In this document: positions 1 through 64,000 of the stretch, piece after piece
Position numbering within the stretch: the stretch's first letter is position 1
Layout of the letters: each line of letters opens with the position of its first letter
DNA from: a phage
Sequence record: PZ445440.1
Reading direction: 5' to 3' (one strand)
DNA length: 64,000 nt
Notes under the pieces: generated by a model
Told to the model about the DNA's origin: nothing
Database searches by the model: none
What the model saw: only the letters and a program-made list of their open reading frames with translations
Program-made: the position numbers and the translations under genes

Positions 1-103
1 GTATTTGCGTTCGAAGTTGGTGTAGTTCATTTTATTCTCCAGATGTTTAAGTTGTTTGTTGGTACAGGTATATAATAACATATCCTGTACCAAAGTAAAT
101 ATT

Positions 104-475
104 TTATTTGATTTTTGTCCACTTAGCTGAATCAATAACACCTTTTGCTTTAATCTTCTCGATTAATGACTCTGCGCGATTTCTGGCATTTTCGTACCAT
201 ACAACATCTTCAGAGTAACCAGTTTCTTCATCTTCGTAAGTTTTAGAACGAATACAGCCATAAACTGTAGAATTCAGACGGTAAATTTCACCGGTGAAAA
301 AGTTTTCGATTTCGATATAATAACAAAAATCGTCTGAAGGGCCATCAGGAGTTGTACAATAAACCACATCACCTTGAACTGAACGAACCATCCACTGTAA
401 CTCGTTAACAACTTGAGATTTATATCCATCATGGTCACGGCATTTAATTGTAGCATTTAAATTGATAATGTTCAT
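104..475 (-). CDS. hypothetical protein (123 aa)
   Basis: ORF track; member of the tightly packed minus-strand early cluster downstream of rIII; no recognisable motif. Confidence 0.45.
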   Translation of the reverse strand: MNIINLNATIKCRDHDGYKSQVVNELQWMVRSVQGDVVYCTTPDGPSDDFCYYIEIENFFTGEIYRLNSTVYGCIRSKTYEDEETGYSEDVVWYENARNRAESLIEKIKAKGVIDSAKWTKIK

Positions 476-581
476 TTTATTCTCCGGCTGTTTTATTGAT
501 TAGATGGTACAAGTCTATAGTAACACATCCTACAGGAGAGTAAACATCTTTTTAAACTTTTTCTGCCCTAAACGCACAAAA

Positions 582-599
582 GGGAGACCGAAGTCTCCC
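582..599 (-). terminator. stem-loop GGGAGAC-UUCG-GUCUCCC followed by U-run
   Basis: Perfect 7-bp inverted repeat with UUCG loop when read on minus strand, immediately after stop of the 59-aa ORF. Confidence 0.5.
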
Positions 600-604
600 T
601 AAAA

Positions 605-784
605 TTATGCAACAACCTTTCCAAAACGAGAAGCATCATCTCGAAGAACTGCACGTGCTCTGCGCATGATCTTCTCAATGGTTTGATTAATACGAGAGTT
701 CGACCCACGCTTGTATCCAGCGCGTTTAGAGGTACCATCAACTTTCTTTTCAACTGCTTTCTTTGCTTTAGCTTGTTTTGCCAT
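605..784 (-). CDS. small basic protein (59 aa, MAKQAKAKKAVEKK...), not in ORF track (<60 aa)
   Basis: Hand translation; Lys/Arg-rich; AAGAG RBS-like sequence upstream; ends directly at the terminator hairpin. Confidence 0.4.
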   Translation of the reverse strand: MAKQAKAKKAVEKKVDGTSKRAGYKRGSNSRINQTIEKIMRRARAVLRDDASRFGKVVA

Positions 785-1078
785 TATAAATTCTCTTTAA
801 ATGAAAATGCAGGACTTATTGACATTGCCTGCGCAAGCCCTCAAGGGGAACATAGGTTTTGGATATTTAACGACAGGATAACCATAAACCCGTCATCATA
901 CCAACCACGACTTAGACAGATAACCTTTTTCTGACGCGTGATAGTACAAAATACATTCAAGAGGTACACCGTAAAACTGCCGGGGCCTTAAAACTATAAT
1001 GATTCGCAAATCATTAATCAGACAGTTCGACGGCTCCTCGATTTTCTAGCCGCACTAAGGTAGCGAATCACCTAAAAC

Positions 1079-1327
1079 TTATTTAAGGGTAATAACAAAA
1101 TGACGTACTGCTTTACGAGCTGCAGAAGCCAAAGGCTTAGCATATTTCAGTTCATCTTTTGCTTCCAGTTCAGAAGCCAAAGCTGCCTGTACCGGGTTCA
1201 GATGTTTGAAATAACGCAGGATTTCCAGTGCTTCGGCTTCAACATCAATTGACGCGCCGTAGTTTTCGTGACCGTTATTCCATGCGTTTCGTTGCAGTTC
1301 AAGAGCGTGTTGTAATTGTTTAATCAT
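1079..1327 (-). CDS. rIII: lysis-inhibition accessory protein rIII
   Basis: 82 aa, same length and near-identical to recalled T4 rIII; position next to gene 31. Confidence 0.8.
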   Translation of the reverse strand: MIKQLQHALELQRNAWNNGHENYGASIDVEAEALEILRYFKHLNPVQAALASELEAKDELKYAKPLASAARKAVRHFVITLK

Positions 1328-1451
1328 TTTAAATTCTCAATTCGAGATAATATTTAGTAGCCACGTTCGTCTGAATTTCACCTTCTTTCGACAAGTCTCT
1401 CAGTTGTAGGCTACCGCTTAGAAGAGTGTTCTCTTCATATAGTTATTTATA

Positions 1452-1784
1452 TCACTTATAAAGACACGGAATAGCTTTATAGTGGCATGTTACGAATTTC
1501 TGTTTAATTTCTTTAGGTTGTTTAAGTCCCAAAGCCACAAATGGATGTGGAACATTTCGAATTTGTCCAACTGGTAGTGGAGTCAAATCACCGACTTCAA
1601 CAAAACCTTCAGGAACATCAGGACCTACAGAATGAACTACACATAGTTCAGGAACTTCACCTTGAACACGTTTACCAATCACGAGTCCTGATTCGGTAAC
1701 TTCTTCATCACCTGCTTGAGCGGGTTCAGAAACCAGAATGACATATTCACCAACAGCACGAATTGGGAGTTGTACTTCAGACAT
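1452..1784 (-). CDS. 31: capsid-folding co-chaperonin gp31 (GroES-like)
   Basis: 110 aa; sequence matches recalled T4 gp31 almost residue for residue. Confidence 0.85.
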
Positions 1785-1841
1785 CTTATTTCCTTGTTGT
1801 TTGACGATAGATTAATAATACCATACTATTCGTAAAGCATA

Positions 1842-2150
1842 TTACATAAGAAGCAAACGTTCTACCGGAGTACCGTCAACCGAAATTACTTTATCAAGGC
1901 GGAAAGAACGCCACTGACCTAACTTGGTATCGAATGCTCGAACTGATTCACGAGGTTCAGAACGAACTTCTGTTGCCGGATTGTTATTTTCATATTTGAC
2001 TTCAAGTTCATCGCGCGAAGCAAACATAGTGCGTACCTCACCGTTAGCCTTTTCAAATACAACACAATGAACGCCTACAGACAGAATAGTTTTAATACGT
2101 TCACGAAGAACCATAGTTTCTTGTTCAGTTAAAATCATATTATTCACCAC
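1842..2150 (-). CDS. hypothetical protein (102 aa), 31.1-position
   Basis: ORF track; between 31 and cd; stop overlaps cd region. Confidence 0.5.
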   Translation of the reverse strand: MVNNMILTEQETMVLRERIKTILSVGVHCVVFEKANGEVRTMFASRDELEVKYENNNPATEVRSEPRESVRAFDTKLGQWRSFRLDKVISVDGTPVERLLLM

Positions 2151-2721
2151 AAAAGTTTCGGATTTGTTCCCAATTCAGAGAACGAAGATTATTACGAGAG
2201 TACTGAATTACTTCAATACCAGCTTGTTTAAGAATGTCTGTCCAATTTTCAGGAGACCGGTCATATAATTCTGCATATACAACCTTTTTAATGCCTGACT
2301 GTGTGATAGCTTTAGTGCAATCAGGACACGGAGAAAGCGTAGTATATAACGTAGCACCTTCAATAGAATTACCTTTACGAGCAGCAAACAAAATTGCATT
2401 CAATTCCGCATGGATTTCGTTATTAGCAGACCATGCACTATGAGCGGCCCGATGTTCTTTAGCCAAAACAAAATTATCTGCCCGTCCAAATGCTGTAGTG
2501 CCTTCTTTATGCCCAGCAACGATGACCGGGCTTGGTTTATTCTTCAACCAACCTTGTTCGGTAGCATGGTCACAACAGTTTGTACCACCTGAAGGAGACC
2601 CATTATAACCCGTAGAGATAATGCGCCCATCTTTTTCAATGACGGCACCAACTTTCCATGAACAACATTTTGATTCTTGAGAAATCAAATAAGCAATTTG
2701 AAGATATGTGCTAGCTTTCAT
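2140..2721 (-). CDS. cd: dCMP deaminase
   Basis: 193 aa; zinc-deaminase motifs HAELNA...PCxxC (CDA fold); length equals T4 Cd. Confidence 0.9.
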   Translation of the reverse strand: MKASTYLQIAYLISQESKCCSWKVGAVIEKDGRIISTGYNGSPSGGTNCCDHATEQGWLKNKPSPVIVAGHKEGTTAFGRADNFVLAKEHRAAHSAWSANNEIHAELNAILFAARKGNSIEGATLYTTLSPCPDCTKAITQSGIKKVVYAELYDRSPENWTDILKQAGIEVIQYSRNNLRSLNWEQIRNFCGE

Positions 2722-3713
2722 TATTGAACCTTATTAATATAAGTTAACAGCTCTTTAGTTTGTTCCCAACTGATGCACGCATCGGTAACGGAAACGCCAT
2801 AGGACATATTATCAGAAATTTTTTGATTTCCTTCATGTAGGAATGATTCTATCATAATTCCTTTGACCAAATCATTAGCTGCTAAATTTTTACCAATACC
2901 AATTTGATTGCTATAATGCCCATCAGCGTTTGCATGGCTACAGTCAACCATTACATAATGATTCAGACCTACTGCCCTTGCTTTGTTAGAAGCTTCTTGA
3001 ATATCAGAAGAATGATAGTTCGGGCCGTTGGTCCCGCCACGCAATACGATATGCGTATTCTGATTACCTTCAGCTTCAACAATGCCTACAGTACCATCGA
3101 CGTCCATACCCATATACCGATGAGGCCAGGCGGCACTATACATCGCGTCTGTAGCTACTTTAATAGAACCATTAGTTGCGTTCTTGAAGCCTACGCACAT
3201 CGGTAGACCTGAAGCAATTTCACGATGTGTCTGACTTTCAGTCGTACGGGCGCCAATAGCAACCCATGAGAAAATACCAGAAAGATACTTAATCGTGAAT
3301 GGGTCTAATACTTCAGTTGCTAATGGAAGTCCCATACGTAGAAGTTTACGACACAATGTTCGTGCAACTATAAGTCCGTGGTTCATATCAAAACTTCCGT
3401 CAAGATATGGATCATTTACAAGACCTTTCCAACCTACGGTAGTTCGAGGCTTTTCAAAATAAACGCGCATCACTAACAGAACATTAGGAAGACGAGTTTG
3501 AAGTTCAGCCAGACGTTTGCCGTATTCAACAGCAGCAATAGGGTCATGAATTGAACAAGGACCTACAACAATAAGTTTGCGTGGGTCTTCACCGTTCATA
3601 ATCGAATTAACTTGTTCGCGATGAGAAGCCACTTGTGAGGCGTAAGCTTCCGACAAAGGAATAATCTCGGCCAGTTCTTTTGGAGAAATAAGTTTTCCGA
3701 CGACAGGTAACAT
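2721..3713 (-). CDS. 3-deoxy-D-arabino-heptulosonate-7-phosphate (DAHP) synthase, class I (AroG/AroF-like)
   Basis: 330 aa; long colinear blocks shared with recalled E. coli AroG (VVGPCSIHDP, VMRVYFEKPRTTVGWKGL, GARTTESQ.HRE.ASGL, GFKN, ILRGG, SHAN, ESHL.EGNQ, TDAC); TAAGGA RBS. Confidence 0.85.
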   Translation of the reverse strand: MLPVVGKLISPKELAEIIPLSEAYASQVASHREQVNSIMNGEDPRKLIVVGPCSIHDPIAAVEYGKRLAELQTRLPNVLLVMRVYFEKPRTTVGWKGLVNDPYLDGSFDMNHGLIVARTLCRKLLRMGLPLATEVLDPFTIKYLSGIFSWVAIGARTTESQTHREIASGLPMCVGFKNATNGSIKVATDAMYSAAWPHRYMGMDVDGTVGIVEAEGNQNTHIVLRGGTNGPNYHSSDIQEASNKARAVGLNHYVMVDCSHANADGHYSNQIGIGKNLAANDLVKGIMIESFLHEGNQKISDNMSYGVSVTDACISWEQTKELLTYINKVQ

Positions 3714-3833
3714 AACAATCCTTAGGAGATATAAACAGATTCTGATTCAACAATACCTTTAACCGGATTAGACAGGCTAAGTTGGTAGTGCTCAGATTTA
3801 TGACCATTCTCGATAGTAATGAGATAGCTCTCA

Positions 3834-4070
3834 TTATAGTGTTCCATATACTCGAGTTGCTTCAACAAGACCATCACTGCCTAATTTAAGATTAGTAATT
3901 TGGTCACCATCTTTAGGATTAACGATTATGAGAAAAGAACGTGGAGATTCTTGAATAACTCGTAATGTTGCATCTTGGAAACGTTCAGACACTTTATTGA
4001 TGAGTGCTTGAGCAAATTCTTTTACTTTAATCTGAAATTCGTGTACTGTAATTGGGTTTTCACTTAGCAT
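3834..4070 (-). CDS. hypothetical protein (78 aa)
   Basis: ORF track; preceded by early promoter. Confidence 0.5.
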   Translation of the reverse strand: MLSENPITVHEFQIKVKEFAQALINKVSERFQDATLRVIQESPRSFLIIVNPKDGDQITNLKLGSDGLVEATRVYGTL

Positions 4071-4098
4071 TTCTATTTCCTCATTTGTTGGTAGAGTT

Positions 4099-4128
4099 AT
4101 AGTATCACAACTCTACGGTGTTGTAAAC
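4099..4128 (-). promoter_or_regulatory. T4-type early promoter (GTTTACA-N17-TACTAT)
   Basis: Read on minus strand: GTTTACA, 17-nt spacer, TACTAT; -10 lies in loop of inverted repeat GTAGAGTT/AACTCTAC. Confidence 0.55.
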
Positions 4129-4404
4129 TTAAATTGCAAAACATTTAATTTCTTGTGAATCGAAATCAACTTCGCACTGAATTACTAGTTCAGCATCAAG
4201 TCCAAACACAACAATCACATGAGCCGAGCTGGGCAACAGTGTAACAGACACAGAATCCACTTGGTCAGGCACCAACGTATTCAAAACGTAGAGTAGTTCA
4301 GAGTGGATCTTAAGCTCGGTAGCCGTGTCCAGCTTATCAAAGAAATGATTTGCGATAATCTGACTAAAAACGACCTTTACAATTTCAGAATATTTAGGGA
4401 ACAT
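4129..4404 (-). CDS. hypothetical protein (91 aa)
   Basis: ORF track. Confidence 0.45.
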   Translation of the reverse strand: MFPKYSEIVKVVFSQIIANHFFDKLDTATELKIHSELLYVLNTLVPDQVDSVSVTLLPSSAHVIVVFGLDAELVIQCEVDFDSQEIKCFAI

Positions 4405-4411
4405 AATTACC

Positions 4412-4636
4412 TCAGTGTACAGTATTTACTTTAACACGAACAACAAATTGCTCGGTCGGTTCGCCTACAGGAACAAACTCTACATGATATTCGCCTTTGT
4501 AACGAGTATTCAGGTCGTTACGAATTTCGGTAAGCTTGTTGATTAATGTAGAACTCATATTAAGTCCCACTAGTTTACGAAGCATTTTGTATGCTTCATC
4601 TTCGATTTCATGATGTTTATCGCACATAGTTTTCAT
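4412..4636 (-). CDS. hypothetical protein (74 aa)
   Basis: ORF track. Confidence 0.45.
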   Translation of the reverse strand: MKTMCDKHHEIEDEAYKMLRKLVGLNMSSTLINKLTEIRNDLNTRYKGEYHVEFVPVGEPTEQFVVRVKVNTVH

Positions 4637-4807
4637 TTAACCATTCAATTGCCTGGTCGACGTTATCAAATATACCACCGTCCAAACGTTCTTCATACTC
4701 ATAGTCCAGCACATCAATACCGAACTGTCCATTTACTAAAGGCCAGGCTACAAACAAATATTCTTTATGCTGTTCGATGGCCTCAATCACTTCATATAAT
4801 CGTTTCA

Positions 4808-4808
<1 letters not shown>
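4617..4808 (-). CDS. hypothetical protein (63 aa)
   Basis: ORF track; stop abuts pseT start. Confidence 0.4.
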
Positions 4809-5894
<1,086 letters not shown>

Positions 5895-5895
<1 letters not shown>

Positions 5896-6194
5896 TATTT
5901 TATTCCTAAGAAAGTTTCAAGAATACGAATGTTATGCTCGCGCCGGTCTTTATTAATTTCAGCAACGTTTTTATTAATTGACGTACTTCTAACGTTTGAA
6001 GAAATAAATTTAATCATATGACTTTTGAGTTGTTGCAAATCCAACCCTTTTTCTTTAGCAGCTTTACGAAGAGCTTTACCTGCTTCATCTAGTGCCTTTG
6101 CTGCATCTTTGTCATAATTGCCAAGTGACATTCCACGGCAGATATCAATATACTCATCAGACCGTTTGATGTAATTCTCTAGTAATGTTTTCAT
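5895..6194 (-). CDS. hypothetical protein (99 aa)
   Basis: ORF track; GAGGAAA RBS and early promoter upstream. Confidence 0.5.
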
Positions 6195-6222
6195 TTAGAT
6201 TTCCTCAATTATCCATAGGAGC

Positions 6223-6252
6223 ATTATACTCTGCTCCTGAGAGTTTGTAAAC
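6223..6252 (-). promoter_or_regulatory. T4-type early promoter (GTTTACA-N17-TATAAT)
   Basis: Minus strand GTTTACA...TATAAT; -10 inside inverted repeat AGGAGC/GCTCCT; near-duplicate of promoter at 34467. Confidence 0.55.
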
Positions 6253-6476
6253 TATTTTACTAAAGATTCAATATACTCGTGAAGAGCTTTAGTCGCTACT
6301 GCCCACTTATTCTGATATTCATTTTTCAGATTAGCACGAGACTGAACTAACAAGCGGTCATTAGTCGGAGGCAAAGATTCTAATCGTTGAATCTGACGAC
6401 CATAAATCATAGCCGCCATTTCAGAGTCATAGATAAGTCCTTTAAGGTATTCATGCTGTTCTTTAGTCATTGACAT
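6252..6476 (-). CDS. hypothetical protein (74 aa)
   Basis: ORF track. Confidence 0.45.
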   Translation of the reverse strand: MSMTKEQHEYLKGLIYDSEMAAMIYGRQIQRLESLPPTNDRLLVQSRANLKNEYQNKWAVATKALHEYIESLVK

Positions 6477-6757
6477 TTTTCCTCTTTTAAACCACTACGA
6501 TAATAACATAACATAGTCTTCTGGTCATGTACATATCTTTTTACGTCGTTTAACCAGATACGAAATTCTTGAGAGTCTTCAAACGGCATTCCAACCCACG
6601 GATTACCATCAATAACCTTTACTTGCCATTTCTGGTTATATTCAACAATAGATTCAGGCCATTGCGGATGTAAAGTTTCTTTAGGGCTTAAGGGCACATC
6701 CTGGGCACATCCAGCCAAAATGCCAATAGATAATACAACTGCGGTTAATTTAATCAT
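6467..6757 (-). CDS. outer-membrane spanin (o-spanin lipoprotein)
   Basis: 96 aa; signal peptide with lipobox LAGC; immediately downstream of i-spanin candidate; matches T4 pseT.2/pseT.3 arrangement. Confidence 0.65.
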   Translation of the reverse strand: MIKLTAVVLSIGILAGCAQDVPLSPKETLHPQWPESIVEYNQKWQVKVIDGNPWVGMPFEDSQEFRIWLNDVKRYVHDQKTMLCYYRSGLKEEKCQ

Positions 6758-7110
6758 TCTGAGAGCTTCCTGAGGTCTTCTGCAAAGGAATCGAAGGACC
6801 TGTTGATTTGTTTTTCGACCAATCCTGGCTTACTTGCCACCACGTTCTTCTTCTTCGAATCCTGACGGAGCTTTTCATTTTCGGCCTTAAGTTGGTCAAC
6901 TAAAACACGGTTCTTATAAGTCATTTCTTCGATTGACTGATATTGAACCTTGAAGTCGTCTAATACTTTAGCATTGTTTTTAGCGGTCTCTTTGACAGAA
7001 GCTAATTCAGTATTCAACGAATCAACTTTGTTGTTTAAGACAACTATTGTTACCGTAGAAACTAGAGCAAAAGCTGCTACTATAGCATAAATCGGATTTA
7101 CTTTAAGCAT
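6754..7110 (-). CDS. inner-membrane spanin (i-spanin)
   Basis: 118 aa; N-terminal TM helix then charged coiled-coil-like region; overlaps o-spanin start. Confidence 0.6.
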   Translation of the reverse strand: MLKVNPIYAIVAAFALVSTVTIVVLNNKVDSLNTELASVKETAKNNAKVLDDFKVQYQSIEEMTYKNRVLVDQLKAENEKLRQDSKKKNVVASKPGLVEKQINRSFDSFAEDLRKLSE

Positions 7111-7598
7111 GTTTTAATAATCTCAATGATTTCATCTCGGGATAATCCATTGATAAGAACGGTTTTCAAACCATCACACTGGATTTTGTACGATTCAAAC
7201 AATACACACAACTCTTCTGCTGTATGATACGGGCTTGAAATTCCGAGGCGGTTGAATTTGTCGGTAAGAGGGTCGCAAATAATGTAGAATTTTATACCTG
7301 CGATATGTACGTTTGGTTGACTAATATTAATGAACACATTAGCGTCGTATTTAGTCAAATTGTTTTGAAGAAATTCTACCATGGCATTAACTGCTTCCGG
7401 CATTGCTTCACGTTTCTCTTCAGCGTATCGGGTGGAATACTCTTTTTGTTTTACTTTCTTTTTAAGATTTTTGGCTAGTGTAACACGTAGGTCAGTAAGA
7501 TAACCAACTGGACGTCCTTTCTTAAAGACTCGGATTCCGTCAGTTGTGTCTCCAAAAGCGGTTACGACCATATCGTTAGTAATCAATTGCATATTCAT
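7098..7598 (-). CDS. alc: host transcription inhibitor Alc (by synteny and size)
   Basis: 166 aa vs 167 aa for T4 Alc; lies between pseT cluster and rnlA as in T4; sequence not independently recognised. Confidence 0.5.
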   Translation of the reverse strand: MNMQLITNDMVVTAFGDTTDGIRVFKKGRPVGYLTDLRVTLAKNLKKKVKQKEYSTRYAEEKREAMPEAVNAMVEFLQNNLTKYDANVFINISQPNVHIAGIKFYIICDPLTDKFNRLGISSPYHTAEELCVLFESYKIQCDGLKTVLINGLSRDEIIEIIKTCLK

Positions 7599-7628
7599 AA
7601 TTTTCTCCTCGGGTTGTTGTTAAAAGCC

Positions 7629-7658
7629 ATAGTAACACCTTCCTTGGTGTTTGTAAAC
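7629..7658 (-). promoter_or_regulatory. T4-type early promoter
   Basis: Minus strand GTTTACA-N17-TACTAT upstream of alc. Confidence 0.5.
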
Positions 7659-7660
7659 CA

Positions 7661-8794
<1,134 letters not shown>

Positions 8795-8811
8795 TCAGTT
8801 AGTTTTTTTAA

Positions 8812-8841
8812 ATTGTACCACAATCCTTGTGGTGTGTAAAC
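8812..8841 (-). promoter_or_regulatory. T4-type early promoter
   Basis: Minus strand GTTTACA-N17-TACAAT upstream of rnlA; inverted repeat CCACAA/TTGTGG in spacer. Confidence 0.5.
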
Positions 8842-9251
8842 TACTTTTTCTTATGTTGGATATTCCAAGGCGGGTTGAACTTTTTGATAAAAAGTGGTTC
8901 TTCAAGGTCCATTGTTGCGATGGTCATTGAACCAAGTTCGTTGGTGACTGAAAGGTCAAAACATTGGCGGGCCCAGAATTCAACCTTTTTGCCTTGCATT
9001 AAGGCATCCAAAATCATAAGTGATTTTCTTGAATCTGAAGTCTGGTCTTTTCGATTTATGGCTGTTCGATAATAGTTAATGCGTTTCTTTAAATTCTTGG
9101 TTTTACCAATATACACAAGTTCGTCATCTATAGCAATAGCGTATATGACATTTTTCTTATTAGGGACATCGACTGTTTTAATTGTTGCATCTTCTAATAG
9201 CTCCAATTCTGTATATTTAATAAAGGAATATTCGGCGGCAATATCTTTCAT
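8841..9251 (-). CDS. denA: endonuclease II (GIY-YIG)
   Basis: 136 aa; GIY-YIG-like motifs (VYIGKT ... RINYY); position between rnlA and nrdB as in T4. Confidence 0.8.
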   Translation of the reverse strand: MKDIAAEYSFIKYTELELLEDATIKTVDVPNKKNVIYAIAIDDELVYIGKTKNLKKRINYYRTAINRKDQTSDSRKSLMILDALMQGKKVEFWARQCFDLSVTNELGSMTIATMDLEEPLFIKKFNPPWNIQHKKK

Positions 9252-9277
9252 AATAAAGTGGGACCGAAGTCCCGTCC

Positions 9278-10456
9278 TTAGAAATATTTTTTGTATGAAT
9301 TGATTACATTTTGGTCTACATCATTATCAATTTGTGCGACAAGATAAGAACTGATTTCAACTTCCTGAGGAGCTGCTTGAACTAAATCGGAATTCAGATA
9401 TTCACGAATCCATGGAATAGGATGGCGAGTTGATACGTCTTTAAGTGGACAAGGTAGACCACAACTACGCATACGAGATACAGTAAGGTAATCCACAAAT
9501 TCGCTTAGAATTTTAACATTTAGCCCTGGCAGAGCACCATCTTTAAACAAGTGTTCAGCCCATTCTTTTTCTTGAGCATTAACTTCCATAAAGATATCAA
9601 CGGCTTCTTTCTCACATTCTTTTGTGATCTGAACCCACTCATCACCATCTTCACCGTCTTGTAAAGCACGAATAATATATTGAGTGCCTTTAAGGTGAAG
9701 CTGTTCATCACGTGCGATGAACTTCATAATCTTCGCATTACCTTCCATAATTTCCATATTTTTATGGAAGTTGAAAGTACAAGCAAAAGATACATAAAAA
9801 CGAATAGCTTCCAAGGCGTTAATAACATGCAGGCAGAGATAAAGAGATTTCATTAGCTCACGCTTCCAATATGTCTCATGCTCAATAGCATCTTCAATAA
9901 CGTCTTCGTCTGCATTAATTTCTTTTTGGTATTCGATATCAGCTTTAGCATTTTCCCAATAACGAGTTTTAACTAAGACATCGTCGTAATAACGTCCGAT
10001 AGATTCAGCACGTTTCATAATAGCTTCGTCTAATACAATTTCATCAAATACCTTCGATGGATCGGTATAAAGATTTCGCATGATATGAGTATATGAACGG
10101 GAGTGAATAGTTTCACTGAAAGTCCATGTAGCAACCCATGTATCTAATGAAGGGTCTGAAAGCAATGACATAAGTACCGCAGATGGTGCCCTGCCTTGGA
10201 TAGAATCTAATAATGATTGATACTTAAGGTTGTTGGTAAAGATATTCTGTTGGAACTGAGGAAGCTTATTGAACTGGGCTGAATCCAGCATCAGGTTTAC
10301 TTCTTCTGGGCGCCAAAAGAACGAGAGTTGCTTTTCGATAAGCTCTTCAAAAACTTTATGACGTTGGATATCGTAACGTGCAAGACCAAGACCAGAACCA
10401 AAGAACATCGGTTCATTCAAAACATCGACTTGTTGTGTATTAAAAACTGTACTCAT
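9278..10456 (-). CDS. nrdB: ribonucleotide reductase small subunit (class Ia)
   Basis: 392 aa; di-iron ligand pattern (E..H motifs) and synteny; uninterrupted ORF. Confidence 0.85.
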   Translation of the reverse strand: MSTVFNTQQVDVLNEPMFFGSGLGLARYDIQRHKVFEELIEKQLSFFWRPEEVNLMLDSAQFNKLPQFQQNIFTNNLKYQSLLDSIQGRAPSAVLMSLLSDPSLDTWVATWTFSETIHSRSYTHIMRNLYTDPSKVFDEIVLDEAIMKRAESIGRYYDDVLVKTRYWENAKADIEYQKEINADEDVIEDAIEHETYWKRELMKSLYLCLHVINALEAIRFYVSFACTFNFHKNMEIMEGNAKIMKFIARDEQLHLKGTQYIIRALQDGEDGDEWVQITKECEKEAVDIFMEVNAQEKEWAEHLFKDGALPGLNVKILSEFVDYLTVSRMRSCGLPCPLKDVSTRHPIPWIREYLNSDLVQAAPQEVEISSYLVAQIDNDVDQNVINSYKKYF

Positions 10457-10511
10457 TATATTTTCTCACTTAGTTATTAACTCATCCATGAGTAAATTAT
10501 AATCAAAAGAC

Positions 10512-12767
10512 TTAAAGCTTACAAGCAGAACAATCTTCAGCTTTAGGTGTTTCTAATTCATAGTCATCTGTACCTGACCCATCACGGGTGTTATGATAGT
10601 AGAGGTTTTTTCCGCCAAAGTACCAAAAGTAAAGCAGATCGTCAAGCATTACTGACATTGGCACTTTACCTTTCTCAAATACTGCAGGGTCATAGTAAGT
10701 ATTAGCAGAAGCAGATTGGCACACCCATTTCAACATGATAGCAACTTGGGTCAAATAAGGTTTATTACCTTTCTTAGCAAGTTTCCACGCATAGTCGTAA
10801 AGACTCATGTTATGTTCGATATTAGGAACAACCTGTCGGAAGTTGCCTTCTTTAGATTCTTTAATACTTACTGGACCGCGTGGGGGCTCAATCCCGTTTG
10901 TAGAGTTTGATACTTGACTGCTTGACTCACAAGGCATGAGTGCAGACAACGTTGAGTTACGAATTCCATGTTCTTTGAGTTCAGCTCGAAGTTCTTCCCA
11001 GTCGCAGACGTAGTTCGGGGCTGCGATTTGGTCAATCTTTTTATTGTACCAGTCGATAGGTAATTCGCCTCTAGACCATTTAGTGTCTGAATAATACTCG
11101 CAAGGTCCTTTTTCTTTGGCGAGTTTGATTGAAGCTTTGATAAGGCCATATTGCAATCTCTCAAACAATTCATGAGTCAAATCGTTAGCGTCTTCATATG
11201 AAGCAAAGTTAGAAGCTAACCATGCAGCATAGTTCGTCACACCGACACCGAGATTTCGACGCTTTTTAGCTTTTAAAGCTTCTGGAACCGGATAATCTTG
11301 ATAGTCTAACAGGTTATCAAGTGCACGTACTTGTACTTCAGCAAGTTCATTAATTTTATCTTGGTCTTGCCAATCAAATTTATCTAATACAAAAGCAGAT
11401 AATGTGCATAAACCGATTTCAGCATCAGGACCATTCACATCATTAGTTGGAATAGCGATTTCACAACATAAGTTACTCTGACGAATTGGAGCTTTTTCAC
11501 GAATAAATGGAGTGTAGTTATTCGTGTTATCAACAAACTGTGGATAAATTCGAGCAGTACCAGAACGTTCAGTCATGAACAATTCAAAGAGTTCTAGTGC
11601 TTTGATTCTTTTCTTTCTGATTGTTGGGTCTTTTTCAGCTTTCTCATAAAGCTCACGGAATTTATCTTGATCTTCAAAAAACGAGTAGTATAATTCGCCT
11701 GACATTTCGTGAGGGCTAAATAAAGTAATATAATCATTTTTACCAAGGCGTTCCATCATAAGGTCATTAATTTGAATTCCGTAGTCCATATGTCGAATAC
11801 GGTTTTCATCCACGCCTTTGTTATTTTTCAGAACTAATAGGTTCTCTACTTCTAAGTGCCACATCGGATAATACGCTGTAGCAGCACCACCACGAATACC
11901 ACCTTGAGAACAAGATTTTACTGCAGTTTGGAAATGTTTCCAGAATGGAATAACACCTGTATGTCGAACTTCACCCATACCGATCTTAGAACCTTCTGCA
12001 CGAAGCATGCCAACGTTGATACCGATACCAGCTCGTTTAGAAATATATTCAATAATTGACGCCGAAGTTTTGTTAATAGATTTTAACGAATCACCTGCTT
12101 CAATAACTACACAACTAGAGAACTGGCGAGTTGGAGTACGAGCACCTGCCATAATTGGGGTTGGCAATGAAACTTGATGAGTAGAAACAGCATCATAAAA
12201 ACGAATAATATGTTTCAAACGGTCATGAGTTTCGTCTTGATGTAAGGCCATACCAATAGCCATGATAGCAAACTGGGGAGTTTCATAAATCTTACCAGTT
12301 GTTTTATCTTTAACCAGGTATTTTTCTTTAAGCTGCATAGCACCAGCATAAGTCAGGTCAAAATCTCGCTCATGTTTAATCCGAGAATCAAGATAAATGA
12401 TTTCTTCTGCAGAATATCTAGACAACAACTCAGGATCGTATTTGCCTTCATTAACACAGTAAGAAATATGGTCGATAAAAGCAGGCGGTTCAAACTGCCC
12501 ATATACATCTTTACGAAGTGCAAACATTAATCCTTTAGCAGCAACATATTGATAGTCAGGTTCTTCGACAGAAATCGAGTTAGCTGCAACTTTAATACAA
12601 ATCTTCTGAATATCTTTGGTGCTCATCCCATCGACAAGATGGGTCTTAATTTCTTCGTACAATTCATATGGGTCGATTTGTGTTCCTTCACATTGCCAAG
12701 TTAAGACTTGAATAATTTTCTGTGCATCAAAATTTTGGGATACACCACTGCTCTTAGTTACTTGCAT
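10512..12767 (-). CDS. nrdA: ribonucleotide reductase large subunit (class Ia)
   Basis: 751 aa; ATP-cone N-terminus, catalytic NLCCEI-type motif (SNLCCEIAIP), C-terminal Cys pair. Confidence 0.9.
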   Translation of the reverse strand: MQVTKSSGVSQNFDAQKIIQVLTWQCEGTQIDPYELYEEIKTHLVDGMSTKDIQKICIKVAANSISVEEPDYQYVAAKGLMFALRKDVYGQFEPPAFIDHISYCVNEGKYDPELLSRYSAEEIIYLDSRIKHERDFDLTYAGAMQLKEKYLVKDKTTGKIYETPQFAIMAIGMALHQDETHDRLKHIIRFYDAVSTHQVSLPTPIMAGARTPTRQFSSCVVIEAGDSLKSINKTSASIIEYISKRAGIGINVGMLRAEGSKIGMGEVRHTGVIPFWKHFQTAVKSCSQGGIRGGAATAYYPMWHLEVENLLVLKNNKGVDENRIRHMDYGIQINDLMMERLGKNDYITLFSPHEMSGELYYSFFEDQDKFRELYEKAEKDPTIRKKRIKALELFELFMTERSGTARIYPQFVDNTNNYTPFIREKAPIRQSNLCCEIAIPTNDVNGPDAEIGLCTLSAFVLDKFDWQDQDKINELAEVQVRALDNLLDYQDYPVPEALKAKKRRNLGVGVTNYAAWLASNFASYEDANDLTHELFERLQYGLIKASIKLAKEKGPCEYYSDTKWSRGELPIDWYNKKIDQIAAPNYVCDWEELRAELKEHGIRNSTLSALMPCESSSQVSNSTNGIEPPRGPVSIKESKEGNFRQVVPNIEHNMSLYDYAWKLAKKGNKPYLTQVAIMLKWVCQSASANTYYDPAVFEKGKVPMSVMLDDLLYFWYFGGKNLYYHNTRDGSGTDDYELETPKAEDCSACKL

Positions 12768-12854
12768 ATATTCCTCAGTATAGGTTGATAGACATTACTC
12801 CAAACGGGATAGTATTTATCCCGTTAATTTATTATACACTTTTAAACTGAAGCG

Positions 12855-13109
12855 TTAATTATTCTTAGCAATAATTTCTTTGTATTCTTTAGGAGTCAAG
12901 ACTGTGATATCGAAATAAACCATTGGTTCTTTTTCCATACCGTAACCACCACAAAATTCACGATATTCATAAATTCGTTCATGTGAATAACAAACGAATC
13001 GTTCACCTTTAACTGTGATTTCACTATTTGGTGAAGGGATATCTAGTTCGGTAGGATTTTTCATTTCAAAAATTGTGGTGCCATATGAATTAATAAAACG
13101 TAAAATCAT
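12855..13109 (-). CDS. hypothetical protein (84 aa)
   Basis: ORF track; between nrdA and td. Confidence 0.45.
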   Translation of the reverse strand: MILRFINSYGTTIFEMKNPTELDIPSPNSEITVKGERFVCYSHERIYEYREFCGGYGMEKEPMVYFDITVLTPKEYKEIIAKNN

Positions 13110-13110
13110 T

Positions 13111-13971
13111 TTATACCGCCATTTTAGCTTTGATAACTGGATGTGATTCGTAATTTTTAAGAACGAAATCAGAATGTGTCATTGTTCCGGTAACCCAGTC
13201 CATTTGGATTTTTGTAGGCCAATTCTCAAAATTACTAGGCCAATTAATTTCAAGAGAACATAACTCTTTAGGTTCACGACGAAGAACTTCTTTGCATTGT
13301 TCTACATGATTGCTGTAGATATGCGTGTTGCCGCCCGAGAACACTAAATCACCCGGGATAAGATTACACATCTTCGCTACAATATGCGTCAAGGCAGCGT
13401 ACGAGGCAATGTTGAATGGCAGGCCCAAGAAAACATCTACACTGCGTTGATACCATTGTAAATCAAGATGCCCATTACGCACATTAAATTGATAGAACAT
13501 ATGACAAGGAGGAAGAGCCATTTGGTCAATTTCGGCTGGGTTCCATGCAGAAACTATTTGACGACGATCATTAGGAAGAGCTTTAATACGGTCGATAGTT
13601 TTGACCAATTGGTCTACACCACCAAAATCACGCCATTGCTTACCATAAATAGGACCAAGTTCACCACTATGATATCCAAGGTCTTTTGCCTGATTTTCAT
13701 AGTTGTCGTCCCAAATAGTTTTACCTTGAATAAGACTACCATGAGTACGAATACGCAAATCATTAACATTGGTAGAACCAGACATGAACCACAGTAACTC
13801 GGCAATACAAGCTTTCCATGCTAATTTCTTAGTTGTTACCGCAGGGAATCCTTTAGTCAGATCCCAACGTAATTTAGTTCCGAACAGGGCAATAGTGCCG
13901 GTACCTGTACGGTCGTCTGTTTCATAACCATTTTCTAGGATATCATTAATCAGGTATTGGTATTGTTTCAT
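13111..13971 (-). CDS. td: thymidylate synthase
   Basis: 286 aa; ThyA signature (PCHMFYQF, DVFLGLPFNIASYA); uninterrupted (no intron). Confidence 0.9.
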   Translation of the reverse strand: MKQYQYLINDILENGYETDDRTGTGTIALFGTKLRWDLTKGFPAVTTKKLAWKACIAELLWFMSGSTNVNDLRIRTHGSLIQGKTIWDDNYENQAKDLGYHSGELGPIYGKQWRDFGGVDQLVKTIDRIKALPNDRRQIVSAWNPAEIDQMALPPCHMFYQFNVRNGHLDLQWYQRSVDVFLGLPFNIASYAALTHIVAKMCNLIPGDLVFSGGNTHIYSNHVEQCKEVLRREPKELCSLEINWPSNFENWPTKIQMDWVTGTMTHSDFVLKNYESHPVIKAKMAV

Positions 13972-14555
13972 TTATATACGCTCTCAGTAATTTCGGTGAG
14001 TTCATCGATTCTGTAGTAATGAGATTCTACCATAGAACGTTGAAGCATAATATCCTGGACGAAATCTTTATCAAGTTGAACATCTGAATTAACACGACAT
14101 TTCTTAATGATTTTAGTCATCACAATTTCATCAGCATAAGGCAATGCTTGTTTAAGTAGAGCAGGACCGCCGATAACAGATACATCAACATGTTCAGTAG
14201 AAAGTTTAAACGGTACGTCGGTTGAAGGGCTAAACAAGTTAATTTCACCACCAGTCACCAAGGTAATAAATTCAGATTGGGTGATATAGAACCGTGCAAG
14301 TTCGTTGGTTTTAGTCCTAGGCAGTTTTCTGGCCATATCAGTGACAACCACATGAGTACGATCTGGGAGTAGACGAGGTAATGATGCAAATGTATTAGCA
14401 CCCATAACCATTACAGTGTTTTTAGTGCGAGCAACAAAGTTACTCATATCTTGTTTGATATGCTTCCATGGAAGTCCATCACCTAATCCAAAAGCATATT
14501 CCAGTTTATCATCAACTGTTTTAGATGGTGCGCATGCGAATACTAATTTAAGCAT
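13968..14555 (-). CDS. frd: dihydrofolate reductase
   Basis: Track ORF 13968..14639 trimmed to internal Met (MLKLVFAC...) giving 195 aa, as in T4 Frd (193 aa); DHFR motifs GLGDGLPW. Confidence 0.8.
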   Translation of the reverse strand: MLKLVFACAPSKTVDDKLEYAFGLGDGLPWKHIKQDMSNFVARTKNTVMVMGANTFASLPRLLPDRTHVVVTDMARKLPRTKTNELARFYITQSEFITLVTGGEINLFSPSTDVPFKLSTEHVDVSVIGGPALLKQALPYADEIVMTKIIKKCRVNSDVQLDKDFVQDIMLQRSMVESHYYRIDELTEITESVYK

Positions 14556-14796
14556 TTTTAAGTCCTTTAATAACTTTTTGGATTTGTGATTTAGAAGAAA
14601 CCAAATCAGTCTGGATTTGACAACCATCGGTTGGGTCAAATATTATAACACAAACGCGAGGTTTTGTTGTGTATCGCCCGGACAAATCAAATGCGTCACC
14701 AATGAATTCGGCCAAATCCGGATGGTCTAAATTAACTGAAGTATAAACTTCATATCCGACATCAGCGCCTTGAGAGTATTCAACAACAACATTCAT
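14548..14796 (-). CDS. hypothetical protein (82 aa)
   Basis: ORF track; stop overlaps frd start. Confidence 0.45.
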   Translation of the reverse strand: MNVVVEYSQGADVGYEVYTSVNLDHPDLAEFIGDAFDLSGRYTTKPRVCVIIFDPTDGCQIQTDLVSSKSQIQKVIKGLKNA

Positions 14797-14798
14797 AA

Positions 14799-15062
14799 TT
14801 ATTTCCTCAGATTTTTCTTAACAACTTTCCAATCAGCTTTAAACGATTCAACATCAGAGTGGTGAATCCAGAATCCTGCACTTTCACCATCTTCGTAGAG
14901 TGGACATCCATCACATTCTTCGTTCCAACCCATTTCACGTAAAGCTTCTTCAGCTTGTTCAAGGAGTTCAGCGTCTTTACCAGCGATGTTGAAGTACCAT
15001 TTACCTCTAACTTCAGAATCTTTGATGCTCTGGCGTTGCAATCTCATTTTATTCTCCTTCAC
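14799..15062 (-). CDS. hypothetical protein (87 aa)
   Basis: ORF track. Confidence 0.45.
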   Translation of the reverse strand: MKENKMRLQRQSIKDSEVRGKWYFNIAGKDAELLEQAEEALREMGWNEECDGCPLYEDGESAGFWIHHSDVESFKADWKVVKKNLRK

Positions 15063-15108
15063 TTTTATTTGATAGGGCTACTATAACATAGCCCTATCTT
15101 GTTGTACA

Positions 15109-15501
15109 CTACTTTTTAAAAGTTTTTTGCAAAAGTTTGATGATTTCGTCGACGTTGGTTTCATCTACGATACAATGGATTTTTGTTACACCTAAAGTTA
15201 TACCTTCGTTAGTAGGTTGAGGCTTTACTAAATCTACCTCAGTAAAGTATTTGAACTCGTCAGGATAAATCTCAAAATAAGTTTCAATTTCACCACCGGC
15301 AGAACATACAGTACCATCTTCCATAGTTACACTTACTACGTTTGACGTATCGCTATCATAATCAGGTTCCATTCCGTTTACAACAAAACTGGGCCCGTGG
15401 AGTTCAATCAATTTTAACATCTTAGCGTTATTGTGTGGTGCTTCTTGAACAAAGTCGTCTTTAAATAAAGGGTTAATGATATAAGATTTTCCAATTTCCA
15501 T
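15109..15501 (-). CDS. hypothetical protein (130 aa)
   Basis: ORF track; early promoter upstream. Confidence 0.5.
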   Translation of the reverse strand: MEIGKSYIINPLFKDDFVQEAPHNNAKMLKLIELHGPSFVVNGMEPDYDSDTSNVVSVTMEDGTVCSAGGEIETYFEIYPDEFKYFTEVDLVKPQPTNEGITLGVTKIHCIVDETNVDEIIKLLQKTFKK

Positions 15502-15591
15502 TTTGATTTCCTCATGTTGTTGATAGGTTCTATACTAACACATCTAGGGAAGAAGTAAACAACTTTTTCGACAATTTACAGATACTCAAAA

Positions 15592-15609
15592 GGGAGACCG
15601 AAGTCTCCC
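15592..15609 (-). terminator. stem-loop GGGAGAC-UUCG-GUCUCCC + U-run downstream of gene 32
   Basis: Same 18-nt hairpin as at 582; follows gene 32 stop. Confidence 0.55.
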
Positions 15610-15615
15610 AATTTA

Positions 15616-16518
15616 TTATAGACCAGCTAACAGGTCATCGAGGTCGCCATCATCAGAGGATGAGGTAGAGCTCATGAAGTCATCTTCAGTTTTTGCAGAA
15701 CTAAAGGCTTCCATGTCTTTATCAAAATCGTCAAGGTCAGAAGCAACTTTATCTGCAACAGAAGCTGCTGCGGCTGCTGCACCACCAAGAGCGGCAGTAC
15801 CAAGAACCTTAGCGAAAGATTCATTTAATTTTTCAAAGGATTTGAACTGGTCTTTAGCCGTCAAAGTAGTAAGGTCTACCATCTGGTCATATAGTTCTTT
15901 CTGGAATGCTTCGTCATTAATACGAGGAATTTCAGATTGACCCAAGAATTTAGATTCGTCATAGTTGCTAAAACCGGAAACCTGCTTAGCTTTCAGAACG
16001 AAGTTAGCACCTTCAAATGGGCAAGTAACATCAACTGGAGTTTCACCCATTTCGGTATCAACTGCAATCATTGCATTGATTTTGTCCCAAATCTTTTTAC
16101 CGAAACGATATTTAAATACTTTACCTTCGTTATCTGGAGCTTGAGGGTCTTTAACAACCAGAATATTGGCCCAATAAGAGGTTTTACGTTTCAGTTGAGA
16201 ATATTCAGCTTTGTTGGTATTGTACAGGTCATTTTTACTAATGTACTGACATACAGGACAAGAGTCGTAATCACCATGTGTAGAAGAGCAATTTTCAATA
16301 TACCATTTACCATTTTTCTTGAAACCGTGGTTAACAAGAATTGCAAATGGTAGTGCATCATCAGTTTTTGCTGGCAAGAAACGAATTACCGCTTGACCAT
16401 TACCGGATGCATCTAGCTTCAGCTTCCATTCGCCTTTATCTTCTGAAGAGAAACCTTTGTTACCATTCAGTTTAGCCATTTGAGCAGCGAGGTCAGCAGT
16501 AGATTTACGTTTAAACAT
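15616..16518 (-). CDS. 32: single-stranded DNA-binding protein gp32
   Basis: 300 aa; near-identity to recalled T4 gp32 over the core (zinc-site [14 protein letters not shown]), acidic C-terminal tail. Confidence 0.95.
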
Positions 16519-16600
16519 GGATTATTACCTTTTATTTAGATTATTTAATTTATTTACTTACAGTTGGTTGCTACGACACTTATACCTCGTAGCTGGTATG
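16519..16600 (-). promoter_or_regulatory. gene 32 translational operator: AU-rich leader plus upstream pseudoknot
   Basis: Minus-strand leader is almost pure A/U with AAAGG RBS; upstream interleaved helices AUACC/GGUAU and AGCUACGA/UCGUAGC(U) form an H-type pseudoknot like the T4 gene 32 autoregulatory site. Confidence 0.55.
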
Positions 16601-16603
16601 ATT

Positions 16604-16611
16604 TATTTATA
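16604..16611 (-). promoter_or_regulatory. late promoter TATAAATA (minus strand) upstream of gene 32
   Basis: Exact TATAAATA octamer on minus strand about 85 nt upstream of gene 32 start. Confidence 0.45.
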
Positions 16612-16640
16612 AAGTAATTTTAACACACAAGAAATAAAGC

Positions 16641-17294
16641 TTAATACTTACATGATTTGATTGTTTCTATGAACAATTTCTTAGCAGCATTTCCATCGAT
16701 TTGAAGTATTTTTCGATATGCCTTTAATTTGGTAGAATAATTTTGCCAGACTAAATTGTCAGTAAGTTCATCATGCTTATCTATAATATTCAAGAATGAA
16801 TCCAACAACAAGAAGGTTTCAAACGAAATTATATTGCTTTGTAGCAATTTAAATATGTAGCTCGACTGAACTTTATTATTATAATCAAATATCTCTTGAA
16901 GCGCACTAACTTCCACTTTCTTACTGAAATAGTAGATGTTACGCACATCTTCAGCAAACGTCTCCTTGGCTTGTTTGAGACGTCCAATATATTCCCTATA
17001 GAAAACTAATGCATCAGCGTCTGATATCTCACCAATCCATGCATCTTGGTTAGCAACTAAGTTACTGATGAATATCAAAGTGAGTTCCTTTAACTTATAT
17101 TTCTCTGCTAGTTTCTCAAAGAAATATTTATCTCGGCGTTTTTGATACGCATTATCCGAAACACGCATGCACCAGTTATATTTGATTACGTCATACCGAC
17201 CATTAAAATGTTGTTTGCACATCAAGTATAGTTTGTATACCGATTTTCCATTAATATAACGTTCTCCGTCAGGAGGCATGCGTATTTTAATCAT
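16641..17294 (-). CDS. 59: helicase loader gp59
   Basis: 217 aa, same length as T4 gp59 with extensive identity. Confidence 0.9.
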   Translation of the reverse strand: MIKIRMPPDGERYINGKSVYKLYLMCKQHFNGRYDVIKYNWCMRVSDNAYQKRRDKYFFEKLAEKYKLKELTLIFISNLVANQDAWIGEISDADALVFYREYIGRLKQAKETFAEDVRNIYYFSKKVEVSALQEIFDYNNKVQSSYIFKLLQSNIISFETFLLLDSFLNIIDKHDELTDNLVWQNYSTKLKAYRKILQIDGNAAKKLFIETIKSCKY

Positions 17295-17629
17295 AATAAG
17301 AAATCTAACGTATTAGTTTTTTCACCACGAGCAACTGATGGGCGAAGCATGTTTTCGTCAATTGCTTCGCTTGTAATTTTTTCAACAATTCCTGTAGGAA
17401 TAAATTTAGCAAATTGTGTTTCTGGAATAGAATTTTCTTCCAAGAAAGCAGTTGTTGCTTCTAAATAAGACATACCAAATTGTTCAACCATGGATTCGAT
17501 AATGAATCCGTTTTCTTGTCGGTCAAGCAATTTAGCGATATCATCTTTATCATGTTTTACTGCTAATTCTTGTTCAGATAAACCGGCCTCATCAACCGGT
17601 TTAATATCACTTAGTGAAAACTGTGTCAT
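17291..17629 (-). CDS. 33: late transcription co-activator gp33
   Basis: 112 aa, same size and position as T4 gp33. Confidence 0.8.
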   Translation of the reverse strand: MTQFSLSDIKPVDEAGLSEQELAVKHDKDDIAKLLDRQENGFIIESMVEQFGMSYLEATTAFLEENSIPETQFAKFIPTGIVEKITSEAIDENMLRPSVARGEKTNTLDFLL

Positions 17630-17876
17630 AAAGCTCGACTACCTCTTCGTTTTCAGCTTCAAATTGGTCACGAGCGTCTTTATGATAAAGAGCCAACAAA
17701 CGATTAAACATTTTTCCATCTACGCCAAGCTCTTCTTTAGCGCGAGTACGAATGTCTTTAATCAGTTCATTATAACCAGAAATTTTAAGTTTGTTATCGG
17801 AAGCTTCCTTGACTAGTTTAGCCAGTTCTTCACCATGCACATCTTGATTAAATTCAACCGCTTCTTTCTTAGCCAT
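17607..17876 (-). CDS. dsbA: dsDNA-binding protein DsbA
   Basis: Track ORF trimmed to Met7 (MAKKEAV) giving 89 aa as in T4 DsbA; avoids overlap with rnh. Confidence 0.7.
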   Translation of the reverse strand: MAKKEAVEFNQDVHGEELAKLVKEASDNKLKISGYNELIKDIRTRAKEELGVDGKMFNRLLALYHKDARDQFEAENEEVVELYDTVFTK

Positions 17877-17883
17877 GTTTACC

Positions 17884-18801
17884 TCAGAATTCATTAATTA
17901 CACTTGTTAATTTAGAAAGACCCGATTTTACAAAGTATGAATAAATCTTGCCTTTAGGTTGTGGTTTATACGAGTTATAATACTCTATAATGGTTGAAGC
18001 AATATTATCAGGGATATAATCAAAATCAATGAGAACCAAATTTTCTTGATACCGTTTATATTCTTCTGCACTTAATAATACTTCAGCTTGAGAACGGTCA
18101 TTGGCAATTGCTTCAATAATCGTTGTTTTCATGCTCGGAGTTCGTTCACCATCAACTCTGGTAAACCAGAAGTCGCCACGAACTCGAACAGATGCAACAC
18201 CATCTTTACGGTCGCCTTTAAGAATTTTAGTCATGCAATCAATTTCGGCAGAACCATTCTTAATTTTAACCCATTTTTTCTGTGGTGGCGACCACTGTTT
18301 AACGTTAGGGTATTTGTGTAATTGTGTAAAGTCGCCATCTGATGCAACAATACACACCTTATGACCAGCTAATGACAAATATTTAGTTAATACACCGATA
18401 TGGTCATCCGCTTCATATTTGTCAATATCCATTACAACGTATGGCATGTATTTCTTAATCTCATCAACAACTTGATGGAGTGCAGTAAAATATCCTTCCC
18501 AATCCCACTTTGAAGCTTCACGATCGGTTTTACGATTTTTCTTGTAATAGTAAGCAAAGTCACGTCGCCAATAACCTGAAGTAGCATTATCCATACACAA
18601 TACAAATTTTGTATAGCCTTGCCTACGGAACATCACTACGTTTTTACGAATTGAATTCAAGATTACATGGCGAACCATCGGAACAGTAATTTTATCGCCG
18701 TCTTCAAAGTTGTTTAATGCGGCTGCCAATGCAATGTTACTAAAGTCGGCAAGCGCAATACCTTCTTTGTAATCTTCATCCAACATCATTTCTAAATCCA
18801 T
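17884..18801 (-). CDS. rnh: RNase H (5'-3' exonuclease/FEN)
   Basis: 305 aa; near-identical to recalled T4 RNase H N-terminus (MDLEMMLDEDYKEG) and same length. Confidence 0.9.
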   Translation of the reverse strand: MDLEMMLDEDYKEGIALADFSNIALAAALNNFEDGDKITVPMVRHVILNSIRKNVVMFRRQGYTKFVLCMDNATSGYWRRDFAYYYKKNRKTDREASKWDWEGYFTALHQVVDEIKKYMPYVVMDIDKYEADDHIGVLTKYLSLAGHKVCIVASDGDFTQLHKYPNVKQWSPPQKKWVKIKNGSAEIDCMTKILKGDRKDGVASVRVRGDFWFTRVDGERTPSMKTTIIEAIANDRSQAEVLLSAEEYKRYQENLVLIDFDYIPDNIASTIIEYYNSYKPQPKGKIYSYFVKSGLSKLTSVINEF

Positions 18802-18879
18802 ATGAACCTCTTGTTCAGTTAGTCAACTTGGACTATAGTAACATACTAGTTCGAAAGCGTAAATAGTCTTTTACTCATT

Positions 18880-18887
18880 TATAAATA
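18880..18887 (+). promoter_or_regulatory. late promoter TATAAATA upstream of gene 34
   Basis: Exact octamer about 35 nt upstream of gene 34 start codon on plus strand. Confidence 0.6.
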
Positions 18888-18921
18888 GTAAAATAGAACA
18901 CATAATGATAAGAGGACTACC

Positions 18922-21900
18922 ATGGTTGACATCAAACGTAAGTTCAGGGCCGAAGACGGTCTTGACGCAGGCGGTGATAAGATAGTTAACGTTGCGCTTG
19001 CTGACCGCACAGTTGGCACCGATGGCGTGAACGTTGACTTTTTGGTGCAAGAAAACACCGTACAGAATTATGACGATACGCGCGCGTATACAAAAGATTT
19101 TATTGTTCTTTATGATAATCGTTTTTATCAAGCTTTAAGTGATATTCCAGCTCCGGCAGGCCCTTTCTCTTTGGCTAAATGGAAGGCAACTCGTACAGAT
19201 GCAGAATGGATTACAGTTCAAGGCGGAGATTTCCAATTATCAGTAGGTAACTCTATTGCGGTTGATACTTCAGCTGGCACTGATATTAATTTCACTTTGC
19301 CTCAAAATCCTTTAGATGGCGATACAGTTATTTTGTCTGATATTGGTGGTAGAGTAGGCTATGTAAAAGTTCAAATTACTGCAGAGGCTCAAAGTATTGT
19401 AAACTTTAGAGGACAACAGGTTCGTTCAGTTTTAATGACGCACCCAAAATCTAAAATGGTCTTCATTTTTAGCAACCGCCTATGGCAAATGTATGTTTCT
19501 GATTACGAACGTAATGCAGTCACAGTAACTCCTGCTACGCCGTATCAGGCGCAACCTAATGATTTTATCATTCGACGTTTTACATCAGCCGCTCCTATTA
19601 ATATTACATTGCCTCGTAATGCTAATAACGGCGATATTATTAATTTAGTGGATTTAGACAAATTAAACCCATTATATCACACAATTGTCAAAACTTACGA
19701 TGAAACAACTTCTATACGAGAAGCTGGTGTTCATGTAGCAGAAGGACGTAATACTGCGGAAGCATTCTTTGTTTATGATTCTGCCAATAGTTTATGGCGT
19801 GTTTGGGAAGGTGACCAGAAATCTCGTTTACGTATAGTTCGTAATGATACTGATTTACGCCCTAATGAAGAAGTTCTTGTTTTTGGAACTAATAATGATA
19901 CAATCTCGACGGTAAATCTTACTTTGCCTACAGATATTTTGTCTGGCGATACTGTTAAAATATCGTTGAATTATATGCGTAAAGGGCAAACTGTAAAAAT
20001 TAAAGCTGCTGAAGGCGATACAATTGCTAGCAGTATTTCTTTATTACAGTTCCCAAAACGTTCGGAGTATCCACCTGATGCACAATGGGTTTCTGTTAGT
20101 GAGCTGGAATTTAATGGTGATACTTCGTATGTACCTGTACTTGAGTTAGCTTATATAGAAGATTATTCATCTGAAACAAAATATTGGGTAGTTCAACAAA
20201 ACACCGTAACCGTTGAACGAGTCGATGCATCGAGCAATACAACTCGAGCTCGTTTAGGTGTTATTGCTCTTGCTTCTCAAGCGCAAGCAAATGTTGATTT
20301 AGAAAATGCTCCTGGTAAAGAACTGGCTATTACTCCGGAAACATTAGCAAATCGTACAGCAACTGAAACTCGTCGTGGTATTGCTCGTATTGCAACAACT
20401 GCACAAGTTAACCAGAATACCGATTTTGCATTCCAAGACGACTTGATTATTTCTCCTAAGAAATTGAACGAACGTACAGCAACTGAAACCCGTAGAGGTG
20501 TTGCTGAAGTTGCAACTCAGGCTGAAACTAATGCTGGAACAGATGATACCACTATTATTACTCCTAAGAAATTGGATGCCCGTCAAGGTTCTGAAGTTTT
20601 ATCTGGTATTGTAAAATACACATCTACGACTGGTACTACAGCTGCTACTATTCGTGGTAATGCTGGGACTAATGTTTATAACAAAGCCGTAGATAATTTA
20701 ACTATTTCTCCAAAGGCTCTTGACCAGTATAAAGCTACCCCTACTCAGCAGGGTGCAGTAATTCTTGCTATTGAAAGTGAAGTTATCGCTGGCGAATCAC
20801 AAGCAGGTTGGGCTAATGCTGTAGTGACCCCTGAAACTCTGCATAAGAAAACTTCTACTGATGGACGTATTGGTTTAATTGAAATTGCTACGCAAGTAGA
20901 AACTAACACTGGAACTGATTATACTAGAGCAGTAACGCCTAAGACGTTAAATGATAGGAAAGCTACGGAAGGATTATCTGGCATAGCTGAAATTGCTACG
21001 CAAGTTGAATTTGATACTGGAACTGATGATACTCGTATCTCGTCTCCACTGAAAATTAAAACTCATTTTGATTCTTCTGACCGTACCAGTGTTAATTCTG
21101 ATTCCGGACTTATTGAAGAAGGAACCTTGTGGAACCATTATACTCTTGATATTTCTAAAGCAAATGAAACACAACGTGGTACACTTCGAGTAGCGACCCA
21201 GGCAGAATCTAATGCAGGAACTTTAGATGATGTTCTTATTACTCCTAAAAAGCTTTTAGGGACTAAGTCCACTGAAACATCTGAAGGCGTAATTAAGGTT
21301 GCTACTCAGGCTGAAACTGTAACAGGAACTTCTGCTAATACTGCTGTATCACCTAAGAATTTAAAATGGATTGTTCAATCAGAACCGTCATGGACTGCTA
21401 CTACGGCAATTCGTGGATTCGTTAAAACTTCATCTGGTTCTATTACATTTGTTGGTAATGATACAGTTGGTTCAACACAATCTTTAGAATCATATGAGAA
21501 AAATAGCTATGCGGTGTCACCATATGAATTAAACCGTGTACTTGCTAACTACTTACCGTTGAAAGCTAAAGCAGCTGATAGTAATTTGTTAGATGGTCTA
21601 GATTCTCTTCAGTTCATCCGTAGAGACATCGACCAGACGGTTAATGGTTCTTTAAGTCTTACTAAACAGACCAACCTGAGTGCTCCTTTAGTATCTACAA
21701 GCACTGCTTCTTTTGGTTCCGAAGCATCTGTTACTCGTAGATTAACTCTTAATGACTCTAGCGGTTCCGAAATAGTTTTCACTAAAGGAACCCAATCTCT
21801 TAGTAATAAAGAGAATTTCGTTGTTAGAGCATGGGGTAATAGCGCTACAGATGGTGCCCGTGATACAGTATTTGAAGCGGGTGACGAAACCGGATACCAT

Positions 21901-22755
21901 TTCTATTCTCAGCGCGCTGCTGATAATAGAGTATCATTTAATATTAATGGAACACTTTATTCAACAGGTATTGTTTCTACAAATGGATTAAATGTTACAG
22001 GTGTTTCTACCTTTACAGGGCCTATTAGTGCTACAGGCGAAATTGTTTCTAGTTCTCCTATTGCATTCAGAGCTATTAACGGTAACTATGGTGTTATGCT
22101 TTATAATGCTGGTAACAGTTCTTATATTGCATTAACTAACTCAGGTGACCAGACCGGGACGTTTAATAACTTACGCCCGATCACGATTAACAACGCCACA
22201 GGCTTAGTTCGTCTTGACAATGGTGTTCAAATCACAAGTGGTGCAACAATAACTACCGGTGGGTTAACTGTAAATAACAGAATTATTTCTAACGGCGTTA
22301 AAACTGCCACTGTTTATACCGATAAACCAACAGCTTCTACTGTAGGTTTTTGGTCTATTGACATTAACGATTCTGCTGTATATAGCCAATTCCCTGGATA
22401 CTGGACGCGTGATAACAAAGGTAACCGTGACCAAGAAATTAAATATCCTGGTACTTTGACTCAATTTGGTAATAGCTTAGATTCGCTTTATCAGGATTGG
22501 ATTTGTTATCCTACAGGTGCAAATGGCGGTAGTATTCGTTATACTCGTACCTGGCAGAAAAATAAAGATGCTTGGACTTCATTTGCAATGGTATTTGATA
22601 GTGGCAACCCACCTTCACCTAGCGATGTCGGTGCTATCCCATCTGATAATGCTGTTATTGGAAACCTTACTGTTCGAGACTTCTTACAATTAGGAAATGT
22701 GAGAATTGTTCCAGACCCGGTTAACAAAACAGTTAAATTTATATGGGTTGAATAA
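18922..22755 (+). CDS. 34: long tail fibre proximal subunit gp34
   Basis: 1277 aa; colinear with recalled T4 gp34 including repeated TETRRG...ATQAE...TD...PKKL motifs. Confidence 0.95.
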   Translation: MVDIKRKFRAEDGLDAGGDKIVNVALADRTVGTDGVNVDFLVQENTVQNYDDTRAYTKDFIVLYDNRFYQALSDIPAPAGPFSLAKWKATRTDAEWITVQGGDFQLSVGNSIAVDTSAGTDINFTLPQNPLDGDTVILSDIGGRVGYVKVQITAEAQSIVNFRGQQVRSVLMTHPKSKMVFIFSNRLWQMYVSDYERNAVTVTPATPYQAQPNDFIIRRFTSAAPINITLPRNANNGDIINLVDLDKLNPLYHTIVKTYDETTSIREAGVHVAEGRNTAEAFFVYDSANSLWRVWEGDQKSRLRIVRNDTDLRPNEEVLVFGTNNDTISTVNLTLPTDILSGDTVKISLNYMRKGQTVKIKAAEGDTIASSISLLQFPKRSEYPPDAQWVSVSELEFNGDTSYVPVLELAYIEDYSSETKYWVVQQNTVTVERVDASSNTTRARLGVIALASQAQANVDLENAPGKELAITPETLANRTATETRRGIARIATTAQVNQNTDFAFQDDLIISPKKLNERTATETRRGVAEVATQAETNAGTDDTTIITPKKLDARQGSEVLSGIVKYTSTTGTTAATIRGNAGTNVYNKAVDNLTISPKALDQYKATPTQQGAVILAIESEVIAGESQAGWANAVVTPETLHKKTSTDGRIGLIEIATQVETNTGTDYTRAVTPKTLNDRKATEGLSGIAEIATQVEFDTGTDDTRISSPLKIKTHFDSSDRTSVNSDSGLIEEGTLWNHYTLDISKANETQRGTLRVATQAESNAGTLDDVLITPKKLLGTKSTETSEGVIKVATQAETVTGTSANTAVSPKNLKWIVQSEPSWTATTAIRGFVKTSSGSITFVGNDTVGSTQSLESYEKNSYAVSPYELNRVLANYLPLKAKAADSNLLDGLDSLQFIRRDIDQTVNGSLSLTKQTNLSAPLVSTSTASFGSEASVTRRLTLNDSSGSEIVFTKGTQSLSNKENFVVRAWGNSATDGARDTVFEAGDETGYHFYSQRAADNRVSFNINGTLYSTGIVSTNGLNVTGVSTFTGPISATGEIVSSSPIAFRAINGNYGVMLYNAGNSSYIALTNSGDQTGTFNNLRPITINNATGLVRLDNGVQITSGATITTGGLTVNNRIISNGVKTATVYTDKPTASTVGFWSIDINDSAVYSQFPGYWTRDNKGNRDQEIKYPGTLTQFGNSLDSLYQDWICYPTGANGGSIRYTRTWQKNKDAWTSFAMVFDSGNPPSPSDVGAIPSDNAVIGNLTVRDFLQLGNVRIVPDPVNKTVKFIWVE

Positions 22756-22763
22756 GAGGTTAT

Positions 22764-23888
22764 ATGGAAAAATTTATGGCAAGGTTTGGACAGGGATACG
22801 TCCAAACGCCGTTTTTATCGGAAAGCAATTCAGTTAGATTTAAGCTAAGTATAGCGGGTTCATGCCCGCTTTCAACAACTAATCCGTATATTTTGTTCCA
22901 AAACGAGCCTTTAGGGTTGCAGTCTTTTGGTATTGGACTAAATGTTAGGGTGATAAATCCGGAAAATGGAACTATAGTTGATAGTAAATTATACAATTTT
23001 GCGCCTACAAATAATGCAACTTCAGCTGCATTTATTTCGTTTGTTAATACATACGCAGATAATTTCATTTTCGCATTTATTTCCAATAACAAATTTAATT
23101 TGCCACCAGAAATAATTGAATGGTTTAAAGCTGCTGGGAGTTCAGTTATACCGTCAATTGAAGTTGCTAGTCTTGTTGATATTTCATATTCAGCGTTTTA
23201 TGTTTCAGGTAAAAATACTATTGCATTAGAACACATAAAATACAGTAATAAGAAAACAATTTCTGATTACGCAACTCCATTAGATATTGTATATGACTCT
23301 ATTGCTGATATAGGTGCTACCGGCTATCCTAGACGTACATATGAAGCTCTAGAAACGTTTTTATCTCCTGTTGGAGGAACTAACAATGAAATAAAAAGGA
23401 TGCCTACGTCATCCCTTGTTACTCCTATCGCAAACTATGGATTAAAGCCTACAGATTTTCTTTATTTGAAATTTCAATTAACGGCTGATGAAGAATTATT
23501 AGAGGAAGGAACCACAAGACTTTCAATTCGTTTCTTTAAGTCTCCATCTAGCTCTCCTATATCATCTAAAGATATAAACTTTGATGGAATTGCCGGGGAG
23601 TGGAAGCTATATGAAGAATACGTTGAAATACCAGCTGAAGCTGATGGCTTTACAGTATATTGTTACCGTACGGCCTCAGTCGGTCAAGGTGGACTAAGAA
23701 ATGTTATTTTCACTGAAGTATCATGTAACGGAAGTATAGCAAAACCCGCTGAGTTTGGTATAAACGGTATTCGTGTTAATTACATTGATGAATCATTAAC
23801 CGGTAATGATATAATGGACTTGCCTACTCAGTTATCTAACGACACAGGTAAGGTATTTGGGCAGGAATTTAAAGAGTACACAGAATAA
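22764..23888 (+). CDS. 35: long tail fibre hinge protein gp35
   Basis: 374 aa; N-terminus MEKFMA.FGQGYVQTPFLSESNSVR as in T4 gp35. Confidence 0.9.
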   Translation: MEKFMARFGQGYVQTPFLSESNSVRFKLSIAGSCPLSTTNPYILFQNEPLGLQSFGIGLNVRVINPENGTIVDSKLYNFAPTNNATSAAFISFVNTYADNFIFAFISNNKFNLPPEIIEWFKAAGSSVIPSIEVASLVDISYSAFYVSGKNTIALEHIKYSNKKTISDYATPLDIVYDSIADIGATGYPRRTYEALETFLSPVGGTNNEIKRMPTSSLVTPIANYGLKPTDFLYLKFQLTADEELLEEGTTRLSIRFFKSPSSSPISSKDINFDGIAGEWKLYEEYVEIPAEADGFTVYCYRTASVGQGGLRNVIFTEVSCNGSIAKPAEFGINGIRVNYIDESLTGNDIMDLPTQLSNDTGKVFGQEFKEYTE

Positions 23889-23890
23889 AG

Positions 23891-23906
23891 GAGACTTCGG
23901 TCTCCT
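23891..23906 (+). terminator. stem-loop GGAGAC-UUCG-GUCUCC + U-run after gene 35
   Basis: Hairpin oriented for plus-strand transcripts, followed by TTTT. Confidence 0.5.
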
Positions 23907-23913
23907 TTTCGCG

Positions 23914-23921
23914 TATAAATA
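23914..23921 (+). promoter_or_regulatory. late promoter TATAAATA upstream of gene 36
   Basis: Exact octamer about 27 nt upstream of gene 36 start; T4 has a late promoter at this position. Confidence 0.6.
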
Positions 23922-23947
23922 CTTTAATATTAATAAGGAGACACGAA

Positions 23948-24604
23948 ATGGCCGATTTAAAAGCCGGAAGTACAGTTGGTGGTTCCGTCATATGGCATCA
24001 AGGCAATTTTCCTTTAATGCCAGCTGGCGACGACATCCTATATAAAACATTTAAATTATACACCGAATATAACAAGCCAAAAGCGGCTGATAACGATTTC
24101 GTATCTAAAGCAAATGGTGGGACATATCTCAAAAAGGTAATCTTTAACGAAGGTATTTCAGTCAAAACAGCAGATGACCAAACGAATGGTATTTTTTCTG
24201 GTGGTGGTGACGCCGCGACATTCGACCAAACAAACATGGATATTGTTTCGTGGTATGGTATTGGGTTTAAATCATCTCAAGGTACAGGTGAAAGAACTGT
24301 TGTAATTGATACTCGCACCGGTAATATAGGTTCTAAAGGCGTTATTGAAGCATCTCAATTCAGAGCCACAACGTTAGCACCTTTAAATAATTACGACCTT
24401 ACTCGCAAAGATTATGTTGATAGTCAAATAAATACAGTTAATGCTAATGCAAACTCTAGGGTATCACGCTCTGGAGATATGATGACCGGCGCTCTAACCG
24501 CCCCAAACTTTTTCTCACAGAATCCTGCATCTCAACCCTCACATGTTCCACGATTTGACCAAATTGTTATTAAGGATTCTGTTCAAGATTTCGGCTATTA
24601 TTAA
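23948..24604 (+). CDS. 36: long tail fibre distal connector gp36
   Basis: 218 aa; strong identity to recalled T4 gp36 (MADLK.GST.GGSVIWHQGNFPL). Confidence 0.9.
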   Translation: MADLKAGSTVGGSVIWHQGNFPLMPAGDDILYKTFKLYTEYNKPKAADNDFVSKANGGTYLKKVIFNEGISVKTADDQTNGIFSGGGDAATFDQTNMDIVSWYGIGFKSSQGTGERTVVIDTRTGNIGSKGVIEASQFRATTLAPLNNYDLTRKDYVDSQINTVNANANSRVSRSGDMMTGALTAPNFFSQNPASQPSHVPRFDQIVIKDSVQDFGYY

Positions 24605-24612
24605 GAGGACTT

Positions 24613-27600
24613 ATGGCTACTTTAAAACAAATACAATTTAAAAGAAGCAAAACTGCAGGAGCACGTCCTGCCGCTTCAGTATTAGCCGAAGGTGAATTGG
24701 CTATAAACTTAAAAGACCGTGTACTTTTTACTAAAGATGACCAAGGAAATATTATTGATCTGGGTTTTGCTAAAGGCGGTAGTATTGACGGGAATGTTAT
24801 TCATACAGGTAATTATAACCAAACTGGCGATTATACTTTAAATGGCACCTTCACTCAGACAGGTAATTTTAATTTAACTGGTATTGCTCGAGTAACTCGC
24901 GATATTATTGCCGCTGGGCAGATTATGACTGAAGGCGGAGAACTTATTACAAAAAGTTCAGGTACGGCACATGTTCGTTTTTTCGATGGCAATAGCCGCG
25001 AACGTGGAATCATTTATGCCCCGGCTAATGATGGATTAACTACACAAGTACTTAATATCAGGGTTCAAGACTACGCCGCTGGTAGCGAAAGCACTTATGC
25101 ATTTTCAGGCAATGGACAATTTACTTCACCTGAAGTATCGGCATGGAAATCTATGTCAACTCCTCAGATTTTGACTGACAAAGTCATTACAGACGGGAAG
25201 AAGGCCGGTGATTACGACATCTATTCATTAGCAAATAATAATTCTAACACAGATAAAAATAATTTACGTGTCGTACGTACCGACCCGGCGGCCGCAATGC
25301 TCCATGAAATTTGTGAAAACAACGGCATCAGTTGGTATTCTGGTTCAACCCCTACTGATTATATGTTATCTTTTGCTTATTCCGGCGGTTTTCAAGCAGG
25401 CCATTCGATTGCAGTAGGTATGGAATCAGGGCCTATGACATATTCAACCTTAGGTAAAGGTTCTATTGTTCTTGGGGATAATGATACTGGATTTAAATGG
25501 CATCAAGACGGATATTATTTCAGTGTTAATAATGGAACAAAAACGTTTTTATTTGGTCCTAGCGAAACAACTAGCCTAAGAAAATTTGTAGCCGGATATT
25601 CTACTAATGGAACCGATTTAACTACTCCTCCAACTGAAAACTATGCTCTTGCTACTGTTGTGACATATCACGATAATAACGCGTTTGGAGATGGTCAGAC
25701 TCTTTTGGGATATTATCAAGGCGGTAATTATCATCACTATTTCCGTGGTAAGGGTACCACAAACATTAATACTCACGGCGGTTTGTTGGTTACTCCTGGT
25801 AATATTGATGTTATCGGCGGTTCTGTTAATATAGATGGTAGAAATAATTCTTCTACACTAATGTTTAGAGGCAACACAACAGGATACAGCTCGGTTGATA
25901 ATATGGATATTAAAGTTTGGGGTAATACGTTTGTTGATCCAAGCGGAGGTATCCGTAAAAACATTATGGAAATTTCTGATGCAACTAGCTGGATGAGCTA
26001 TATTCAAAGACTTACTACTGGCGAAGTAGAAATGAACGTTAATGGTTCATTTGAATCATCTGGTGTTACTGCTGGAGATAGAGGAGTTCACACAACAGGC
26101 GAAATTTCATCTGGTGCAGTGAATGCTCTTCGTATTTGGAACGCAGATTATGGAGTCATTTTTAGACGTTCAGAAGGAAGTCTTCATATTATTCCAACTG
26201 CTTATGGCGAAGGCAAAGATGGCGATATCGGTCCACTTCGTCCGTTTAGTATGTCTTTAGATACAGGTAAGGTCGTTATTCCTGACCTAGATTTGAGTCA
26301 TACAACTTTTGCTGAAAATGGTTTTATTAAATTCGGTGGGCATGGAGCAGGCGCTGGTGGTTATGACATTCAATATGCTCAAGCGGCTCCTATTTTCCAG
26401 GAAATTGATGATGATGCTGTAAGCAAATATTATCCTATTGTTAAACAGAAGTTTTTAAACGGTAAATCCGTTTGGTCTTTAGGTACCGAAATTGAATCAG
26501 GTACATTCGTTATTCATCATCTGAAAGAAGATGGTTCACAAGGCCATACATCAAGATTTAATATGGATGGTACTGTTAATTTCCCTGATAATGTTCTGGT
26601 CGGCGGTGATATTAACATGAAAGGCGTGATGACTTTTGACGCCGGACGTTTAGGATCACGAGATTATTTTAAATTTAACCATTGGGGTGATAGTAATAAT
26701 GCTCGTGATAACATCATCCAGTTAGAAGATAGTCAAGGCGCTCATTTTTCCACTGAACGTACTTTAGCGACAGGTGCAATTAAAACTCGTTTCTTTGGCG
26801 AAACATTTACTGATGGTACATTATACCTAAATCAGATGAATAATAGCTCTGAACGATTCCATATCAATAATTGGGGAAATTCAGAAGTTGGTCGCGCGGC
26901 GGTGGTGGAAGTCGGTGATTCCAAAGGTTATCACTTCTATACAGAACGCAGGACAGATAACAGTTTGACGTTTGATGTTGCTGGCACTTTTACCGTGCAT
27001 GGATCTAGCGGGATCACTATCAAAAACTCTGCTGGCGCTCGCCGCATCTGGTTTAAAGATGATAGCGAATCGGAAAAGGCTGTTATCTGGGCTACAGATG
27101 AGGGTATTTTACATATACGAAATAATTATGGGGGTTCATTTAGTCATCACTTCCAGGGTGCAATGATTCTAGCGGGAGAGCGTGTTCCATATAATAGTGA
27201 ATACGCTCTTATCCGTGGTAATATTTCCGGTGGTGCATGGGTAGACTGGCGAGATCGTCCGGCTGGATTGTTGGTAGACTGTCAGGACTCACGAAATCAA
27301 GCATATAACATTTGGAAAGCTACTCATTGGGGCGAACAGCACATTGCGGCGATGGGTGTTCATGCTGGTGGTGGTAATCCTCATGTTGTATTGCATGTGG
27401 GTGGGAGTGATTATGCATTTGGATTTAACGGTGATTTTACTGCTGGCGCTGCTGTATATTGTAACGACGTTTATATTCGTTCTGACCGTCGTCTGAAAAT
27501 TAATGTTGAAGACTACGAAGAGAATGCGGTAGATAAGGTAAATAAACTCAAAGTTAAAACCTATGATAAAGTTAAATCTCTTTCTGACCGCGAAGTTATC

Positions 27601-27834
27601 GGCCATGAGATTGGTATTATCGCACAGGATTTGCAAGAAGTATTACCGGAAGCTGTTAGCACTTCTAGTGTCGGATCTCAGGATAACCCAGAAGAAATTT
27701 TAACAATTTCTAACTCTGCTGTGAACGCGCTTTTAATTAAGGCCATTCAGGAAATGAGCGAAGAAATTAAAGAATTGAAAACGCCTCTCTTTACTAAAAT
27801 TGCTCGCAAAATTAGTAAATATTTTAAATTCTAA
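24613..27834 (+). CDS. 37: long tail fibre distal subunit gp37, T2-type with C-terminal intramolecular chaperone domain
   Basis: 1073 aa; N-terminus MATLKQIQFKRSK as in T4 gp37; C-terminal about 100 aa resembles self-cleaving chaperone domains of phage fibres/endosialidases; no His-rich T4-type tip. Confidence 0.9.
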   Translation: MATLKQIQFKRSKTAGARPAASVLAEGELAINLKDRVLFTKDDQGNIIDLGFAKGGSIDGNVIHTGNYNQTGDYTLNGTFTQTGNFNLTGIARVTRDIIAAGQIMTEGGELITKSSGTAHVRFFDGNSRERGIIYAPANDGLTTQVLNIRVQDYAAGSESTYAFSGNGQFTSPEVSAWKSMSTPQILTDKVITDGKKAGDYDIYSLANNNSNTDKNNLRVVRTDPAAAMLHEICENNGISWYSGSTPTDYMLSFAYSGGFQAGHSIAVGMESGPMTYSTLGKGSIVLGDNDTGFKWHQDGYYFSVNNGTKTFLFGPSETTSLRKFVAGYSTNGTDLTTPPTENYALATVVTYHDNNAFGDGQTLLGYYQGGNYHHYFRGKGTTNINTHGGLLVTPGNIDVIGGSVNIDGRNNSSTLMFRGNTTGYSSVDNMDIKVWGNTFVDPSGGIRKNIMEISDATSWMSYIQRLTTGEVEMNVNGSFESSGVTAGDRGVHTTGEISSGAVNALRIWNADYGVIFRRSEGSLHIIPTAYGEGKDGDIGPLRPFSMSLDTGKVVIPDLDLSHTTFAENGFIKFGGHGAGAGGYDIQYAQAAPIFQEIDDDAVSKYYPIVKQKFLNGKSVWSLGTEIESGTFVIHHLKEDGSQGHTSRFNMDGTVNFPDNVLVGGDINMKGVMTFDAGRLGSRDYFKFNHWGDSNNARDNIIQLEDSQGAHFSTERTLATGAIKTRFFGETFTDGTLYLNQMNNSSERFHINNWGNSEVGRAAVVEVGDSKGYHFYTERRTDNSLTFDVAGTFTVHGSSGITIKNSAGARRIWFKDDSESEKAVIWATDEGILHIRNNYGGSFSHHFQGAMILAGERVPYNSEYALIRGNISGGAWVDWRDRPAGLLVDCQDSRNQAYNIWKATHWGEQHIAAMGVHAGGGNPHVVLHVGGSDYAFGFNGDFTAGAAVYCNDVYIRSDRRLKINVEDYEENAVDKVNKLKVKTYDKVKSLSDREVIGHEIGIIAQDLQEVLPEAVSTSSVGSQDNPEEILTISNSAVNALLIKAIQEMSEEIKELKTPLFTKIARKISKYFKF

Positions 27835-27840
27835 CAACAA

Positions 27841-27855
27841 GGGGGAAATGCCCCC
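27841..27855 (+). terminator. stem-loop GGGGG-AAAUG-CCCCC after gene 37
   Basis: GC hairpin followed by TTT directly after gp37 stop. Confidence 0.4.
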
Positions 27856-27870
27856 TTTGGAGTATAAATT

Positions 27871-28650
27871 ATGGCAGTAGTTGGAGTTCCTGGCTGGATT
27901 GGAAGTTCAGCCGTAAATGAAACGGGTCAGCGCTGGATGAGTCAAGCAGCTGGTCAATTAAGATTGGGTGTTCCTTGCTGGATGAGTCAATTTGCAGGTC
28001 GCTCAAGAGAAATAATTCACACACTTGGAGCAGACCATAACTTCAATGGTCAATGGTTCCGAGATAGATGTTTTGAGGCAGGTAGTGCACCTATAGTGTT
28101 TAATATCACCGGAAATTTAGTATCATATAGTAAAGATGTTCCATTATTCTTTATGTATGGCGATACACCAAATGAATATGTTACTTTGAATATTCATGGT
28201 GGAGTTCATATGTGGGGACGAGGTGGTAACGGCACTGTAAACGGAAACCCAGGCACAAATGGCGGCGATGTAATCCAAAATGATATCGGCGGAAGACTTC
28301 GTATTTGGAACTATGGCGTTATTGCATCAGGTGGCGGTGGTGGTGGTGCAGTGTCATTACAGAATAGCTGGGCGCCAAATGCTACAGCAGGTGGCGGTGG
28401 CGGCAGACCATTTGGCCTCGGTGGTGGTGGCGTTAATTGGCCTGGCGGTAATGCTAGTTATGACGCCCCGGGCGGTGCCGGTTACACTTCCCAATTCGGC
28501 GGTGGTAATGGTGGCGATGCTGGGGGTCGGGGCGGAGATGGATGGGGTAATCACTTATCTAGATCTGGCGGTGGTGCTCCTGGCAGAGCAGTATTCGGAA
28601 GTTCACCGTCATGGGGTGCTACAGGCACAATCTACGGCTCCTGGATTTAA
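27871..28650 (+). CDS. 38: tail fibre adhesin gp38 (T2/T6-type, glycine-rich motifs)
   Basis: 259 aa; multiple poly-Gly motifs (GGGGGGA, GGGGG, GGGG, GGGNGG) separated by short variable segments, the architecture of T2-type receptor-binding gp38. Confidence 0.85.
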
Positions 28651-28668
28651 ACGATATTACCTCTCAAT

Positions 28669-28676
28669 TATAAATA
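28669..28676 (+). promoter_or_regulatory. late promoter TATAAATA upstream of holin t
   Basis: Exact octamer about 20 nt upstream of t start. Confidence 0.55.
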
Positions 28677-28695
28677 TTGATAAATGGGAGGTAAT

Positions 28696-29355
28696 ATGGC
28701 AGCACCAAAAGTATCATTTTCGCCTAGTGATATTTTATTTGGGTTGCTAGACCGCATTTTCAAAGATAACGCCTCTGGAAATATTCTTATTTCAAGAGTT
28801 GCTGTTGTAGTTCTTTTGTTCCTAATGGCACTAATATGGTACAAAGGGAATATTTTTATGGATTATTACGTGAGGTCGAAATATGATACTTACACAGAAG
28901 TAATTCAAAAAGAAAGAAATACACGATTTGAATCTGCGGCTTTAGAACAACTACAAATAGTCCACGTCACATCAAGGGCGGATTTTAGTTCGGTGTATTC
29001 TTTCAGACCTAAAAATCTAAATTATTTCGTCGACCTTATTGCGTATGAAGGTAAGTTACCTAGCACAGTAACTGAAAAATCTATGGGAGGATTTCCTGTT
29101 GATAAAACGACAGCAGAATATTCGGTCCATTTAAGTGGACTTCACTTTACTTCTAAAACAGATTTTGCTTTCTTACCTACAAAATCAAAAACTCCGGAAC
29201 TGGTGTATATGTATAGTTGTCCTTACTTCAATTTGGATAACATATATGCTGGAACTGTTTCTATGTATTGGTATAAGGGGTCGGATGTGTTAAATGAAGA
29301 ACGCTTGGCTGCAATATGCAACCAAGCAGCAAGGATATTAGGGCGGGCTAAATAA
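28696..29355 (+). CDS. t: holin T
   Basis: Track ORF trimmed to Met5 (MAAPK) behind GGGAGG RBS; 219 aa; near-identical to recalled T4 holin (single N-terminal TM plus large periplasmic domain). Confidence 0.9.
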   Translation: MAAPKVSFSPSDILFGLLDRIFKDNASGNILISRVAVVVLLFLMALIWYKGNIFMDYYVRSKYDTYTEVIQKERNTRFESAALEQLQIVHVTSRADFSSVYSFRPKNLNYFVDLIAYEGKLPSTVTEKSMGGFPVDKTTAEYSVHLSGLHFTSKTDFAFLPTKSKTPELVYMYSCPYFNLDNIYAGTVSMYWYKGSDVLNEERLAAICNQAARILGRAK

Positions 29356-29628
29356 TTAGTTGTTAGAATACATCGTCAAATGGCGATAAATATTTTCAAA
29401 ACCTTCATTGAATTCACTAATCAGTGTTTTCTTTTCTTCGGCAGTTAAATTTGTAATTAGTTTTCTGAACGAATTCTGATTTAGCTGCCGACCATCTTTT
29501 TTAATTCCAATCTCATTCAAGAATCCGATGAAATTTGCTCGGTCTTCAACAATATCTTCCCTCGAGAATTTAATCAAAATAGAAGCAACCGTAATAATTT
29601 CACGTACAATTTCAATATCTTTATTCAT
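29356..29628 (-). CDS. asiA: anti-sigma70 factor AsiA
   Basis: 90 aa; matches recalled T4 AsiA (REIITVASILIKFSREDIVE). Confidence 0.9.
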   Translation of the reverse strand: MNKDIEIVREIITVASILIKFSREDIVEDRANFIGFLNEIGIKKDGRQLNQNSFRKLITNLTAEEKKTLISEFNEGFENIYRHLTMYSNN

Positions 29629-29662
29629 AACGTTTTATTCATTCCATTTGGTTGATATGAGT

Positions 29663-29692
29663 ATAGTACCATTATCAGTGTTGATTGTAAAC
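29663..29692 (-). promoter_or_regulatory. T4-type early promoter upstream of asiA
   Basis: Minus strand GTTTACA-N17-TACTAT. Confidence 0.5.
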
Positions 29693-29836
29693 AGCTTTTT
29701 CTACACTTTTAACGTAATCAGTGTAGTCTTCCTGTTCATACGAGTGTAAGGCCAAGAACGTGGCTAATAGTTCATTATAGACTAAAGCCTCACGCCCACG
29801 TTCTGCCTCTACTACGTTCTGTAGATTATGGCTCAT
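29675..29836 (-). CDS. hypothetical protein (about 53 aa; start uncertain)
   Basis: Track ORF 29675..29890 trimmed to internal Met to avoid overlap with upstream gene. Confidence 0.3.
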   Translation of the reverse strand: MSHNLQNVVEAERGREALVYNELLATFLALHSYEQEDYTDYVKSVEKAVYNQH

Positions 29837-29837
29837 A

Positions 29838-30125
29838 TCATTCCTTATAACTATCAATGTAGTCCTGTATGTCAAAGAATGACATTTCATATTCTAGGAC
29901 ATTAAGAGCCCGTTCTTCAGTATAGTCAGAACCAAATACGATAGTGATTTCACCAGGCTTCATGTGATTGAAATCGACACTAAAAGGAATACGAGAACAT
30001 ACTTCGTCTGCCATATCTACAACAACACTACGATACACTTCTCGGTTAACCTGATAAAGCTCTGCAAGTTCTTCACATCGAATAACAAGTTCAGTGGCAG
30101 GATTTTCTTTGATTTTAGTAAGCAT
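29838..30125 (-). CDS. arn: acidic protein, candidate anti-restriction nuclease Arn (by position and composition)
   Basis: 95 aa, strongly acidic; located between asiA and motA as T4 arn (92 aa); sequence itself not recognised. Confidence 0.4.
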   Translation of the reverse strand: MLTKIKENPATELVIRCEELAELYQVNREVYRSVVVDMADEVCSRIPFSVDFNHMKPGEITIVFGSDYTEERALNVLEYEMSFFDIQDYIDSYKE

Positions 30126-30199
30126 AGTCTTTACCCTTATGTTTTTGTTTGCGTTTAGATTGAAGTTCTGATTTCTTCTTATCCTTATGGACAGAAGCC

Positions 30200-30427
30200 T
30201 TATTGAAATCGTGTTTTGCTACAAGATTGTTCATAATGATTTATAACCTCATTTAAACATTTATCGGTAAAAGAAAACTTTTTAGCCACAGAACATTCGA
30301 TGATGTGTTCTTTCAAATCTTTAGAGTCAGTATAACCCATCTCAGTAATAAAGCGGCGAATTAAAGCTTTATTCTTATCATTAACAGAATTAAAATAATC
30401 TGCTTTAGAATCAATTATTCTCATCAT
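30200..30427 (-). CDS. hypothetical protein (75 aa)
   Basis: ORF track. Confidence 0.45.
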   Translation of the reverse strand: MMRIIDSKADYFNSVNDKNKALIRRFITEMGYTDSKDLKEHIIECSVAKKFSFTDKCLNEVINHYEQSCSKTRFQ

Positions 30428-30692
30428 CTAATTTCCTTAATTGATATTGCAACGAGCTAATAATTTCTTCGTTCATTTTAATATACATGTCACGCAAGAA
30501 AGGTTTTAACCCATCACGAATAATTGCTAATGTATCACCTTTACATAAATTGACCAAATAAGGGTGCTCTAAAGCGTCCCAACCAGGCTGATTAGCATAC
30601 ATACCATAGTTTTCTTCCATCATATGATTAAGACGTTTGATATCTTGGATACGTGATTCAATAGCATCTTTCTGGAGTTGTTTAATATTCAT
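30411..30692 (-). CDS. hypothetical protein (93 aa)
   Basis: ORF track. Confidence 0.45.
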   Translation of the reverse strand: MNIKQLQKDAIESRIQDIKRLNHMMEENYGMYANQPGWDALEHPYLVNLCKGDTLAIIRDGLKPFLRDMYIKMNEEIISSLQYQLRKLDDENN

Positions 30693-31153
30693 TAATAAAG
30701 GTCCTCTGAATAAAGTTCTTTCTCACTTCCACCACGTTCAATACGTACCTGTCCAGCATACGTTGCAATAATCATTGCTTCTTCACGCGTCCAGTAATTA
30801 GAGTATTGGTCAATAAAACCTTGGTCGTCACCACAAACTTGTTGCGAGACTAATTGAGGACCAACTATATCAAGTACTTCAGCCATATCTTTAGAGTAAT
30901 GACGAACTCCAGGAATAACCAGAGTTCCGCCGCTCTTCAATTTAAATCTATTAGCTGCACATACTATAACACGTTGAACTTTTTGGTCATTGTTCCAATA
31001 GCACGTTTGCCAACAGATTTCAGGAACTTCATTCATTATATCATCAGCAGAATAATTATAACCGTAGGACTGGAATTTTTCTGCTAGACTTTCAGGAGTC
31101 TCACGAGACAAGGCCAAATCTAATAGCTCTAAACGTTCTTTAAATGATTTCAT
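30692..31153 (-). CDS. hypothetical protein (153 aa)
   Basis: ORF track; overlapping stop/start with neighbours. Confidence 0.5.
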
Positions 31154-31479
31154 TTAAACCATTCCTTAATACGTTGCCAAATAGATTTTTGTGCTTGTTT
31201 ATTTACACCAATCGAACGAATAACCGGTTGTGACTGCTGATATTCTTTATAATCTTCTTTATAGATTTCGTAAGCTGCATCAACAAATGAACTGATCGCT
31301 GCCATATAGTTTTTACGAAGGCCAAATGGCGCATCATTATTTTCACGAATAACCGTATATTGGCCTGCTTTAATCTTTACAATTGTCCCTAAATAAGCCC
31401 CGTGGTACCAAATATCCCATCCTTCCTGAGTAGGTTCTGCACATTTACGAAGTTCGTTAATAATATTCAGCTTATTCAT
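31150..31479 (-). CDS. hypothetical protein (109 aa)
   Basis: ORF track. Confidence 0.5.
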
Positions 31480-31489
31480 TATGTATTCC

Positions 31490-32122
31490 TCACAGTACGT
31501 TAGTTACAAGGGTAATGATTTCTTTGGACACATTAGGGAAGTCAATGTAAGTATATTTACCACCGATCTTAATCTTAACATCATTTTCAAGAGAAGTAAA
31601 CAGCTTTGATTCAGTTTCTGACATGTTGTATGCAAAGATTCTAAGAGCGCCATCTCGTCGAATTTCAATTTGGCGAATACCTAGAACTCGTTTTGCAAAT
31701 CGAACTTCCAAGTTACTACGGTTTTCACCAATTTCTTTAACTTCGACTTTATCTTTAATATTTTCAAAAACAAAGTTTGCCAGTTCATGCATTTCAGGAG
31801 TAACTCCACGGGCTTTTCTGGTGTTACGTTTCTGAAGAAGTTCTGGAGCATTTTCTTGGGCAAAGAGGTCTGCAGCTTTTTGGATAATATCCATTGCTTC
31901 GCCTGTTGCTACAAGTCCATCACCGGATTTTTCGACTAAACCTTTCTTAATCAATACACCAATGTTAGAGTTAACAACCGATGCATTGTATTCTGCTTCC
32001 AGAGCTTCACGGACATTGGCAGCAGTGGTGAAGTTGTTCTTAATGATATAAACCATTATTGCAGCAGTTTTTTCATTCAGAGCGTTTTCAGAAGCTTTGA
32101 TGATGTAAGTAACTTTAGACAT
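31490..32122 (-). CDS. motA: middle-transcription activator MotA
   Basis: 210 aa; N-terminal MSKVTYIIKAS and NSNIGVLIKKGLVEKSGDGL match recalled T4 MotA. Confidence 0.85.
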   Translation of the reverse strand: MSKVTYIIKASENALNEKTAAIMVYIIKNNFTTAANVREALEAEYNASVVNSNIGVLIKKGLVEKSGDGLVATGEAMDIIQKAADLFAQENAPELLQKRNTRKARGVTPEMHELANFVFENIKDKVEVKEIGENRSNLEVRFAKRVLGIRQIEIRRDGALRIFAYNMSETESKLFTSLENDVKIKIGGKYTYIDFPNVSKEIITLVTNVL

Positions 32123-32215
32123 TTTATTTCTCCAATTTGGTTGTTTTGTTTTGATAGGTCTATAATATCATGTTTGAAGCACATGTAAACTGTTTTGTGA
32201 GAAAAATGCACAAAG

Positions 32216-32231
32216 GGGAGCCGAAGCTCCC
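32216..32231 (-). terminator. stem-loop GGGAGC-UUCG-GCUCCC between 52 and motA
   Basis: Hairpin with UUCG loop on minus strand. Confidence 0.35.
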
Positions 32232-32307
32232 TAATCATGTTTATCCAACCAGTACAGCCAAATCACTAGTGCAGCTATTGCACCGAGAAATCCTAAGGCT
32301 AGGGCAC

Positions 32308-33633
32308 TCAAAGTGCCTCCAAGTCTTTAGTGTACTCTGTCACAACATCAGTAGACTTCCAATACTCATTTTCTTCTTTCTTAGCTTTAGCTTCTTCTGC
32401 TAGTTTACGTGCTTCATCGGAAGTGATATGGAAGATGTTAAGTCCTACCAGTTTATCGACATGTTCTTTATACATTTCGATTTGTGCTAGCTCTTCAGTC
32501 AAAGCTTTACGGGTCTTGCCCTGAATCACAATTTCGCCACTGATAACTTTTTTGATGAAGTGTGCCTTAGCAAAAGCAAGTTTAAATGCTTTTTCAGATT
32601 CAAGGATTTTGTTGTCAATACGTTTCTGAACGTAAGTCTTACGGACTTCAACAAAATCTTTGATTAAGTCCACTACGTTATCGTAGACAGCTAATTTACC
32701 CTTTTCATTAATCACTGTGATGTTTTGTGAACGACGTTCGATGAGACTAAAATCTTTCATGATTTTTTCATGACGTAGCTCTTCATCATCAGGAAGCGAG
32801 TACTCTTTACGGAACTTCACCTTAAACCCAAAGCCGTGTTCACCACAATCATCTTCCCATGAGATTAGACCTTTGTCTTCCAACGGGTCAAGAACCTTAC
32901 TCACATACGTTTCACGGTCGAATTTATATGGGATTTCAGTTATCTGCATTTGAGTACGAGATGTGAACTTATATGTTCCGTGAATCTCATAACGCCCATC
33001 AACTTCATGCACTTCACCACGGAATTCCGGGAATTCAACTTTTGGCTTAGTGACATTTTTACCTTGAAGAGCTTGTAATACAGCCTTTTTAACTGATTTA
33101 AAACTATGAGGCAGAATATTTGTTGCGTAACCGGTTGCAATACCAGAGACGCCATTCAAAAGAACTGTCGGAATAATAGGAAGATAGAATTTTGGTGGAA
33201 CGTGTTCTTTATCTTCATGTGCTGGAGCATATTCAGTATCTTTATAGACATTATAGAAATTTTTACTTACACGAGCAAAAATATAACGAGATGCTGCAGC
33301 TTTTTGGACTGTTCTAGAACCAAAGTTGCCCTGGCCGTCTAACAGTGGATAGTTGTTATTCCACGTATTAGCCATCAATGCACCTGCATCTTGCGCAGAA
33401 GATTCGCCATGATGATAACCTAAATCTGCAACACCTCCTGCAATTGATGCAAGTTTATGAAATTTTTCTTTATTACCACGAGCCAAATCTAACGCACGAT
33501 GAACAACAAAACGTTGAACCGGCTTAAATCCATCAATCATGTTTGGGATTGCACGGTTTTCAACGGTGTACATCGCATATGCTAAGGCTTCGTTATCAAT
33601 AATACTTTTTAGATTACGAGAATTCAATTGCAT
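32308..33633 (-). CDS. 52: topoisomerase II medium subunit gp52 (GyrA-like)
   Basis: 441 aa; GyrA/ParC N-terminal motifs (AYAMYTVENRAIP, catalytic Tyr region). Confidence 0.9.
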   Translation of the reverse strand: MQLNSRNLKSIIDNEALAYAMYTVENRAIPNMIDGFKPVQRFVVHRALDLARGNKEKFHKLASIAGGVADLGYHHGESSAQDAGALMANTWNNNYPLLDGQGNFGSRTVQKAAASRYIFARVSKNFYNVYKDTEYAPAHEDKEHVPPKFYLPIIPTVLLNGVSGIATGYATNILPHSFKSVKKAVLQALQGKNVTKPKVEFPEFRGEVHEVDGRYEIHGTYKFTSRTQMQITEIPYKFDRETYVSKVLDPLEDKGLISWEDDCGEHGFGFKVKFRKEYSLPDDEELRHEKIMKDFSLIERRSQNITVINEKGKLAVYDNVVDLIKDFVEVRKTYVQKRIDNKILESEKAFKLAFAKAHFIKKVISGEIVIQGKTRKALTEELAQIEMYKEHVDKLVGLNIFHITSDEARKLAEEAKAKKEENEYWKSTDVVTEYTKDLEAL

Positions 33634-33637
33634 ATTT

Positions 33638-33778
33638 TCACCATATTAATGAACGAATAACCATTATAACATCTGAAATGAAAAGCACTACTTGGATTAG
33701 TCCAAACATCACACCATAATACAGAACCGTAAGCAACAACAAGAGCCCGAAGGCTCCTGCTAAGATTTTCTTAATCAT
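33638..33778 (-). CDS. small hydrophobic protein (about 46 aa), not in track
   Basis: Hand translation MIKKILAGAFGLLLLLTVLYYGV...; occupies the ac/stp position between 52 and ndd. Confidence 0.3.
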   Translation of the reverse strand: MIKKILAGAFGLLLLLTVLYYGVMFGLIQVVLFISDVIMVIRSLIW

Positions 33779-33924
33779 TACTCGCCTTTTAACACGTTAA
33801 GAAGAGCTAAGACCGCTAAGGTGCCTTGTGATACGGCCTGTTGAAATACTGTTGTTTCGCCTGTAACTAAAGTATTAACGAATAAAAACGACCAACACAA
33901 CAATGCAATAATCCATGTTACCAT
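33778..33924 (-). CDS. small hydrophobic protein (about 48 aa), not in track
   Basis: Hand translation MVTWIIALLCWSFLFVNTLVTG...; membrane-like; position of T4 ac. Confidence 0.3.
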   Translation of the reverse strand: MVTWIIALLCWSFLFVNTLVTGETTVFQQAVSQGTLAVLALLNVLKGE

Positions 33925-33975
33925 TTTATTACCTCAAAAATAAATTAAAGGGCCAACTTAATATGCCTGTATAAA

Positions 33976-34422
33976 TTAGTAACTCTGCAGAATGAATTTG
34001 AAATTATCTGCCAGAAGACGGTTCATTTCAGTGAGTGTTTGATATTCTGATGTATGATTGCGAGTGAATGCCAGAGCCAATTGTCCTTTACCATAACCAG
34101 TAGTCAGTGGTTTCATGTTCTTAGCTGCAACAAAAATTACATCATATTCAATATTGTTAGTGCCCATGGTGCGGGCTAGTTGCGAACGGCCTTGACGAAT
34201 GTGAGAAAGAATTGCATCCAACCCTTGTTTAGAACGTTGACGTCCTACAAAAAATCGTGCTGCTACTTGTCGCCAATCAGATGAACCTTTAACAAAGAAG
34301 TAAAAACCTTCACGAGAACGAAACTCTTTAGAAACTTCGGAACCGTATTCGCCATTACGAACTACTGCAACAACTTCACCGCCAACTGCCAGAAGGTCTT
34401 TACGAGTTAAATATTTGGACAT
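33976..34422 (-). CDS. ndd: nucleoid disruption protein Ndd
   Basis: 148 aa; clear match to recalled T4 Ndd ([70 protein letters not shown]). Confidence 0.85.
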
Positions 34423-34466
34423 GCTAATTTCCTCAATTGATTAATGTTTTTGTAATCCATGAGAGC

Positions 34467-34496
34467 ATTATACCCTGCTCTCAAGAGTTTGTACAA
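34467..34496 (-). promoter_or_regulatory. T4-type early promoter upstream of ndd
   Basis: Minus strand TTGTACA-N17-TATAAT; -10 in loop of inverted repeat GAGAGC/GCTCTC; about 40-nt near-duplicate of promoter at 6223. Confidence 0.5.
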
Positions 34497-34498
34497 TT

Positions 34499-34699
34499 TT
34501 ATTCGGCCATATCAGAACGTTCAAAAAGCTCTTCAACAGTTAAACATTCGGTGTCATCTTCAATAAAGAATCGAGTCCAACACGTTGGGGCAATACAGTT
34601 ATGAGTTTGTCCGGCGATAGAAGCTACACGAATAAGCTGCTGACCATTATTCAGAACAAATTTTTCACCAATTTCAACGTCTTTAAAAAGCTTAGCCAT
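34499..34699 (-). CDS. hypothetical protein (66 aa)
   Basis: ORF track. Confidence 0.45.
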   Translation of the reverse strand: MAKLFKDVEIGEKFVLNNGQQLIRVASIAGQTHNCIAPTCWTRFFIEDDTECLTVEELFERSDMAE

Positions 34700-34949
34700 T
34701 TTGTGTTCCTCATGTTTCAGTAGGACTACTATACCATAATCCTACCGTGATGTAAACAATTAAATTACATTAAAATATGTTAAAGCCAACCATGTTCCAG
34801 TGAACGAACATGCAATGTAAAAACCCGTATCGCAAATTGTTCTTAGTACAATAAGAAGTGCATTTTTCATAAGTACCTCAATACAATTGAAAATATTATA
34901 CAAATCATAGGGATACTAAGCAACCATATTCCGATCCACATTTTAGAGC

Positions 34950-35213
34950 TCATATCTCAACTTCCGCAAGTTCCATATATCCTTTGTTGATAACCTCTTT
35001 AAGGTCTTTAGAAAGAATAACACTAAAATGGTCGTTCATATGTCCATTAACTAAACGAGTTATTTCGGCTTCAGATGACATATAAGGCACGTCTGAGTCC
35101 CAATGAGATAGACCCAAATGGGTATAAATCATCCCTTCGTCATCTGTGGTGTTGTACATTGAAACAAACTCACCGGTCACTTTATGTTTTGCGTAGAAAA
35201 ATTTAAATTTCAT
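34950..35213 (-). CDS. hypothetical protein (87 aa)
   Basis: ORF track. Confidence 0.45.
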   Translation of the reverse strand: MKFKFFYAKHKVTGEFVSMYNTTDDEGMIYTHLGLSHWDSDVPYMSSEAEITRLVNGHMNDHFSVILSKDLKEVINKGYMELAEVEI

Positions 35214-35281
35214 GATGTTATCCTCTTTTAGATAGGACTACTATATCATAGTCCTACTTAGTTGTAAACACTTTTATGAAA

Positions 35282-35839
35282 TTAAAGATGAAGATACCAC
35301 CCGTTGTAGTTGCTCTTGCGGACGATTTTCTTTAGGTCTTCATGGTCTCCCACGAACTTTATAGAATAAGAGAAGACGTCAGGTGAGGTTTCTTTGACAT
35401 CTAATATAATAATGCAATCTGCGACTCGATGATTCAAGAAGGGCCCTATATTGATTCCATTACCACCTGGGTAATCACCACTGTATCCTGTGGTAACCGA
35501 AATCCATTTAGAATCTATCTGGTGCGTCTTGACTTCTACACGAATTCCACAATACTTGGGATGGGCTAACACGTCCCATGCATACGTGTACGGGTCTTCT
35601 ACATCTTCAATACCTTTATTAACATATCCGTCTAGCCAATTTGCTACTACATACTCTGCAAAGACCGCAACCTTACAACGTCGAACAACGCCTTCTTTTA
35701 TTTGTCCTGGATCTTGTTTCAACGAGTACCGAGCAGTATCAGCGATCTTAACCTTCATTTCGCTAGTCAAAAACTCATTCGACAGGATAAATGTCGGAAG
35801 ACTCTTCAGCCTCAACAACCCCAAGTTCGTCTTTACCAT
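35282..35839 (-). CDS. denB: endonuclease IV (by synteny and size)
   Basis: Track ORF trimmed to Met22 gives 185 aa, the length of T4 DenB; lies between ndd and rIIB. Confidence 0.5.
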   Translation of the reverse strand: MVKTNLGLLRLKSLPTFILSNEFLTSEMKVKIADTARYSLKQDPGQIKEGVVRRCKVAVFAEYVVANWLDGYVNKGIEDVEDPYTYAWDVLAHPKYCGIRVEVKTHQIDSKWISVTTGYSGDYPGGNGINIGPFLNHRVADCIIILDVKETSPDVFSYSIKFVGDHEDLKKIVRKSNYNGWYLHL

Positions 35840-36062
35840 AGATACCTCTGATGTGTAGTTCGCCAAAATAAATGCGGTCTCCTTCTTCAAGATATTCTGC
35901 ATCTACCGGTGGGATTTCAATAACAACTTCGTCGCATTCTAACCAGCCGTAGTGTGCATCGCCAGGATGTTTTACCAATTTAGCACAATAAACTGATTTA
36001 CACTTATGGTGACCACGAAGATTAGCAATTTTGGATTCTGATACGTCAAATGGATGAATCAT
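35775..36062 (-). CDS. hypothetical protein (95 aa)
   Basis: Track ORF trimmed to Met14 which follows AGGGG RBS and the rIIB terminator. Confidence 0.45.
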   Translation of the reverse strand: MIHPFDVSESKIANLRGHHKCKSVYCAKLVKHPGDAHYGWLECDEVVIEIPPVDAEYLEEGDRIYFGELHIRGIYGKDELGVVEAEESSDIYPVE

Positions 36063-36083
36063 AATTACCCCTAAAGAAAAAAA

Positions 36084-36099
36084 GGGGACCGAAGTCCCC
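36084..36099 (-). terminator. stem-loop GGGGAC-UUCG-GUCCCC + U7 after rIIB
   Basis: Perfect hairpin followed by UUUUUUUCUUU on minus strand. Confidence 0.6.
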
Positions 36100-36104
36100 A
36101 ATTA

Positions 36105-37040
36105 TTATTCTGCAAATAATTCAGTAACGTCTGAAATTACTTCATAACGACAAGTACGCATCTTAGCATCACCATAGTCAACCGGGATGGATACAACATC
36201 ACGTGGATGAACTTTAACTTTCACAACTTTATCTGAGCTTGAACCAAAGTGGCGAATATAAGATTTAGCACAAACGTGGAGACCGCGAGAACAGGTTTGA
36301 GTATCATCGTCGTTAACTCGAGTACGAGGCATTGAAACAACTTTACCTGGGGAGTTATCAAATGTACCACTATAGCAGTCTAAATAGTCCTTACGAACTA
36401 CTTTCCATGCATAGAAATGTCCGTCTTCAGTGATTTCAATATCATTTGCAACCAAGAAGTCGAATAAACGTTGTACAGCTTTTTCGCTCGGGTTTTCTAA
36501 CAGGTTTTCAAGGAACGGCAGATAGAATTTAAAGTCTTCACCTTTTTCCATGGAATCAATAATACGGTTAACCAGTCCTGAACGAATCTCTATACCTTGA
36601 TAAAATAAACTACCACCTTCAATAGTAACATTACCATCAACAAACTTAGTAATAGCTTTCTTGACGTTAATAAGTTCGACAGCTTTACTAAGGTTTCCTG
36701 CGACCAGATTAGCTTTAATTTCTTCAAAATTTGCATGACTTGATGGGGTCGCATTGTATGCTACGCGTCCTTCAATAATTGAAATAAATTTAGATGACGC
36801 GTTCCATACGATTTCAGGACGGTGTCCGCCGATAATAGGTTCATCATTTTCTGGGATCTGTTCTTCGTCTTCAAATTCAGCTGCTTTCTCTTCAGCTTTA
36901 AAATTCTTAACAATCTTACGAAGAGTATCTGTTGAAATGTCGAAGTAATCGGCAATTTCTTTACGAGTCCATTTGCCTGATTCAACCAGGCCGTAAGCTT
37001 CTAACTGTTCTTCTTGGGACAAGCATTTAATATTGTACAT
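36105..37040 (-). CDS. rIIB: rIIB protein
   Basis: 311 aa (T4 312 aa); adjacent to rIIA. Confidence 0.85.
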   Translation of the reverse strand: MYNIKCLSQEEQLEAYGLVESGKWTRKEIADYFDISTDTLRKIVKNFKAEEKAAEFEDEEQIPENDEPIIGGHRPEIVWNASSKFISIIEGRVAYNATPSSHANFEEIKANLVAGNLSKAVELINVKKAITKFVDGNVTIEGGSLFYQGIEIRSGLVNRIIDSMEKGEDFKFYLPFLENLLENPSEKAVQRLFDFLVANDIEITEDGHFYAWKVVRKDYLDCYSGTFDNSPGKVVSMPRTRVNDDDTQTCSRGLHVCAKSYIRHFGSSSDKVVKVKVHPRDVVSIPVDYGDAKMRTCRYEVISDVTELFAE

Positions 37041-37049
37041 AATGTTTCC

Positions 37050-39263
37050 TTATTTGGCCGCTTCCACGGCCTTCATGAATTTAACGATTTGAGCGACCTG
37101 TTCTTTGGAAAGAGTACCACGTCGTCCCATGTATTCTGACACAATATGATAATTGGTTTCGAATTCAATAACCATTTTATCATCATTATCGTAAGCATTA
37201 TCTTTAAGCTTATCGAAAATTTTAGCACACAATTCTAACTTCTTATTCAGGTCTGTATTAGTAGCACCTGCGAATCGATTCCATCCCCAACGATTATTTA
37301 CTGTTGAGAGTTTTGCAAAGTCTTTACTGATTTCTTTGTTCTTAGAGCTAAAATACTTACTAAGGAAATTAAGCTCTTCATTACGAGTAATATGATTCAA
37401 ATAAGGCTGTGCTCTACGACTTGGTGATACATACTCATCATAATCTACTTTATCGATTAGCATAATATAGTCATTAATTGATTTTTCGAACAAGCATTCT
37501 ACTTCACCAAGTTTACGAACTTTCTTAGCAATCTGTGGACGAACTACATTGAACTCTTTAATACCTGACAAATCAGCAATACGGGTCAAGAAATTAGAGT
37601 CATAGTTCAACCAACCTTTATCTGCGTCAAGACATTCAGCATTAGAACGATTACGAACTATAGCATAACCTTGGATTTCATCAGCTTCACTCGCTGGAAT
37701 AAAGAGATCTTCTGATACCCAAACATCGTTTTCATTCTTAAAGAACCGATGAGCACTTGGCGATTTAGGACGAGGCTCATTAGTCCGTTTCCTGACTTCA
37801 ATCCATGGCTTAACGATTTGTAAAAGCTCTGAAGTCTTGTACATGTTAATGTTGTCGCCATCAAAGATAACTTTAAGGCGTTCCAGAAGTTTCATTGCAT
37901 CTTCGTCTGTAGGGTCAACGAATAGTACGCTTTTACCAAAACCGCGTGGAACTTTACCAGTTAATTTAACCTCGTCTTTAGACATTTCAATTGAATTAAG
38001 AGCTCGCATTAATGGAACGCGTCCCTTAACGTCGTCAATAACAATTTCAACGTTTTTAATGTTAATGCCAATCAGACTGTTAATTGAAATGGTTGCCGTT
38101 GAGCTACCGCTTTCACGAATACGACGAAGACGAGGGGATTCAACGATATCGTATACGACGCCAAGATTACACCATTCAGGTCCCATTTTAAAACGTTTGT
38201 ACAACTCAGAATAAGTTAGTTGTTCTTTAGAGTATTTCAGTGATTCAATATTAGACCCGGCCTTTTCCATGTATTTACGAGCGGTATAGCCAAGAGAATC
38301 AATTTCACGGAACACATGACGTGGGTATTTACAATCAATCCATTTCTTAGAATCTTCAGCGAACAATTTAGCATCGATTTCTGCAACGCGTTTATGGATA
38401 TTTGCTACTGTACGTTTATCAAATGACAATGCTTCACGAGACGGGGCTACATCTAGTTCACCCATAGGGAATTTAATATAAGCTGTAGTGCACCGCGTCA
38501 TCATCCATGTTTGTTCTTTAATAACACTTCCGATTGGATATACAATACCACCATAAACAGCCATGATATTACCACGTTCACCCCATGGAGCTTCCTTGGC
38601 CAAATATACATCGTCAAATTCTGGGAAGTATTTAATATCTTTAACACCGCGAACTTCTGCAATATCACCTAGAGGACGCATAACATATGCAATTTCGGAT
38701 GCGAACTTTTCAAAATCTTCCGGGTTAACCGGTACAACTACTTCTACACCCGTACGGTCATTAGGGCCCATCTTATCTACAAAGGTCGGCTTAATTTGTG
38801 GACCTGTGTCATCTTGGTAGATTACGTAACCACGAACTTCGCCATTGTGATAAGACGTAAGGTTAAACGTATCAGTATATGCTAGTGGAGCTTTAGAACC
38901 GAGTCCGAATCCACCAATGAAATCGTTACTCGATGTTTTAGTTGAAGCAAAATATGAGTTATAAATTCCTGGTTCTTCATCATTACCACGAATAGTGAAA
39001 TCACTCATACCAGGACCAAAGTCTCGAACTACAAAACGTGGGTCTAAACGACCTGGAGCCTGAACAATAAATTTATCAGTGCAACCATTAAGAATTTGTC
39101 CATCTATACAGTTTGTGATTAATTCACGTACACAAGCCAATTCTTTGTTTGTATAAAGGTCATTAGACAAAATCTTATAAACTTTACTATTGCCTTGAAT
39201 AGTGAATGCTGTGCTCTTACCGCCTGAACCAATAATCGTTTCTTTAGCCGTTTCAATAATCAT
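37050..39263 (-). CDS. rIIA: rIIA protein (GHKL-type ATPase fold N-terminus)
   Basis: 737 aa (T4 725 aa); N-terminal ATPase-like motifs; synteny with rIIB. Confidence 0.85.
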   Translation of the reverse strand: MIIETAKETIIGSGGKSTAFTIQGNSKVYKILSNDLYTNKELACVRELITNCIDGQILNGCTDKFIVQAPGRLDPRFVVRDFGPGMSDFTIRGNDEEPGIYNSYFASTKTSSNDFIGGFGLGSKAPLAYTDTFNLTSYHNGEVRGYVIYQDDTGPQIKPTFVDKMGPNDRTGVEVVVPVNPEDFEKFASEIAYVMRPLGDIAEVRGVKDIKYFPEFDDVYLAKEAPWGERGNIMAVYGGIVYPIGSVIKEQTWMMTRCTTAYIKFPMGELDVAPSREALSFDKRTVANIHKRVAEIDAKLFAEDSKKWIDCKYPRHVFREIDSLGYTARKYMEKAGSNIESLKYSKEQLTYSELYKRFKMGPEWCNLGVVYDIVESPRLRRIRESGSSTATISINSLIGINIKNVEIVIDDVKGRVPLMRALNSIEMSKDEVKLTGKVPRGFGKSVLFVDPTDEDAMKLLERLKVIFDGDNINMYKTSELLQIVKPWIEVRKRTNEPRPKSPSAHRFFKNENDVWVSEDLFIPASEADEIQGYAIVRNRSNAECLDADKGWLNYDSNFLTRIADLSGIKEFNVVRPQIAKKVRKLGEVECLFEKSINDYIMLIDKVDYDEYVSPSRRAQPYLNHITRNEELNFLSKYFSSKNKEISKDFAKLSTVNNRWGWNRFAGATNTDLNKKLELCAKIFDKLKDNAYDNDDKMVIEFETNYHIVSEYMGRRGTLSKEQVAQIVKFMKAVEAAK

Positions 39264-39275
39264 ATTTTTCTCTCA

Positions 39276-39476
39276 TCACAAGTTACGTTTAAAAATTTCT
39301 GCTACTTCAAGAAGTTCTTCTTTAGTAGCTGTATCGGTTTGTATTTTATATCGAATTTCTTTAAAGCGTTCTTTAAAGGACTCGGCTGATTCGATATCAA
39401 AAAATCTTTGGATAAGCCGGAATTCCCGGAGCACTGCTTTATCAAAAAGTTCCAAGTCCACGTTATATGTTCTCAT
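39276..39476 (-). CDS. hypothetical protein (66 aa), rIIA.1-position
   Basis: ORF track. Confidence 0.45.
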   Translation of the reverse strand: MRTYNVDLELFDKAVLREFRLIQRFFDIESAESFKERFKEIRYKIQTDTATKEELLEVAEIFKRNL

Positions 39477-39568
39477 AATATTCTCTTCAGTAGATTCCTA
39501 GGGCACTATTACTAAAGACCATATAATCTATCATCTTATGTGTAATAGTGCCTCAGGCTATTCAGGAT

Positions 39569-40669
39569 TTACGCTGTGAAGATTTTATCCCACATCGCAA
39601 CAACTGCATCTCGATTATACTTCTTCCATACTGCTTCAGCACGTTTAACTCGAGCTTCGTATGTGTCAGTGAATTCTAATACAGCTTTTGTGTAAAGCGC
39701 AACTACTTCTTTCTTAGGAGTAGAGGAATCAATTTCTACACGCACAGTATCTGGGTCGTATTCGAATGTCGCATGAGGATAATCCTTAAAAACTAACTGG
39801 ATTACAGGGACACCTTTAGAGATGGCTTCAATAGAACTATTCTCTACCGTACCTGTGTCAGGACACGTATTAATAAGTGCTTTAGCTGTTTTAAGACGTT
39901 CCATGATTTCACTGTGTGGAGCATCAATAATAACAGGATACTTAGCCGGTGGTGCCCATTTGCTTGGACAGTATCCTGCACCATTTTCGCCTAGTGCTTT
40001 AATCGCTTCAAGAGCAACATCAGTACGACGCATTTTAGTGTCATAACGTTGTGCACTAATAATCAGATCAGTCGCCGGAAGAACTTCAGGTTTCTCATTC
40101 AAACAAATAACTGGATAATCTTCGGCTTCAAACAACGGATTTGCTCGCCAATAATCATAATCAATTTTGTCAGTCAGACCTGAAGTCATATAACAATATT
40201 TGCGTTCAAATTCACGGAAGGCTTTAGTAGGAGCATAACTCTTACCACCATTCTTATGAATTTGAATAGTCTGGTCCCAAATTTGAACAATGCCACGAGA
40301 TACCGGTTCAAATGGTGTTGCCATAAAATTCTTATGAACTTTAGAGAGACCTGCGTCTTTAATTGCCTGAACGGTTAGTTTAGTCGGTTCCGTAGTAACA
40401 ACAAAATCGTATTCATGGATGTCGGCTAGTTCAACAATCTTACGAGCCATAGTATAACTCATACCTAGACTGAATTTAGTCAGATGACCAACAGGATGAT
40501 GATTAACTTTCCAGTCACCAAACGTGTCATTATCAAAACCGATATAATCAATATCGGCACCAATAGAAACTAAATATTTCAACACATTTAAATGTACTGC
40601 TTCAAGACCACCTTGTACACGTTCTGGGTTAAATGGGACTGCGCGCGATGGGATAAACATAACTTTCAT
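39569..40669 (-). CDS. putative GT-B fold glycosyltransferase (candidate DNA glycosyltransferase)
   Basis: 366 aa; N-terminal GG.E sugar-donor-binding-like segment (ERVQGGLEAVHLNVLKYL) and C-terminal E-x7-E-like/GxPVI segment (ENSSIEAISKGVPVIQ) typical of GT4-like enzymes; not similar to recalled T4 a-gt or b-gt. Confidence 0.55.
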   Translation of the reverse strand: MKVMFIPSRAVPFNPERVQGGLEAVHLNVLKYLVSIGADIDYIGFDNDTFGDWKVNHHPVGHLTKFSLGMSYTMARKIVELADIHEYDFVVTTEPTKLTVQAIKDAGLSKVHKNFMATPFEPVSRGIVQIWDQTIQIHKNGGKSYAPTKAFREFERKYCYMTSGLTDKIDYDYWRANPLFEAEDYPVICLNEKPEVLPATDLIISAQRYDTKMRRTDVALEAIKALGENGAGYCPSKWAPPAKYPVIIDAPHSEIMERLKTAKALINTCPDTGTVENSSIEAISKGVPVIQLVFKDYPHATFEYDPDTVRVEIDSSTPKKEVVALYTKAVLEFTDTYEARVKRAEAVWKKYNRDAVVAMWDKIFTA

Positions 40670-40711
40670 AATTAAGCCTTATTAAAATTAAAATGAAGCT
40701 CCCGAAGGAGC

Positions 40712-42529
40712 TTAGGACATCCATTCTTTACGAAGTTCTGAATCATCACCCATCAACATTTCAAAGAGTTCTTTCCAATTTTCAGGAAGTTTAACTACGT
40801 CGTACACAGGGTTCTGAATCATTTCACGATATTCTGACTTTTCAAGGGAGCCTAATCCCTTGATGTATCGAATACTATGCTTAGGCAGTGTATCTTTAAC
40901 TTCTTCATACTCAGCTACAGTATAAAACCATTTTTGAGTTTTGCCAATTTGTGCAATAATTACAGGCGTTTTAACAAAGCGAATACGTCCTTGTTCGAAC
41001 AATTCAGGCCAATTACTAAAGAAAGCAAGCAAAGCCGGATAGATACTTCCAAGACCGTCGTGATCTGCATCAGTCATAATTGCAATATTACGATAGTTCG
41101 TATTCTCTGCCTTTTCACCAAGAATAAGACCTGTGATAGCACAGATATCGAAGAGCTCTTTGTTCTTCATCATATCAGCATATGACATACCCCAGCTATT
41201 CATCACCTTACCACGTAATGGGAATCCGCCGTGTAGTTCACGGTCACGAACATCAATGAGATAACCAATTGCCGAATCACCTTCTGTTAAGAACAATGTC
41301 GTATCTGCATCTTTACCACATTGGTTAGCTTTAATATGCTTATGAACCTTAGCTTTAGTTGCCTTTTTAGCTGCTTTAGTTTCTGCAGCCTTTTCTGCTG
41401 CCAATTTACGAGCTAATGCTGCTTCAACAATAGGCATAATCAAGGCTTCGTTTTTAAGAAGCGCCTGAGCAATTTTCTTAGCATCTAATTGGATATGATT
41501 ACGAATATCACCATACGTTGACGTTAAACGTTCTTTAGTCTGAGAATCAAAACGCATGTTGCTCATGTCTCTAATAAACATCAACATTGTGAGGCATTCT
41601 TTAACACGAGCTTTAGTGACTTCAATACCCTTATATTTCTTTTTAATACCCGGCAAAAGATGTTCGCAGATATCATCCATTACACATTCAACATGATGAC
41701 CACCATTTTTAGTATGGATGTTATTCACATAAGTTAAATGACGGAAGCCATCTGGTGATGTTGTGAATGCTATAGAGACTTTATCATTTTCTTGAATGAT
41801 GTTATCTTCACCAAATTGTTTAGCAAATCGTTTAAAATTACCATCAACCTTTTTACCATTAAATGTGAACTTGATGTCAGGATAAACGACTGCCAATGTT
41901 TGAAGTCGGTCTAAAGTAATATCTAAATAAATTTGAGATAAATTATGCTCTTCAAATGAAGTGAAATCAGGAGTGAAGATTACTTTAGTGCCTCTACCTT
42001 TAGATTTCTTAGAAGACCATGATTTGTTTTCCATTCCGTTTGAACAGTTAACAGTGATTTCATTTTCGCCATCTGACGTGATGCCTGTAAACAACGTAGA
42101 GAAGATATTAGTTAAACTACTCCCGACACCGTTCATACCACCAGTCTTGCGTTCAGAGTCATCGCCAAAGTTACCACCGGCCTTTGGAATAGTCCAGGCT
42201 GCTACAGGCCCAGGAATTTGTTCACCTGTTTGGTCGGTAACTAAACCTTGAGGAATACCACGTCCGTTATCTTCCACCGAAACTTGATTATTTTTAATTT
42301 GCACATCAATTTTATTTGCAAACTTAAATGATGTACGAATAGCTTCATCAACCGAGTTGTCAATAATCTCATCGATTAATTTAACCAGACCAGGAACATA
42401 TTCAACTTGTTGATATTTACCAAACAAAAAACGCTCGTGGGCTTCTTTAGCCGAAGAACCAATATACATACCACTACGTTTCTTAATATGTTCTACATCT
42501 GACAATACCTTAATTTCATTTTTAATCAT
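40712..42529 (-). CDS. 39: topoisomerase II large subunit gp39 (GyrB-like ATPase + TOPRIM), single fused ORF
   Basis: 605 aa; GHKL ATPase motifs (EIIDNSVDEA, GGMNGVG) and TOPRIM (EGDSA, DADHDG); no separate gene 60. Confidence 0.9.
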   Translation of the reverse strand: MIKNEIKVLSDVEHIKKRSGMYIGSSAKEAHERFLFGKYQQVEYVPGLVKLIDEIIDNSVDEAIRTSFKFANKIDVQIKNNQVSVEDNGRGIPQGLVTDQTGEQIPGPVAAWTIPKAGGNFGDDSERKTGGMNGVGSSLTNIFSTLFTGITSDGENEITVNCSNGMENKSWSSKKSKGRGTKVIFTPDFTSFEEHNLSQIYLDITLDRLQTLAVVYPDIKFTFNGKKVDGNFKRFAKQFGEDNIIQENDKVSIAFTTSPDGFRHLTYVNNIHTKNGGHHVECVMDDICEHLLPGIKKKYKGIEVTKARVKECLTMLMFIRDMSNMRFDSQTKERLTSTYGDIRNHIQLDAKKIAQALLKNEALIMPIVEAALARKLAAEKAAETKAAKKATKAKVHKHIKANQCGKDADTTLFLTEGDSAIGYLIDVRDRELHGGFPLRGKVMNSWGMSYADMMKNKELFDICAITGLILGEKAENTNYRNIAIMTDADHDGLGSIYPALLAFFSNWPELFEQGRIRFVKTPVIIAQIGKTQKWFYTVAEYEEVKDTLPKHSIRYIKGLGSLEKSEYREMIQNPVYDVVKLPENWKELFEMLMGDDSELRKEWMS

Positions 42530-42580
42530 GTTGTCTCCTCGTTATGAAGGTATTCTATCATCCGAAATCTAAAGCAAAAA

Positions 42581-42592
42581 GGGCCGAAGCCC
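42581..42592 (-). terminator. stem-loop GGGC-UUCG-GCCC + U-run upstream of gene 39
   Basis: Short GC hairpin followed by UUUUUG on minus strand. Confidence 0.4.
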
Positions 42593-43018
42593 TTATTTAA
42601 ATTTAATTTTCTGAAGTGCATCAATTGCAGCCAAACGCCCTTGTTCACTTTTAACTGTAATGACCACATCGCCTGATACGATCACCGAACCATCAACAAA
42701 TTCTATAGAGCCTTTTTTGAAATCGACAGCTGTATCTGGTTCCGGAACTTCTTCAAAGAATTTAAATTCTGCACCATAAAGCAGAATATCACCTTGCATA
42801 CTATGAATAGTTCGGCCATAATCGCCTACGGCTTCTACAGCAATAACCGAAACACCGTAGCCAATCATCTCTTCCACAATAAAATCTTTGGACAATAAAG
42901 TAGTATGCAGATTAGTATTAAGACGTTTACCAGTCGTATTAAGAATTCTCAAGAAATTATCTTCCTGTCCTTTGATAATACGATATTTCTTACCAACTTC
43001 AAAACCTTTAAAAGCCAT
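42593..43018 (-). CDS. hypothetical protein (141 aa)
   Basis: ORF track. Confidence 0.5.
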   Translation of the reverse strand: MAFKGFEVGKKYRIIKGQEDNFLRILNTTGKRLNTNLHTTLLSKDFIVEEMIGYGVSVIAVEAVGDYGRTIHSMQGDILLYGAEFKFFEEVPEPDTAVDFKKGSIEFVDGSVIVSGDVVITVKSEQGRLAAIDALQKIKFK

Positions 43019-43020
43019 AA

Positions 43021-43200
43021 TTAACCCTTCTTAAGTAAATCGTAAAAACCACCGTTCACATGTTTAGGAGCAGAAACCCGACGAGTAGACATACGATGAC
43101 ATTCAGGGCAAACATCGTTTTCTCGTTCAGAAATTCTTTTAATTTTTTCATATTCATGACCACAATCTTCAGATTGGCATTTATAGTCGTATAACGGCAT
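43021..43200 (-). CDS. small zinc-ribbon protein (FmdB-like CxxC...CPxC), 59 aa, not in track
   Basis: Hand translation MPLYDYKCQSEDCGHEYE...CPECH...; tightly packed between neighbours. Confidence 0.5.
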   Translation of the reverse strand: MPLYDYKCQSEDCGHEYEKIKRISERENDVCPECHRMSTRRVSAPKHVNGGFYDLLKKG

Positions 43201-43202
43201 TA

Positions 43203-43613
43203 TTATTCCTTAAAATGTGCTTTCAACATTTGATACAAAGACCATGCCTGGTCATTATTTTTGATAGTAATCGTCATCACAGGAAATTCAGACAATTCAT
43301 CAAGTTCACCAGAATCTTGCTCTTCGGACGCTTGATATGGATTTCCAACTTCGTCAAAGAACTCTGCTTCATTCGTGGAGAGCCAGATAAAGTTTTCATC
43401 AAGGATATCACCGCCTGCTGCATATCCAACCATGCCAGTAGATGTCACAATTTTAGTAGGACGACCAAGATGGTCAACATCTAATACTTTAAATGGTTCC
43501 ATGCCAAGACGTCGTGCATAAATCCCATTATCAGTGTGGTCTTTAATAAACTCTTCTTGGGCACGTTTATCTTTAAATTGGTACCATGAGTTAACGCGGA
43601 ATTTATTAGCCAT
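43203..43613 (-). CDS. hypothetical protein (about 136 aa)
   Basis: Track ORF trimmed to Met7 whose ATG overlaps upstream stop (TAATG coupling). Confidence 0.45.
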
Positions 43614-43885
43614 TAGTAAGTTTCCTTCCAATAAGTTGTACCATTTTCAGTGATTTCACGGAAGATACCATAGATAGGCATTTCATCACCGAGTTTTTCG
43701 TAAACGTAAACCACTTCAGTGTAGCATAAAAATTCGGTCCAGTTTTTCTGTACAACAACTAAATCAGGATTAAACAGAACATCTTCAAACTCGTCGATGT
43801 TTGAATCAGTAGTTACATTTTTAATGATTTGACGTTTCATAATATTCTCCTCTTGTTTTGATAGGTCTATAGTATCATAGACCAT
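43613..43885 (-). CDS. hypothetical protein (90 aa)
   Basis: ORF track; early promoter upstream. Confidence 0.45.
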
Positions 43886-43897
43886 AGTTGTTGTACA

Positions 43898-44422
43898 TCA
43901 TTTTAGCAAAATAAAATCAACTTGTTCTGCCAATGAACGTCTAAACATTAATTGACAACTTCCGAGGATGAAATCAGGTGCTTCATAGACGGCGATGTAG
44001 TATCCTTTAGCTTTCAAGAGTTCAACATCCACCTGGTCATCAAACCATGCATAAACCGCGTCAACACTTTCAAATCCAAAATAGAACCCTTGAGCCCAAT
44101 CTTCACTCAATTCAAATGTGTGCTCAATTCTATAGTATCTTAAGATATTTTGTTCAAGGAGTTTGTCTTCATTTACTGTAGGACGATTAGGGACATTATA
44201 GTTGTCACCGTGATGGTAGAAGTTACCTGAGAGTATTCCATGCTTATCAAGGAACTCCCATGTTTCTTCAGAGTTGTCGGTGCCTGACCAACCGTATGGC
44301 GAACGAGGTTCTTTATTCCAAGAGGTTTCCCAAATTCTGACGGCTTTACCGTCTTCAATAGCAATTCCTGGTAATGATTCACGTTGAGTACAAAAACTAC
44401 GTTCTACGCGGTAAACTAACAT
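43898..44422 (-). CDS. hypothetical protein (174 aa)
   Basis: ORF track; motB-region position. Confidence 0.45.
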   Translation of the reverse strand: MLVYRVERSFCTQRESLPGIAIEDGKAVRIWETSWNKEPRSPYGWSGTDNSEETWEFLDKHGILSGNFYHHGDNYNVPNRPTVNEDKLLEQNILRYYRIEHTFELSEDWAQGFYFGFESVDAVYAWFDDQVDVELLKAKGYYIAVYEAPDFILGSCQLMFRRSLAEQVDFILLK

Positions 44423-44481
44423 ATTATTCTCCTCTGGTTGATATGGTTATAATATCAAAACCAGAGGAGAAGTAAACAACT

Positions 44482-44901
44482 TTATGCGAAAGCAGCTGGG
44501 CTATATTTTTTAATTTGGAATTCAGGAACTACCATGAACTGTCCAGCGAAAACGATGTTATAAAGCTTAACACCATCTTCTACCCAACGGTCGCTAATAA
44601 ATCCGGCGATTTGCTTAGTTTTCCATGGTGTTCCATCAGTTGCCGCAGCAATAGTGAATTCATGGTCTTTTTCAACAGAAACTGATCTGCATAGTCCCCA
44701 TTTGAACGCTTTTTCTTCTGGTTCAATGAATTGGCTTGAGACGTAGCCAATATTACCATTAGCATCACGAACTTTAACTTGGTTACGACCAAAAACCGGA
44801 TCACTCACAGAAAGAACTTCAACCAACTTCCCGGCAACTTTAGAGCGAGAAGCAACAGATACATATACGTAATCACCTGTAGAGAGATTTACAATATTCA
44901 T
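44482..44901 (-). CDS. hypothetical protein, member A of tandem paralog family
   Basis: 139 aa; shares ASRSK.AGKLVEV, KW.LC, GFISD.WVEDG.KLYNIVF motifs with next gene. Confidence 0.5.
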   Translation of the reverse strand: MNIVNLSTGDYVYVSVASRSKVAGKLVEVLSVSDPVFGRNQVKVRDANGNIGYVSSQFIEPEEKAFKWGLCRSVSVEKDHEFTIAAATDGTPWKTKQIAGFISDRWVEDGVKLYNIVFAGQFMVVPEFQIKKYSPAAFA

Positions 44902-44910
44902 AATAATTCC

Positions 44911-45375
44911 TTAAGCTTTACGAGGAGACACATAGCGAGTGATTTCAGATTCTTTAACAACTCGGAAGTCACCTAAGAATACGATATTGTATAACTTTTC
45001 ACCATCTTCAACCCATTGGTCACTAATGAAGCCACACATAGTATCAGTTTTGCTTGGATAACCGTATTCATCGATGAAGTCAAATTCTTTATCAGTCTGG
45101 AATTCAACACCTTTACACAAGGCCCATTTGAACTGTGTAGTAGGCTCAACGATATCGCTTGAAGCAAAGTGGGCACTTACACGAGTTTCCAAGAATTTAG
45201 GACTTACATAGGCGAACTGAGTTTCAGTTTTTCCAGAACTAGGAATGATTCGAACTTTAACTTCTTTAATATGGCCCATGCCATTAGTACGAAGTCCTAC
45301 TACTTCAACCAGCTTTCCTGCAGCTTTAGAACGAGACGCTGTCGATACACGTTTAATTTCACCAATATTAATCAT
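44911..45375 (-). CDS. hypothetical protein, member B of tandem paralog family
   Basis: Track ORF trimmed to Met22 (MINIGEIK); about 154 aa; paralogous to 44482..44901. Confidence 0.5.
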   Translation of the reverse strand: MINIGEIKRVSTASRSKAAGKLVEVVGLRTNGMGHIKEVKVRIIPSSGKTETQFAYVSPKFLETRVSAHFASSDIVEPTTQFKWALCKGVEFQTDKEFDFIDEYGYPSKTDTMCGFISDQWVEDGEKLYNIVFLGDFRVVKESEITRYVSPRKA

Positions 45376-45437
45376 ATTTTTTCTCTCTTTGTTTAAGTTG
45401 AATTCATTATACTCCATCCATCCTTGGATGTAAAACA

Positions 45438-45974
45438 TTAATTAAGAATATTAACTACTGCACTACGTGGAACAACACTAAAATCACCTGCATGAACAAC
45501 GTTCAGAAGTTCAACACCGTCTTCAATCCACTGGTCAGTTACCCAGCCACTTACCGGTCCAGCGAACGGACGTCGAATTGAAACAGCTTTACACAACAAA
45601 TCAGTAGGCTCAATAGGCTTAATCAGAGTACCGTACATACAAGCGATATCCATATCAATACAGATGTCTTTAACGGGTTCTACTTCTTCAATCAACAGTT
45701 CAAAGTCGGTGTTTGGAAGGGCGGTAGTAGAAATTGTACCGTATGAATTTTTAATTTCTAAGAATAACCAAGGGCCTTCAGCTTGTTTGATAAAGTTAAC
45801 AATAGTGAAACTATTACCTTGAGTGGCACCTAAAATTTCGCAAAACTTTTCATAAGCTCGCACTGAAGCGCCGTACCAGTTGATTTGTTTTTCGTCTTTC
45901 AGGATGTAAGTAGCCGTAGTATTGATATTCATAATGTTTTCCCGTTTGGTTAAGATAGAAAGATTATACTCCAA
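45438..45974 (-). CDS. hypothetical protein, member C of tandem paralog family
   Basis: 178 aa; C-terminal GWVTDQWIEDGVELLNVVHAGDF.VVP matches motif of members A and B. Confidence 0.5.
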   Translation of the reverse strand: MEYNLSILTKRENIMNINTTATYILKDEKQINWYGASVRAYEKFCEILGATQGNSFTIVNFIKQAEGPWLFLEIKNSYGTISTTALPNTDFELLIEEVEPVKDICIDMDIACMYGTLIKPIEPTDLLCKAVSIRRPFAGPVSGWVTDQWIEDGVELLNVVHAGDFSVVPRSAVVNILN

Positions 45975-45997
45975 CCATCCTTGGTTGTAAACTGGTT

Positions 45998-46675
45998 TTA
46001 TCGCTGTTTTACACTTAACGGGTCAGGATTCTCAGGGACATCTTCAAGGCCAAGCGCATAACGCTGAGCATATTTTAACATCAAAATATCTTTAGCACAA
46101 TCATGAATACTATCATGGGCAACGAATCCTTTTAGCGTACCCATCGGTAATGGACACATACTTAATCCTCGTGTCAACGAGTAAGCTTCGATTGCCGTAC
46201 GAATATCACGTTGAGCCCAGAATTTAACAGGTTCTAATTTATCGGTATCAATATCTGGTTCAAGAACACCTTCATCACGATAGAGGTCACGAATCAAATC
46301 GACTAAGATCGGGAAGTCAAAGCTCATACCACGGCACCACATCTGTGATTTCCATTGGTCAACTTTATTAGCTCGACAATAATCTAAAAAGATTTTAATG
46401 CCTTCAAGCGTAGTGACATCATCTTCAGACGGAGCCAGGTTTTTACGTGCTTCTGCTGATTGTTCTTTCCACCATTTCATAGTGGATTTAGCGAAAACTC
46501 GCTTCCCTTTCTGAGAAGCTAGATTAAATTTAATTCGCTTACCTCGTTGAACAAGTTCTTCAAATGATTCAACAACTTCAGGGTCGGAATTATATGCAAT
46601 AACCGCAAGGTCAATAACAGCCGCTTTTGATGTATTGCCGAATGTTTCAAAATCTATAATAACATCAGTGCTCAT
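45998..46675 (-). CDS. dexA: exonuclease A (DEDD family)
   Basis: 225 aa; DFETFG exonuclease motif; position upstream of dda as in T4. Confidence 0.8.
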   Translation of the reverse strand: MSTDVIIDFETFGNTSKAAVIDLAVIAYNSDPEVVESFEELVQRGKRIKFNLASQKGKRVFAKSTMKWWKEQSAEARKNLAPSEDDVTTLEGIKIFLDYCRANKVDQWKSQMWCRGMSFDFPILVDLIRDLYRDEGVLEPDIDTDKLEPVKFWAQRDIRTAIEAYSLTRGLSMCPLPMGTLKGFVAHDSIHDCAKDILMLKYAQRYALGLEDVPENPDPLSVKQR

Positions 46676-46684
46676 AATTTTCTC

Positions 46685-47998
46685 TCAAATAAAATGGACG
46701 TCAAAACGACCACGAGTTGTGCCGACATACAATAACTGTTTAGCTAATTCTGAATCGGCATAATGGATACACGGCGTATAAACAAAGGCCGTGTCAACAG
46801 ACATACCCTGGGCCTTATGGAAGGTTGATACAGGTAGTGCCTTCACCTTAGTGAACATACGTTTAGCATCCCAGAATTCGCTCCATGGGGCTTTACCACC
46901 TTTATTCCAAAATTTGTATGTTTCTGCGGTCTTAGCCAAAAACAAATTGAATTTATAAAGCTCTTCTTCAGAAGAAATAACCTTTATATCTTCGCGGATG
47001 TATTCTTCATCATCCCCATATGTTTCTACTGTAAGATTCCAGTATCGTATCATATATTCGCCTGAAACACCACGTGCTTTAACGAATGTAGACGTTTCTA
47101 CAGCATCTCGAATACGAACGAATTGCCCGTTATTGAAAAGCATTTCAGTCATATTTTTGCCATCTAGCTTGTACGTCTTAGTAAACGGCTCTTGTAGAAC
47201 AATGACTTCGTCTTTAATAAATGGTTTTTCTGTTTCAAGAAGTTTTCGGCGAATAATTGAATTTAACTTGTCCACCGACTTATTTGTGAATGCCATCATT
47301 CGATTTTCGAAAAGGTCTTCAGGAGTTTTAACGACGTTAAAATAGTTCATCATATACGATTTAAGGTCTGTATACCCATGAACACCGTGTCCATCAACTA
47401 CTTTATCGTAAATCCATTTGCCATTACGAATATCAGTCGCAACATCAATAATTGGTGCATTGCTACGTTTAACTTCTGTAAGGTTGCATTGCACGAAGTC
47501 TTTGTGAGTGAAGAAAGGACTTAGATATGCAGTTGATTCGCCTGGGTCTACCGGTCGAATCTGGCATCGGTCACCAATTCCAATTACTGTGCACCATTTA
47601 GGGATACTAGCTAACATTATTTTAAACAGAGAACGGTCGCACATTGATGCTTCATCAAATAACAGTACACGACACAAGGCTAAGTCGGGAACCTTTTTCT
47701 GTTCAAACAATACGTTTTCTTCGTATGTAGTTGGGTTGATTTTAAGAATGCTATGAATAGTCGATGCTTCTTGACCTGCAAGTTTGCTTAGAACCTTTTT
47801 AGCTGCATGTGTAGGGGCTGCTAAAATAATACCTGATTCTCCAGAAGAAATAAGGGCTTCAACGATGAATCTAGTAAGGGTTGTTTTACCTGTACCAGCA
47901 GGCCCATTAATAGTTACGTGATGTTTCTTTTCTTTAATAGCGTTCATAACAACATTGAAGGCGTTTTTCTGGCCGTCAGTCAAATCATCAAATGTCAT
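46685..47998 (-). CDS. dda: Dda DNA helicase (SF1B)
   Basis: 437 aa; near-identical N-terminus to recalled T4 Dda (MTFDDLT.GQKNAFN.VM.AIKEKKHHVTINGPAGTG). Confidence 0.9.
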   Translation of the reverse strand: MTFDDLTDGQKNAFNVVMNAIKEKKHHVTINGPAGTGKTTLTRFIVEALISSGESGIILAAPTHAAKKVLSKLAGQEASTIHSILKINPTTYEENVLFEQKKVPDLALCRVLLFDEASMCDRSLFKIMLASIPKWCTVIGIGDRCQIRPVDPGESTAYLSPFFTHKDFVQCNLTEVKRSNAPIIDVATDIRNGKWIYDKVVDGHGVHGYTDLKSYMMNYFNVVKTPEDLFENRMMAFTNKSVDKLNSIIRRKLLETEKPFIKDEVIVLQEPFTKTYKLDGKNMTEMLFNNGQFVRIRDAVETSTFVKARGVSGEYMIRYWNLTVETYGDDEEYIREDIKVISSEEELYKFNLFLAKTAETYKFWNKGGKAPWSEFWDAKRMFTKVKALPVSTFHKAQGMSVDTAFVYTPCIHYADSELAKQLLYVGTTRGRFDVHFI

Positions 47999-48306
47999 CG
48001 TAAAGTCCCTGCAATTGGAATACTAACAATACGGCCTGTGTCCAGGATTCGTTGATACAATCTTTGCGTCTCCGCATCTAGTTTAATGTGTTTCATTTCA
48101 AGCTTATTAAACCAGAACTTACGCGGAGTTTCGACCATTCTTAGAACTCCCATTTTTAAATCTGTTTTATACTGTGTTTTCAAAGTATCGAAAACTTTAT
48201 CTGCAATATCCTTTCTAAAAAATACTGCAGGACGATGCTCATCAAGTGGAACCGGGACAGTAAATCCTTCCATATCTCGATAAACTATTGCATATACATA
48301 AACCAT
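47995..48306 (-). CDS. hypothetical protein (103 aa)
   Basis: ORF track; overlaps dda start. Confidence 0.5.
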   Translation of the reverse strand: MVYVYAIVYRDMEGFTVPVPLDEHRPAVFFRKDIADKVFDTLKTQYKTDLKMGVLRMVETPRKFWFNKLEMKHIKLDAETQRLYQRILDTGRIVSIPIAGTLR

Positions 48307-48308
48307 AA

Positions 48309-49055
48309 TTAACCTTTAATCAGTTGGAATAATAATGCGCTAAGTGGTAAGCCACGTTTCAATTTTAATTTACCAATGAAACCAATCTTTTCAAAACGTT
48401 GCAGACCTTGGATAACTTTATCATATGTATCGAAAAGCGATTCAGCGTCAGTTAATTTAGTTTTAGTTTTCCAGTCAGAGCCTTTAAGAAGAACGTTGAG
48501 TTTAGTAAGTTCATGGCCTTCTGCTTGATGTGAGCCGTTAATGCGTGCTTTCAAAGCAACAATTCTAAGTTTAGATTCGTTAGATAAAGGTTGATTTTTC
48601 ATCATGTTCGCCATATGCTTAACACGATTTTCACGTTTTGCTCGGATTTTTAAAATAGTACCATAAACCTTTTTAATTTGGGCCCATTTCTTCTCGTCGA
48701 GATTAAGTTTCTCTACTTTACGGGCAGAAGGATTAGCGATACGTCTTGCAACGGCATCACGTTTCTCAATAAGTTCTTCTAATGTTAAATCAGAACGAGC
48801 TGTGTTATATTTTTTCTTAACCGGGATAACATTACCTTTAATGTAGCCTATATCATTATTAAAACGTTCTAAGGATAATTTCTCACCTTCAACAGAGTTA
48901 TTGAAAGATTCACCTGAGTAAGCGCAGACCTTTTGATCAAGAATGTTTTTAAGGTAATTAAAGTCTAAGTTAAAATCCTTAGAGCGTCTCTTCGCAGAAG
49001 CTCTGGTGTGGTCAAGACGACGATTGATTTTGTTAATTTTATTATTTGATAACAT
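48309..49055 (-). CDS. srd: Srd-like protein (by synteny and size)
   Basis: 248 aa, basic; between dda and modA/B where T4 srd (about 250 aa) lies. Confidence 0.45.
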   Translation of the reverse strand: MLSNNKINKINRRLDHTRASAKRRSKDFNLDFNYLKNILDQKVCAYSGESFNNSVEGEKLSLERFNNDIGYIKGNVIPVKKKYNTARSDLTLEELIEKRDAVARRIANPSARKVEKLNLDEKKWAQIKKVYGTILKIRAKRENRVKHMANMMKNQPLSNESKLRIVALKARINGSHQAEGHELTKLNVLLKGSDWKTKTKLTDAESLFDTYDKVIQGLQRFEKIGFIGKLKLKRGLPLSALLFQLIKG

Positions 49056-49207
49056 AATATTTTCCTCTGTCTTACGGACGTTAGGACATTTAGCTGATAA
49101 GCTTATAATATCATGCCCTCAGGTAGTGTACACTCTTTTTTCATAAAATGCTTTAATTTTTTATGTGTTATAATGGTTCTGAGTTCCATCCGGTTATTCC
49201 AATTCAG

Positions 49208-49816
49208 TCAGTAACTGACAATAGACAGATTCCAGATTGTATAACTTCCATCCTGAATAATAGAATCTACACGCAGTGTAGTCCCTATAGGGAGCATAAA
49301 TTCACATTCGTCAGATATAAGTCTAGCATTAGACCGTCTTGTCGCTTCAGGGAAAGCTCCATTGAACTCACAAGATGGCGCAGCCAGAATCATGTTAAGC
49401 ATATGTTCACGGAAGTTGAAAGCAAATGGTGCATCTTTGATGCAGAACATATTAAATGTTCCGTAAAAATTATACGAAGCAAAGTTACGTGCTACACCGA
49501 ACACTGGACTGAAGCTCATTACTCTGTCAAATTTAATAATACTACCAATGCCTTTATCATCGAGTGTGGCCATAGTTTTCTTAGAGATTCCACGATACAT
49601 TGTCTCAGGAACAGAAGACGTCCAATTTCTACGAACGATTGAACTTAAATCTTGTTGGATGCTATCAGGCTTGTTTTCCATACACTGCCACAGTACACTT
49701 TGTTCAATGTCGCTGAATTGCTCATCGATTTTGTACTGAAGCATATCTTGATAATCTGGACATTGGGCACGACGAACCATTTCTTCAATTTCACACTCGT
49801 TATACGGCATAAACAT
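49208..49816 (-). CDS. modB: ADP-ribosyltransferase (ModB-like, downstream paralog)
   Basis: 202 aa; R-S-E ART-type motifs (YRG, SFS, ECEF); paralogous to adjacent ORF; A/B assignment by order only. Confidence 0.5.
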   Translation of the reverse strand: MFMPYNECEIEEMVRRAQCPDYQDMLQYKIDEQFSDIEQSVLWQCMENKPDSIQQDLSSIVRRNWTSSVPETMYRGISKKTMATLDDKGIGSIIKFDRVMSFSPVFGVARNFASYNFYGTFNMFCIKDAPFAFNFREHMLNMILAAPSCEFNGAFPEATRRSNARLISDECEFMLPIGTTLRVDSIIQDGSYTIWNLSIVSY

Positions 49817-49873
49817 TTAGGTTTCTCCTGTGGTTGATAAAGGTATAGTATCATCATCGGAAGAGTTTGTACA

Positions 49874-50455
49874 CTAAAAATTCAACATTTTCAAATGAAT
49901 GATTTTGTATAATCGAGATAAAGGGTCATATTCTAAGTCTTCAATTTCCACAATCTCAAATCTAGAGATACCTGAGACCATGTACTCTTGTTCAGATTCA
50001 ATCATATCTAGGACGTCAACACGCGTTTCTTCCATAACATGCTTAGGGTTCTTTCCGGCGAGTACAATGTTAACCATGTTTTGGTAGTAATCAAAAATGA
50101 ATGGAGCATTCCTGAGACTAAGAATAGTGTACGTCTGATATTCCCATCTCCCAGAGAATTGACGAGCTGTACTGAAATCAGTTGTGAACGATGTTACTCG
50201 TCCAGGAGACCAATGGCATCCAACAGAAAGAAGGGAAAGACGTTCTACTTCTTCTGGAGTTACACCACGGTAGAGTTCTACTGGTACTGTAGAAGTCATA
50301 TGCTTACGAACAAGATGGTCTAATTCATAGTGGAAATCCGGGTCTTCCTTAGAATCGGTGCAAGCCCAGAGAATGTTTTGTTCTTGGCGGGTGAATTTGC
50401 TATCAATCAGATTTGTTAGGTATTCGCGTTCTTGAAGTTCAGATTGACATGTCAT
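49874..50455 (-). CDS. modA: ADP-ribosyltransferase (ModA-like, upstream paralog)
   Basis: 193 aa; motifs LYRG, TSFT, EQEYMV; A/B assignment by order only. Confidence 0.5.
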   Translation of the reverse strand: MTCQSELQEREYLTNLIDSKFTRQEQNILWACTDSKEDPDFHYELDHLVRKHMTSTVPVELYRGVTPEEVERLSLLSVGCHWSPGRVTSFTTDFSTARQFSGRWEYQTYTILSLRNAPFIFDYYQNMVNIVLAGKNPKHVMEETRVDVLDMIESEQEYMVSGISRFEIVEIEDLEYDPLSRLYKIIHLKMLNF

Positions 50456-50671
50456 GATAGACCTCCATTTAAAGATAAGTCTATCATAACACGAGAGGAG
50501 GGAATGTAAACTACTTTTTAAGCTTTCCTACTAAAGGCCCATCAGGACTAGGTTGTTCTAACATGAATAAGGATGCTTTAAAAAGCAATGTCAACCCTTT
50601 CACCATTCGATACCATGTCTCAAAGTCTTTTTCCTTGATTTCTAGTAAGAATTTCTCTTTAAATTTCTCTT

Positions 50672-50860
50672 TCATTTCCAAGGACTCCATGGTGGAGGGT
50701 CGTCATAATAAGATGCAAGGTCTTTCAGGGCTTCAACAGGTAAACTAAAGCCGTGTCGTTGTATAATACTATCTAGTTCATCAACAAGTTCACTACGATG
50801 CACTTTAGGAGCCTCAACTTCAGGCTCGTCAAACATACTCATAAGGTCCATATTATTCAC
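50672..50860 (-). CDS. hypothetical acidic protein (62 aa)
   Basis: ORF track. Confidence 0.4.
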   Translation of the reverse strand: MNNMDLMSMFDEPEVEAPKVHRSELVDELDSIIQRHGFSLPVEALKDLASYYDDPPPWSPWK

Positions 50861-50913
50861 CTAAATAAAAACTAGGCTGCTCGGAGAATGTTTCTAGCGC
50901 TACACCTTTTGTC

Positions 50914-51318
50914 TTAAAAAATTTCCAAATAGCTCGTTGCAAATGGACTAAATCTGCTAATGATGTAATAAAGTATTTTTTTGGCAAAATACTTATGGTC
51001 TCGCTTTTCAAACAAGTCTAAACGCTTTTCAGGATTCACATAAACTGCATTTTCCGTAGATTCATAACCTAAGTCCTTTATGCCTTCTTCAAGACTAAAT
51101 GGAGAATTTTTAGAACGAGTAATAGCTCCAACTCGCTCTACACGAATTTTGTAACCTTTAGGAATCTGCAATTTGTAGAATTCTTCTACGATATATTGCG
51201 GATTATTTAGACTTTTGTTAATTAGAATAGCTATTTCTAGTGGAGTCTTATCTTCCACTGGTATATGTTTAAACGATTTGGCTTCAAGCAAATACATTTT
51301 AAATAGCATAGCATCCAT
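50914..51318 (-). CDS. hypothetical protein (134 aa)
   Basis: ORF track. Confidence 0.45.
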   Translation of the reverse strand: MDAMLFKMYLLEAKSFKHIPVEDKTPLEIAILINKSLNNPQYIVEEFYKLQIPKGYKIRVERVGAITRSKNSPFSLEEGIKDLGYESTENAVYVNPEKRLDLFEKRDHKYFAKKILYYIISRFSPFATSYLEIF

Positions 51319-51493
51319 TATAATTTCCTCGATGGTTCACCCATATAAAGTTTTACAATACGTTCGCCTTCATCTTCGACGAGCTTCTCTTCATGTTTCT
51401 GGAATTCTTTAGCCATATTCTCTTCAAGAACATCTAACCAATCTTCTGGTTCGACTCCATCATTCCAGCTTTTAAACCATTTTACTATTCTGT

Positions 51494-51694
51494 TCATTCA
51501 CAGCTCCCTGAGCTTGAACCACAATCAGAATAACTTGACCCAGAATCACCAGGCCAAGACGATACGTATGAATGATTATAACTTGAAGAGTTTGAAGCAT
51601 TAACATGTTTTGTTTTTGGACGAACAACTTCTTCCATCATGCCGTCACCAATGTATTCCCAAGCCTTTTCATGTGTATCTGGAATCGGCATCAT
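51494..51694 (-). CDS. hypothetical Ser-rich protein (start uncertain)
   Basis: Track ORF 51494..51817 overlaps next ORF in another frame; trimmed to internal Met. Confidence 0.3.
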   Translation of the reverse strand: MMPIPDTHEKAWEYIGDGMMEEVVRPKTKHVNASNSSSYNHSYVSSWPGDSGSSYSDCGSSSGSCE

Positions 51695-51707
51695 ACCTTC
51701 GCCTGGT

Positions 51708-52004
51708 TTAACAGCAAACAACTTCTTCAGTATCGTAAGCATTAATTGTTCCTCGAACAAAACGAACACTACCGTCGTCCCAGCGGATTTCGGCATTAAA
51801 TTTGACGTCTTCACCATCCATCATGAATGAGTGTACGACTACATCATCATAATATCCAAGACCGTATTTCAACGAAACTTCTTGAGCAATCAAAGCACCT
51901 AATGTGTTATTAGGTTTAATCCAACGATTTAACATATTGTTCTCCTCTTGAGTAAGTAAGAATATCTTAACATAGTTTTTAGTGGTTGTAAACTGTAGAA
52001 ACAA
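51708..52004 (-). CDS. hypothetical protein (98 aa or shorter)
   Basis: ORF track; follows soc terminator. Confidence 0.4.
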   Translation of the reverse strand: MFLQFTTTKNYVKIFLLTQEENNMLNRWIKPNNTLGALIAQEVSLKYGLGYYDDVVVHSFMMDGEDVKFNAEIRWDDGSVRFVRGTINAYDTEEVVCC

Positions 52005-52012
52005 AAAAAAAA

Positions 52013-52030
52013 AGGAATCCCGAAGGATTC
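52013..52030 (-). terminator. strong intrinsic terminator GGAAUCC-UUCG-GGAUUCC + U11 after soc
   Basis: Perfect hairpin followed by 11 consecutive U on minus strand. Confidence 0.7.
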
Positions 52031-52040
52031 CTTAAATTAT

Positions 52041-52277
52041 TTAACCACTTACTGGTGTAGGGGTAAACATTGCAGCGTTCTTAGTTTTCCAGTCAGCTGC
52101 ATCAGAAACTACAGTAGAATAAGCTGCCTTTTCTGATGGAAAGATTTGGTAATGAGCATCAGCAATCCGATGTTCGTTTGAATAAATCTCAAACGGTACG
52201 GAAACTTCCATACCTTTAACTTCTTTACCTTCACCCGCAGGATGCGTAAAGGTTTTGATGTTTACATAACCACCCAT
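52041..52277 (-). CDS. soc: small outer capsid protein Soc
   Basis: 78 aa; GYVNIKTF and HYQ.FPSEKAAYSTV match recalled T4 Soc; late promoter upstream, strong terminator downstream. Confidence 0.8.
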   Translation of the reverse strand: MGGYVNIKTFTHPAGEGKEVKGMEVSVPFEIYSNEHRIADAHYQIFPSEKAAYSTVVSDAADWKTKNAAMFTPTPVSG

Positions 52278-52308
52278 AATTAACTCCTTTGTTGTTTAAT
52301 TACAGGTG

Positions 52309-52316
52309 TATTTATA
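52309..52316 (-). promoter_or_regulatory. late promoter TATAAATA (minus strand) upstream of soc
   Basis: Exact octamer on minus strand about 32 nt upstream of soc start. Confidence 0.55.
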
Positions 52317-52322
52317 ACTTAA

Positions 52323-52844
52323 TTAGTAACCATTATCCTGACGTTCAAAGTTGTGTTGGTTTTTCAGATAATACAGTTTGAAGATTTCTTCAGCAGAAAG
52401 TCCTAGACCTTGGAACATATTCAGAACAAAGTGGAGGATATCAATCATCTCGAATTTAATTTCAAGCTGGTCTTCAGGAGACAGTTCATCGATACGACGA
52501 TTTCGATATTCAGCATGTTGTGCTTTCCAAGGCTTCCATACAGAGCTAGCGGCTTTTTCACCATTGCTCATACCGCCGAGTGAAGTCAGCAGTTCACGGA
52601 ATTCATCATCAATATAATCTTTCTGATTACGCAGCCAATCAACAACATCACCAGCAGTAGCCAATTCATCAGGATGTTTGTTATGTTCAGGCTTGTCATT
52701 TGCCAGACGAACCTGTAAAGATTTCTGCATATCAAGCATTACCTGCAGTGGGTCTTTATCTTCGTGAATCAGAGCATTAAAATAAGCTTCTTCTGCTTTA
52801 TCAACACCAGAAATAAGTTGTGAACATTCGTTAAAGTGTGCCAT
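52323..52844 (-). CDS. 56: dCTP pyrophosphatase gp56 (MazG-like)
   Basis: Track ORF trimmed to MAHFNEC start; about 173 aa; close match to recalled T4 gp56. Confidence 0.85.
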   Translation of the reverse strand: MAHFNECSQLISGVDKAEEAYFNALIHEDKDPLQVMLDMQKSLQVRLANDKPEHNKHPDELATAGDVVDWLRNQKDYIDDEFRELLTSLGGMSNGEKAASSVWKPWKAQHAEYRNRRIDELSPEDQLEIKFEMIDILHFVLNMFQGLGLSAEEIFKLYYLKNQHNFERQDNGY

Positions 52845-52933
52845 TATTTTTCCTTTCAATTCAGTATAAGAGAGTTTAATTCTAACATTAATTTTATAAA
52901 GCGTAATAAATAATAGGTAACTAAGGAGATATT

Positions 52934-53131
52934 ATGTTTAAACTTCCATCGTTAATCAACGCTATTAAAGGCAATAAAAAGAAAACTGCTATCGCTGCAA
53001 TAGTTGTAGGTGGCATTATTTCATGGAACTTCGGGATTGCACCATTGTTAGTTGCCCATGGTATTATAGTTCCTTCTGTTCCGTTGGATACTGTGGTTGA
53101 TTTGGCCTTTGCTATTATAGGGCTTGTTTAA
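52934..53131 (+). CDS. small hydrophobic protein (65 aa) on opposite strand
   Basis: ORF track; strong AAGGAG RBS 7 nt upstream; two predicted hydrophobic helices; convergent with gene 61. Confidence 0.4.
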   Translation: MFKLPSLINAIKGNKKKTAIAAIVVGGIISWNFGIAPLLVAHGIIVPSVPLDTVVDLAFAIIGLV

Positions 53132-54150
53132 ATCTTCGAATAACGAGATAATCTCATTTTAGCATGCAACCCACTTGAAATATTCTGTTTCATATATTCT
53201 AAAATTTCTTGTGGTGTTGCATTTTCTTTCATTACCATATCATTCACATCCTTTGAACTCCATGGAGCTCTATCCCAGAACATAACACGTTCGCCTGCAT
53301 CTACTAATCGCTTCATACGAGCTATAGTATCCGGATGCCTAGGTTCATTATCCATCACCCATACCCGACGTTCTTTAAATGGTACCACATCTAAATCTAT
53401 TGAGCCGCCTGTAATAGCGATTGCATTGGGTATGAATAAACTATCAATAGGGCCTTCCATTACCCAGACGTCTCCTTCCTTAACACGTTCAACACCGTAA
53501 ATTTTTGTTGCCGACTCAAACGCTTTAATAGTGATATATTTCTGAGGAGCATCTTTACGAAGTGCACGTCCTTGGAATGACTCGGCCTTACCATCTTTAT
53601 TAAAAATAGGAATCACTAAACGTGGTTCGGGAATCTCTTTCTTATACGTACCAGGTTGAATCTTGTTGACCAATTTAGGCCATTCTAATGTGAACCATAG
53701 TCTATTCCATGATTCTTTAGGAATGCATCTAGACTTAACATATTTCACAATAGGATGCTCTTCAGGCAGCTTGTCCAGACGAGAACAAGACGGCAAAGAA
53801 TTTATAGTCTTTTTCTCCGGTTCTGGTTTGTGTTCAGGAACCTTTTCAATCTTTGGTTCCATTCTAGCTTTTTCTTTACGAACTTCCATTAGATACTCGC
53901 GATAAAGCTCTTCATCATACTCTTTTAAGTATCCGGAAATTGTATTATGGTATTGACAGTTATAGCAATGTACATTACCAGGAGTACCGCCATAATACCA
54001 TCCGCGAGCTTTCATTGCATCTGTCTGGGAGTCGCCACAAACCGGACATCGAAATGTTAATTTAAATGTGCTTGAATTATTGATTTGTCTAAAACGAGGT
54101 AGGTGAGAAAACGCACGATAAGCAAATTCATTATCTATCCATTCAGCCAT
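53128..54150 (-). CDS. 61: DNA primase gp61
   Basis: 340 aa; zinc ribbon CPVCGDS...CYNC and TOPRIM core; near-identical blocks to recalled T4 gp61. Confidence 0.9.
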   Translation of the reverse strand: MAEWIDNEFAYRAFSHLPRFRQINNSSTFKLTFRCPVCGDSQTDAMKARGWYYGGTPGNVHCYNCQYHNTISGYLKEYDEELYREYLMEVRKEKARMEPKIEKVPEHKPEPEKKTINSLPSCSRLDKLPEEHPIVKYVKSRCIPKESWNRLWFTLEWPKLVNKIQPGTYKKEIPEPRLVIPIFNKDGKAESFQGRALRKDAPQKYITIKAFESATKIYGVERVKEGDVWVMEGPIDSLFIPNAIAITGGSIDLDVVPFKERRVWVMDNEPRHPDTIARMKRLVDAGERVMFWDRAPWSSKDVNDMVMKENATPQEILEYMKQNISSGLHAKMRLSRYSKI

Positions 54151-54189
54151 AGTATTCTCCAGAGGCCTTAAATTAATAAGGCCATCTTA

Positions 54190-54684
54190 TCACAACTTAT
54201 TAATATTTACTTTAATTCGCTTTCTTTTCTTGGAAGGAATTTGTTCGGGACCTTTATTTACAATTGCACCTGTAGTAGTTCCTGATGCAATAGCTTGAGG
54301 ATTGCCGTCTGAATCACCAGCAACCATATCCTCAAATAAAGGGAGTTCTTTAAATATTTCTTTCTGTTGTTCTTCAGTAATGTTATAGCGTGAAGCTACA
54401 GCACTCCAAGCAGACATCATTGATGCCATTCCATTAAGACCTGGAACAGTGTTCATCATTCGCTTCATTGAACGAACTGAAGCATGAAAAGGTGTATACG
54501 CCGCTTTCTCTTCAGGAGTGGAAGGACGTTTAAGAACACTTCCACGTTCATCGATGATTTTGGCTTCATATGCTTTCCATTCGGTAAAAGGTTTTTGCAT
54601 TAGTCGAATAAACTTATATGCGTAAACAGAATCTATTGCAGTGTTAATAATACCCATAGGTACCTCCTGAGTATATTTAATCAA
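54190..54684 (-). CDS. hypothetical protein (164 aa), 61.1-position
   Basis: ORF track. Confidence 0.45.
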   Translation of the reverse strand: MIKYTQEVPMGIINTAIDSVYAYKFIRLMQKPFTEWKAYEAKIIDERGSVLKRPSTPEEKAAYTPFHASVRSMKRMMNTVPGLNGMASMMSAWSAVASRYNITEEQQKEIFKELPLFEDMVAGDSDGNPQAIASGTTTGAIVNKGPEQIPSKKRKRIKVNINKL

Positions 54685-54874
54685 TTACAAAGATTGCTTT
54701 GTCACCGTTTATATCTGTGACTTCATATGTAGTACCTTCATACTGTGGAATATTCCAAATTACACCGTCATTAGCTTTTACGCTAATATGGCATTGGTGT
54801 TTTGAAACAACTTCATAATCTTCAAAACTTGTAAAAACACTAATTTTAGAACCAGTGCAAATTGCAGTAGTCAT
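54677..54874 (-). CDS. hypothetical protein (65 aa)
   Basis: ORF track. Confidence 0.4.
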   Translation of the reverse strand: MTTAICTGSKISVFTSFEDYEVVSKHQCHISVKANDGVIWNIPQYEGTTYEVTDINGDKAIFVID

Positions 54875-54875
54875 T

Positions 54876-55535
54876 TTAACCTCGATTCATAAATGCATTA
54901 AATATTTGGTCATCAACAGAAATTTCTAATTCGACTTCAATTGCTTCGGCCTTTTCTTCAGGTGGTAATTCGTATCCACACACTACAATTTTTTCATCGA
55001 TATCAAAATATACAGAAGCAATACGATTAATGTTATTTTCAGTTAAGTCCAAATCAACATCAACATCTTTTTGGCCTACACTTAGAGGATAACTAATACG
55101 GGTTATTTTATTATCTTTAACAAAGAGTCCACCAACATACTCTGTACTGCGTTTGAAGTTTACACGTTTCCGAATTGAAAGATATGATACATCTTTACCG
55201 TGAGCTCGGCTCATAGGACATAATGAATAGCTAGAATAAGAGATGTCAAATCCCACACCTTCAATATGAGCCAACGTGTCATGATTAAACCAATTATAAT
55301 CATATGCCAAATCCATTATATTGTAATATGTGAAAGGCACAGGATTAACATCATATGTTGTACCTTTAAAATCTGCCCAGGCAACGATTTCGTTATCTTT
55401 AACAATTACAAAAATTACACCGAGATGGTATCCGTTATTATTTTCATTCGGCGTTATATTATAACATTGTGCATTAGGAAATTTACCATATTTAAATGGT
55501 GCATTTTTGTGCATATAATAAATCATATTATTCAC
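54876..55535 (-). CDS. hypothetical protein (219 aa)
   Basis: ORF track. Confidence 0.5.
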   Translation of the reverse strand: MNNMIYYMHKNAPFKYGKFPNAQCYNITPNENNNGYHLGVIFVIVKDNEIVAWADFKGTTYDVNPVPFTYYNIMDLAYDYNWFNHDTLAHIEGVGFDISYSSYSLCPMSRAHGKDVSYLSIRKRVNFKRSTEYVGGLFVKDNKITRISYPLSVGQKDVDVDLDLTENNINRIASVYFDIDEKIVVCGYELPPEEKAEAIEVELEISVDDQIFNAFMNRG

Positions 55536-55821
55536 CTGTGATTTCGGTTACGATATCTTTGTTATCGAAATTAGGGTCACAATACAAAACATAGTTGTAT
55601 TGCATGATACCACCAGACTTAAGTTGTTCAACAACTTTATTAACCATATTAGGACGGTCTCGTTTAGTGATGTTCATGATATCAGAGAAGATTTGTTGTT
55701 CAACATCTTCTTGATTTGCAGTCATTGACCACTCACAGAGGTCTTTATCATAACCTGCCGTAACTGGAGCCGGTGCACATGATACTGCAAGTAAGATTGC
55801 TGCCAATGATAACTTTTTCAT
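55528..55821 (-). CDS. sp: periplasmic Spackle-like protein (superinfection exclusion, gp5 lysozyme inhibitor)
   Basis: 97 aa with cleavable signal peptide, same length as T4 Sp; conserved YDKDLCEWSM and GG.MQYNYVLYCD motifs as recalled; between 61 and 41. Confidence 0.65.
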   Translation of the reverse strand: MKKLSLAAILLAVSCAPAPVTAGYDKDLCEWSMTANQEDVEQQIFSDIMNITKRDRPNMVNKVVEQLKSGGIMQYNYVLYCDPNFDNKDIVTEITGE

Positions 55822-55884
55822 TTTAACTCCTTAGTTGATTTGATAGGACTACTATACTATAGTCCATCTATAATGTAAACAAAT

Positions 55885-56133
55885 TTATTCTTTTTCGCGA
55901 ATAATAATTACTTGTTGAGGCTGCTGAGCCGATTTCTTTTCGGCAACGATAGACCAAATTAAAGTTCCAATCCAACCAACCATCGTCCAGTTAAAGAGTA
56001 AAGATACAAAGAAGATTGCTGTTGTGCTTTTTGTGCCACGAATAAGTGCGATTACCCAAGGCAACATGTAAATGATGATTGAACCAATACCTGCGATTAA
56101 AACTGCTACTGAACTAGCTACGAATAATTCCAT
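55885..56133 (-). CDS. small membrane protein (82 aa, two TM helices)
   Basis: ORF track; hydrophobic segments. Confidence 0.45.
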   Translation of the reverse strand: MELFVASSVAVLIAGIGSIIIYMLPWVIALIRGTKSTTAIFFVSLLFNWTMVGWIGTLIWSIVAEKKSAQQPQQVIIIREKE

Positions 56134-56194
56134 GTTAATTTCCTCTTGATTTGTTATGTTTATAGTATCTTATTTTAACTTTGGTGTAAACCAA

Positions 56195-56563
56195 TTAATT
56201 AAATTTGTTTAAACGTTCAATACACTGCACGTAGTTATTCGCGATTTGTTTCTGGGTAGGCTCTTTACCAGTTGTTTCAACATAGCGAATGAATGCGATT
56301 TCAGTAGCCTGTAAGCAATGTTCTTTAACGCGCTGTTCTTTTGACATAGCTACAGTATCAGAATCACGATATCGTTGAGCATGAGCATCAGCTTGAATCA
56401 TTCGATTACCTACAGTAACCGGGTCTTCCACTTCAACTTTAGGTTGGTCATACTGTTTAACATTAGGATTGTAAATCAATTGGCCAACGTTATTAGGGAT
56501 AAAGCCATGGGCACCACATCCGGTTAATCCAAATACCATTGCTAAAGCGATTAATTTTTTCAT
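56195..56563 (-). CDS. putative lipoprotein (122 aa)
   Basis: Signal peptide with lipobox LTGC. Confidence 0.5.
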   Translation of the reverse strand: MKKLIALAMVFGLTGCGAHGFIPNNVGQLIYNPNVKQYDQPKVEVEDPVTVGNRMIQADAHAQRYRDSDTVAMSKEQRVKEHCLQATEIAFIRYVETTGKEPTQKQIANNYVQCIERLNKFN

Positions 56564-56591
56564 TTCAATTTCCTCTGTAGTTGATATAAAG

Positions 56592-56621
56592 ATAGTAACA
56601 CAGTATGTAGTGCTTGTAAAC
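56592..56621 (-). promoter_or_regulatory. T4-type early promoter
   Basis: Minus strand GTTTACA-N17-TACTAT upstream of lipoprotein gene. Confidence 0.5.
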
Positions 56622-56632
56622 AGTTTTTAAAA

Positions 56633-56821
56633 TTATCGAAAATCTGCTTCGAAAACTTTCTCGTCATTAACAAATGCTTTAACTAATGCGTTGTTCACTT
56701 CAGCAAGTTGTACCGCAACCCACTCGATTTCTTCGCGATCTCCTGATAACATGATATCTTTAGTGAACATCTCACCGCTTTTAAACCAACCGATAAAAGT
56801 AACTTTAGTTAATTTGCTCAT
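56633..56821 (-). CDS. dmd: Dmd-like antitoxin (inhibitor of host RnlA/LsoA RNase toxins)
   Basis: 62 aa (T4 Dmd 60 aa); position 61.5; motifs V.F.GWFK...MFTK and AEVN.ALVKAF as recalled. Confidence 0.55.
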   Translation of the reverse strand: MSKLTKVTFIGWFKSGEMFTKDIMLSGDREEIEWVAVQLAEVNNALVKAFVNDEKVFEADFR

Positions 56822-57135
56822 ATTTCCTCACAGAACGCCCATTCAGCATGATAAACTGTAGCGCCTTTAGTAACATTCATTTGAACTACATCTACCGGAG
56901 AAATTACTCGATAGAGACGTGGTTCACCTCCATAAGAGCGTGCCGCTCGTCCTGCATAAATCTTTGCTAAACCTATATCTTCAGTAAAGAATACACGATC
57001 CAAGTTTTTCTTACGTCCTGTTTCAGACAGAACTCCTGTTTCTTCAGGAGGACAAAGCATGTTTTCGATGTTAGCTGAACTACTTGAACCGTGATAAAAA
57101 ATCTTAAATTCTGCTTTACAATCGATGGTTTTCAT
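56818..57135 (-). CDS. hypothetical protein (105 aa)
   Basis: ORF track. Confidence 0.45.
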   Translation of the reverse strand: MKTIDCKAEFKIFYHGSSSSANIENMLCPPEETGVLSETGRKKNLDRVFFTEDIGLAKIYAGRAARSYGGEPRLYRVISPVDVVQMNVTKGATVYHAEWAFCEEI

Positions 57136-57190
57136 TTTGTTCTCCAGTAGTTGATAGGTCTATAATAACACAACTACTGGAGAAGTAAAC

Positions 57191-57565
57191 TTAAAAATGT
57201 AATTTAGATACATCTGCGTTGATTTCGGTTTGGTTTGCGTCATATGCAATTAAACGAACCGCTTTAGATGGGTCATTCAATGCATAGAAATGATGGAACA
57301 TTGCTCGAACGATATCACCATTTACGAGTTCTACCTGGATAGGAGAACCTTTTTCGAGTTGGAAATGTTCATAAGCTTTGATGGTTCGTAGATAATCAAG
57401 TTTTTGATTTCCAGCTCCAACGATTTGTACGATACGTTTGCCCATGTTTTCCATACGAGATACAATAGTTTTAGGAGCAAGAATAACGTAGGTTGCCAGC
57501 GGAGAAACTACTTCAACAGTTGTGTTTTCGGTGATTGCAGTAAAAATTGCTTGAGACATATTCAT
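57191..57565 (-). CDS. hypothetical protein (124 aa)
   Basis: ORF track. Confidence 0.45.
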   Translation of the reverse strand: MNMSQAIFTAITENTTVEVVSPLATYVILAPKTIVSRMENMGKRIVQIVGAGNQKLDYLRTIKAYEHFQLEKGSPIQVELVNGDIVRAMFHHFYALNDPSKAVRLIAYDANQTEINADVSKLHF

Positions 57566-57630
57566 AATGTTTTCCTCTTGGTTGGTGTAAGTACATCATA
57601 TCATGCCTAGAGGAAGATGTAAACCCCGAA

Positions 57631-57648
57631 AGGAGACCGAAGTCTCCT
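57631..57648 (-). terminator. stem-loop AGGAGAC-UUCG-GUCUCCU after gene 41
   Basis: Same hairpin family as 582/15592; directly follows gene 41 stop. Confidence 0.5.
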
Positions 57649-57653
57649 TTTTA

Positions 57654-59096
57654 TTAAAATTTTAACTCATTGGCTAAGCTATCTAGGTCAGCACGTGTTG
57701 CTTTGGCTTTACCTACGCGTTCCGTACGATTCACCTCTGCCTGACGCATCTGAGCACCTGCGTTTTCATTTACTGTGTTAGGTGTGTTCATGCCTTCTTG
57801 CTCAATCTCAATCCATTTCTGGTTGCCTTTACGTACACCCATCAGGAATTTATTCCACTTATTCTTATCACCATATCGTGATTTGATTTGTTTGATAAGT
57901 TGTTGTTCAGCTTGTGCAAGTTCTTCGGTTTCAATTACAGCCAACATGAAATCTGCCGTTGCTGGTAAACCTGCTGATTCTGCGATATCACTCATGTTCA
58001 TGTCTGAAGCATCCCATGCTGCACGTCCTACTTGAGCTGCAGTCCATAGAACTGTTTCAGATTCTACTGCTAATGCACGAAGTTCTTCTGCGATAGCTTT
58101 AACTAATGTGTAGCTATTTTCAGTGTAAACTCTGATACGACAAGACCCGCAAATACCTAAGTAATCAACCATGATTACAGATGGCACAAAGTTCTTCTTA
58201 AGTTTTAACTCATTAAGCAATGCACGAAATGTATTAGCATTAGCTCCACCAGTAGGATACTGTTTAACTACTAAACGTCCTAATGTGGATTTTGAACGCC
58301 ATTTTTCCATCTTGGCTTTATATTCAGCATAAGATACGTTACCATCATCAATATCATCAAGTGATACGTCAAGCATGTTTGCATCTATACGCTTAGCACA
58401 AACTTCTTCAGCCATTTCCATGGAAATATAAAGAACATTATGACCTGTTTGAAGATAATCTGCAGCAAGTGAACAAAGGCCTAAAGATTTACCAACGTTA
58501 ACACCTGCCATTAAAACATTCAGTGTACCGGTTTCAGCACCACCTTTAGTGATTTTATTCAGAATGTTTAATTTGAACGGGACCTTACGTGCTTTGTTCA
58601 GATAAGAAAGCCAGCGTGCTTCATAGTCTTCCATCCAGTCATGCCCAACATAACTATCAAACGAAATTGAAAGTGCTTGACGCATAATATCAGGAATAGC
58701 TCCTACGTCAGGCATTTTCTTGTTACGTTGTTCTGGAGGTAGTTCAGCATTAGACTGAATCTCAATGATTTTGGATGTAGCATTATACATCGCTTTTTGC
58801 TGGACATATTTCTCAGTTTCTTTAACCAACCATTCGTGGTCTTCAGGAGTATCAGCCAATTTTTCAATTAGGTCTGAAGTTCCTTTATATTCGGCTTCAG
58901 TTAAAGAACTGTTATCTAAAGCCACCTTTAATGCATTGATAGATGGCATTGCATTATATTCGTTAACGTGGCTCTTTATAATTTTAAAGACATTTTTTGC
59001 CGGTCCACGCTCAAAATACTCAGAATCCATATAAGGCCAGACCTTAGAAAAATAAGCCTGGTCGTATACTAGATGAGACAAAATAATTTCTACCAC
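57654..59096 (-). CDS. 41: replicative DNA helicase gp41 (DnaB-like)
   Basis: 480 aa; Walker A GVNVGKS; RecA-like helicase core; synteny with 61. Confidence 0.9.
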   Translation of the reverse strand: MVEIILSHLVYDQAYFSKVWPYMDSEYFERGPAKNVFKIIKSHVNEYNAMPSINALKVALDNSSLTEAEYKGTSDLIEKLADTPEDHEWLVKETEKYVQQKAMYNATSKIIEIQSNAELPPEQRNKKMPDVGAIPDIMRQALSISFDSYVGHDWMEDYEARWLSYLNKARKVPFKLNILNKITKGGAETGTLNVLMAGVNVGKSLGLCSLAADYLQTGHNVLYISMEMAEEVCAKRIDANMLDVSLDDIDDGNVSYAEYKAKMEKWRSKSTLGRLVVKQYPTGGANANTFRALLNELKLKKNFVPSVIMVDYLGICGSCRIRVYTENSYTLVKAIAEELRALAVESETVLWTAAQVGRAAWDASDMNMSDIAESAGLPATADFMLAVIETEELAQAEQQLIKQIKSRYGDKNKWNKFLMGVRKGNQKWIEIEQEGMNTPNTVNENAGAQMRQAEVNRTERVGKAKATRADLDSLANELKF

Positions 59097-59105
59097 GATA
59101 ACTCC

Positions 59106-59468
59106 TTAAAAGAATTTAAATTTTTTCTTGGTCCGTTCATTAAAAGCTTGTTGTACTTGCATTGTAACACATTTTTCAACATGCGGTGCAAGTTCTGCTT
59201 TTCTGTCCTGGTCAAGAACTGCAAAGTCCATTACGATTTTACCATCAACCCAGTCTAGTTTTGTAATATAGACTATATGATGGGAACCGTCTTCAAGTGT
59301 AATCAGAATCTCTTGAATGACATTTTCCATTGCTGAACGGACAATTTTAAGAGATTCATTAAACACTCGTTCTTTGCGAATGTCTTCCCCTTCCGAAGAA
59401 GGGGATTCATCAACGATTTCTAGATTTAAATCATCGAGATTATTCATCGAAATCTTCCATTTCGTCAA
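59106..59468 (-). CDS. 40: gp40-like protein (by position and size)
   Basis: 120 aa between 41 and uvsX. Confidence 0.5.
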   Translation of the reverse strand: MTKWKISMNNLDDLNLEIVDESPSSEGEDIRKERVFNESLKIVRSAMENVIQEILITLEDGSHHIVYITKLDWVDGKIVMDFAVLDQDRKAELAPHVEKCVTMQVQQAFNERTKKKFKFF

Positions 59469-60612
59469 GGTCGTTTTCTATATCTGCTGCAGATGGAGCA
59501 TCAGAAGTTTTAACTGGAACCTTAGTTGTTGCTTTGCAATTAATAAGGTCGTTAACAGCGTCATCAACTTCTTTAATAGAAGAGATAGCACCTAGTTTAT
59601 ATTTGGTTTCAATTGCATCTCGGAAAGGTTTGTGTTTAAACAACGGTCCCCAGAATTCTACACAATCAGTAGCTTTAGCACGCCACGATTTCTCTTCACG
59701 AATCATTTCACCTGTTTCTTCGTCAAGGAATTCACGAGCATACCAACCAGCTTTAGGCTTAACTACAAAACCAATTTCAGTTGCCATTTCTAACAAGCCA
59801 CTGAATGGATCAATACCGCCATCAAAATTAACCGTGATTGGGAAAGTAGATTTCTCTTTAACTGTACGAGATTTTTCTGCTTTCAACGTGAAGTCATAAC
59901 CGGTCAATTCTGTACCTTCTTTAACCTGACGTTTAGAGATAAAAAATACCGTGTTGGCAGAGTAAAGAATACCTGTACCACCACCCATAATCTCTTTAGG
60001 ATATAGTCCGCCGATTTCCATTGCTGTATGGTTGATTGCAACACACGGAATATCTTTAATAGTCAGATAAGGAGTCACAATGCGGAACAGAGATTTAAGT
60101 GCCTTAGCACGAGACATATCACCTACAACTTTTTCGTTCAACGCATCTTCGGTTTCTTTCTTAGATGCAGTATTACCGATTGAATCGATAAAGATAATAA
60201 CTTTATCACCGCGTTCAATAGCGTCAAGCTGATTAGTCATATCGACTTTAAGTTGTTCGACAGACTGAATTGGTGTATGAACTACGCGGTCTAAATCAAC
60301 ACCCATCGAACGGAAGTAAGATTCTGAAGCACCGAATTCTGAGTCATAAAACAAACAGATCGCATCTTTATATTTCTTCATATACGCTGCGACCATAGTT
60401 AGTCCAAACAATGTTTTAAAATGTTTAGAAGGTGCAGCAAAAATAGTCAAGCCTGATTGCAATCCTGCATTCAGAGCACCACCTAGTGCAATATTCAACA
60501 TCGGAATACGAGTAGGGACTTCATCACGATTATTAAACAGCTTAGACTTAGTCAAGTCTGCAGTCATTTTAGAAGTAGAAGCTTTAATCAGACGAGATTT
60601 TAAATCAGACAT
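59440..60612 (-). CDS. uvsX: UvsX recombinase (RecA-like)
   Basis: 390 aa; RecA fold Walker A-like (AAPSKHFKT), acidic C-terminus; T4 UvsX 391 aa. Confidence 0.9.
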   Translation of the reverse strand: MSDLKSRLIKASTSKMTADLTKSKLFNNRDEVPTRIPMLNIALGGALNAGLQSGLTIFAAPSKHFKTLFGLTMVAAYMKKYKDAICLFYDSEFGASESYFRSMGVDLDRVVHTPIQSVEQLKVDMTNQLDAIERGDKVIIFIDSIGNTASKKETEDALNEKVVGDMSRAKALKSLFRIVTPYLTIKDIPCVAINHTAMEIGGLYPKEIMGGGTGILYSANTVFFISKRQVKEGTELTGYDFTLKAEKSRTVKEKSTFPITVNFDGGIDPFSGLLEMATEIGFVVKPKAGWYAREFLDEETGEMIREEKSWRAKATDCVEFWGPLFKHKPFRDAIETKYKLGAISSIKEVDDAVNDLINCKATTKVPVKTSDAPSAADIENDLDEMEDFDE

Positions 60613-60710
60613 TGTATTTTTCCATAGGCATCATTATATTTTACTCATGTTTAAAAGATAAGATGATTATATACTAAGGGTTATACAGCATTTAAAACTT
60701 TAAATGGCTC

Positions 60711-61259
60711 TTAACGAGCCCATTTGATGATTTCTGTAATCAAATCATTACGTTCGCTTGCATTAAATCCTATAACTTTGTTAGCACCATCATGATTAAG
60801 TAATTGATACGTTTGGATTTTGTTATGAATTGCAAACTCTTCAAAATGTGAAATGACTGTATTAAAACCGAATGAAGACAAAGTAATAAGGTCGTCTTCA
60901 AAACTTTCAGTCATTTCGTTACGTGTTAAAATAATTGTGAACACATCATGGTTTTGGCAAAGACGAATATAATCCTGTTCATAAACGTCAAGAACCGAGT
61001 CCGCATCTTGTCGAATACGTCCATAAACCCAGTTACTAATATACCCACGGTCTAACAGATAAATCTTAGTAGGGTCTAAATAATTCAACATCGTTTCGAA
61101 ACAGCCAACTTCGTTTCGAGACTTAACATCGAAACGCCCATCAACTGTTCGTTTAGGGAAATCAATCTTTACATATCTTTCACTAATTTCCATTACGTCA
61201 TTAATGAAAGTTGTTTTACCAGCATTATCCGGGCCGTCTACTAAAATAATTTTAGCCAT
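60711..61259 (-). CDS. P-loop nucleotide/nucleoside kinase-like protein
   Basis: 182 aa; Walker A GPDNAGKTT and DRGY motif (LLDRGYISNW) typical of dNMP/thymidylate-kinase fold; no T4 counterpart recalled at this position. Confidence 0.55.
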   Translation of the reverse strand: MAKIILVDGPDNAGKTTFINDVMEISERYVKIDFPKRTVDGRFDVKSRNEVGCFETMLNYLDPTKIYLLDRGYISNWVYGRIRQDADSVLDVYEQDYIRLCQNHDVFTIILTRNEMTESFEDDLITLSSFGFNTVISHFEEFAIHNKIQTYQLLNHDGANKVIGFNASERNDLITEIIKWAR

Positions 61260-61260
61260 T

Positions 61261-62160
61261 TTATTCCTCGATTACGACATCTTCGTATTTAGGTATATTA
61301 TACGGTGAAGAAATTAAAGCATTAAAGTAGATGAACTCACCAAGACCTGGATGGAATACTTCTTCAGGATTTTCGAAATATTGAATCTTCGGACGTCCTT
61401 TAAGAATTTGATAGTACTCAGTTTTAGTTGGTTTAAAAATTCGAATCAGCGCTTCTTCAGGATACTTATTTCTGTCGAAGCTATTATTTGGATCGGTTAT
61501 ATAAAGCGGTTGACCTAATTGAATTGCACATTCAACCACTTGTTCAAAACGATAGCATGGGTCACTAATTCGAAATGGATGAAAAATACCATCTAGATGA
61601 ATAGGAGCCAAATCACCTACAAGACGCTGCATGATGGAAGGACGTATAACTTTCTGGGTTATGATAATCTTATTACCATCGGCACCTGCGTTAACCAGCA
61701 CTTCTTTTTGACGTTCATTCAACACAGTAGTTTGAAGTGAACGATTAACAGACAACATATCGGTTTTTAAGAATTCGTCAATATAAAAACGTGGTTTATT
61801 AGGGTCTGCAGTGATATTGAAATTGAATTCTACATCAAAAGCGCCGTCATATCCAGTGATATCTGTGATTAGAAAATCACAATCATAATAAGCAATTAAT
61901 GAATCAACCACAAATTCATTTTCAGACCAGAAATATTTACGAGTGTTATACGCGTTATCTTTATACCATAATGGAACAAACTTAAATTCTGGGAAAAGAC
62001 GTTCACATTCTTTAATATCAGATGCATTACGTGGATATGTAATCACATCACCCGGATTAGCACGGTGCAAATGAAGTTGGAAGTTGCCATCCTTAAGGAT
62101 AGCATACTGTCCAGTTTCATAAGACCGCATACTCAAGATAGGTACGCGGAAAATAGCCAT
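61261..62160 (-). CDS. hypothetical protein in the beta-gt slot (possible divergent DNA glycosyltransferase)
   Basis: 299 aa; occupies the uvsX-42 interval where T4 encodes beta-glucosyltransferase; weak motif resemblance only (YY...TDI; RFEQVVECAIQLGQPLYITD). Confidence 0.35.
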   Translation of the reverse strand: MAIFRVPILSMRSYETGQYAILKDGNFQLHLHRANPGDVITYPRNASDIKECERLFPEFKFVPLWYKDNAYNTRKYFWSENEFVVDSLIAYYDCDFLITDITGYDGAFDVEFNFNITADPNKPRFYIDEFLKTDMLSVNRSLQTTVLNERQKEVLVNAGADGNKIIITQKVIRPSIMQRLVGDLAPIHLDGIFHPFRISDPCYRFEQVVECAIQLGQPLYITDPNNSFDRNKYPEEALIRIFKPTKTEYYQILKGRPKIQYFENPEEVFHPGLGEFIYFNALISSPYNIPKYEDVVIEE

Positions 62161-62876
62161 TAGTCAAGGAATCCTTTAACATAATCAAAATCACGTTCAA
62201 ACACATGGGCACTTACCATGGTATGAGTATAATCACCAACTTCTACACCACATTCGTTAGCGATATAATGAAGTAATTTTCCTTGGAGATAAAAATCCAA
62301 CTGCATAACAACAGCACAGTTCTGAGAACGCATATGACAGTGGGTATAAAGCTTACCATCACGAATATAATAAGTCACTGAGTCAGTACATGGATATTCA
62401 AGCGTTTCGTCTGAATCAAGCAAAGCCTGATCAGAACTTTCTAGAATTTGGAACACAACTCTTCGAGAGTTAGGCTTCTCTTTAAGTTCTTTTAGAAGAG
62501 CTGGTAATTGGGCCGCAATGCGAGGACCGTAGAAAGTGTTGAAGTTCGCAGGCAAAGCATCTGATTTTGGTTTAGAAATAAATTTAGCGACATTAGGATA
62601 TGCCTTAAACGCTTCTTCTGCATCAGTACCACCAGAAATCATAAACTTCCAGAAGTCTTCGGCATATTCATAAGAGATGCGGTTAATACGTGGGTCGGTC
62701 ATTTTGAATGATGATGGAGTGTCAACAACTACTGTCATAGACCCAATTTCATTACAACGTCCAATACGAGAATCAGTTACGAATTCCGGGTTTTCTAAAA
62801 TTTCACGATTGACTGCTTTAAATGCGGTTTGAAAATCTGCGGCTTTGATATATTTCATTGTGTTATGTTTTCCCAT
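62160..62876 (-). CDS. 42: dCMP hydroxymethylase-like protein (ThyA superfamily), divergent
   Basis: 238 aa; ThyA-fold catalytic region (YPCTDS...YYIRD...HMRSQN...) and position upstream of uvsX; clearly divergent from recalled T4 gp42 sequence. Confidence 0.65.
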   Translation of the reverse strand: MGKHNTMKYIKAADFQTAFKAVNREILENPEFVTDSRIGRCNEIGSMTVVVDTPSSFKMTDPRINRISYEYAEDFWKFMISGGTDAEEAFKAYPNVAKFISKPKSDALPANFNTFYGPRIAAQLPALLKELKEKPNSRRVVFQILESSDQALLDSDETLEYPCTDSVTYYIRDGKLYTHCHMRSQNCAVVMQLDFYLQGKLLHYIANECGVEVGDYTHTMVSAHVFERDFDYVKGFLD

Positions 62877-62918
62877 GTTTACCTCAATACAATTTATTAT
62901 ATACTCGATTCGTAAAGC

Positions 62919-63158
62919 TTATTTGAATTTCTTGGCAGTGTTGATATACCGTAAAGCTTCAGCATCGATACTTCCAAGAACACTATGAAGAAATGCATCA
63001 GCGTAGTATTCTAATTGAACAGGTTCTTTAATCACTTTAGCCGCTTTGGTTTCAAACAGGCCCATCAGGGCCTTTTTAAGAATTTGTTCGTTGCTGTTAA
63101 TTTTAATAGTCAAAATCTCTTCATTAAGTTGGTGGTTAAAAGTTTTTCTAGAAATCAT
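62919..63158 (-). CDS. hypothetical protein (79 aa)
   Basis: ORF track; not hydrophobic, so not an Imm homologue. Confidence 0.45.
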   Translation of the reverse strand: MISRKTFNHQLNEEILTIKINSNEQILKKALMGLFETKAAKVIKEPVQLEYYADAFLHSVLGSIDAEALRYINTAKKFK

Positions 63159-63961
63159 TCCGGGTACCTCAAAGCGTCGTCAGAGTTAGTTATATCAATA
63201 ATAGATATAGAATTTTCTGATAACCCATTTTTAGATAACTGACGTTTATAATATCTTTCACAATATGTACACGTCGTCCCGCAGATTTCATTAGCACAAT
63301 CGAAATCTGGATGTCTGAACCACCTTTTTTCTAAAAAGCCATCTAACAAAGAGGTTTCAATATTTACTGTATGTGAAAACTCAGTTTCGTTTTCAAGAGT
63401 GAAAATAGTCTCTAAAGGCTTCCACAGTTCTAACAAATTACCTTCAAACTTTTCAGAAGCGTATGCTTCAAGAACTTTCAAAATGTAGTCTGTGCTACCT
63501 GTACGTCCTGAAACTTTGAATTGAGTGATACCAATATCATTATAAAGTTTCAAATCTTGGGGACGAACAAAACGAGTTCTCAACCAGTTAAATGGGTCTG
63601 TATCACGAGCTTTAATACAGTGCTGCATTGGATACCCGTTTAAGGATTTAGCATCATCAGCTGTAACATCAGTACTATGGAAAATATAGCAAGAGTCACG
63701 ATAGCTACAATGTGTTGTATACCCTTTACCAGCATTAGAACAGAACTCATTTACAAGAACTTCAAATATTATATTGTTCTTATTGCAAAACTCTGCTGCA
63801 CGCTTCAGGAAAGAAACTGAACGGTTCTTATGAATTCCACAGCAGACCTTTTTGATATTATATTGGTCATGCAAGTATTTGATTTGAGTTACAGCATCGA
63901 CATGTAGAATTGTTGAAACTTCAATCTCAATGTCTTTATTGACTTCACGAACAATTTCCAT
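63155..63961 (-). CDS. Cys-rich protein, possible metal/Fe-S binding (268 aa)
   Basis: 11 Cys including CC pair and C-terminal CxxxCxxC (CGTTCTYC); no T4 counterpart recalled between 42 and 43. Confidence 0.5.
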   Translation of the reverse strand: MEIVREVNKDIEIEVSTILHVDAVTQIKYLHDQYNIKKVCCGIHKNRSVSFLKRAAEFCNKNNIIFEVLVNEFCSNAGKGYTTHCSYRDSCYIFHSTDVTADDAKSLNGYPMQHCIKARDTDPFNWLRTRFVRPQDLKLYNDIGITQFKVSGRTGSTDYILKVLEAYASEKFEGNLLELWKPLETIFTLENETEFSHTVNIETSLLDGFLEKRWFRHPDFDCANEICGTTCTYCERYYKRQLSKNGLSENSISIIDITNSDDALRYPE

Positions 63962-64000
63962 AACAACAGGGTTAGCGATAGTAATACGCCATACGCCTAT

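Follow-up and report, generated by a model that had tools for sequence, protein, structure and literature searches.

The region of genes 37 and 38 of Escherichia phage ChristianSchoenbein (Bas46, Mosigvirus) almost certainly encodes the part of the long tail fibre that recognises the receptor, of the type known from phages T2, T6 and S16, in which a gp37 predicted to cleave itself is capped by an OmpF-targeting gp38. The analysis established the order of the genes, the domains and motifs of their products, how these are conserved, and their homology to structures already solved. The first-pass annotation of this DNA had proposed a gp37 with an intramolecular chaperone and a glycine-rich gp38 adhesin, and every element of that proposal held at the sequence level.

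The whole stretch of DNA analysed (PZ445440.1, 64,000 nucleotides, hereafter the window) is that of Bas46 (MZ501056.1). ORF calling in the window gave the two reading frames listed in Table 1, and the GenBank record labels the same intervals as long tail fibre distal subunit Gp37 and adhesin tip Gp38. ORFs, Pfam matches and GenBank agree in placing gene 38 directly 3' of gene 37 and 5' of the holin gene t, with gp34, gp35 and gp36 encoded upstream, and the 4038-bp region differs from MZ501056.1 at one base. The module is an ordinary T2-type tail-fibre tip, whose annotation and receptor have already been published, and it holds no novelty; its worth is that of a well-defined textbook case, with little value for discovery. 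Another reading frame overlaps gene 38 (28280-28750, 156 aa), an expected by-product of GGN-rich codons.

Table 1. Features of the gene 37-38 region of Bas46, in window coordinates.
Feature	Position	Strand	Basis
Gene 37, long tail fibre distal subunit precursor, 1073 aa	24613..27834	+	ORF; PHROG 1699 'long tail fiber protein distal subunit', E=0; GenBank bas46_0079
Predicted mature gp37, residues 1-956, ending in strand DVYIR (putative gp38 docking tip)	24613..27480	+	SDxRxK position; S16/fPS cleavage-site literature; no HxH
gp34-like trimerisation domain of gp37, residues 449-546	25957..26250	+	Pfam Gp34_trimer, E 1.2e-8; PDB T4 gp34 chains 4uxe/5nxf, E ~1e-12
Exchangeable distal gp37 cassette, residues ~666-1073, plus intergenic spacer	26609..27869	+	blastn, megablast, loci compared
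gp37 codon 811, CGC (Arg) in the window, CAC (His) in MZ501056.1 and all 9 cassette relatives	27043..27045	+	Sequence comparison
C-terminal intramolecular chaperone (IMC), residues 957-1073, 117 aa, predicted release by autoproteolysis	27481..27831	+	Pfam Peptidase_S74; 6f45_A alignment; conservation
SDRRLK, Ser957 predicted nucleophile (P1'), Lys962 predicted general base	27481..27498	+	Sole SDxRxK; 12/12 invariance
G+C-rich stem-loop between gene 37 stop and gene 38 Shine-Dalgarno (GGAG, 27859-27862)	27838..27859	+	MFE -14.7 kcal/mol
Gene 38, fibre-tip adhesin, 259 aa	27871..28650	+	Pfam GP38, Gp38_N; PHROG 2056; PDB 9v85, 6f45_D; GenBank bas46_0080
gp38 N-terminal gp37-attachment domain, residues 1-42, W9/W22/W37	27871..27996	+	Pfam PF21721; alignment; Trp role from S16 literature
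GRM1 GRGGNG, residues 116-121	28216..28233	+	5/6 columns invariant
HVS1, residues 122-130	28234..28260	+	1/9 columns invariant, mean pairwise identity 0.45
GRM2 GGGGGG, residues 154-159	28330..28347	+	6/6 invariant
HVS2, residues 160-173	28348..28389	+	0/18 columns invariant, identity 0.34
GRM3, residues 174-185	28390..28425	+	10/12 invariant
HVS3, residues 186-211	28426..28503	+	1/34 columns invariant, identity 0.41
GRM4, residues 212-221	28504..28533	+	5/10 invariant, identity 0.71
HVS4, residues 222-233	28534..28569	+	0/15 invariant, identity 0.42
GRM5, residues 234-243	28570..28599	+	7/10 invariant
Conserved gp38 C-terminal end, P246/W248/G252/I254/Y255/G256 invariant	28600..28647	+	Alignment

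The distal half of gp37 departs from that of T4. By blastp, residues 1-636 alone align with T4 gp37 (T4 residues 1-743, 34% identity), and beyond T4 residue ~743 no homology to the Bas46 protein was found. T4 gp37 has eight HxH motifs, seven of them within residues 883-998, whereas Bas46 gp37 has none, and its C-terminal ~150 residues are accordingly free of the HxH iron-binding repeats of the T4-type tip; nor was the T4 gp37 tip chain among the matches of a PDB search with gp37. The earlier statement that gp37 lacks the His-rich T4 tip is therefore correct. Both phages have the gene order 36-37-38-t and a homologous N-terminal two-thirds of gp37, and several relatives' GenBank records call gp38 an 'assembly catalyst/chaperone', all of which would suit a T4-type arrangement with the gp37 C-terminus as the adhesin and gp38 as an assembly chaperone absent from the virion. 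Such an arrangement is hardly conceivable for Bas46 and was rejected: besides the missing tip homology and HxH motifs, T4 gp37 has no S74 domain, the 183-aa T4 gp38 is unrelated and gave no blastp match to Bas46 gp38, and the latter finds its matches among adhesins, both as families and as crystal structures. The name 'chaperone' was inherited from the annotation of T4.

In place of a T4-type tip, gp37 ends in a Peptidase_S74 domain (PF13884; residues 957-1015, E 1.2e-14, 54.7 bits against a Pfam cut-off of 22 bits, profile positions 1-57 of 58). The motif SDxRxK occurs once in the protein, as SDRRLK at residues 957-962, and from there to the C-terminus there are 117 aa, close to the ~100 aa first estimated for an autoproteolytic chaperone. 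The Ser-Lys dyad expected of such a domain is likewise present in the sequence, Ser957 and Lys962 being invariant in 12/12 aligned gp37 C-termini, with R, C, S or G at residue 960. The motif lies 99-117 aa from the gp37 C-terminus in T2, T6, M1, FL33 and Bas47 (99-113 aa in T2 and T6), and is missing from T4. Moreover, the PDB search aligned the gp37 C-terminus with the crystallised S16 gp37 construct (6f45_A) and gave a distant match to the chaperone domain of MYRF (7dc3, E 0.012), which fits the same superfamily.

Bas46 gp37 is thus predicted to be cut between Arg956 and Ser957, releasing the 117-aa fragment. The context of the site is DVYIR^SDRRLKI; its DVYIR^SD agrees with the published sites of the fPS phages (predicted, DVYIR^SDGRLKI) and of S16 gp37 (documented, DLNVS^SDRRIKK). 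One could suppose that the S74 domain stays uncleaved in the mature fibre and has a structural role there, but we regard this as highly improbable, given the invariance of the dyad and the fact that the IMC (96-100% identical among the cassette relatives) is 74-75% identical to those of T6 and M1, far better conserved than the adjoining mature tip at just 23-43%. In addition, cleavage of gp37 and its capping by gp38 are documented both in S16 and in T2/T6, and in S16 cleavage is the step that exposes the docking surface for gp38. The predicted release of the chaperone has a parallel in the endosialidase-type IMCs (PF13884), which also have Ser...Lys at the start of the domain and are C-terminal in a trimeric fibre. 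In a fibre of the Bas46 type, unlike the endosialidase type, release would additionally create a docking site for a separate adhesin; endosialidase tailspikes are not known to carry a capping protein of this kind.

The second gene encodes this putative cap. Residues 1-42 of gp38 match Pfam Gp38_N (PF21721; E 1.4e-20, 73.4 bits) and residues 47-259 match GP38 (PF05268; E 2.3e-83, 279.8 bits), the cut-off being 25 bits for both families. Like the Peptidase_S74 match of gp37, these scores greatly exceed the cut-offs, and the gp38 matches, including those to crystal structures given below, are far beyond chance. The gp37-binding domain that the first-pass annotation had named as a point to check is therefore present, and its W9, W22 and W37 are invariant in an alignment of 8 adhesins; in the S16 structure, Trp 'prongs' of gp38 dock on gp37. 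Glycine makes up 65 of the 259 residues (25%), and 52 of the 149 in residues 111-259 (35%), with runs of G6, G5, G4, G3 and G3. Following the definition of Trojet et al. (2011), in which five conserved glycine-rich motifs (GRMs) separate four hypervariable segments (HVSs), the same alignment showed 50-100% invariant columns in the five GRMs and 0-11% in the four HVSs. The initial description of gp38, as a protein of 259 aa with poly-glycine motifs between variable segments, was accurate in each respect.

The label 'T2-type' attached to the module was apt for its architecture but not for its nearest relative. An alignment with T2 and T6 found SDxRxK in gp37 of both and a gp38 with the same five GRMs and four HVSs. 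However, Bas46 gp38 is 68-70% identical to those of T6 and M1 (68% for T6, whose receptor is Tsx) and 51.5% identical to that of T2 (receptors FadL and OmpF), and the HVSs of T2 and T6 are both unrelated to those of Bas46.

A single-sequence AlphaFold2 model of gp38 was unusable (mean pLDDT 31.3, pTM 0.17), and the fold therefore rests on homology to crystal structures. The matches were to 9v85 (E 1.6e-73, residues 38-258) and 6f45_D (E 5.5e-48), implying that gp38 would adopt a polyglycine type II helix sandwich fold. The former, which is the best solved-structure match, is the gp38 receptor-binding domain of PP01 and shows a polyglycine type II helix lattice that Bas46 gp38 is predicted to share (PDB 9V85; Terasaki et al. 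2026, PMC12892980). PP01 binds O157 OmpC via loops D and E, and the matching Bas46 segments differ in sequence. The S16 gp37-gp38 complex (PDB 6F45; Dunne et al. 2018) resembles the Bas46 module in its S74 chaperone (cut at ...S^SDRRIKK) and in a gp38 with N-terminal Trp prongs, and its single gp38 and polyglycine sandwich with distal loops are features that Bas46 would share. It differs from Bas46 in targeting OmpC, in its divergent gp38 loops and in the sequence before the cleavage site, apart from the last five residues.

From these comparisons a sequence of events may be proposed. The trimeric gp37 fibre would fold with the aid of its own C-terminal chaperone (residues 957-1073). After trimer formation, Ser957, activated by Lys962, would cut the Arg956/Ser957 bond and the 117-aa chaperone would leave, exposing a hydrophobic tip that ends in DVYIR. 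One gp38 would then dock on this tip via its N-terminal domain (residues 1-42, with Trp9, Trp22 and Trp37), and its four hypervariable segments would loop out distally to bind OmpF, a porin of the outer membrane. Reversible binding to OmpF would trigger the baseplate, and the short tail fibres would next bind the LPS inner core.

Host-range data of the kind envisaged in the first-pass annotation are already available for Bas46, for which the BASEL S5 Table gives OmpF as primary receptor and the LPS deep core as terminal receptor (Maffei et al. 2021, PMC8594841). OmpF dependence was also shown experimentally for Bas47, FL33/FL34 and RB51, whose full-length gp38 is 95.0%, 98.1% and 91.5% identical, respectively, to that of Bas46. 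Within the specificity domain (residues 116-259) Bas47 differs by R220W only and RB51 by L183I only, while FL33 differs at four HVS3 residues (Y197L, D198T, A199S and G202S), which account for four of the five differences between its gp38 and that of Bas46. We infer that the hypervariable loops of gp38 contact OmpF. The attachment domains are less uniform: 10 of the 13 differences between Bas47 and Bas46 gp38 fall within residues 6-36, RB51 has yet another N-terminal variant, and Bas47 gp37 is merely 60% identical to that of Bas46. The partner gp37 thus differs as well as the attachment domain, and one specificity domain is found together with attachment domains and fibre tips of several kinds.

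The near-identity of the RB51 domain also suggests that 'OmpF only' may be too simple, because that phage is reported to need OmpF, FhuA and a full-length LPS core. The adhesin might recognise more than OmpF: FhuA, TolC or sugars of the LPS core could act as co-receptors or take the place of OmpF as primary receptor, and host range would then not be set by OmpF alone. A minor tolC effect in FL31/33/34 and the need for an intact inner LPS core, seen in every Mosigvirus of the BASEL collection that was tested, are in line with such a broader recognition. However, the BASEL table lists OmpF as the single primary receptor and ascribes LPS dependence to the terminal receptor, that of the short tail fibres, and we consider the broader recognition unlikely.

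Between the two genes, a hairpin of differing sequence occupies the corresponding position in each of the phages compared (9/9). A scan for sigma-70 promoters was uninformative, with 17 sites against 17.3 expected. Exact late-promoter motifs were found at 18880, 23914 and 28669. The sequence TATAAATT before the gene 38 ATG resembles the T4 late promoter (TATAAATA); it was not counted, as it is too near the start codon for an mRNA with a Shine-Dalgarno sequence.

Over 64 kb, the window differs from MZ501056.1 by two bases only, both of them nonsynonymous A-to-G changes in genes of the distal half-fibre. These substitutions, absent from the deposited record, are S128G in gp36, just upstream, and H811R in gp37. 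Both might be adaptive, having arisen under selection while the phage was propagated or experimentally evolved, a tentative idea towards which we are inclined to be sceptical. If it is true, residues of the shaft and hinge, a long way from the gp38 tip, would tune how a Mosigvirus that targets OmpF adsorbs or deploys its fibres.

The pattern of exchange extends to the distal part of gp37. The cassette that comprises it has no nucleotide match by blastn in the sister phage Bas47, and by megablast has counterparts of 89-99% identity in three phage genera. Across three genera, one OmpF-type specificity domain occurs with no fewer than three different attachment domains and gp37 tips, which shows the shuffling of host-range cassettes among T-even phages and provides an example useful for engineering host range.

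The 4038-bp region carrying genes 37 and 38 was identified by megablast as part of Escherichia phage ChristianSchoenbein (MZ501056.1), a Mosigvirus that the BASEL collection lists as Bas46; GenBank labels the two genes 'long tail fiber distal subunit Gp37' (bas46_0079) and 'adhesin tip for distal long tail fiber Gp38' (bas46_0080). The boundaries proposed in the first-pass annotation coincide exactly with two plus-strand ORFs, placed in the canonical T-even long-tail-fibre operon, whose other members were named accordingly by Pfam and PHROGs. What that annotation described was confirmed, and its reading is supported. The module is already known: it is annotated, its structure is understood via close homologues, and its receptor has been assigned experimentally.

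Features of the long-tail-fibre region (window positions; gp38 motifs in residues)
Feature	Position	Strand	Description
gp34	18922-22755		Pfam/PHROGs
gp35	22764-23888		Pfam/PHROGs
gp36	23948-24604		Pfam/PHROGs
Difference 1	24329		gp36 codon 128, AGT Ser to GGT Gly (S128G)
Gene 37	24613-27834	+	1073 aa
Difference 2	27044		gp37 codon 811, CAC His to CGC Arg (H811R)
Hairpin 37/38	27838-27859		G+C-rich stem-loop, -14.7 kcal/mol
Gene 38	27871-28650	+	259 aa
Glycine-rich motifs of gp38 (five)	116-121, 154-159, 174-185, 212-221, 234-243		50-100% invariant
Hypervariable segments of gp38 (four)	122-130, 160-173, 186-211, 222-233		0-11% invariant, mean pairwise identity 0.34-0.45
Holin t	28684-29355		Pfam/PHROGs; ORF called mechanically

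Exact copies of the T4 late-promoter motif TATAAATA precede genes 34 (at 18880), 36 (at 23914) and t (at 28669). As the last copy lies at 28669, the GenBank start of holin t at 28696 (MAAPK...) is favoured over that of the mechanical ORF at 28684 (MGGNMAAPK...). In their GenBank notes, bas46_0076 (18922-22755) and bas47_0077 of the sister phage Bas47 are called 'long tail fiber proximal subunit Gp37'; position and Pfam matches (Gp34_trimer, Gp34_2nd) identify bas46_0076 as gp34, and the public label is an annotation slip. The proximal hinge connector gp35 has a weak Pfam match at residues 58-131 to ILEI, the interleukin-like EMT inducer (30.2 bits, cut-off 27), an unexpected fold-family link.

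The absence of the His-rich T4 tip from gp37, noticed at first reading, proved correct, since no HxH motif was found in the whole protein, the blastp alignment with T4 gp37 is restricted to residues 1-636 (34% identity), and a PDB sequence search returned no T4 gp37 tip chain. T4 gp37 itself has eight HxH motifs, seven of them within residues 883-998. The chaperone-like end of roughly 100 residues was likewise borne out: Pfam Peptidase_S74 matches residues 957-1015 (54.7 bits, cut-off 22), the C-terminus can be aligned to the crystallised S16 gp37 construct (6f45_A), and the only SDxRxK motif, SDRRLK at 957-962, begins 117 residues before the end. The gp37 proteins of T2, T6, M1, FL33 and Bas47 also carry one such motif each, 99-117 residues from the end, whereas T4 gp37 has none. 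The expected Ser-Lys dyad, Ser957 and Lys962, is invariant across 12 aligned gp37 C-termini, and the chaperone is far better conserved relative to T6 and M1 (74-75% identity) than the adjacent mature tip (23-43%). Published cleavage sites are DLNVS^SDRRIKK in S16 and, as predicted, DVYIR^SDGRLKI in Yersinia fPS phages (PMC7917993); the Bas46 counterpart is DVYIR^SDRRLKI. Because motif, conservation and published sites agree, we strongly infer that gp37 would be cut between Arg956 and Ser957, and the reading in which gp37 stays uncleaved and retains the chaperone was rejected.

Farther upstream, gp37 residues 449-546 (25957-26250) match Pfam Gp34_trimer (E 1.2e-8) and crystal structures of T4 gp34 (E ~1e-12); a homologous trimerisation module is thus common to the two half-fibres, proximal and distal. 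The spacer from the stop codon of gene 37 to the Shine-Dalgarno of gene 38 contains a hairpin found at the same place, with different sequence, in all nine phages compared, T4 included, with TTCG loops in several; it is conserved in structure rather than sequence. Candidate roles are mRNA stability, translational coupling or attenuation.

Glycine accounts for 25% of the adhesin gp38 and for 35% of its residues 111-259; the protein's glycine runs are six, five, four, three and three residues long. Its Pfam matches are GP38 (E 2.3e-83) and Gp38_N (E 1.4e-20), and it also matches the crystal structures of the PP01 gp38 receptor-binding domain (9v85, E 1.6e-73) and of S16 gp38 (6f45_D, E 5.5e-48). 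Alignment of Bas46 gp38 with seven adhesins (FL33, Bas47, RB51, T6, M1, AV119 and T2) revealed the classical layout of glycine-rich motifs and hypervariable segments, as anticipated from its poly-glycine pattern. The label 'T2-type' holds for the architecture but not for the nearest relative, as identity is higher to M1 (70%) and T6 (68%) than to T2 (51.5%). No similarity was detected between the gp38 proteins of Bas46 and T4, and a T4-type tip, with the end of gp37 as adhesin and gp38 as chaperone, was rejected. Trp9, Trp22 and Trp37 of the attachment domain (residues 1-42) are invariant among the eight adhesins. As these residues and the gp37 dyad are present, neither of the two absences that would contradict the first-pass annotation is encountered at the sequence level.

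The host-range result that the annotation called for is already in print: the BASEL S5 Table gives OmpF as the primary and LPS (deep core) as the terminal receptor of Bas46. In the specificity domain (residues 116-259), Bas46 differs from Bas47, whose OmpF dependence was confirmed by complementation, only by R220W; from RB51, which is reported to require OmpF, FhuA and the full LPS core, only by L183I; and from the OmpF-dependent FL33, where the tolC effect is minor, at four positions, all in the third hypervariable segment. There is a modest possibility that FhuA, TolC or LPS also contribute to recognition. Taken as a whole, the T2/S16 mechanism is very likely the one that applies to Bas46. 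Trimerisation of gp37 would be aided by the chaperone, the Ser957/Lys962 dyad would cut at the Arg956-Ser957 bond and lay bare the DVYIR tip, and a single gp38 would dock via its Trp prongs; hypervariable loops carried on a polyglycine sandwich would then bind OmpF, after which the short tail fibres would bind the LPS inner core.

When the 64,000 positions of the window were compared one by one with MZ501056.1, only two differed; both are A-to-G substitutions, nonsynonymous, within genes for the distal half-fibre. His811 of gp37 is kept in all nine relatives that share its distal cassette (last third of gene 37 plus the spacer), and Ser128 of gp36 is common to Bas47, FL33 and T2. Since both changes fall in gp36 and gp37, which make up 6.1% of the window (probability for two random changes ~0.004), the sequence may come from a propagated, passaged or evolved/adapted stock with fibre mutations.

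Bas46 and Bas47 are members of one species. Their nucleotide identity is about 95% over 18801-26608 and from 27870 on, but no nucleotide match was found across the cassette (26609-27869), and identity between the two gp37 proteins is only 60%. Of the 13 differences between their gp38 proteins, ten fall in the attachment domain, between residues 6 and 36; the docking domain of gp38 therefore appears to travel, and to be inherited, with the tip of the gp37 fibre. The Bas46 cassette occurs at 89-99% identity in three genera: Mosigvirus (SQ17, phiC120), Tequatrovirus (OES_C-2, ZN18, RB32, IME340) and Gaprivervirus (P479). This distribution, not new in kind, is consistent with the known modular exchange at the tail-fibre locus.

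Follow-up and report, generated by a model that had tools for sequence, protein, structure and literature searches.

A GT-B glycosyltransferase gene between rIIA.1 and gene 39 of Escherichia phage Bas46, with a probable role in adding the second arabinose to 5-hydroxycytosine DNA

The gene between rIIA.1 and gene 39

The DNA analysed here, called the window throughout, is a stretch of 64,000 nucleotides from a phage (sequence record PZ445440.1). On its minus strand, at positions 39569..40669, the listing of open reading frames (ORFs) holds an ATG-initiated frame for a protein of 366 amino acids, exactly where the initial annotation had placed a glycosyltransferase. A 2.2-kb query (positions 39000-41200) is 100% identical to record MZ501056.1, which is Escherichia phage ChristianSchoenbein, or Bas46, a member of the BASEL collection and of the genus Mosigvirus; about 150 further Mosigvirus records match the same query at 95-99% identity. 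Subtracting 32478 from a coordinate of MZ501056.1 gives the coordinate in the window. The gene is bas46_0103 in the Bas46 record, where it is labelled “putative hmC-arabinosyltransferase” and is the sole gene to carry an arabinosyltransferase label. It is far beyond a chance ORF, because a tblastn search meets it in 212 records of phages and because a protein approximately 98% identical to its product has been crystallised.

Downstream of the gene lies rIIA.1 (39276..39476, minus strand; 66 aa, Pfam T4_RIIA1, E=2.1e-30), with rIIA next (37050..39263), and upstream lies gene 39 (40712..42529, minus strand), whose 605-aa product is the topoisomerase II large subunit with HATPase_c, DNA_gyraseB and TOPRIM_C domains. 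The gene had initially been described as inserted between rIIA and gene 39, at the place where T4 carries rIIA.1 and gene 60. It does sit beside gene 39, but rIIA.1 is still there, and the gene is thus found between rIIA.1 and gene 39. Of the two T4 genes, rIIA.1 is kept, whereas there is no gene 60 of its own, since gene 39 codes for the entire large subunit, including the TOPRIM_C part.

Read from the sequence, an AAGG ribosome-binding site (40677..40680, minus strand) stands 7 nt before the ATG. Just upstream of the gene, and overlapping the gene 39 stop codon, a G+C-rich hairpin, with a stem of 7 bp and UUCG as its loop, is followed by a T-rich tail (40696..40713, minus strand). Its form weakly suggests a terminator-like or RNA-stabilising element; the promoter and terminator scan saw 1 such site against 1.1 expected by chance, and its number of sites was no higher than in shuffled sequence. 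The intergenic space between the gene and rIIA.1 holds a 16-nt inverted repeat, 88% complementary, with a 29-nt loop (39497..39557, assigned to neither strand), and an Rfam search over the locus returned zero families. The GC content of the gene (0.39-0.41) is like that of its neighbours, and therefore carries no composition signal of recent transfer.

Protein family and fold

Searched against Pfam at E<=10 and against NCBIfam at E<=1, the 366-aa protein has no match at all, and therefore no CAZy or Pfam family can be assigned from sequence. Only PHROG 8302, a family of “unknown function”, covers it, over positions 1-366 of 366 and with E=4.6e-222. When every PDB sequence was searched with phmmer at E<=10, a single distinct sequence came back, that of entries 9iqz and 9ir0 from phage HY126 (E=2.3e-247), an ortholog that differs from the Bas46 protein by 8 substitutions in 366 residues (about 98% identity) and in nothing of substance. 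The family is small: among 1.84 billion cluster representatives, a profile search brought up only 12 proteins at E<=0.001, of which about eight are full-length. One distant member (P0010) has a sub-threshold match to PF20706, GT4-conflict (E=0.0028).

In an alignment of ten diverse family members, the invariant residues are G20-G21, E94, T118-P119, R125 and Q207-R208-x-D210-x3-R214, followed by a second block, N267-T-C..G273-T-x-E276..S279-x-E281-A-I..G286-x-P-V-x-Q-L...H299-A-T-x-E303-x-D305-P306. The invariant glutamates E276 and E281 have E-x4-E spacing and lie inside TGTVENSSIEAISKGVPV. Going by the alignment, G20-G21, R208, E276 and E281 resemble donor-site residues, and their layout resembles that of a GT4 donor site.

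For the fold we lean on the solved HY126 structure rather than on a predicted model. The AlphaFold2 model of the Bas46 protein, built on a 6-sequence alignment, has a mean pLDDT of 63.7; its N-terminal domain is poor, and only the C-terminal Rossmann-like domain is confident (about 85 over residues 190-360). By Foldseek the model matches 9ir0 with E=4.9e-54 and a TM score of 0.72. The titles that Foldseek gives are “phage HY126 glycosyltransferase” for 9iqz, an apo structure, and “phage HY126 glycosyltransferase with UDP” for 9ir0, both released 2025-07-16, and binding of UDP by the 98%-identical HY126 protein is thereby shown. After the HY126 entries come PimA (2gej), WaaG, BshA, a tetrahydrobiopterin glucosyltransferase and sucrose-phosphate synthase (6kih), which reproduces the like structural matches published for RB69 gp3 by Lee et al. 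2026 (PMC13326640).

The protein has a GT-B fold, as initially annotated, and its resemblance to GT4 exists at the level of the fold only. Cellular GT4 enzymes (PimA 2gej, WaaG, BshA, 6kih) are the closest non-phage folds, at Foldseek E values of about 1e-9 to 1e-8, and, like it, have a loop rich in Gly near the N-terminus and, at comparable positions, an Arg and Glu residues of the donor site. They differ from it in that identity is 11-15%, that the phage protein has no Pfam GT4 domain and E-x4-E in place of E-x7-E, and that its proposed acceptor is glycosylated DNA. Measured against GT4 membership (Glycos_transf_1/Glyco_transf_4), then, the nearest fold is that of GT4, while neither an HMM match nor the E-x7-E spacing is found. 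The bipartite GT4 signature that had been read into the sequence is undetectable by Pfam and NCBIfam profiles and survives as a GT-B, GT4-like fold.

The claim that the protein does not resemble the DNA glucosyltransferases of T4 held up, in that phmmer against the PDB (E<=10) found only 9iqz/9ir0, and neither T4 alpha-GT nor T4 beta-GT is among the best 50 Foldseek matches. T4 alpha-GT (GT72) and beta-GT (GT63) are like it in having a GT-B fold, a UDP-sugar donor, a DNA substrate and an anti-restriction purpose; they differ in their acceptor, the hydroxymethyl group of hmC, and in their sugar, glucose. In the pathway of the Bas46 gene, base and sugar are 5-hydroxycytosine and D-arabinofuranose according to the literature (PMC13326640, PMC13390438).

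Arabinosylated DNA and the copy number of the family

Where the gene sits, how its product folds and what it is proposed to do are already on record: the gene was published in 2018 and is annotated in the source record, a structure was released in 2025, and papers of 2025-2026 assign it the role favoured below. Arabinose in the DNA of RB69 was discovered by Thomas et al. 2018 (PMC6024577), who nominated ORF003c as the arabinosyltransferase because HMM/HHpred comparison likened it to GT-B enzymes, T4 alpha-GT among them, a similarity at HHpred level only, with about 10% identity to the phage G homolog. RB69 ORF003c, or gp3 (NP_861693.1), is the same gene as the one in the window, 366 aa long and placed between rIIA.1 and gene 39. 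The initial annotation had pointed to a novel glycosyltransferase near rIIA in some T-even relatives with arabinosyl-hmC DNA; that gene is real, being the ortholog of RB69 ORF003c (PMC6024577), but the base is 5-hydroxycytosine and not hmC. Lee et al. 2026 (PMC13326640) report that cytosine is wholly replaced by mono- and di-arabinosylated 5-hydroxycytosine, with arabinofuranose ether-linked at C5 of a base that is 5-hydroxycytosine rather than hydroxymethylcytosine (PMC13326640, PMC13390438). By NMR the RB69 modification is beta-D-Araf-(1->3)-alpha-D-Araf-O5-dC, and that of Acinetobacter phage DLP3 is a trisaccharide (PMC13326640). The di-arabinosylated DNA product has been shown in RB69, Bas46, Bas47 and NP, and Bas46 DNA is reported as double-arabinosylated (5-arabinose-arabinose-hydroxy-cytosine); the non-T4 sugar modification that had been suggested for this DNA is thus di-arabinosyl-5-hydroxycytosine.

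At the gene-42 position, which the initial annotation rightly called remodelled, the window carries a ThyA-like enzyme, a second glycosyltransferase and a kinase. The ThyA-like 5-hydroxy-dCMP synthase (bas46_0142, 62160..62876, minus strand) is labelled 'dCMP hydroxymethylase' and matches Pfam Thymidylat_synt. It is near-identical to PDB entries 9iqc/9ir2/9iqu (E=4.5e-162), whose IDs are adjacent to those of the HY126 glycosyltransferase, and its motif RSQNCAVVMQLDF is identical in DLP3 gp80, an experimentally confirmed 5hodCMP synthase. In an approximate placement by MAFFT onto E. coli ThyA, this motif falls two residues off the register that would give the published D169N/N177D signature. 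A flavin-dependent ThyA homolog produces 5-hydroxy-dCMP (PMC13326640). Next to it, the 299-aa glycosyltransferase GT#1 (bas46_0141, 61261..62160, minus strand), labelled 'hypothetical', is the ortholog of RB69 gp46:47 and of DLP3 gp79 (45.9% identity to the latter); it has neither a Pfam match nor a PDB sequence match, and BLASTP finds no similarity between it and the 366-aa protein (E=6.6). RB69 gp46:47 has been proposed as the first (alpha) arabinosyltransferase, acting on 5-hydroxycytosine (PMC13326640). From annotation and Table 1 of PMC13326640, a nucleotide (thymidylate-like) kinase orthologous to RB69 gp45 lies at 60711..61259 (minus strand), and annotation gives a dCTPase/dCDPase, the gene 56 homolog, at 52323..52844 (minus strand; 84801-85322 in the record). 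An RB69 gp50-like gene (bas46_0144, 63155..64000, minus strand) is 5'-truncated by the window end, just past which the UDP-arabinofuranose genes bas46_0145-0148 are annotated. Beside the 366-aa ORF, the Bas46 genome hence holds genes for the synthase of 5hodCMP, for GT#1 and for UDP-Araf synthesis, which makes the pathway complete, and its GenBank labels 'hmC-arabinosyltransferase', 'dCMP hydroxymethylase' and, for GT#1, 'hypothetical protein' are outdated.

A tblastn search of 50,697 phage records with the 366-aa protein found 268 copies in 212 records, made up of 156 Mosigvirus-type records with 1 copy each and 56 Acinetobacter-type records with 2. With DLP3 gp76 as the query, the totals (212 records, 268 places) and their distribution over organisms were unchanged, and every listed Acinetobacter-type record had two copies. 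The 'Tegunavirus' match was rejected as a third clade, for 'Tegunavirus sp. BRC001' is a mislabelled Acinetobacter-type phage with two copies; JK45, whose split match gave it the look of a natural knockout, was also rejected, as its partial duplicate stands beside a copy that is intact. GT#1 was found in 349 records, and phages of Serratia, Klebsiella, Yersinia, Proteus, Enterobacter, Edwardsiella and Pectobacterium are among them without the 366-aa family. A comparison of the two tblastn searches by their counts per organism suggests that the records with the 366-aa family also carry GT#1.

Where the chemistry of the DNA has been measured, which is in a few phages (LC53, Thanatos, RB69, Bas46, Bas47, NP and DLP3), the number of copies equals the number of arabinoses minus one: copies of 0, 1 and 2 track 1, 2 and 3 arabinoses in LC53, in RB69, Bas46, Bas47 and NP, and in DLP3, respectively. 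LC53, whose DNA is reported as mono-arabinosylated, has GT#1 only and no second glycosyltransferase in its modification cluster, and its rIIA.1/39 junction holds two small unrelated ORFs and no glycosyltransferase; in Klebsiella phage Marfa the same junction holds a 107-aa ORF. DLP3 has two full-length members, gp77 and gp76 (beta-arabinosyltransferases 2/3), which share 42.8% and 40.8% identity with the Bas46 protein and have its invariant motifs. They are tandem paralogs that adjoin the kinase within the modification cluster, and DLP3 makes a trisaccharide, whereas Bas46 has one copy, relocated to a place about 20 kb off, and makes a disaccharide. Because gp76 and gp77 are 57.5% identical to each other and 41-43% to the Bas46 protein, the Bas46 gene is co-orthologous to a pair that was duplicated in the Acinetobacter-phage lineage. 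Copy number that tracks chain length is the prediction for a chain extender, and the opposite of the prediction for a first transferase. A strict rule of one paralog, one sugar does not strictly follow, since both gp76 and gp77 are needed in DLP3.

A probable second arabinosyltransferase and the alternatives

In the reading that we prefer, and in which we place good confidence, the 366-aa enzyme links a second Araf to O3 of the one already in place, after replication. The ThyA-like enzyme (62160..62876) would make 5-hydroxy-dCMP, which kinases and the polymerase would bring into DNA, while the dCTPase would keep dCTP out, so that only modified C enters. GT#1 (61261..62160) would then join alpha-D-arabinofuranose to the C5 oxygen, and the UDP-sugar-dependent enzyme of the 366-aa ORF would move a second D-arabinofuranose from UDP-Araf onto O3 of the first sugar, on the DNA itself. 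The product would be beta-D-Araf-(1->3)-alpha-D-Araf-O5-dC, the disaccharide of Mosigvirus DNA, and the extra sugar would alter the range of host nucleases, glycosylases and other defences to which that DNA is open. Two parts of this scheme are what we infer: that the second arabinose is added by the 366-aa enzyme, and that this happens after replication.

A functional analogue of this step is known from other T-even phages, in that the beta-1,6-glucosyl-alpha-glucose transferase of T2/T6 makes gentiobiosyl-hmC. There, too, a second sugar is transferred onto a sugar already present on a modified cytosine in DNA; the T2/T6 enzyme differs in that its sugar is a hexose from host UDP-glucose, its base is hmC, and its protein family is another one.

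The literature agrees on the role. Gp3 is designated 'beta-arabinosyltransferase 2' in PMC13326640, as a proposal, without the mark that denotes experimental confirmation, and PMC13390438 likewise proposes a second-sugar role for the gp3 family. For the Acinetobacter paralogs it has been shown in vitro that they lengthen the arabinose chains of DNA with UDP-Araf as donor: DLP3 gp76 and gp77 jointly add a third Araf to RB69 DNA (PMC13326640). Catalysis by the 366-aa protein, from UDP-Araf onto arabinosyl-5hoC DNA, is proposed. A literature search that did not reach the likeliest primary papers on Bas46 and HY126 found no direct assay of the 366-aa protein or of RB69 gp3. The text of PMC13216743 that cites Mahler 2025 states that deletion of 'the arabinosyltransferase Aat' makes Bas46 susceptible to a plasmid-borne defence system, and leaves the gene of Aat unnamed there.

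The same in vitro results bear on where in the chain the family acts. Were the 366-aa protein the base-proximal transferase, placing the first arabinose on the modified cytosine while the 299-aa protein does something else, the nomination of ORF003c by Thomas 2018 (PMC6024577) and the arabinosyltransferase label, given in the Bas46 record to bas46_0103 only, would be explained; against this, the DLP3 members are idle on 5hoC-DNA alone and extend DNA that is already arabinosylated (PMC13326640). GT#1, moreover, is syntenic with the single glycosyltransferase of mono-arabinosylated Thanatos (PMC13326640), and mono-arabinosylated LC53 lacks the 366-aa family yet keeps GT#1 beside its ThyA-like gene, and we regard a first-sugar role for the 366-aa protein as quite unlikely. 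Nor do we think it likely, with only slightly less doubt, that the protein works solely in a complex, as a homo-oligomer or with GT#1, where it would give acceptor or DNA binding instead of being an autonomous second transferase. Such a dependence would fit the requirement in DLP3, whose glycosyltransferases are inactive singly and add the third sugar only when both gp76 and gp77 are present (PMC13326640), and it would fit the several chains in the PDB entries (e.g. chain H). Mosigvirus, however, has one family member only, UDP is bound in 9ir0, and G20-G21, R208, E276 and E281 are kept in all members, which argues that each of them is catalytically competent.

The fold comparison raises the question of whether the acceptor is DNA at all, since lipid and LPS glycosyltransferases (PimA, WaaG) are the nearest non-phage folds, as would suit an enzyme that glycosylates a host or phage LPS, lipid or protein. 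Such a target is highly improbable: the family is limited to T4-like phages having the 5hoC-arabinose pathway, its copies in Acinetobacter phages lie within the DNA-modification cluster, its copy number tracks the length of the arabinose chain, and its paralogs act on DNA in vitro (PMC13326640).

Transfer of the second arabinose by the 366-aa enzyme also leads to a question of stereochemistry. GT4-like scaffolds belong mostly to retaining enzymes. If the 366-aa enzyme is retaining, its beta-(1->3) product would call for a UDP-beta-D-Araf donor, and GT#1, which forms the alpha link, would then be inverting. A tentative view, which we find conceivable while leaning somewhat against it, is that the family, with its 12 representatives, its E-x4-E spacing and no Pfam model, forms a GT-B lineage of its own, isolated in sequence and specialised for an acceptor sugar on DNA, and that, should the GT4-like scaffold mean retention, the phage may use opposite stereochemical mechanisms on one donor, UDP-beta-D-Araf, with GT#1 as the inverting partner.

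Arabinosylated 5-hydroxycytosine has only recently been recognised as a hypermodification of DNA. With it, Mosigvirus and related phages escape restriction enzymes, the glycosylase Brig1 and CRISPR-Cas of type I, and it exposes them to other systems such as BrxU/GmrSD (PMC13216743, PMC13390438). The length of the arabinose chain probably tunes this balance between evasion and exposure, and the second sugar is likely determined by the gene between rIIA.1 and gene 39, which is relevant to the choice and engineering of therapeutic phages.

Annotation of the modification genes

The GenBank labels of two adjacent genes at 61261..62160 (-) and 62160..62876 (-) in the window are outdated. The first of them, bas46_0141, is the other glycosyltransferase of the window (GT#1) and probably the first arabinosyltransferase; it is annotated as a 'hypothetical protein', and in some other phage records it carries the label 'RNA polymerase binding protein'. 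The second, bas46_0142, is labelled 'dCMP hydroxymethylase', while its near-identical counterparts in HY126 and RB69 make 5-hydroxy-dCMP.

Paired copies in Acinetobacter-type phages

The family of GT, the proposed second arabinosyltransferase (39569..40669, -), occurs twice in record OZ038340.1, at 145284-146399 and at a second place, and one of these copies is 85% identical to DLP3 gp76. Two copies is the state found in all Acinetobacter T4-like phages, and the organism name on the record, 'Tegunavirus sp. BRC001', looks wrong. In the Acinetobacter phages (DLP3, locus L003, locus positions 7001-9296), the kinase is followed directly by both GT paralogs and then by the gp40 and gp41 homologs, whereas in Bas46 and LC53 the place next to the kinase is held by uvsX.

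The surroundings of GT and the rIIA.1/gene 39 junction

On one side of GT, most of the 92-bp spacer that separates it from rIIA.1 is taken up by an inverted repeat (39497-39557; 16 nt, 88% complementary, with a 29-nt loop). On the other side, a hairpin (40696-40713, -) with a 7-bp stem and a UUCG loop overlaps gene 39 at its stop codon; a T-rich run comes after it, and it adjoins the GT ribosome-binding site on its upstream side. This hairpin could serve in transcript attenuation or stabilisation; one site of this type is also the number that shuffled sequence yields by chance. In Shigella phage JK45 (NC_054940.1; locus positions 1501-3400), an intact GT copy is followed by a tandem duplication of about 500 bp, 100% identical, which includes the inverted repeat and creates a 136-aa chimeric ORF where the first codons of rIIA.1 (MRTYN) are joined to GT residues 237-366. 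This duplication is either a very recent event or an assembly artefact. The JK45 record is placed in Tequatrovirus, yet its GT locus is 98% Mosigvirus-like.

What lies between rIIA.1 and gene 39 varies among T4-like phages: GT in Mosigvirus, small unrelated ORFs in LC53 (locus positions 2394-2949) and Marfa (locus positions 2357-2680), and gene 60 in T4.

Follow-up and report, generated by a model that had tools for sequence, protein, structure and literature searches.

Three consecutive minus-strand open reading frames lying next to dexA in a phage genome (sequence record PZ445440.1; the whole 64,000-nucleotide stretch analyzed is called the window here) end in a similar motif. The locus raises the question of what these genes are, how they came to stand side by side, and whether they diverge under diversifying selection, as the original prediction supposed for host takeover or anti-defense factors. 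Between positions 44000 and 46500, the window is 100% identical to Escherichia phage ChristianSchoenbein (MZ501056, BASEL Bas46), a Mosigvirus (RB69-like) of the Tevenvirinae, and 93 to 98% identical to many further mosigviruses. The locus is very probably a MotB-family cassette of an RB69-like Mosigvirus. The gene trio is already known: Pfam, PHROGs, and RefSeq product names reflect its paralogy, and the arrangement, which is that of RB69, has been published.

Every gene at the locus is on the minus strand, and the order of transcription is dda (46685-47998), dexA (45998-46675), ORF3 (motB.1), ORF2 (motB), ORF1 (a second motB), a 174-aa ORF (motB.2), cef, and goF. Because the genes are on the minus strand, transcription passes dexA first, and the trio lies downstream of it, not upstream as had been claimed. 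ORF3, the MotB.1 orthologue, occupies 45438..45932 (164 aa plus stop; the same ends are annotated in MZ501056), ORF2, the MotB orthologue, 44911..45375 (154 aa plus stop), and ORF1, the second MotB copy, 44482..44901 (139 aa plus stop). The MotB.2 orthologue (174 aa, 43898..44422), downstream of the trio, provides context and is not a paralogue. The three predicted ORFs are real, but two had been given overlong starts: TTG at 45974 (ORF3) and ATG at 45438 (ORF2) extend the frames across promoter-like sites. The corrected starts, at 45932 for ORF3 and 45375 for ORF2, align with T4 MotB.1 and MotB, respectively, and are the same in the RefSeq annotation of APCEc01.

The shared C-terminal motif (GFISDRWVEDGVKLYNIVFAGQFMVVP in ORF1, GFISDQWVEDGEKLYNIVFLGDFRVVK in ORF2, and GWVTDQWIEDGVELLNVVHAGDFSVVP in ORF3) is present in all three proteins, as first described, and exceeds chance by BLASTP, shuffling, and Pfam. 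The similarity remained significant in pairwise and profile alignments: ORF1 and ORF2 align over their full length with 43% identity (BLASTP E = 4e-32), while ORF3 aligns with ORF1 (E = 7e-11) and ORF2 (E = 4e-10) over the C-terminal ~35 to 57 residues only. The corresponding Smith-Waterman z-scores were 43.5, 15.8, and 15.0, and none of the 2000 shuffles reached the observed score. The Pfam family PF17613 "motB" (gathering score, 25 bits) matched ORF1, ORF2, and ORF3 with 75.6, 139.1, and 35.7 bits, respectively, all above the gathering score; the match spans profile positions 2 to 157 of 162 in ORF2 and is restricted to the C-terminal part in ORF3. Comparison of two family alignments by hhalign gave a probability of 99.7% (E = 6e-26), with two bridging sequences common to both alignments. 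PHROG 1671, "MotB-like transcriptional regulator," matched ORF2 (1.5e-65), ORF1 (6.6e-51), and, by its C terminus, ORF3, which in turn matched PHROG 2333 over residues 1 to 164 (8.8e-83). An NCBIfam search returned nothing. These BLASTP, shuffle, Pfam, PHROG, and hhalign statistics make it hardly conceivable that the similarity reflects chance or low complexity. The notion that the ORFs are not genes at all is opposed, in addition, by the conservation of all three, with ω (dN/dS) well below 1, in each of 8 related phages, the interrupted motB.1 of RB69 being the exception.

The family core G[FWY][IV][ST]D[QR]W[IV]EDG..L.N.V is found in all three ORFs and, within the trio, narrows to G[FWY][IV][ST]D[QR]W[IV]EDG.[KE]L[YL]N[IV]V. 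In 31 MotB-type sequences its D, W, E, G, L, N, and V residues never vary, and the same is true of DQW.E.G.ELLNVVH in 28 MotB.1-type sequences. The additional motifs ASRSK(V/A)AGKLVEV and KW(G/A)LC, predicted to occur in two of the ORFs, are indeed present in ORF1 and ORF2. Likewise, a SRSKAAGKLVEV motif in the KOW-like N-terminal domain and an FKW.L hairpin are found in ORF1 and ORF2 but not in ORF3, which shares just its last ~57 residues with the other two proteins and has an N-terminal domain unrelated to theirs in sequence.

The proposed local triplication is therefore right in that the three genes are true paralogues, but it is not a simple triplication: ORF1 and ORF2 form a tandem pair, and ORF3 shares the C-terminal domain only. 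By sequence, ORF1 and ORF2 are assigned to MotB proper (Category 1, PHROG 1671) and ORF3 to the MotB.1 subfamily (PHROG 2333). The former two are products of one old tandem duplication; in ORF3, a MotB.1-type protein, the common C-terminal domain is attached to a different N-terminal domain. A similar picture was drawn from 102 homologues, which were sorted into four categories with a common C-terminal domain and differing N-terminal domains, and motB and motB.1 were proposed to stem from duplication (Patterson-West et al. 2021, PMC7827196). In a neighbor-joining tree of the C-terminal domains (calculated without support values), a MotB-type clade carrying a ~19-residue hairpin insertion is separated from a MotB.1-type clade, and the ORF1-type and ORF2-type sequences form separate long branches. 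Synonymous sites of the C-terminal core are saturated between paralogues (pS, 0.7 to 0.8), so the duplications are old and have not been followed by recent gene conversion. We rejected gene conversion between the paralogues on these grounds and because the nucleotide identity of the C-terminal core is only 51 to 63%. We also considered the 174-aa ORF as a fourth paralogue and rejected it: it is an orthologue of T4 MotB.2 (34% identity, E = 1e-15; phrog_1106) that has no significant similarity to ORF1, ORF2, or ORF3 and no Pfam match. Some database records label four or five "transcriptional regulators" at this locus.

Structural models suggest a common plan for the trio, in which a flexible linker connects a small N-terminal β-barrel to a conserved barrel of five strands at the C terminus. 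In ORF2, a basic KOW/SH3-like N-terminal domain (residues 1 to 62; net charge, +7) is connected by a disordered linker (residues 63 to 81) to the C-terminal barrel (residues 82 to 154; window positions 44914-45132, minus strand). Its AF2 model (pLDDT, 82.9; ~89 to 96 in the C-terminal domain) places the N-terminal strands within residues 7 to 57, disorder at residues 66 to 78, and a confident barrel, with a long first hairpin, at residues 89 to 149. The two-domain plan is repeated in ORF1, where the linker is very short and the C-terminal domain comprises residues 67 to 139 (44485-44703, minus strand). In ORF3, an acidic LSm-like/SH3-like N-terminal domain (residues ~1 to 84) and a disordered linker containing a DMDIACMYGTLIKP mini-module precede the MotB-family C-terminal domain (residues 108 to 164; 45441-45611, minus strand); the AF2 model (pLDDT, 80.2) consists of an N-terminal sheet with one helix, a disordered segment at residues 86 to 104, and a five-stranded C-terminal barrel at residues 116 to 163. 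Kim et al. 2025 (PMC12152347) grouped the MotB.1 N-terminal domain with GoF and Frd.2 in a family of LSm-like folds; the LSm/SH3 type is a bent sheet of five strands.

The models further suggest that the N- and C-terminal domains are SH3-like barrels rather than OB-folds, the C-terminal domains being modeled as Tudor/KOW/chromo-like; an earlier HHpred analysis had assigned the MotB C-terminal domain to a cold-shock-type OB-fold, a five-stranded barrel of the kind seen in CspA and the eIF5A C-terminal domain (Patterson-West et al. 2021, PMC7827196). Structural matches in BFVD were to MotB-family proteins from T4-like phages of Escherichia, Klebsiella, Yersinia, Serratia, and Enterobacter, and a sequence-profile search of the PDB found no related entry. 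Charge is distributed unevenly over these domains. The net charge of the N-terminal domain is +7 in ORF2, +5 in T4 MotB, and no more than +2 in ORF1. As a group, the C-terminal domains range from neutral to acidic, although those of T4 MotB (+2) and ORF1 (+1) are slightly basic. ORF3 is acidic throughout (pI 4.5; net charge, -9).

Of the known relatives, T4 MotB is the closest guide to ORF2, which is its positional and sequence orthologue with a full-length Pfam match. ORF2 is only 49% identical to T4 MotB (E = 1e-45) and ORF1 only 37%, which counts against transferring properties from T4. ORF1, ORF2, and T4 MotB all combine a basic SRSKAAGKLVEV N-terminal domain and a flexible linker with a C-terminal FKW.L...G[FY]I[ST]DQWVEDG.KLYN.VF core; in both phages, motB is preceded by an early promoter and belongs to the early region bounded by dexA and cef. 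Unlike T4, the window has two tandem copies, and in one of them, ORF1, the linker is nearly absent and the N-terminal domain weakly charged. ORF3 is 38% identical to T4 MotB.1 (E = 3e-27); their C-terminal domains are ~88% identical and both genes immediately precede motB, but the T4 protein lacks the extra ~20-residue linker module of ORF3 (IDMDIACMYGTLIKP). Whereas ORF3 is intact at 164 aa, motB.1 is annotated as 119 aa in the T4 reference as a result of a one-base insertion that is absent from 13 other T4 records and is probably a sequencing error. The position of motB.2 differs as well, between dexA and motB.1 in T4 but downstream of the trio here.

RB69 has been described with a similar arrangement: its locus (RB69p010 / motB / RB69p012 / motB.1) has the same gene order and ~95% nucleotide identity, and the RefSeq order is motB.2, "MotB-like," motB, a 29-aa ORF, motB.1, and dexA. 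The counterpart of ORF1 is RB69p010, annotated as "MotB-like transcriptional regulator." The published description of this phage lists two motB genes and one motB.1, together with a 29-aa peptide that corresponds to the C-terminal core (PMC7827196). In the RB69 reference, two extra T bases split motB.1 into a 132-aa ORF and the 29-aa ORF, whereas the window has one 164-aa ORF.

An early-type σ70 promoter-like site (TTTACA-17-TATAAT, 11/12) is located directly upstream of ORF3 (45963..45991, minus strand), and a second one with the same elements and score begins 4 nt past the ORF3 stop (45406..45434, minus strand). GTTTAC-N17-TATAAT occurs twice in the window, against 0.07 matches expected. The two sites are part of a 66-nt repeat (45369-45434 and 45926-45991; 76% identity) that includes promoter, 5' untranslated region, and start codon. 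ORF1 starts 9 nt past the ORF2 stop with an AAGGA Shine-Dalgarno sequence of its own and no visible promoter of its own; on account of this spacing and missing promoter, it is presumably cotranscribed with ORF2. The predicted consensus early-type promoters would thus serve motB.1 in one case and motB with its second copy in the other. No terminator was found between the genes of the trio, and Rfam had no match over 43000-47000. The T4 motB promoter and early motB mRNA are documented experimentally, RegB cutting the mRNA in its GGAG Shine-Dalgarno sequence (PMC1702504), and T4 MotB is an abundant early protein (PMC7827196). We infer early expression in the phage studied here.

Selection on the trio was assessed from Nei-Gojobori dN/dS over nine phages, with orthologues from eight, namely, six mosigviruses and the tequatroviruses GiZh and Sf23. 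Diversifying selection had been suggested; the gene-wide values are those of purifying selection, with medians of 0.15 for ORF1, 0.22 for ORF2, and 0.12 for ORF3, compared with 0.06 for each of dexA, cef, and motB.2. Gene-wide constraint on the trio is thus somewhat relaxed, with no sign of diversification. Within ORF2 (N-terminal domain, 0.31; linker, 0.43; C-terminal domain, 0.13) and ORF3 (0.15, 0.24, and 0.07, respectively), constraint is strongest on the C-terminal domain, while ORF1 is about even along its length (0.16, 0.14, and 0.17). Among mosigviruses, the ORF2 N-terminal domain exists as two very different allele types, one of which (SIQLKEGVKDEDSE) is like T4 MotB; since the raised dN/dS of this domain coincides with the two types, it indicates recombination rather than scattered adaptive changes.

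Copy number was compared by tblastn with the 57-aa C-terminal domain, which matched at 1685 places in 781 phage records. Among the matches listed, three copies occur in mosigviruses and some tequatroviruses (RB7, REP1, and Ac3; also GiZh and Sf23), two in T4 and most T4-like phages, and one in Klebsiella, Enterobacter, and Edwardsiella phages. The homologues of ORF1 and ORF2 in GiZh and Sf23 have ~85% nucleotide identity to the window (pS, ~0.4), dexA and cef of the same phages only 66 to 69% (pS, >0.7), and Sf23 carries a near-identical ORF3; these differences show an exchange of the cassette between phage genera. Variability at the locus is a matter of recombination, allele swapping, and copy-number change, not of an excess of dN. 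The C-terminal domain itself recurs in diverse contexts: MotB.1-type versions that are 76 to 88% identical are found in proteins of 143 to 250 aa whose N-terminal domains vary, some being doubled and some of the KOW type, and a stretch of 122 to 128 nt within 45429-45556 matches T4, T6, and RB32 at 86 to 88%, with flanks that do not match. We considered the C-terminal DNA as a recently exchanged recombination anchor and dropped this as a general claim: relative to the T4-type gene of GiZh, pS is 0.63 and pN 0.11, and protein-level constraint therefore explains most of the C-terminal conservation.

That no function is known is true of MotB.1 and of the second MotB copy, whereas MotB is partly understood in T4. 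T4 MotB is toxic to E. coli when overproduced, binds DNA nonspecifically, copurifies with H-NS and StpA, and increases burst size 2-fold (PMC6070864). It is made from ~1 minute after infection, binds host DNA and modified phage DNA with no sequence preference, and copurifies with H-NS and StpA through DNA (PMC6070864; PMC7827196). It also alters the H-NS footprint and leads to upregulation of 75 host genes, about one-third of them in the H-NS regulon, and DNA binding by either domain has been considered possible (PMC7827196). Deletion of T4 motB.1 leaves growth normal, and MotB.1 had no effect on RNA in a reporter assay (PMC12152347). An involvement in host takeover, as suggested for the locus, fits the published properties of T4 MotB as an early, abundant, toxic, DNA-binding protein that copurifies with H-NS and StpA and doubles burst size. 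T7 gp5.5 and T4 Arn, with which MotB shares a proposed early relief or remodeling of H-NS-bound DNA (PMC7827196), are comparable in the way they work and not as family members: they bind H-NS directly, whereas MotB associates with H-NS only through DNA, and neither is related to MotB in sequence or fold.

By orthology to T4 MotB, the best-supported reading is that ORF2 and ORF1 act like the T4 protein, for which alone DNA binding, H-NS effects, and toxicity have been demonstrated. They would be synthesized within minutes of infection, coat DNA irrespective of its sequence, and shift the placement of H-NS (and StpA) on it, turning the cell into a better host. Judged by charge alone, DNA binding would reside mainly in the basic KOW-like N-terminal domain. 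The DNA affinity of ORF1 may differ from those of ORF2 and T4 MotB, since its N-terminal domain carries only +2 as opposed to +7 and +5. The MotB.1 orthologue, in which the same C-terminal module follows an acidic LSm-like domain, probably has a different activity exerted via the same C-terminal contact; the charges suggest that the common C-terminal domain may have another shared purpose. We consider this explanation as a whole, a MotB-family cassette with MotB-like action of ORF1 and ORF2 and a different activity of ORF3 through the C-terminal module, highly likely.

Other explanations of the cassette emphasize its variability or its duplicated gene. The paralogues could be anti-defense or host range factors kept diverse by positive selection in an arms race. 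Copy number does vary from 1 to 3 among related phages, two very different MotB N-terminal alleles circulate in mosigviruses, the cassette has been swapped between genera, dS at ORF1 and ORF2 (0.2 to 0.67) exceeds that of the flanking genes (0.07 to 0.15), ω of the trio is 2 to 4 times that of dexA, cef, and motB.2, and the region is dispensable in T4 (PMC1702504, PMC7827196). However, gene-wide ω stays at 0.12 to 0.22 and is at most 0.43 in any domain, with its lowest values in the shared motif of ORF2 and ORF3, and the raised value in the ORF2 N-terminal domain coincides with a recombinant T4-like allele. The anti-defense idea found no link either: PADLOC-DB models did not match the trio at E ≤ 0.1, and there was no anti-defense report in the literature searched. 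We regard an arms race as quite unlikely. Alternatively, the second MotB copy could add dosage, simply providing more of an abundant DNA-coating protein and having no role of its own. ORF1 has the domain plan of ORF2 and shares its operon, T4 requires MotB in large amounts (PMC7827196), and a single MotB copy is enough for T4 and most T4-like phages among the matches listed. Redundancy is difficult to reconcile with two proteins that are just 43% identical, saturated at synonymous sites, and each under purifying selection (ω, 0.15 for ORF1 and 0.22 for ORF2). In addition, little is left in ORF1 of the linker and of the N-terminal positive charge, a loss that points to a diverged function. Dosage is, in our estimate, an unlikely explanation of the second copy.

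A further possibility concerns the C-terminal domain, which could be a docking or oligomerization module rather than a DNA binder, tethering basic KOW and acidic LSm-like heads to one partner or to each other in a mixed assembly, with MotB.1 perhaps modulating MotB. The acidic D-x-W-x-E-D-G core is nearly invariant and is maintained, within domains that are 76 to 88% identical, in proteins of 143 to 250 aa that differ in their N-terminal domains; ORF3 as a whole, with its pI of 4.5 and net charge of -9, is unlike a nucleic acid binder; and the genes are adjacent and predicted to be coexpressed. The Tudor/KOW/chromo-like fold modeled for the C-terminal domains is frequent in protein recognition, but SH3-like barrels also bind nucleic acids, and the C-terminal domains of T4 MotB and ORF1 are slightly basic. 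On nonreducing gels, T4 MotB.1 runs as monomer and dimer, yet no MotB.1 homomultimer was predicted with confidence by AlphaFold3 (PMC12152347), for which the T4 input was probably the truncated annotation. Such docking is conceivable but doubtful in our view, and we are equally tentative about the more specific proposal that the conserved barrel is an SH3/Tudor-like adaptor, not a DNA-binding OB-fold, onto which interchangeable heads (basic KOW, acidic LSm-like, and tandem 180- to 250-aa versions) are docked. If the adaptor proposal were true, the three proteins would join in a mixed complex at the nucleoid, and exchange of heads on an unchanging adaptor would be the means by which T4-like phages diversify their takeover of the host.

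The observation of a related gene trio is correct and statistically secure, and it adds little in itself, as both the family and the arrangement are known. Its value lies in a clean, intact example of motB.1, the T4 and RB69 reference genes both being interrupted inside the most conserved motif of the family. Studies of MotB.1 that rely on the 119-aa annotation would miss roughly half of the shared domain, its ~28 final residues, and experiments are better begun with the intact 164-aa gene or the 143-aa T4 version. Ideas on which domain of the MotB family binds DNA may also shift in view of the models, in which the barrels are SH3-like and not OB-like, and of the acidic character of MotB.1.

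The T4 reference sequence encodes a shortened MotB.1. A single extra G causes its motB.1 to stop at 119 aa, the final residues before the stop codon being GWVTDQWIGRWR (NC_000866.4, 2720-2880, minus strand, corresponding to window positions 45441-45560), and the adjacent frame encodes the remainder of the conserved domain, EDGVELLNVVHAGEYSVVPRSAVVAILN. Among the T4 records compared, the extra base is restricted to AF158101/NC_000866; the gene encodes 143 aa without it in 11 other T4 records and in RB55 and RB59. Records lacking the extra G include T4T, KJ477684-6, MT984581, OL964735/45, OZ..., and MZ375356. The extra G is probably a sequencing error in the reference. MotB.1 was given as a 13.8-kDa protein of 119 aa by Kim et al. 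2025 (PMC12152347), with no mention of a truncation.

The RB69 reference motB.1 is also interrupted: relative to the window, two extra T bases divide it into an ORF of 132 aa and the 29-aa ORF RB69p012 (NC_004928, 2110-2300, minus strand). RB69p012 is the peptide that Patterson-West 2021 (PMC7827196) placed in "Category 3". No such split occurs in the window or among the remaining mosigviruses examined, where motB.1 is a single, undivided ORF of 163 to 164 aa. A further annotation issue concerns the start of the MotB orthologue, which is placed at an upstream ATG in the GenBank annotation of MZ501056 (bas46_0111, 528 nt) and in several other records, extending the gene over window 45376-45438. 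This ATG falls within a promoter-like site; RefSeq APCEc01 and the alignment with T4 support a start at 45375.

We also found a potential regulatory structure just upstream of the start of the MotB.2 orthologue at 44422. On the minus strand, positions 44427-44471 can fold into a strong hairpin (-25.5 kcal/mol, z = -5.0), the 3' arm of which contains the MotB.2 Shine-Dalgarno sequence, GAGGAG. The 5' arm is overlapped by a promoter-like site on the same strand (44476..44449; TTTACT-16-TATTAT with TG), its -10 hexamer lying in and beside the loop. In read-through transcripts, the hairpin would be expected to mask the MotB.2 ribosome-binding site; in transcripts initiated at the internal promoter, the 5' arm would be missing and the site exposed. 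A hairpin-hidden ribosome-binding site combined with an internal promoter resembles the arrangement at some other T4 genes. The ribosome-binding regions of cef and the MotB.2 orthologue (window 43838-43863 and 44420-44471, respectively) are near identical over 20 nt, the corresponding plus-strand stretches being CATAATATTCTCCTCTTGTT and CATATTATTCTCCTCTGGTT. As a result of this likeness, the 5' arm of the MotB.2 hairpin also shows 95% complementarity with the Shine-Dalgarno region of cef, at a distance of 589 nt.

Proteins of the MotB family appear modular. The linker of ORF3, the MotB.1 orthologue, contains a short module, DxD[IV]A.MYGTL[IV]KP (residues ~85 to 107; window 45612-45680; compared with proteins P0029-P0060), which is disordered in the AF2 model. 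T4-type MotB.1 lacks this module; KOW-type single-copy proteins, such as that of Enterobacter phage ZX14, carry it in the linker. In relatives of 160 to 250 aa, it precedes the N-terminal domain that adjoins the C-terminal domain: it is found at the N terminus in the 160- to 183-aa forms, and in the ~250-aa forms it separates the two N-terminal domains. Three proteins from metagenome assemblies (P0148, P0149, and P0151) are chimeric MotB proteins, in which the N-terminal domain and the linker are of the ORF2 or T4 MotB type and the C-terminal domain, or its tail alone, is of the ORF1 type. Unequal recombination between the tandem motB copies would yield such chimeras; they could also be assembly artefacts.

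Gene order differs between the genera. motB.2 adjoins cef in mosigviruses (window 43898-44422) but dexA in T4 (NC_000866.4, 3162-3662) and in the tequatroviruses GiZh and Sf23, placing it on opposite sides of the MotB cassette; the dda-dexA interval of mosigviruses lacks dexA.1 and dexA.2. At 2506-3975, both GiZh and Sf23 have the second MotB copy as well as a motB of the Mosigvirus type, with ~85% nucleotide identity to the window, and Sf23 additionally has a near-identical motB.1. Since the flanking dexA and cef genes of these two phages are only 66 to 69% identical to the window, the sequence comparison indicates that the MotB cassette has been exchanged between genera.

Follow-up and report, generated by a model that had tools for sequence, protein, structure and literature searches.

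The gene 56-61 interval of Escherichia phage Bas46: a conserved, probably late small membrane-protein gene, and dam as an apparent accessory cassette of T4 relatives

The interval between genes 56 and 61 of Escherichia phage ChristianSchoenbein (Bas46) has a layout that is common in the Tevenvirinae, in which predicted back-to-back promoters are followed by a small gene that converges on the primase gene. A joint reading of the locus can be held with good confidence: the layout is a common one, the small gene is conserved and probably encodes a late inner-membrane protein, and dam, which lies in the same interval in T4, is an accessory cassette. The dam gene is absent from the Bas46 genome and has not moved to another place in it.

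Layout of the interval and the late-promoter motif

The DNA analysed here (the window, a stretch of 64,000 nt) matched the genome of Bas46 (MZ501056.1) at 100% over positions 52300-54200 in a megablast search. Bas46 belongs to the RB69 group of the genus Mosigvirus (Straboviridae, Tevenvirinae). Positions in the record MZ501056.1 are converted to window positions, which are used throughout unless stated otherwise, by subtracting 32478. The complete Bas46 genome of 169,031 bp was obtained by joining the window with three fetched pieces, and the overlaps were verified. About 155 Mosigvirus records carry the 1.9-kb arrangement of the Bas46 locus at 95% identity or more. The interval itself covers 283 bp (52845..53127) and contains a single ORF, on the + strand. 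The features of the locus are as follows:

52323..52844, - strand: gene 56 (dCTPase/dUTPase; bas46_0125), the left border, starting at 52844 with its annotated ATG; PHROG 173, nucleoside triphosphate pyrophosphohydrolase, E=1.6e-45
52871..52911, - strand: predicted MotA-type middle promoter of gene 56, the counterpart of RB69 Pm:16038(-), a prediction of Nolan et al. (2006)
52905..52912, + strand: AATAAATA, a late promoter motif of the T4 type that differs from TATAAATA by an A at -13 and is separated from the ATG of the small ORF by 21 nt
52923..52928, + strand: Shine-Dalgarno sequence AAGGAG, 5 nt ahead of the ATG, read from the sequence
52934..53131, + strand: 65-aa ORF (bas46_0126; RB69ORF029w family; phrog_2024), 85412-85609 in the record
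53128..53131, both strands: TTAA, read from the sequence, where the small ORF (+) and gene 61 (-) overlap in their stop codons
53128..54150, - strand: gene 61 (DNA primase; bas46_0127), the right border; PHROG 47, E=3.8e-102

The initial annotation had described an interval of about 280 bp with one plus-strand ORF of 65 aa, preceded by an AAGGAG ribosome-binding site and convergent with gene 61, and the layout bears out this description in each of its parts. In the GenBank record, the ATT codon at 52931-52933 is taken as the start of CDS bas46_0126, 3 nt ahead of the ATG (52934); in phi25-307 and RB69, the RefSeq orthologs begin at the ATG.

The middle promoter of gene 56 was predicted at RB69 15998-16038 (Nolan et al., 2006) and was transferred to the window with an offset of +36873, by which the start of RB69ORF029w at 16061 corresponds to 52934. 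Its putative elements on the minus strand are a MotA-box-like CGCTTTA (52903-52897) and, after 12 nt, a -10 sequence TAGAAT (52884-52879). This predicted promoter and the late motif on the plus strand stand back to back in the 89-bp intergenic region, with an overlap of 7 bp. In the T4 annotation, the gene 56 transcript is the primer RNA of the replication origin oriA; because of this annotation, the intergenic region at 52871-52912 may, by analogy, also be origin-related.

The T4 late promoter consists of TATAAATA at -13 to -6 (PMC2988020), and an A at -13 is the commonest T4 variant and is frequent in RB69-type phages (PMC2988020, PMC1524935). The motif AATAAATA ahead of the small ORF is of this type and is located near the Shine-Dalgarno sequence and start codon, as in a T4-type late gene; from its position we infer a transcription start at about 52918. 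Sites of the form WATAAATA were fewer in the 64-kb window than expected from shuffles (8 vs 16.4). In seven cases, a same-strand start codon follows after 19-116 nt, namely that of the small ORF, rIII, 32, 34, 36, t or soc. We take the last six genes to be expressed late in T4. The eighth site, AATAAATA at 24427-24434 (+), is found inside gene 36, 178 nt before gene 37, and it alone among the eight has no start codon directly after it. Genome-wide, where the motif is likewise depleted, 23 of the 39 sites are followed within 120 nt by a Shine-Dalgarno sequence, an ATG and an ORF; random positions gave 2.7 on average and 8 at most. Some T4 late genes with TATAAATA, among them the neighbouring soc, are located on the map's 'early' side; the small ORF resembles them in its strong Shine-Dalgarno sequence and in the distance from motif to start, which is 21 nt as against 19-34 nt for 34, 36, t and soc in the window. 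It differs from them in the first base of the motif, which is A and not T.

The motif has also been kept in other genera. ATAAATA lies 16-22 nt from the ATG in the orthologs of T4, RB32-type phages, Gaprivervirus and ERS-1, while AATAAATA precedes the Dhakavirus ortholog and a perfect TATAAATA precedes that of Marfavirus F48. Only ATTAAATA is found upstream of the S16 ortholog. In T4, RB32, Gaprivervirus, Dhakavirus and Marfavirus, (N)ATAAATA is kept although the flanks are unrelated; the first base of the motif is A, G or C in the orthologs examined and T only in Marfavirus F48. In T4, the motif is located inside the dam-associated insertion, in sequence unrelated to that of RB32, and has therefore either persisted or arisen again independently of the flanking sequence. 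All orthologs keep AAGGAG(G) or AGGAGG. The 31 late promoters predicted in RB69 by Nolan et al. (2006) include none upstream of RB69ORF029w.

Judged from these upstream sequences, the small ORF is most likely a late gene with gp55-dependent transcription. The initial annotation had considered an ORF on the opposite strand unusual in this region; the strand loses its oddity because a late-promoter motif stands directly upstream, and late genes and transcripts of T4 can be of either polarity (PMC2988020).

Conservation of the small gene and its predicted product

The 65-aa ORF is, as comparison of related genomes shows, a real and conserved gene under purifying selection. It was already annotated, as a hypothetical protein, and has been catalogued since the RB69 genome. 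It matches phrog_2024 over its full length (residues 1-65 of 65; E=1.9e-27) and differs from RB69ORF029w in one residue. RB69ORF029w and RB32ORF030w, the latter annotated in RB32 as 'similar to RB69ORF029w', belong to phrog_2024 (pVOG VOG1982) and have the same position, convergent orientation and TTAA overlap; the Bas46 ORF is that gene. A literature search for RB69ORF029w, phrog_2024 and VOG1982 found nothing.

By tblastn, 693 phage records contain a match to the ORF; among those listed that carry annotation, it stands beside the primase gene. Family members are located between gene 56 (or dam) and gene 61 and are convergent on gene 61. The TTAA stop overlap with gene 61 is also present in T4, RB32, RB69, S16 and EcWhh-1; Gaprivervirus is without it and has a spacer of about 118 bp before gene 61. 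The dN/dS ratio was 0.04-0.37 in every computable pair of Mosig-, Tequatro- and Gapriverviruses (Nei-Gojobori), and between genera 45-55% of the residues are retained, although synonymous sites are saturated. The ORF overlaps with other genes only in the 4 nt of the stop codons, and therefore this selection at the protein level acts on the ORF's own product.

An exhaustive HMM search for distant homologs among 1.84 billion representatives returned only two clusters, and a word-indexed sequence search returned only 7 close relatives. The wider family was detected via synteny, beyond the reach of the sequence searches, and includes the following homologs:

Dhakavirus EcWhh-1: type B homolog of 66 aa, in the slot between 56 and 61
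Marfavirus F48 (L019 ~2320-2515, minus strand of that locus): type B homolog of 64 aa, without annotation, lying within the 225 bp that separate the primase gene from gene 56
Gaprivervirus TH41 (L007 ~2708-2908, + strand): second, tandem copy of type B (MGTLFYQIWKLTSKKDKK…), between the ORF and gene 61
Gelderlandvirus S16: gp16.1, type C homolog of 69 aa, in the slot between 56 and 61

The type B paralog of TH41 has its own Shine-Dalgarno sequence and is without a promoter motif of its own, and the type B copy at the equivalent place in CJ20 (L008) is decayed in appearance. W31, N32, P37, G43, P47 and G63 are invariant across the three subtypes, which align in register save for small differences in N-terminal length and a 2-residue gap in S16; pairwise BLASTP between subtypes gave E=5e-6. 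Krischvirus FL20 has no space for the ORF; 14 bp separate the primase gene from the next gene, which is annotated 'dUTPase' and which we take to be the counterpart of gene 56.

The T4 homolog is an ORF of 66 aa on the + strand (17738-17938; L003 4239-4439), flanked by dam and gene 61. Neither the reference NC_000866.4 nor the 1984 record X01416 has it as a feature, and the exact T4 protein sequence is present in the protein collection only from raw-read assemblies. With the Bas46 ORF it shares the motifs AIKGNKK, WNF, AHG and (L)DTxVDLAFA, the Shine-Dalgarno sequence, the overlap of its stop codon with that of gene 61, and an ATAAATA heptamer at a distance of 21 nt upstream; it differs in its upstream neighbour, which is dam rather than gene 56.

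The protein is predicted to be a single-pass, N-in/C-out inner-membrane protein with a short periplasmic helix. The two hydrophobic helices of the initial annotation were retained in part: two hydrophobic segments are present, but only the first (~18-41) is long enough to cross the membrane, and the AF2 model shows the second as a helix of 12 residues. This model was built from an 8-sequence alignment, has a mean pLDDT of 80 and places helices at residues 3-11, 15-41 and 51-62. For RB69ORF029w, residues 21-41 were predicted in 2006 to form a TM segment, and a signal peptide was not predicted. The first 20 residues have a net charge of +5 and the stretch from residue 42 onward one of -2, which, together with the AF2 helices, favours the N-in/C-out orientation with one span. 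In Mosigvirus, TM1 is rich in Gly and Ala and of marginal hydrophobicity (+2.4 kcal/mol as a crude Hessa-scale sum), and its stable insertion is not certain. A SAR domain was considered and dropped; the TM helix is Gly/Ala-rich in Mosigvirus and not in the Gaprivervirus orthologs. The protein had no matches in Pfam, NCBIfam or PADLOC. A sequence profile search of the PDB gave no usable match (the sole one had E=0.42), and a fold search against viral models returned homologs only. At the nucleotide level, no Rfam families were found in 52600-53400, and repeats and inverted repeats in the 56-61 interval were limited to short, chance-level matches.

A different reading of the locus is that it is mainly regulatory, with a late transcript from AATAAATA running antisense into gene 61 and lowering primase late in infection, while the peptide is secondary. 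Such a transcript could enter gene 61, because the stop codons overlap (in Mosig-, Tequatro-, Dhaka- and Gelderlandviruses) and because no intrinsic-terminator-like site was found on either strand in 52300-54300; in T4, both strands serve as templates for transcription at differing times at several sites (PMC2988020). However, the protein shows clear purifying selection with synonymous sites at saturation, and in Gaprivervirus about 118 bp or a second paralog lie between the ORF and gene 61. Because of these two observations, antisense regulation is unlikely to be the main role. The untranslated RNA beyond the stop codon would, moreover, be a target of Rho. Antisense read-through into gene 61 is plausible as a secondary role, and it is compatible with a role for the protein.

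Less probable again is that the ORF encodes a small holin or holin-like lysis protein. The product is small and probably late, with a predicted TM helix (~15-41), and its top match in BFVD, A0A482MZV5, with 63 aa and 54% identity, bears the label 'Holin [Escherichia phage vB_EcoM_OE5505]'. This label was rejected as evidence; it is a depositor's name without visible support, and all named cluster members examined are labelled hypothetical or uncharacterised. The distribution of charge is not that of a holin, in which a hydrophilic, highly charged and usually basic domain is C-terminal: the charged domain of the Bas46 protein is N-terminal, and its C-terminus is hydrophobic (…DLAFAIIGLV), with a charge of -2 and no basic tail. 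Linkage to an endolysin or lysis cassette was not found either, the ORF being about 49 kb from the endolysin gene e (134593-135093 in the record), and Bas46 already has a T-type holin at window 28696-29355 as well as spanins. No Pfam family of any kind matched at E<=10. The T4 RI antiholin, Imm and class II/III holins are like the Bas46 protein in small size, in a single N-terminal-proximal TM segment and in probable expression when lysis is timed. They have no sequence or profile similarity to it, and, unlike them, the Bas46 ORF is without a basic C-terminal tail, a sizeable periplasmic domain or a location among lysis genes.

Absence of dam from Bas46 and its distribution among T4 relatives

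In T4 (NC_000866.4), the gene order is 56, dam, a 310-bp gap without annotation, and 61, in agreement with the position of T4 dam given in the initial annotation, which had also remarked that dam is missing between genes 56 and 61 of the present phage. It is missing there and genome-wide. A Dam homolog was not found in the full 169,031-bp Bas46 genome, where the best tblastn match of T4 Dam had E=1.7, and no methyltransferase is annotated anywhere in that genome. The motif [DNS]PP[YFW] occurs only twice, in stop-to-stop frames with lengths of 107 and 159 codons. Thus, neither Dam homology nor a DPPY motif in a methyltransferase-sized protein points to a Dam or other D12-class N6-adenine methyltransferase in Bas46, and relocation of dam elsewhere in the genome was ruled out by the tblastn search and the motif scan together. 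T4 Dam, a D12-class N6-adenine methyltransferase acting on GATC, is without a counterpart in Bas46; only the expected map position is shared.

The small ORF had initially been described as standing 'instead' of dam. T4 carries dam and the homologous ORF side by side, and the ORF is therefore not a substitute for dam. The order 56-ORF-61 without dam at the locus was found in the Tequatroviruses RB32, teqskov, HMD-9 and KNP1 and, in other genera, in CJ20 and TH41 (Gaprivervirus), S16 and EcWhh-1. In an alignment of T4 with RB32, the roughly 900 bp of T4 L003 3327-4225, which hold dam and its flanks, are matched by 20 bp of RB32, and homology restarts 13 nt ahead of the ATG of the small ORF, so that dam forms a clean indel. 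T4-type Dam (90% identity or more) is present in about 182 phage records, and the non-Mosigvirus form of the small ORF in about 533. From the dam-less loci of Tequatrovirus, Gaprivervirus, S16 and EcWhh-1 and from these record counts, dam is therefore an accessory cassette, an insertion of about 900 bp that a subset of Tequatroviruses, T4 among them, have between gene 56 and the ORF. By the same comparison, the dam-less 56-61 locus is the common state among T4 relatives, and the absence of dam is not distinctive.

T4 and RB32 also differ within gene 56, where they are about 75% identical (L003 2771-3326 vs L013 902-1460); the adjoining region of the ORF and gene 61 is 97% identical. This drop in identity forms a sharp mosaic boundary beside the T4 homing-endonuclease gene segF.

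The absence of dam had been thought, in the initial annotation, to fit a different strategy of DNA protection, and a fuller version of this idea would have the small ORF displace dam as a reflection of such a switch. Beyond the lack of dam in the interval and in the genome, two features agree with it. Mosigviruses have mono- and di-arabinosylated 5-hydroxy-dC in place of glucosyl-hmC (PMC13390438), and arabinose-pathway genes and an arabinosyltransferase are annotated in Bas46. In addition, GATC is strongly depleted in the Bas46 genome (123 observed vs about 551 expected, O/E 0.22) and is the only strongly depleted 4-bp palindrome, all others having ratios of 0.77-1.25. The replacement itself is already refuted by the T4 locus, with its adjacent dam and ORF, and the 65-aa hydrophobic peptide is without methyltransferase features. 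While the modification of the genus does differ, glucosyl-type Tequatroviruses that carry the ORF are also without dam at the locus, and so the absence of dam is not evidence for a different DNA protection; cytosine modification type and dam presence are not visibly coupled. Depletion of GATC is likewise seen both in the dam-carrying, Tequatrovirus-like HP3 (O/E 0.41 over 100 kb) and in KNP1, which has no dam at the locus or in the 100 kb read (O/E 0.38). GATC depletion therefore does not track dam within Tequatrovirus, and a link between dam loss and GATC avoidance was dropped. A 3.6-kb Krischvirus sample had a GATC O/E of 1.0. Displacement of dam by the small ORF is thus very improbable.

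The weakest of the alternatives, a chance open frame in AT-rich intergenic DNA that is not expressed, would suit a short ORF without a known domain that is not annotated in the T4 reference, but it can practically be dismissed in view of the 693 records found by tblastn, the equivalent slot in at least six genera, the dN/dS values of 0.04-0.37 and the conserved Shine-Dalgarno sequence, start codon and promoter motif.

Proposed role and significance

As a conserved and probably late gene for an inner-membrane protein, the small ORF can be given a tentative mode of action. RNA polymerase with gp55 would transcribe the gene late from AATAAATA at 52905-52912, and the strong ribosome-binding site would drive translation of the 65-aa protein. 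The basic, amphipathic N-terminus (+5) would remain in the cytoplasm, residues ~15-41 would form one TM helix with the invariant Trp-Asn in mid-membrane and with Pro37 and Gly43 invariant as well, and the short acidic C-terminal helix would face the periplasm. A conserved polar Asn in a TM helix is generally associated with helix-helix association in membrane proteins. Because such an Asn is conserved inside this helix, the sequence suggests that the protein acts by association of TM helices, either with itself or with another late inner-membrane protein. Proteins of lysis or lysis inhibition are the most obvious candidates as partners, although this is a guess.

A more speculative proposal, and one that we consider rather doubtful as a whole, is that the gene represents an overlooked late function of the T-even phages. 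A 7-kDa inner-membrane protein would bind, via its Trp-Asn, the holin/antiholin/spanin apparatus or would serve a head-assembly step at the membrane, and would modulate the timing of lysis, its inhibition or late superinfection behaviour; the convergent transcript might in addition damp primase.

For genome biology at large, the locus is of little significance, the gene having been catalogued since RB69 and dam being a known accessory gene. Its practical use lies in correction. The ORF is not to be taken as a substitute for dam, and a conserved gene under selection is absent from the T4 reference at 17738-17938(+). With a small, probably late membrane protein that is spread across at least six genera, the gene is a candidate for a tractable 'unknown' in the best-studied phage.
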